DNA of 15,304 nucleotides from Deltaproteobacteria bacterium TL4 (lineage in GTDB: Bacteria > SAR324 > NAC60-12): the NCBI GenBank assembly GCA_051382335.1, contig JBBCAX010000345.1, forward strand, positions 1 through 15,304, in the 5' to 3' direction. Of this stretch, positions 1 through 15,304 are shown one piece after another. Numbering within the stretch: position 1 is the first letter of the stretch; every line of letters begins with the position of its first letter. The notes under the pieces are model-generated. The model was not told where the DNA came from and ran no database searches. It saw nothing but the letters and a program-made list of their open reading frames with translations. The position numbers and the translations under genes are program-made.

Positions 1-8
1 CCTCCTTA
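1..8 (-). promoter_or_regulatory. Shine-Dalgarno site for a gene starting just left of the window
   Basis: Bases 1-8 (CCTCCTTA) read TAAGGAGG on the minus strand, a perfect SD, preceded by non-coding AT-rich DNA. Confidence 0.5.
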
Positions 9-127
9 AGTTGAGAAAGATTATTTGTTGTTTTGTCTCCTCTTTCTCTGGAGGACTCTTTGCTACTTTAGGTTGATTTTTTTTTGTTTTAATGGGTCAA
101 CCTGTTAGGTGGCCTGTAAAACATGCC

Positions 128-609
128 GTTCAGGAGGTCAGCTTCATCCGCATAAATGAAATTTTTGATGTTGCTGGAAATGTTTTCCGGGATGAGATGA
201 GCTTTAACGGCATCAGTATGGATCACATAATTGACCTTGGCAAGTGTACGGGAAACATTCCATTCCAGTTTTTTCTGTTGAACTTCATCTTGTTTGAGTC
301 GCTGAAATTCTTTAAGAATGTAAAGTTTGAGTTCCGCGCTGATCCAGGAGGCAAACTCAAAAGCAATATCCTGATGCGCAAAAGTCCCACCATATTTCCC
401 TGATTTTGAAGTGATACCAATAGCATTGGTTGATTCAATCCATTTTTTGGGAGATAAAACAAAATAATTGCTGCCTGCTTCAGTTTTAAACTGGTCGAAT
501 TCGACCAGTTTAAATTCGGGATTATTCAGTTTTTCCCATAAACCCAGAAATTCTATGGTACTTCGGCTTCGCAGCCAGTTTTTAACAACATCCGCAGGAG
601 CGTCATTGT
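128..609 (-). pseudogene. KilA-N domain DNA-binding protein, truncated at both ends
   Basis: ORF 89-640 carries typical KilA-N family motifs (DVVKNWLRSRSTIEFLGLWE, LSPKKWI, GKYGGTFAHQDIAFEFASWIS, YVIHTDAVK, YADEADLLN). The first ~10 codons come from the MITE at 609-770, and similarity stops abruptly after DLLN. Confidence 0.85.
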
Positions 610-770
610 GGGGTTGGTCACATTTTCGGCCATATGTCAAAAAACGGTCTTTGATTTACCACCTGGTTTGGGTTTTGTTCCGTAGAGGCAGACCTGTGTG
701 TCTGCCCGGGATCAGGGCGAACACACAGGTTCGCCCCTACAATTTGTGGCCGAAAATGTGACCAACCCCA
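609..770. mobile_element. MITE-like element with perfect 24-bp terminal inverted repeats, carrying a REP doublet
   Basis: TGGGGTTGGTCACATTTTCGGCCA (609-632) and its exact reverse complement TGGCCGAAAATGTGACCAACCCCA (747-770). No coding capacity and no clear target-site duplication. Confidence 0.8.
682..740. repeat. Inverted GTAG-type REP doublet (REPIN-like)
   Basis: GTAGAGGCAGACCTGTGTGTCTGCCC (682-707, +) and GTAGGGGCGAACCTGTGTGTTCGCCC (740-715, -). Each is GTAG plus a hairpin with the same loop, and the stems differ by compensatory AG/CT versus GA/TC changes. Confidence 0.85.
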
Positions 771-818
771 ATTCATTTATTAAAAAATCATTTATTTCGT
801 GTTTTTCGTGATTAATTT

Positions 819-1169
819 TCAAACCACCTGCACAGCTCGAAATATTTCTAAATTCATCTCCGACATTATCACTTTTTTCCGAATCAATGAAAACGTTTGA
901 TATACGATATAAAAAAGTGCTTTAGGGGCGTTTAGTTGTAAACCAGCATCAGTATAGGAATAATTAGTTTCAGATAGCTTTGTCTTTACTTCAAAGTTGG
1001 AATTGATGGATGTACTCAACTTAATATCTACTGCGTATGAAAATGCCTCGCTTATATCATCAAAGAAATTCAAAGGTGATTTTGAAATGTTATCTGAAGT
1101 TTGATTCTCTGCAAATAATAAGGAGCATGATAACAGTAAAATCGTGATGGCTAAAATTAGTTTATTTAT
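819..1169 (-). pseudogene. Small exported hypothetical protein, start codon apparently ATA (mutated or non-canonical)
   Basis: The frame of ORF 819-1073 stays open upstream to an ATA at 1169 that follows GAGGA. The extension reads INKLILAITILLLSCSLLFA-ENQ, a typical Sec signal peptide. Confidence 0.55.
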
Positions 1170-1239
1170 AATTTCCTCAAATATCGGATTCTGAGAGTGT
1201 CATCAAGGTAGGACAGATGTTCGCCTTTGCCGCAGCCGC

Positions 1240-1343
1240 CCGCAACGCTCCGCCGGACACGCAACACTCGATATGGGTGATTGGTTAGACCTTGCCCGTG
1301 GGACTTTCACCCTGAAAGAAATGGCAAGCTGTATTTGCCGCAT
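1240..1343 (-). mobile_element. Group II intron 5'-end (domain I) fragment overlapping the scpB 3' end
   Basis: Minus strand reads ATGCGGCAAATACAGCTTGCCATTTCTTTCAGGGTGAAAGTCCCACGGGCAAGGTCTAACCAATCACCCATATCGAGTGTTGCG. This has a GUGYG-like start and the GGGTGAAAGTCCC motif typical of bacterial group II intron 5' ends. No RT ORF follows. Confidence 0.7.
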
Positions 1344-1905
1344 CAACCAGTGAGCTCACAGGGGCGGGCGTTGCGTCTGTTTTTTCTTCCATATCCAGTT
1401 CAGAAAGTGAGGGGAGATTTTTAACATCCTTCAGTCCAAAAACTTCAAGAAACAGCTTGGTTGTCCCATATAAACTCGGACGGCCGGGAACTTCTTCTTT
1501 ACCAACGATTTTAATCAATTTTTTTTGCAGCAAATTCCTTAAGGTATAAGAAGAATCCACACCTCGTATAGATTCGATCTGAGCCCTGGTTGTGGGTTGG
1601 TTATAAGCAATAATGGATAAAGTTTCCAGAGTCGTTTGAGAAAGTTTGATGGTTCTCACGGTATCCATCTTTTTAATCCATTGCTGGCATTCAGGAAGAG
1701 TTCTTAACTGAAATCCGTCTCCAACAGGCACAACACGGAAAATTCTACCCGTTTGCTCATATTCGCGATTCAATTCTTGTATCGCCTCTTTAATTTGCGC
1801 AGAGGAGTATTCTTCCAGGAATTCGACAATTTTTTTGAGGGGAAGAGCGTGAGTTGAGGTAAACAGTAACGCTTCGACTATTTGATTACGCGTTAATAAG
1901 CTCAT
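1285..1905 (-). CDS. scpB: SMC-Scp complex subunit ScpB
   Basis: Motifs IVEALLF, GFQLRT, LSQTTLETLSIIAYNQPTTRAQIESIRGVDS, VPGRPSLYGTTKLFLEVFGL and LPSLSEL. The ATG at 1905 lies 2 nt after the upstream gene's stop. Confidence 0.95.
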   Translation of the reverse strand: MSLLTRNQIVEALLFTSTHALPLKKIVEFLEEYSSAQIKEAIQELNREYEQTGRIFRVVPVGDGFQLRTLPECQQWIKKMDTVRTIKLSQTTLETLSIIAYNQPTTRAQIESIRGVDSSYTLRNLLQKKLIKIVGKEEVPGRPSLYGTTKLFLEVFGLKDVKNLPSLSELDMEEKTDATPAPVSSLVDAANTACHFFQGESPTGKV

Positions 1906-1907
1906 GA

Positions 1908-3497
1908 TCAATAGTTATCAGAAATAAACAGTTTGCTAAAATCGATTTGTTCATCTTCAAGTTGAATGGTGATCCCATTCGGTGCTTTGGGGAGTTGGAG
2001 CTTAATGAAATTTGTTTCGTCTTTTCGATAAAATGACATCTTTGCCTGAAGGGATTCCACCTCGGCCGCAATCATTGAAAGATAGGGTTTGTATAAAGTA
2101 ACGGGTGGAGGTTTTATCGGAGGACCAAACTCCGCTTTTAACATAAGATTATAAATTTCACTGGGGTTTTGATTCAACAACCAATCCGCCATCGTCGCCG
2201 TGATGATATTTTTCTCAAGAGCCCGTTCCACAATCAACTTGGTATCAAAACACATTCCATCGTCACTGTATATGAAATTAAGATTATCCCCATCATTCTC
2301 AATAGCTAATTGGATTTTCGCGACAAACGATTTTCCCATTAGTTTTCTTTCTTTGGGAATTTCAATATGTTCGACGATGATATAGCGTAAGGTGTTGATC
2401 AAATACCGACAGATCCCATGTTGTGCGTAGTGAGAAGATAAAATAATCAGAGGATCCTGAAGTGTGAATTGAATGCTCTTTTCCAATTGATAGGAAAGAT
2501 CCGCCGCAATCAACTTAACACGCACAAAGGTTTGATTGATGAGTTCATTATCAATCTTGATGAGGTGATTAAAACACTTGCTGACTTGTTTTTCTAAAAT
2601 CGCATGAGTTTTGTCATACTTGACAATTTGACGCAACACTTCGAAATCATTGATTAAATCACGGTACTGGCGTTCATCCAAGCCCCAAGGGTTTTCTCTC
2701 GTACGATGGTATCCGATATCTTTTTTATAATTAAAATAAACCGCGATCACATCTCCTAGCGTAATCATATCCCAAAGAGTACTCAAAGCAAACCGATAGT
2801 CCTCAAACCACTCTTTTGAAAGAGGGTTTGATTTTGCTTTTTCAAGGCGGTCCTGAATCAATTCACAAAGTTCAGTCATTTTATGCACTTGCAACCAAGT
2901 GGTTGTTTTCTGAATTTCACCACATTGCGTTTGAATATCTACATAGGATTCCAATACGTCTTCCGGTGTAAAAGATTTAGACTGAATCCCTTCATAATGG
3001 GTTCTGAGATCCTTAAACGAATAATTATAAAAAGCTTCACCAAACCCAATACCACGATAGTATTCATCCAGATACATTTGTACTAGAGCCGATTCATGCT
3101 GAACGTTAATATCGGATGCGTCAACAAGCTGAATAATCAGAAAGGTAGGAGCTTGTTTTCGCGAATAAATGGAGAATTTTAACTCACAGGTGGCCTCTTC
3201 TTCTTCTAATTTTAATTGAGGCGCATTTCGCCCCAGTTCTTCCAGAGAAACTTTTTGAAATAAAACCGCTTCGATCCATTGATAGATTCGATCTAAATCA
3301 TCAATTCGATATTTTCGCAGCAAGCCACTGTAAATATTGTTATTCAGTATTCCGTGCGTTGTAGGAAAACGCTGATAGAAACCTTTAAAGCGAGAAATAT
3401 TTTCAAAAACCACTTTATTGGTTTGAAAATCCATCAAACAAAAGGGTGCTTCTTTAAGCAAAATTTTTGACGCATTTGAAACATTAGTATCAGTCAT
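1908..3497 (-). CDS. CheA-like protein with degenerate Hpt and HATPase domains (probable pseudokinase)
   Basis: EHIEIPKERKLMGKSFVAKIQLAIENDGDNLNFIYSDDGMCFDTKLIVERALEKNII parallels the CheA-specific DHGIE..EER...GK...G.I.L....G....I.V.DDG.G.D...I...A...G.I segment. The N-box Asn, G2 glycines and Hpt His are not recognisable. No CheW domain. Confidence 0.65.
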   Translation of the reverse strand: MTDTNVSNASKILLKEAPFCLMDFQTNKVVFENISRFKGFYQRFPTTHGILNNNIYSGLLRKYRIDDLDRIYQWIEAVLFQKVSLEELGRNAPQLKLEEEEATCELKFSIYSRKQAPTFLIIQLVDASDINVQHESALVQMYLDEYYRGIGFGEAFYNYSFKDLRTHYEGIQSKSFTPEDVLESYVDIQTQCGEIQKTTTWLQVHKMTELCELIQDRLEKAKSNPLSKEWFEDYRFALSTLWDMITLGDVIAVYFNYKKDIGYHRTRENPWGLDERQYRDLINDFEVLRQIVKYDKTHAILEKQVSKCFNHLIKIDNELINQTFVRVKLIAADLSYQLEKSIQFTLQDPLIILSSHYAQHGICRYLINTLRYIIVEHIEIPKERKLMGKSFVAKIQLAIENDGDNLNFIYSDDGMCFDTKLIVERALEKNIITATMADWLLNQNPSEIYNLMLKAEFGPPIKPPPVTLYKPYLSMIAAEVESLQAKMSFYRKDETNFIKLQLPKAPNGITIQLEDEQIDFSKLFISDNY

Positions 3498-3539
3498 TCG
3501 GCATTACAGCTATACGGAGTGGAGATCACTCCAGGTTAA

Positions 3540-5717
3540 TCATGAGGTTCTTGACGGAACTTTAACAAAAATTAAGGCACCTTGTAGTATTTTACAGTGA
3601 TAATCAGAACTATTCATATGCACTAATGCATTTTCAAGTAGTGAGCCATTCATGTGTGCTGTGCGTAATTCTTTTTCGGTTAAATCTGTTCCTCTCAAAT
3701 CCGCTTCCCGAAGATCGGTTCTAACCAAGGTCGCTCCTGAAAGCGTTGCATTGTTCAGGTGGACTCCTCGCATCAGTGTGCCGGTCAAATTGGTACGCCC
3801 CATTTTGGCGTATCGTAAGTCCACTTTTTCAAAAAAACAGCGACTCAGGTCCGCTCCCCGTAAATCGACATTGGTGAGATCTACTTTTGAAAGATCATTT
3901 CCGGACAGGTCTGCGCCTTTAAGTCTCGCTTCTGTCAGTTTGACTCCGGCGAAATCCACGTTTTTCATGATGGCGCCTTCCAGGTAAGCACCAATCATAT
4001 CAACCCCCATCAAGTGTGCTCCAGTAAAATTGGCACCTGTCATATTGGCCCCTTTCAGAATGGCGCCCGTCATGTTGGCTTTTTCCAGGTTGGTTCTTAA
4101 CAGTTTTGCGTTCGAAAGGTCTACATTGGTCAAGTTGGCCTGTACCAGTTGACAATCCTCCATTTTAGCGCCACGAATCAAGGTTCGTTCGAGAATCGCA
4201 TTATTAAACGTTGTGCGCGTTAAATTAGCATTATTCATATAAACGTCGGTTAAGTTTGCGCCAGAAAAATCCGATCCTTCCAAGTTCGCTTTATATAAAT
4301 TGGCTTCAATCAGGTTGGCATTAATAAATTTTGAATCTTGCGCCTCACAGCCACTCAATATCGCAGCGTCTAATCGGGCATTGCTGAAATCAGCAGCGTT
4401 ATATTTGGCATCAATGCATACCGCTTTTTCCAAGTGGGCTGATTTAAAATTACACTGATCAAATTCAGACGAAACCATATTGGCTGTGGTCATGACGCAA
4501 CTTTCAAAATTCGTCTTGGAACCTTTCGATGAAAATAAATTGAGATTCAGCATTTCTGAGTTTTGAAATTGGGCCCCATCCAGTGTGCTTTGAACAATGC
4601 TGCTTTCAATCAAACGGCAATTAGAAAAATCAGCCTCATGAAGTTCAGAATTCCTGATTTCAACAGACATGACTGAATTGTTAAAAATACTCCCATGCAT
4701 CTGGGTGTCAATGATTTGAGACTCAAAGATGGTACTGTGATTAAAATCGGAGTGAGAAAGATTTGCCCCTAGAAAACGCACAAAATGCAATTTTTGCTTC
4801 ACACACGAAGAATAGGGGGTCTTGAATTGATGAAAAGAAATATCCTTAAACTCCAGCCCATCCAGATTGATTTTTTCAAAATAGGGCATCACTTCCAAAT
4901 CCAATTCTTCCGAAGTCAAAGAACGAGCCAGTATCAGCCAACGTGAAAACTGAATGGCGGTAGTTTTATCTTTGCAGGGAGTCCACTGTGCCTTGAGATA
5001 GTGATGGCACTCTTGAAGCAGGCGAAATACAAACATTCCGGCACGAGCATTACAAAAAATAGTAGGGCGCCCCGTCTTATTATAAGCATGGAATTGAGCA
5101 TTGAAAACGAAGTCCTCAACCGGTTCCTGCCGAATAATTTTTTCAAAAAACAGCATAAACCGCTTGATGATAATAGAGGCAATCTCATGCCCCTGGGGAA
5201 GGCTATCCAACCATTGTCCGAAATCATCAAACAAATGATACGCAGATCCCGTTGGTGTTTCAGATAACAACTGGAGCATCACCTGATTATCAATTTGATT
5301 CCATCGATCTTCACGTGCGTGGTGATCCGACCAGTTTAATAAATTCTGGTGTAACCATTCCGTGTTTAATGAATTTCCATTGAGAGCTTGGTTCTGGGGG
5401 GCTAATGCTCCTGAAGGCTCTGCCATGGGTTCATTCTGCAAGTCCTCAGTGTTTTGCTCTTGAGTGTGAGAACTTTGGACATTCAAAGACGTTTCCAGTT
5501 CGGGCAGTGCCAGATCCCTGTGGGCTTTTATTTTCGGTGTTTGTGCGTCAACACCCAGTTCTTCAGGATCTTTAAGCGCTAAAAGTTCGTCCTCTGAATC
5601 CTCTTGATCCTCAGGCCGTGCTGCCACAGACCCGGATCGGGTCCCCTCAGACGCAACCGCTAGTTTTGCCTCATTCTTTATTCCAAGTTTCAACTTGTCC
5701 AAGCTTGACTCCTTCAT
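3540..5717 (-). CDS. Pentapeptide-repeat protein (725 aa) with an acidic low-complexity N-terminus
   Basis: The C-terminal ~400 aa are A(D/N)Lxx-type repeats (ANLIE ANLYK ANLEG SDFSG ANLTD; ADLSG NDLSK VDLTN VDLRG ADLSR). Confidence 0.92.
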   Translation of the reverse strand: MKESSLDKLKLGIKNEAKLAVASEGTRSGSVAARPEDQEDSEDELLALKDPEELGVDAQTPKIKAHRDLALPELETSLNVQSSHTQEQNTEDLQNEPMAEPSGALAPQNQALNGNSLNTEWLHQNLLNWSDHHAREDRWNQIDNQVMLQLLSETPTGSAYHLFDDFGQWLDSLPQGHEIASIIIKRFMLFFEKIIRQEPVEDFVFNAQFHAYNKTGRPTIFCNARAGMFVFRLLQECHHYLKAQWTPCKDKTTAIQFSRWLILARSLTSEELDLEVMPYFEKINLDGLEFKDISFHQFKTPYSSCVKQKLHFVRFLGANLSHSDFNHSTIFESQIIDTQMHGSIFNNSVMSVEIRNSELHEADFSNCRLIESSIVQSTLDGAQFQNSEMLNLNLFSSKGSKTNFESCVMTTANMVSSEFDQCNFKSAHLEKAVCIDAKYNAADFSNARLDAAILSGCEAQDSKFINANLIEANLYKANLEGSDFSGANLTDVYMNNANLTRTTFNNAILERTLIRGAKMEDCQLVQANLTNVDLSNAKLLRTNLEKANMTGAILKGANMTGANFTGAHLMGVDMIGAYLEGAIMKNVDFAGVKLTEARLKGADLSGNDLSKVDLTNVDLRGADLSRCFFEKVDLRYAKMGRTNLTGTLMRGVHLNNATLSGATLVRTDLREADLRGTDLTEKELRTAHMNGSLLENALVHMNSSDYHCKILQGALIFVKVPSRTS

Positions 5718-6051
5718 TAGTAATTTGCTGTCACGATCAGGGTATTCGTTGCATGGTATCAGCTTTTTATAAAAGCGGTGACATCCGTATATTGGTTAAA
5801 AATACCCAGTGCCAAAGACTAAACGCTATTTTTCAACCGTGATTAATTAAGGGGGCCGTGACACTTCCCGGGATTTACATGATCCCTCAGTATATCTATT
5901 ACAAAAGAACGGCACTTTTCGCAACAGGATTCATGTGGTTTTGTAAAATTGTTCCACTCCAACACCATTTATGCCTTGTTTCTCTATCTTTTAAATTCTT
6001 CATCGTCTGTCTCTTGCCCCTTGTTCCTTGAGGTTTTCAGCAATTCAGCGT

Positions 6052-6247
6052 TTAACTTATTGCTAACCAGTTAAACTTCATTTTTTTCTTGAGTTTGAGA
6101 GAGTTTATCGATGTTCCCTGATATTTTTTGGGCAATCCATCAACAATCGCTACAATGGGAAGAACAGCATTGGCTTTGATACGTGACAAAAAATAACCTC
6201 CCGCTTGCTCAATGAGAATGTGATCTTTGGCAGAATCGTTGATGGCT
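6052..6247 (-). mobile_element. IS4-family transposase fragment fused to the truncated helicase
   Basis: IEQAGGYFLSRIKANA resembles the segment following the D(R/L)GY motif of IS4-family transposases. Base composition switches abruptly from GC-rich to AT-rich near 6250. Confidence 0.55.
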
Positions 6248-6808
6248 GCCCCTGGAGCTAGACGCTGTAAGGTGCCGATGTCGTCGTTCAGCACGAGATG
6301 GAACTGCTCGTTGAAGTGGGTCTGCATTTCCGCCACCCACTGGGTGGCGATGCCTTTGGGGGAGACAACCAGGGTTCGACGCACCAGCCCGCGCAGCTTG
6401 AGCTCGCGCATGACCAGCCCGGCCTTGAGGGGCTTGCCAAGACCCACTTCGTCGGCCAGCAGGTAGCGCACGCGGTCGCCGGAGATGGCCCGGGACAAGG
6501 CGTGGATCTGGTACGGCAGCGGAATGACGTTGGACTCCATGGGAGCCAGCAATACATGGCCATCGGTGGCGCGAGCCTTCAAGCACCTCGGCCACCTTGG
6601 CTGCGGCGGCCACATAGGCAATGCGTCCGGCCTCAATCTCTGGCTGCAAGTCGGCACTCAACGGCCGCAAAGCGGAGCGGGGCACGCGCACCACCGCGTC
6701 CTGGTTCGGCAACCAGACACGGCAAACCGTCTGCCCCCACAAGGTCTATTCCTCGATGACCTTGCAGGCGCTGTTATGAACGGTGCTGTATTGCCATGGA
6801 GAATTCAT
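6248..6808 (-). pseudogene. SNF2-family helicase (BrxHII-like), 5' remnant
   Basis: ATG at 6808 overlaps the upstream TGA. There is an in-frame TAG at 6746-6748 (VIEE*TLWGQ) and a frameshift near 6571. SNF2 motifs follow (PLPYQIHA, RYLLADEVGLGK with decayed PLK in place of TIE, LVVSPKGIATQWVAEM), then truncation near 6248. Confidence 0.88.
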
Positions 6809-7464
6809 ACGGTTGCCATTCTCCTAATTCCATCACGAAAAGCTTTGAAACTTGGAGATTGATTCGTTTGCACGTCAAGTAGCGGACAGATCTCTTTGGC
6901 CCAAATTCTTTTCTGTTCAAGAATTCTGACAGATCGTTTGCCGTGCTGTCCCAATGCTGTCAAGCCGCCAGGGTAGATCGCCTCTGCAAGTTTTTCCCAT
7001 GTGCCACACTGAGAATCTTGGACATAGGCGTCTAATACCGGTTGTCGAGCCTCAGGGTATGCTTGCTTGATTGCGTCTTGATCGCCAAGGAGCCAGGCTT
7101 CAAGTTCCTCGATGGCTATACGAAAGAGCGCATTTGGTTGTTGTGGGCAATGGTCCAGAAGCTGAACTAAGTCAATTTTGAATGAGACACAATCAGGTCT
7201 ATCATCGAGATCAACTAATACAACGACAACAACATCATCACGCCCTTCATCACCGTAAGCACGAAGTTTCGATGGCAGGTTGTGCAAAAGAGTTTGATCG
7301 TGTTTGTTGGGTTTCGCTCCGAGATTATCAGGAATCCGACCGATTCCACGATGTTTATGGATTTTCCATGTGTGCGGGTTACCATAATCACCAAGAACCC
7401 GATTCATCAGGATGGAGAGGGCAGTCAACTCAGCCTGTCCCTCGACAAGAATTTCGAAGTGCAT
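6805..7464 (-). CDS. TOPRIM-like protein (DUF4276/RloB-like), partner of the ABC ATPase
   Basis: N-terminal ILVEG, central VVLVDLDD (DxD), IEELEAWLLGD and C-terminal NQSPSFKAF. It starts 3 nt after the ATPase stop. Confidence 0.8.
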   Translation of the reverse strand: MHFEILVEGQAELTALSILMNRVLGDYGNPHTWKIHKHRGIGRIPDNLGAKPNKHDQTLLHNLPSKLRAYGDEGRDDVVVVVLVDLDDRPDCVSFKIDLVQLLDHCPQQPNALFRIAIEELEAWLLGDQDAIKQAYPEARQPVLDAYVQDSQCGTWEKLAEAIYPGGLTALGQHGKRSVRILEQKRIWAKEICPLLDVQTNQSPSFKAFRDGIRRMATV

Positions 7465-7467
7465 GCT

Positions 7468-8706
7468 CTATCTCGCGTCCAGATAATCGCTGTACCATAA
7501 GGCACCGAGTGGCTGCCCCTCATTGACCATGTTTTGAACAAACTGAATTTCATTCGCCCTTTTTACCGTCGAAAATCCATCGCTCCCTTTTTCGAGAACC
7601 CAGACCTCGCTTGGTTCTAGTGCGTCAACAAAATAGGGTTGGTGCGTGGTGATAAAAATCTGCGAGTCCCCTTTCTTGCCAGTTGTATGTTCACGAAACT
7701 CGCTTGCCAATGTTTCAAGCAGTTTGTGGTAGAGACCATTTTCCGGTTCTTCGATGCAAATGAACGGCGCGGGTTCGGGATCATTCAGCAACAGCAGGTA
7801 ACTGAACATCTTGAGAGTACCGTCTGACATCTGCTGTTGTGTGAATGGCTTGACAAAGCCTTTATCTGTGAAAAGTAGATAAAGATTATTCGTTATTTTG
7901 TCCCGATAGGGCGTGATGATGCCAATGCCAGGAATTTTTGCCGAAATTTCATGGAGAATACGCTTGAAAATGATGGGATGGGTCCGCTCCATGTATTGCA
8001 CAACATTGCCAATGTTGTCGCCATGCAGATTCAGGTGTTTTTGTACGCCCGCTTGGGAAATTTTTCTGGCAGAATCAGGTGTGAAATAACTCAGATACCA
8101 GCTCTGAATAAATTTCTTAAATTGAGCAATACGTGGGTTTTCCGAAAATTGTTCCGCGAGAGATACAATGGCCAGCTTATGAGGATCAAATTCAACAATT
8201 CGTTTTGACGCTTCATCCCCTTCAAGTGCATCATCGCCGACATAAACTGTGCCTTTCCCATTTTCTAGATGCAAAAATGACCTAGGTCGGCCAGATCCTC
8301 CGCTGCTTTTTGCACGTTGCCTTAAGCGCTCACTGAGGACAATGGGCAATCCTGTTTTTTCTTCTTTACCAATACTCACTTCATATGTAATTGGCCGGTC
8401 GTTTTTCGATTCGCGATAATAAATTGTTATCGCAATAGGCTGATCGATTCCCAAGGATACCAGCTTGTCATAACCACCACGATTTCTTGCATTACAAGCT
8501 GTCTCCAAGTCTGTTTCCATGCAATCTGCAACGAATCTAAAGGCATCGAAAATTGAGCTTTTACCAACTCCATTTTTACCGATAACTACCGTTAATGGAG
8601 TCAATGGATTCGCACTGCGTAATGATTGATCAGTGCCAATTCTCCCCATTGCAATATCACGCAATGATCGATAATTCTGAATCTTAAAGCCTTCAATAAG
8701 TGCCAT
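7468..8706 (-). CDS. ABC/AAA_21-type ATPase (412 aa; true start MALIEGFKIQNYRSL)
   Basis: IQNYRSL, Walker A GKNGVGKS, signature QMSDGT, Walker B/D-loop CIEEPENGLY and H-loop TTHQP are all intact. The ATG at 8706 overlaps the methyltransferase TAA (TAATG). Confidence 0.92.
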   Translation of the reverse strand: MALIEGFKIQNYRSLRDIAMGRIGTDQSLRSANPLTPLTVVIGKNGVGKSSIFDAFRFVADCMETDLETACNARNRGGYDKLVSLGIDQPIAITIYYRESKNDRPITYEVSIGKEEKTGLPIVLSERLRQRAKSSGGSGRPRSFLHLENGKGTVYVGDDALEGDEASKRIVEFDPHKLAIVSLAEQFSENPRIAQFKKFIQSWYLSYFTPDSARKISQAGVQKHLNLHGDNIGNVVQYMERTHPIIFKRILHEISAKIPGIGIITPYRDKITNNLYLLFTDKGFVKPFTQQQMSDGTLKMFSYLLLLNDPEPAPFICIEEPENGLYHKLLETLASEFREHTTGKKGDSQIFITTHQPYFVDALEPSEVWVLEKGSDGFSTVKRANEIQFVQNMVNEGQPLGALWYSDYLDAR

Positions 8707-10424
8707 TATTCGCCTCCCATTCTTGTTACTGCCTGGTCGTACCACATGAGCCGTTTGGGATCTTCTTCCAGGACGTTGTTGGGGATCTTGTCGGCCACGG
8801 CGACGATGACGGCGCAGTCGCGCTCCTGCCAGGCTTTCTTGAATCCGACGCGGACAGCTTCCAGGCGGAAGACCTTGATTTTTTTTTTGACCTCTTTGTA
8901 TTCCTCGAACTCCTTGAGCAGCGCCTTCTCGCACAGCTTCTCCAGGTCGCCCGCTTTGTTGGGATCTGGCACGTACCAGCGGTCGCGGGCCTTGGCGACC
9001 AGGGTCGGATCATCCTTGGGCAGGTTGCGCATTACTTCGCCCGAATACTCAGGACAAACAAAAACATCACTCCAAACCGTATAATTGATTTTGCCAAGTG
9101 GAGCCGGCTTCCAGCCGGCTTTTTCCAACTCATCCGCCACATATCTCCACAAGTATTGCTCAGCCTTTTCAACAAGGCCAGCTTTAACCGGATTATGATT
9201 CAGATAAGCCAGTTCATTGGCAAGTTCACGGGCTTCACGGATGATTCTGTCATAGGTCTCTGTTTGCCAGACTTTTGCCCCTGTCTTGCCTTCCAGCTTA
9301 TTGACTTCATTGGCGCTAAAACTCTTCACGCTATGCAATAGAACAGACAGATCCCAGAAGATTCCCGCCTCTTTTTCCAGTGGTTTGGCAATCAAATGAA
9401 CATGATCAGGCATGATCACAACGGATAATAATTTCCAGCGTTGGTTATCCCAATGCAGGATAGCATTCAGAACTGCCGATCTGGATTCCGGTGATAAAAT
9501 GCGAAAATTATCGGTGCGAAAAGTCAGAAAACAGGTTGCCCCGGCAACCTGGATATGCGGTAAATTATCTTTGCGATATTCAACTTTGGTAACATTAAAT
9601 GGATCGCATGGTTGGAAATCAATGGCTGTAAGCAGCCTGCTGGAAGCAGGCTCCACATGGAGTGTTTCATACATCCAGTCGCATTCCTTCTCGACCTCCG
9701 AGAGAATGCTTTTGGCCTCTTTCTCAAACGCTGCCACATCGACCGGGGTGTTGTAGTTGTACGCAATGAAGGTCGCCGCCGGTGACAAATCGTTCAGAAC
9801 TGTTTTACGCACACCCAGTTTTGAAAATGGCAGCCAAACCTTTTTGCCATCTTCATCCGTTTCTTCCTGCAAAATGGTTCCGTCCGGCTTTACCTGGTAG
9901 CCAAGAGACATGACCACTTCGCTGTCGCCACACATTTGCGCAGCCACTCCCGTCATGCCGGTTCCGCAGAACCCGTCGAACACGATGTCCCCCGGCTGGG
10001 TGTAATGGAGGATGTACCGCATGATCGCCTTGTGCGGCACCTTGGTGTGATAGGAGTGCGCATTGTAGATGGGGTCGTTCTTGCCCTCGCTCACATCGGC
10101 CGCAAAGGGTTCGCGGTGATAGTGATAACCTTCAGGCTGCTCTGGCTTCTGCGCCTCCCACTCGGCGATGAAGTCGGCGATCCACGGATTCGGGCAGGCG
10201 GTGTAGTACGGCGGATCACTTAGATTCAGGATGTCCTCGTTGCTGCCGATGGGAAAGCCTTCGATCTTGCGGAACTCCGGGTCTTGCAGCTTCTTGCTCA
10301 GCTCCTCGGTAAAGTGGGCACGGCGGGCCTCGTCGTTCTCGAACGTCATGCCGAGACAAGTCACCGGGCCGGAGGGCTTCTGCGGCTCTTCAAGCAGCGA
10401 GTCGAACAAACTGTTTTGTATCAT
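8706..10424 (-). CDS. DNA methyltransferase (BREX type 3 PglXI-like) with an in-frame RAYT insertion and a probable large internal deletion
   Basis: Motifs LSDPPYYTACPNP, AHSYHTKVPH, SAM-binding FDGFCGTGMTG, NDLSPAATFI, INYTVWSDVFVCPE and C-terminal RWYVPDPNKAGDLEKL. The jump GEV|MRNLPK near 9033 skips the long central region I recall from full-length homologues, so the gene may be non-functional. Confidence 0.85.
   Translation of the reverse strand: MIQNSLFDSLLEEPQKPSGPVTCLGMTFENDEARRAHFTEELSKKLQDPEFRKIEGFPIGSNEDILNLSDPPYYTACPNPWIADFIAEWEAQKPEQPEGYHYHREPFAADVSEGKNDPIYNAHSYHTKVPHKAIMRYILHYTQPGDIVFDGFCGTGMTGVAAQMCGDSEVVMSLGYQVKPDGTILQEETDEDGKKVWLPFSKLGVRKTVLNDLSPAATFIAYNYNTPVDVAAFEKEAKSILSEVEKECDWMYETLHVEPASSRLLTAIDFQPCDPFNVTKVEYRKDNLPHIQVAGATCFLTFRTDNFRILSPESRSAVLNAILHWDNQRWKLLSVVIMPDHVHLIAKPLEKEAGIFWDLSVLLHSVKSFSANEVNKLEGKTGAKVWQTETYDRIIREARELANELAYLNHNPVKAGLVEKAEQYLWRYVADELEKAGWKPAPLGKINYTVWSDVFVCPEYSGEVMRNLPKDDPTLVAKARDRWYVPDPNKAGDLEKLCEKALLKEFEEYKEVKKKIKVFRLEAVRVGFKKAWQERDCAVIVAVADKIPNNVLEEDPKRLMWYDQAVTRMGGE
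9098..9120 (+). repeat. REP hairpin, downstream boundary of the RAYT cassette
   Basis: GTGGAGCCGGCTTCCAGCCGGCT: GGAG motif, 8-bp stem, TCC loop. Translated on the minus strand as AGWKPAP. Confidence 0.9.
9634..9656 (-). repeat. REP hairpin, upstream boundary of the RAYT cassette
   Basis: GTGGAGCCTGCTTCCAGCAGGCT on the minus strand, 21/23 identical to the other copy. The two differences are one compensatory G-C to T-A pair. Translated as VEPASSRL. Confidence 0.9.
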
Positions 10425-10657
10425 AAATGTTTCTCCAATAATTCTTTGCCCTTGGCTGTGATGATATATTTCTGCATACGGCTTTGGGGTTTGTCGGGAA
10501 TGGTGCGGACAATCAACCCCTCTTCCAGCAGACGGTTGAGGTAGTTGCGCTGGAATGTTTCCCTGTGTTTTATCCCTATAATCTCCTGAAGGTCAGTGCT
10601 TTCCAGGTCCAAAGCTTTCTGCCAAACAATCAAATCCTTGTAACTCTGCACGCTCAT
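10421..10657 (-). pseudogene. Chimeric ORF: four-helix-bundle (23S IVP-like) N-terminus fused to a Fic-associated C-terminal wHTH
   Basis: MSVQSYKDLIVWQKALDL is the typical start of four-helix-bundle proteins. LQEIIGIKHRETFQRNYLNRLLEEGLIVRTIPDKPQSRMQKYIIT is the typical C-terminal HTH of Fic/AlbA-ATPase proteins. Junction near 10603. Confidence 0.75.
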
Positions 10658-11147
10658 ATCTCGCCCCTCGCCCCTAAATCCTCGCCCCTCGTTTCAACAA
10701 TCAGCGCATCGACCGAGTCATAGCTGCGGTACTCGGGATGGCCGGTTTCGGTGTATAAAAGCCTCCCGGAATTCATGATTCCGTTCCACGAAGCCACCAC
10801 GGCCCGGTTTCTCGAAATGCCCTCCAGCAGGCGCAAGGGGTCCTGCTGGAGGTCCTTGTCGAAAAGAATCTCGAGATTATCCAGCACCACGGGTGCTTGA
10901 GCCTGGTTCGCAATCTGATTGAGGATGCCCGGCAACCGAAGCGACCGCTGCTTTGCAGTCAGCTCAAGCAGCTCGCCTGAAAGCGCCAGATTGACGTTGA
11001 CGACGGATGAGCCAAACTCCTCGGCAATATCCCGAAGAACACCGGTCTTGCCGGAACCAGTCTCACCCACCAGCAACACCAGGCGGTGATACAAGCCTTG
11101 GCTGCCTGGAGGGATCGTTTTATCTTGTCGTGAATCGGCTCGGCCAT
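10654..11147 (-). pseudogene. brxF: BREX type 3 P-loop protein BrxF, frameshifted
   Basis: SD AAGGAG and ATG at 11147 (MAEPIHDKIKRSLQAA). A 1-nt shift near 11099 joins GLYHRLVLLVGETGSGKT, VNVNLALS, VVLDNLEILFD, DPLRLL and GHPEYRSY. Confidence 0.85.
10660..10691. repeat. Heptamer tandem repeat (CTCGCCC)n
   Basis: CTCGCCC CTCGCCC CTAAATC CTCGCCC CTCG, immediately upstream of the four-helix-bundle ATG. Confidence 0.8.
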
Positions 11148-11156
11148 GGTCGCTCC

Positions 11157-11360
11157 TTATTGCTCGGTGTCCGGCTTATCGGATTTGTCAGCAGCACCGC
11201 CAGAGCGGACCCATTTGTCCACTTCGTCTTGTTTGAACATCCAGCGACGGCCGACGCGATAACCGGGCATAGCCCGTTGTTCGATCCACTTGTAGACCGT
11301 CTCGTTGCTTACATTCAGATATTTGCAAATGTCATCGACAGTCAGCCATCTCTCATCCAT
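11157..11360 (-). CDS. Excisionase-family (HTH_17) DNA-binding protein, 67 aa
   Basis: MDERWLTVDDICKYLNVSNETVYKWIEQRAMPGYRVGRRWMFKQDEVDKWVR. The ATG at 11360 follows GAAGG. Confidence 0.9.
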   Translation of the reverse strand: MDERWLTVDDICKYLNVSNETVYKWIEQRAMPGYRVGRRWMFKQDEVDKWVRSGGAADKSDKPDTEQ

Positions 11361-11629
11361 AGCCTTCGTCCTTCGTTCATCATGTTTTCGGTAAAAGCCC
11401 GAAGGTCTCCGGGAAACCCGAAATCCGGACACAGTGCCACAAATTAACCTCCATAAACTACATTGATGGATTGCCAAAATCAAGCGTTTGTACCGAATAG
11501 AGACGATTTTTCCTAAAAACGGCCTGATTGTCGTTGGTAATACGGTCGCAGTTCTGAGGCGCATGCATGGTGTCAGTCCATACAGCACAGGCAATTGAGT
11601 CCATGGATGCCGCCACCATTACCCGCTGG

Positions 11630-11732
11630 TATAGTTGTCCAGATAAATTCCTGCTGGGAGCGCAGGCGTCCCGCCTGCTTTTGTGGGCAAGATGCCCGCG
11701 CTCCCAGAACAAAACTTTTCTGGAGAAGTATA
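11630..11732. mobile_element. MITE-like element copy 1 (TA-flanked, imperfect TIRs) with a GGAG REP doublet
   Basis: Left end TATAGTTGTCCAGATAA versus right-end reverse complement TATACTTCTCCAGAAAA (14/17). Internal inverted REPs span 11654-11707. Confidence 0.75.
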
Positions 11733-11818
11733 TTTAAATTTAAATCTAAACTCTGAATTGCTGGAGGTTTTTGCTTATTATGAAAAATAAACTGGTAATT
11801 ATAAGGATTTTCCCTATG

Positions 11819-11919
11819 TACAGTTGTCCAGATAAATTCCTGTTGGGAGCGCAGGCGTCCCGCTTGCTTTTGTGGGCAAGATGCCCGCGCTCCCAGAACA
11901 AAACTTTTCCGGAGAAGTA
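11819..11919. mobile_element. MITE-like element copy 2
   Basis: Direct repeat of 11630-11730 at offset 189, with 4 mismatches in 101 bp. REP doublet at 11843-11896. Confidence 0.75.
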
Positions 11920-12058
11920 GCTATCCTACCTCTCACACAGGAGGGCTTTGAGCTTCGGAAAGAACCATAAAAAGTTCCAGGAAATCCGCACAAAGGTTAT
12001 CAGCGTAAGAAACGATGTTAGCCCTAACTCACTAAAACACGAAAGGTTTACAAAATTG

Positions 12059-13180
12059 ATGCTTGATCGAACGGATATTACAATTATTGGCGCCGGAGTG
12101 GTAGGCCTTGCTATTGCTCAACAACTGGCGAAACCTTCAAAACAAGTGATGATTTTGGAAAAAAATTCCAATATTGGTGAAGAGACTAGCAGCAGAAACA
12201 GTGAAGTGATTCACGCGGGAATTTATTATCCTCAAGAGAGTTTGAAAGCCAAACTCTGTGTAAAAGGGAAACAGTTGCTTTATGCGTATTGTAAGGCCAA
12301 TCAGGTTCCCTTTGAGCCCATTGGTAAAATTCTGGTCGCAACGTGCGCTGAAGAAGAACACGTTTTACACGACATACTCCAGAAGGCGCAGAATAACGGC
12401 GTCAATGACCTGCAGTGGTGGTCTCCCGAAACTTTGAAGCGACAGGAACCTGAGGTCAAAGCAACACTGGGTTTATTTTCTCCGTCCACCGGCATTATCA
12501 ATACGCACCAATTGATGCGATCCTTTTTGGGTAAAGCAGAGCAGCAAAACGCGGTTTTAGCTTTGAAAACTAAAGTCCTTCGAATTGAAGTAAGCAAAAA
12601 TGGGTTCATCATCGAAGTTCAAAGTGAAAACGATACTTACCAATTTCTCTCTGATATTGTCATTAATTCCGCAGGTCTCCACGCTCAAGCTGTGGCTTCT
12701 CGGATGGAAGGATTCAATCCCCAAGAGATTCCGCCCCTCTACTTATGCAAAGGGTGTTATTTCAGCTTACAGGGAAAAAGCCCGTTTTCCCATCTGATCT
12801 ACCCTGTTCCTGAGGTAAAAGGCACAGGCTTGGGGATTCACGCGACACTGGATTTGGCAAAACAGGTTCGCTTTGGCCCTGACACAGAATATGTCGATGA
12901 AATAGAGTACCATGTTCCCCAGCAAAAGCAGACGGTGTTCTATCATGCGATTAAACGCTATTTTCCCAGCTTAACAGCAGACCGTCTTTCACCGGCATAC
13001 GCGGGTATTCGTCCTAAACTTCAAGCGCCGGGTGCTCCTGTACAAGATTTTGTAATTCAAACGGAAGAAACGCACCACTGCCCAGGTCTCATTCAATGTT
13101 TTGGAATTGAATCTCCTGGAGTGACGGCGTCGCTGGCAATTGCTGAAACCATTGAACATTTAATCAGATACCGGCTCTGA
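12059..13180 (+). CDS. FAD-dependent oxidoreductase, L-2-hydroxyglutarate dehydrogenase/oxidase family
   Basis: IIGAGVVGLAIA, ETSSRNSEVIHAGIYY, LIYPVP, GLGIHATLDL, FGPD, YAGIRPKL and FGIESPGVTASLAIA. Likely start is the ATG at 12059. Confidence 0.9.
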   Translation: MLDRTDITIIGAGVVGLAIAQQLAKPSKQVMILEKNSNIGEETSSRNSEVIHAGIYYPQESLKAKLCVKGKQLLYAYCKANQVPFEPIGKILVATCAEEEHVLHDILQKAQNNGVNDLQWWSPETLKRQEPEVKATLGLFSPSTGIINTHQLMRSFLGKAEQQNAVLALKTKVLRIEVSKNGFIIEVQSENDTYQFLSDIVINSAGLHAQAVASRMEGFNPQEIPPLYLCKGCYFSLQGKSPFSHLIYPVPEVKGTGLGIHATLDLAKQVRFGPDTEYVDEIEYHVPQQKQTVFYHAIKRYFPSLTADRLSPAYAGIRPKLQAPGAPVQDFVIQTEETHHCPGLIQCFGIESPGVTASLAIAETIEHLIRYRL

Positions 13181-13300
13181 ATGTTTCTCTTGATGATGGC
13201 TACCAACGCACTGTAGAATATCCTCTTGGAACTGTAGTGTATTCAAACAGTGTTGCCATGACTCAGTTTTTAATGTTGATATGAGAGATGACGCTTTAGT

Positions 13301-14227
13301 ATGAACGGCTTACTACATAAAATTAATATTTTAGTCATTGCTGGCGTTCTCTTTCTGGTCAGTAGTCAACCTCTTTATGCAGCCAAAACGCTGCTTGGCT
13401 TTATGTTTGGGTCTAAAGGAAAGGTGGAATATTCCTACCAAGAGACCCAATGGAAAAACGCTCCCCGTAAAAAATTCATAAACAAAACCCTTTTCTTGAA
13501 AACTTCGGATAACGCGGAAGTCAAAGTCTGGTATTATCAAAACAAGAGAGTTTATGTCCTGAAGGCTCAATCCTCAATGAAAGTCACGCCCAAGGAAGTG
13601 AGAAAATTATCAGGTAACGTCGAGCAATTTCTCCTGGATAAGCCTCAATTTTTAGGCATTAATCAAACCTACCTCTCAGCCAAACAGTTTATCCTTAAGA
13701 ACAAAAACAAAATTCAACCTTCCTTCGATGTCATCGATTTGGTACTTTCAAACGATTATTCTGAAGTTATATGGCCAAACATTGGAGAAGAATATGATTA
13801 TAAGGTTTATGTCGGAACAAAAACCTATGAAGTCCCAAGTGATGAGAAAGAGTTTTCACGCTTAACACTTATTCCGCTACCAGGTCAGAGCACCAAATAC
13901 CGAATCAGCGCGTTTGAAAAAAGCGAGATGATTTATGAGACACAAGTTCACAACATTCGTTGGCTTAGTACTTCAGAAGAGAAAGCCTTTCATAAAAGTC
14001 TGCAGATGCTTCACCAGTTGGACTCCGATGATATCTTATCGGCGCTCTATCTGGAATCCTTGGGTCTGAAAGTTGGGGCAATGGATATCTACCGTCAGTT
14101 TTTGAAAAAAAATCCGAATGAAAATGATATCCGTTCCATACTCATTCCTCTTTACGCACAATTAAATTTGACGCATCTACATCTTGAGGAGTTAGAAACT
14201 TACTTTGGTTCCCTCAATTCGAAGTAG
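13301..14227 (+). CDS. Exported hypothetical protein with a helical (TPR-like) C-terminus
   Basis: 308-aa ORF with a signal-peptide-like N-terminus (KINILVIAGVLFLVSSQPLYA). The C-terminal AMDIYRQFLKKNPNE...LIPLYAQL resembles one TPR unit. Confidence 0.75.
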   Translation: MNGLLHKINILVIAGVLFLVSSQPLYAAKTLLGFMFGSKGKVEYSYQETQWKNAPRKKFINKTLFLKTSDNAEVKVWYYQNKRVYVLKAQSSMKVTPKEVRKLSGNVEQFLLDKPQFLGINQTYLSAKQFILKNKNKIQPSFDVIDLVLSNDYSEVIWPNIGEEYDYKVYVGTKTYEVPSDEKEFSRLTLIPLPGQSTKYRISAFEKSEMIYETQVHNIRWLSTSEEKAFHKSLQMLHQLDSDDILSALYLESLGLKVGAMDIYRQFLKKNPNENDIRSILIPLYAQLNLTHLHLEELETYFGSLNSK

Positions 14228-14420
14228 CCGTTAGGCTTTATTCTGGTTGATCGAAGACGCCCCCTTGAGGAATGAGGCGTTTGATTCACCTTGCAGAATG
14301 TGACAAAGAACCTAAAATGCTCAGCGTTCAAAAGCATGATCAATAGAACCCATAATCAACAATTTTCAAGTCCCTGGCCATAGGAACAAGAGTCCTACAC
14401 ACTTAATTACGTTTTTCAAA

Positions 14421-14525
14421 ATGAACATCAGTCAAATTCTGGTACCTTTAAGCAATGACCTCGCCTGTGTTGAAAAAGCGATCATTGAAGACATACAAAC
14501 GCACATCCCCCTTGCAGAGGACATG
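14421..14525 (+). pseudogene. 5' fragment of a polyprenyl-diphosphate synthase (IspB-like) gene
   Basis: MNISQILVPLSNDLACVEKAIIEDIQTHIPLAEDM resembles the N-terminal helices preceding GGKRxRP in IspB/HepT. It runs into IS DNA before that motif. Confidence 0.5.
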
Positions 14526-15020
14526 CGTATGTTGATTTTTTCCATGAACGCGTGCTTTGGTATCATCAATATAGGTTCGGACATCAGACAGATATTTTGA
14601 GTTCCAAAATTAATGATTTGAGGTTCAGACCAAATTCCCCCTCATATCCCATCGGAAGGGAGGCCATGAAACTCTTGTTCAAAGAGGCCGAATAATAGAC
14701 TTCCTTCTTAAACTTGATGACCTCAACTAAAACTTTAACATCTTGAACAATGACTGCCTCAGATCCTTTAAACACAGTATCTTCAGGGAGTTTCGATTTA
14801 TCAAGTTTACAGATTGTTTGGCGAGTGACATGGAGTTTTAAGTTCTTGGGCGAGTGTTCTTTCTTTTTATTTTCTTTACCAGATCTGTTTCTTTCCTGTT
14901 CTGAGGAAATTTTTCCGGACTTTGGCGACTGATGCCGAATATTAGGTTTACCTTGCTCGCCTTTGAGACGATTCACCTCATCTCGAAGTTCCTGATTTTC
15001 TTTAGTCAACTGCTCTATAG
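14521..15020 (-). mobile_element. IS66-like transposase remnant (frameshifted, internally deleted)
   Basis: ENQELRDEVNRLKGEQGKP, FKGSEAVIVQDV, EVYYSAS and LPMGYEGEFG. Beyond the called stop, shifted frames give NICLMSEP and IDDTKARVHGKNQHTHV (first DDE Asp region). Confidence 0.75.
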
Positions 15021-15144
15021 TCACAGAACGACAGTAATGAGCGGTTGCCAGGGGACACTGAACTTTGTAAAAGCGATGCACTCTCAATCTACTAATAAAT
15101 TTGGAAAAGGCGCGCTCCCTGGCAATCCGTCGCTATTTTCTTGG

Positions 15145-15304
15145 GTACGCCCACATGGGCGTGATCTGATGGGGTGAAAGTCCCCTATAGGAAAGCCACT
15201 GGCTTTCAATGCTATGGAACCGATCATGCGGCACTGGCGGGAAACCAGCCAGCAAACAGCGAACAAACCGTGTTCCTAAGGTAATGAGTACCATGAACTA
15301 TTAG
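15145..15304 (+). mobile_element. Group II intron 5' end, running off the window
   Basis: GTACGCCCACATGGGCGTGATCTGATGGGGTGAAAGTCCCCTATAGG: GUGYG-like start, ACGCCCA/TGGGCGT hairpin and GGGGTGAAAGTCCCC motif. Confidence 0.75.

Follow-up and report, generated by a model that had tools for sequence, protein, structure and literature searches.

A REP-RAYT-REP cassette carried in frame within the BREX methyltransferase PglXI shows a homing-like distribution among alleles

The 15,304-nucleotide contig of Deltaproteobacteria bacterium TL4 analyzed here (hereafter the window) contains a complete REPtron, a REP-RAYT-REP unit, that lies in frame in one loop of PglXI, a DNA methyltransferase of BREX type 3. 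We place at about 0.6 the probability that this cassette is an embedded REPtron that is likely translated as a permanent domain of its host, is likely active on its own REPs, and moves between PglXI alleles, probably by its own nicking and strand transfer.

The cassette occupies positions 9096 to 9656 on the reverse strand. In line with a preliminary description of this DNA, exactly 187 stop-free codons separate the host peptides WMYETLH and GKINYTVWSD of the open reading frame at 8706 to 10424, corresponding to host residues 257 to 443. REP1 (9634 to 9656, reverse strand) forms the first 23 bases of the insert and is translated as VEPASSRL, while the inverted REP2 (9098 to 9120, forward strand) forms bases 3 to 25 from the other end, 2 nt inside it, and reads AGWKPAP on the coding strand. 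Both REPs possess a GTGG foot, an 8-bp stem, and a 3-nt loop, and a single compensatory pair is the sole difference between the two 23-nt sequences, as the same description had stated. Together they constitute the longest inverted repeat in the window, with DNA hairpin z-scores of -2.5 and -3.7, and their arrangement is that of REPtron flanks (inverted REPs with a GT[AG]G foot and a short stem-loop). A search of the 6.6-Mb genome for REP1-like sites with up to four mismatches returned REP1 and REP2 only, and a dispersed family of cognate REPs, as in REPtron and REPIN-RAYT systems, was not found there; a third, related REP copy lies inside another pglXI remnant. A search with the insert for related loci in a collection of genome contigs gave two weak loci.

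Between the REPs lies a complete RAYT domain (9147 to 9557, reverse strand; insert residues 34 to 170), which scored 84.9 bits with the NCBIfam model for REP-associated tyrosine transposases (NF047646; cutoff, 80 bits). The HVH metal-binding motif, found within MPDHVH, is encoded at 9396 to 9404 on the reverse strand (insert H85 to H87), H87 being invariant and H85 nearly invariant in the homologue alignment. The predicted catalytic tyrosine, Y151 of the insert (9204 to 9206, reverse strand), lies in the motif YLNHNP and is likewise invariant. The insert therefore has the HUH motif and the single catalytic tyrosine in a Y1 core that define a RAYT, or TnpA-REP, protein. A model of the insert built from 26 relatives (pLDDT, 88) has the predicted fold of TnpA-REP, its best match being E. 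coli TnpA-REP (4ER8; E value, 3.6e-8; TM score, 0.60).

The insert was also confirmed to lack a start and a stop of its own: there is no in-frame ATG ahead of codon 82 and no stop codon. The only candidate start before the RAYT domain is a GTG within the REP foot, and since no stop follows the domain, an internal start that normally yields a free RAYT was rejected. Rather than a free-standing extragenic gene, as expected of a REPtron, the cassette is part of one continuous open reading frame in the window and in 37 other carriers that span both junctions. No intein family was detected in Pfam and NCBIfam scans, and the insert begins with V and ends with L, followed by G.

The host gene in the window (8706 to 10424, reverse strand) encodes 572 amino acids including the insert, matches PADLOC PglXI at 1e-187, and is internally deleted. 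An in-frame junction at 9030 to 9034 (reverse strand), about 21 codons past the cassette, marks the loss of about 540 residues, and loose ends of read contigs fall at 9031. Compared with the empty allele P0197, the window host is identical at 243 of 258 positions in its N-terminal part and at 101 of 108 in its C-terminal part, while P0197 residues from about 287 to 828 are absent and the DPPF catalytic motif is lost with them. Eight further substitutions are private to the window PglXI relative to nearly all close relatives compared. The neighboring genes include brxF, encoding the BREX-3 P-loop protein (10654 to 11094, reverse strand; NF033453, 2.7e-54), and a frameshifted and truncated brxHI/HII helicase remnant (6052 to 6742, reverse strand) that matches PADLOC PDLC02500 in two frames. 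The locus is without brxC and pglZ, both of which are present on other contigs of the genome; a second BREX-3 locus seems to be split over contigs C263, C105, and C347. Judged from its sequence, the pglXI fusion of the window is likely a pseudogene whose product would be unable to methylate. Because this host gene has decayed, the function of the fusion must be judged from its relatives. The preliminary description had overlooked both the missing central residues and the replacement of a 5- to 6-residue host loop, which makes this other than a clean insertion. An origin of the host deletion through the RAYT was considered and found unsupported.

Empty-site alleles, which the preliminary description had led us to expect, do exist. 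The N-terminal region of carrier P0021 matched at least 7,999 protein clusters, and among the best 119 of these, all of which were examined, none contained the insert. In the 110 that could be parsed, the site carries a loop of six residues in 81 (mostly TDGKTK), five in 28, and 34 in one; the other nine also lack the insert by eye. Since empty alleles have a 5- to 6-residue loop at this site, the cassette replaces a loop. Carriers make up roughly half a percent of the PglXI family at most, with a carrier count that may be incomplete. The window host is 94 to 95% identical to empty alleles (94% to P0197) and 81% identical to the nearest carrier. In a second host clade, the empty allele L037 shares 82% identity with carrier P0037 ahead of the site and 83% with P0035 beyond it. 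No cognate REP was present in the empty alleles L004 and L037. P0197 had no match among viral contigs, and among plasmids there were four distant matches (68 to 76%).

The same cassette was found at the same site throughout a family of carriers. A search for longer proteins gave 55 matches, comprising the window protein, 39 other PglXI clusters, and 15 other hosts. All 37 of the 39 PglXI clusters that span both junctions have the insert at the identical place, with 45 to 73% insert identity. Carrier inserts start with VEPASSR (VEPASCR in one) and finish with GWKPA plus two or three residues. The HxH motif and the tyrosine were each retained in 38 of 38 carriers, the window included (37 scored by pattern and P0019 by eye), and both methylase motifs, FxGxG and DPPF, were kept in all 23 carriers of at least 1,000 amino acids. 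The names of the carrier sources include Thermotogota, Ca. Omnitrophica, Desulfonatronovibrio, Opitutaceae, Rubrobacteraceae, Chloroflexota, and Desulfomonile. A few carriers are split or frameshifted (P0057 to P0060 and P0293). JGI and NCBI labels of carriers name both parts of the fusion. Furthermore, a synonymous-degenerate DNA pattern for the right junction identified 19 metagenome loci, 15 of which contain both junctions; a REP pattern found no loci in viral sequences. Read contigs from four DNA and four RNA-library runs included empty-site contigs and one DNA contig, an unrelated sediment contig, that crosses the right junction. RNA contigs from the four RNA-library runs did not cover the insert and are uninformative on expression.

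Both the hairpins and the protein are maintained. The left foot is GTGG in 12 of the 15 loci with both junctions, GTAG in two, and part of a different REP in one (L027), and the right foot is GTGG in 15 of 19 loci and GTAG in four. GTAG, the only variant foot, is the canonical alternative; at the right end it brings a P-to-L substitution that gives AGWKPALL. An alignment of 28 REPs (10 distinct), which excluded three duplicate loci as well as the left REPs of L027 and L029 because these deviate, had 96% of its cells paired, with changes on both sides in four of the eight pairs. None of 500 shuffles scored as high, a significance that the relatedness of the loci inflates. Across 13 distinct inserts, residues that never vary in the core are encoded by many different codons, whereas REP codons are either fixed or covarying. 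Inserts differ at only 0 to 4 of 46 REP bases while synonymous sites in the core are saturated (pS of 0.74 or more in 14 of 15 pairs); the one unsaturated pair has a core dN of 0.056 and dS of 0.32. Compensatory pairs and a foot conserved against this saturated background bear out the earlier proposal that the REP ends are under selection as DNA hairpins, and the substitution pattern shows purifying selection on the RAYT protein.

Carrier genes also contain further REPs. Extra in-frame REP peptides occur elsewhere in the same protein in 16 of 29 carriers of at least 850 amino acids, compared with 0 of 108 empty alleles, and occupy about eight loops. At the DNA level, 16 loci hold 26 extra REP copies within the host gene (33.8 kb) versus four outside it in the flanks (62.7 kb). 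The nominal P values of 2e-13 and 7e-9 are overstated, because related loci share sites and are not independent. Carriers with a GTAG foot (L023, L024, and L028) hold mostly GTAG extras. PglXI may tolerate inserts better than its neighbors do, an objection answered by the 0 of 108 in empty alleles of the same gene. That the extra REPs are confined to carriers points to an enzyme that would be active and cis-acting. The pglXI remnant on C105 has one extra REP at a recurrent C-terminal site. The window allele has none, which fits a recent gain, and this copy looks like a cassette gained recently by an allele that later decayed along with its locus.

A quick host tree was built from 32 carriers with long N termini and 110 empty alleles. 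The window host nests among 62 empty rows in this tree; nearly all of the sampled empty alleles lie close to a single carrier, and such quick trees cannot separate gain from loss. A single host clade of carriers was rejected (AU P value, 1.25e-4; 32 carriers and 16 chosen empty alleles), as was a single host clade for insert lineage II (AU P value, 6e-5). The insert tree (37 rows) consists of two fully supported lineages, each found in both host clades A and B. Constraining the inserts of host clade A to group together was rejected at 5.7e-11 and those of clade B at 4.6e-19, while clade C was not rejected (P value, 0.06). Host and insert phylogenies thus conflict, as had been anticipated (AU P values of 1e-4 or lower), and because they do so and the window host is closer to an empty allele, the cassette must have changed hosts. 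This departs from the vertical inheritance of REPtrons and REPIN-RAYT systems, the comparison being with the host gene tree rather than a species tree. In the carrier pair P0003 and P0009, the inserts are 78% identical and the 40 residues on either side 52% and 45%. In most close carrier pairs, however, the insert is about as alike as the flanks, and host identity correlates with insert identity (Mantel r, 0.29), so much of the inheritance of the cassette is vertical. PglXI itself recombines freely irrespective of the cassette: in P0004 and P0005, a central block has been swapped and shows 25 to 58% identity between near-identical flanks.

The preliminary description had also proposed that inserts with VEPASSR and AGWKPAP ends enter unrelated proteins, but this lineage was found at the one PglXI site only. 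In a 220-row RAYT tree, 36 PglXI inserts fall within one cluster of 42 rows, with weak support (28); five of the six additional rows resemble PglXI inserts that are fragmentary or frameshifted, and the cluster contains no other host family. The cassette is also single copy in the genome, which differs from the multicopy transposition of IS200/IS605 elements. Its distribution is instead that of a homing element, with one allelic site, empty cognate alleles, and lateral spread. We read this pattern as one old insertion that was followed by spread between PglXI alleles at one site, to which the cassette seems to be tied and where nicking and strand transfer by its own RAYT probably assisted its movement.

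Other RAYTs are embedded in other proteins. Among the best 150 representatives of the RAYT clade, 57 are at least 300 amino acids long, and a host family could be assigned in 47 of the 55 long relatives scanned, giving 17 families in all. The most frequent are Ham1 (10), class I tRNA synthetases (8), PurH (7), and AlaRS (6); further hosts include PriA, RecG, Hsp70, BirA, shikimate kinase, pyruvate formate lyase, and several restriction-modification proteins. Most long relatives have repeat-like peptides beside the RAYT domain, some of the domains being partial or terminal. The PurH inserts form one clade (support, 97). A second in-frame RAYT in the genome of the window lies in a 1,207-amino-acid methylase on C336. 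The earlier idea of an element moving in frame into tolerant loops is therefore upheld insofar as many unrelated proteins contain a related RAYT in frame, but it is not supported for the PglXI lineage, which behaves like an element that moves from allele to allele; other hosts contain other RAYT lineages and other REPs. Taken together, these sequences argue for what may be a general lifestyle with host-specific RAYT lineages.

A mechanism can be proposed for the preferred reading, a translated and active cassette that moves between PglXI alleles. One old insertion would have founded the PglXI cassette lineage, and the start- and stop-less cassette would be expressed from host signals at little cost to the host, as the retention of both methylase motifs in all full-length carriers suggests. 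According to PMC8266576, TnpA-REP carries out strand transfer and cleaves single-stranded DNA on the 5' or the 3' side of a REP, the foot selecting the dinucleotide at which it cuts, and one such enzyme with a GTGG foot cuts at CA and CC in vitro. By analogy with the free enzyme in vitro, the fused RAYT would bind its REP on single-stranded DNA, cut at a guide-selected dinucleotide, and transfer strands. It might act on its own gene while this is single stranded and drop REP copies near the source, of which only in-frame copies in loops would survive. In a cell that holds both a carrier and an empty allele, the cassette could then cross into the empty allele, using short homology and bringing along little of the host sequence beside it. 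BREX islands are horizontally mobile. CA or CC lies one base ahead of the foot in 12 of 13 distinct loci for REP1 and 15 of 17 for REP2 (CA before REP1, CC or CA before REP2), but these dinucleotides are largely fixed because they belong to host His and Gly codons. The His codon is always CAT (13 of 13), yet the case for a special role was considered weak, as a nearby Ile codon is ATC in 12 of 13 and CAT is also found in an empty allele. The empty allele would offer no REP to be recognized, which speaks against RAYT-driven transfer, and nicking of its own REP could promote cassette loss just as well.

An alternative that we regard as rather unlikely, although it has several observations in its favor, is that the cassette is a passive passenger: after one old insertion, the RAYT would still maintain and copy REPs, while the cassette spread by ordinary PglXI recombination at WMYETxH and GxIxY and had no homing advantage. 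The swapping of central blocks among PglXI alleles is consistent with this, as is the rarity of carriers, with about 40 clusters against at least 7,999 PglXI matches. The junction is identical everywhere and the loop codons are missing, as if one old event had been copied, and the available text of PMC9957025 describes non-splicing inserts that spread among phage methylases by a driver that is not known. However, the presence of both insert lineages in both major host clades counts against a passive passenger. Furthermore, after transfer between host clades the flanks are typical of their clade and 45 to 52% identical at the junction, which is hard to explain by long-homology recombination.

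Recruitment of the RAYT as a single-strand nuclease that provides a BREX-3 defense or DNA-processing function, which the preliminary description had raised, is improbable. It would account for purifying selection on the RAYT domain and for the several restriction-modification proteins among the other hosts, and a scan of 20 open reading frames chosen from six carrier loci found brxC, brxH, or pglZ at every locus. Yet related RAYTs occur in 17 other host families, which are mostly housekeeping, 31 of the 55 long relatives being class I or alanyl tRNA synthetases, PurH, or Ham1, and more than 99% of PglXI clusters lack a RAYT. In addition, conservation of the terminal hairpins acts at the DNA level, something for which a recruited protein domain would have no use. 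Very improbable is the removal of the cassette before function, whether through a switch based on DNA excision or through release of the RAYT by protein processing. HUH/Y1 relatives of the IS608 type do excise precisely, and the CA or CC one base before the foot in most loci matches the in vitro cuts of a GTGG guide (PMC8266576); the constraint of these dinucleotides by host codons weakens the second point. The REPs are on opposite strands, and a cut at their feet would leave the site without the six loop codons of the parsed empty alleles, every one of which has a loop; no loop-less empty allele was found among the 119 best relatives of P0021. Intein splice residues are absent from the start and end of the insert. 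That the fusion is an artefact of assembly, or arose by chance in a dead gene, has a negligible probability: the window gene is a pseudogene and public runs holding the strain were not found (20 small shares; best, 0.13), but the recurrence of its junctions in 39 further protein clusters and at 19 metagenome loci refutes an artefact for the family, and an unrelated sediment contig crosses the right junction.

More tentatively, the cassette could be a homing element of a new class: a REPtron that is embedded in a protein and does not splice, and whose single-strand HUH enzyme, as a methylase domain, copies the cassette into empty alleles across phyla and seeds in-frame REP peptides in loops of the host gene; we hold this possible but doubtful. 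If true, the cassette would provide the first demonstration of a self-moving RAYT and would belong to a large set of host-specific lineages inside essential proteins. Independently of this reading, the embedded REPtron illustrates how selfish DNA can live without splicing, and it supplies new loops and domains to defense and housekeeping enzymes, which annotation mislabels as transposase or methylase alone. The natural filled and empty pair, 94% alike, and a short target gene make RAYT-dependent REP insertion and cassette transfer directly assayable.

No description of a protein-embedded cassette was found in titles and the starts of abstracts; subscription journals, bioRxiv supplements, and the supplements of PMC3733652 could mention such fusions. 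A term search of the available text of 10.1101/119735, 10.1101/2021.07.10.451892, and 10.1101/279083 and of two supplement files of PMC6006769 found no such fusion described. Quentin et al., in the accessible sections of 10.1101/279083, discarded over-long proteins as fusions or annotation errors, reported no evidence of RAYT mobility, and favored horizontal transfer by other routes.

Among known systems, the cassette resembles RAYTs and REPtrons in its HUH/Y1 transposase between inverted REPs with a GT[AG]G foot and in its fold match to 4ER8, and its REPs have the size and shape of the S. maltophilia type, as far as described in the available part of PMC8266576. RAYTs have been described as domesticated, non-jumping, extragenic, and vertically inherited (10.1101/2021.07.10.451892, in the text available). 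Here, in contrast, a whole REPtron without its own start and stop is embedded in frame in a protein and switches host alleles across phyla, with REPs that build up within the gene it occupies rather than genome-wide. Intragenic REPs and RPEs and TnpA-Y1 subclass 2.4, the latter with in-frame REPs inside the transposase gene, are likewise cases in which host-protein loops contain REP palindromes read in frame (PMC3733652 and 10.1101/279083); these are 20 to 82 residues and consist of the repeat only, whereas the cassette places a whole transposase inside its host. IS200/IS605 elements (IS608 and ISDra2) share the Y1 transposase fold and hairpin ends. However, the cassette ends in inverted REPs on opposite strands, shows no multicopy spread in the genome, and is closer to RAYTs in profile and fold. 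Inteins and the non-splicing inserts of phage methylases (the ShiLan domain and a second LAGLIDADG endonuclease) are also in-frame inserts at a conserved methylase site, and the phage inserts have patchy, non-monophyletic carriers and move between divergent alleles, according to the part of PMC9957025 available. Unlike these, the cassette has neither a splicing domain nor a double-strand homing endonuclease, it carries a single-strand HUH enzyme and hairpin ends, and its site is a variable loop that is replaced. The non-splicing phage-methylase inserts (PMC9957025) are its nearest analogy, and the cassette is a new REPtron variant with a homing-like distribution.

A second in-frame RAYT was found in the TL4 genome, within a 1,207-aa methylase encoded on another contig, C336 (positions 1352 to 4972, minus strand), which by sequence resemblance is DUF1156-like. 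When up to three mismatches are allowed, the REP family flanking this RAYT numbers 136 copies across the genome (a draft assembly), and two 102-nt repeats in the window, at 11629 to 11730 and 11818 to 11919, are members of it. Among nine RAYT-like frames, the C336 RAYT alone has a REP of this family within 1 kb, so that, as read from this draft assembly, a fused RAYT may act in trans to drive a REP family dispersed across the genome. Nested inverted repeats lie at window positions 609 to 770, where perfect 24-nt arms enclose a 26-nt GTAG-footed hairpin pair; these repeats overlap the start of a KilA-N ORF (89 to 640), and the inner one occurs 37 times across the genome.

On contig C105 (11384 to 11929, minus strand), a C-terminal pglXI remnant carries one REP, in frame and belonging to the family of the window cassette, at a site also used in the cassette-carrying PglXI clusters P0004, P0005, P0006, and P0013. 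This remnant probably belongs to a second BREX-3 locus, together with contigs C263, which contains a brxF-like gene and brxC, and C347, which contains a helicase gene and pglZ. In the window, a 78-aa ORF with a Fic-like C-terminal domain only (10421 to 10657, minus strand) is apparently another deletion remnant, located at the expected place of brxC. An HEC-01A ATPase and HEC-01B/DUF4276 pair (6805 to 8934, minus strand) separates pglXI from the helicase gene, and the same order recurs in carrier locus L025. The window also encodes a 725-aa pentapeptide-repeat protein with a long uncharacterised N-terminus (3540 to 5717, minus strand), followed by a 529-aa protein without a Pfam match (1908 to 3497, minus strand), and a protein with magnetotaxis MtxA domains (13301 to 14227, plus strand).

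In carrier locus L026, a UG19-like defence reverse transcriptase (8106 to 10202) lies directly downstream of the carrier pglXI. The cassette of carrier locus L027 (6025 to 6618, minus strand) has a different REP at its left end and further internal REP copies, which suggests that a terminal REP is replaceable. Two RAYT-free PglXI alleles, P0217 and P0213, hold unrelated inserts of ~35 to 45 residues in the loop that the cassette occupies, indicating that this loop tolerates other insertions.
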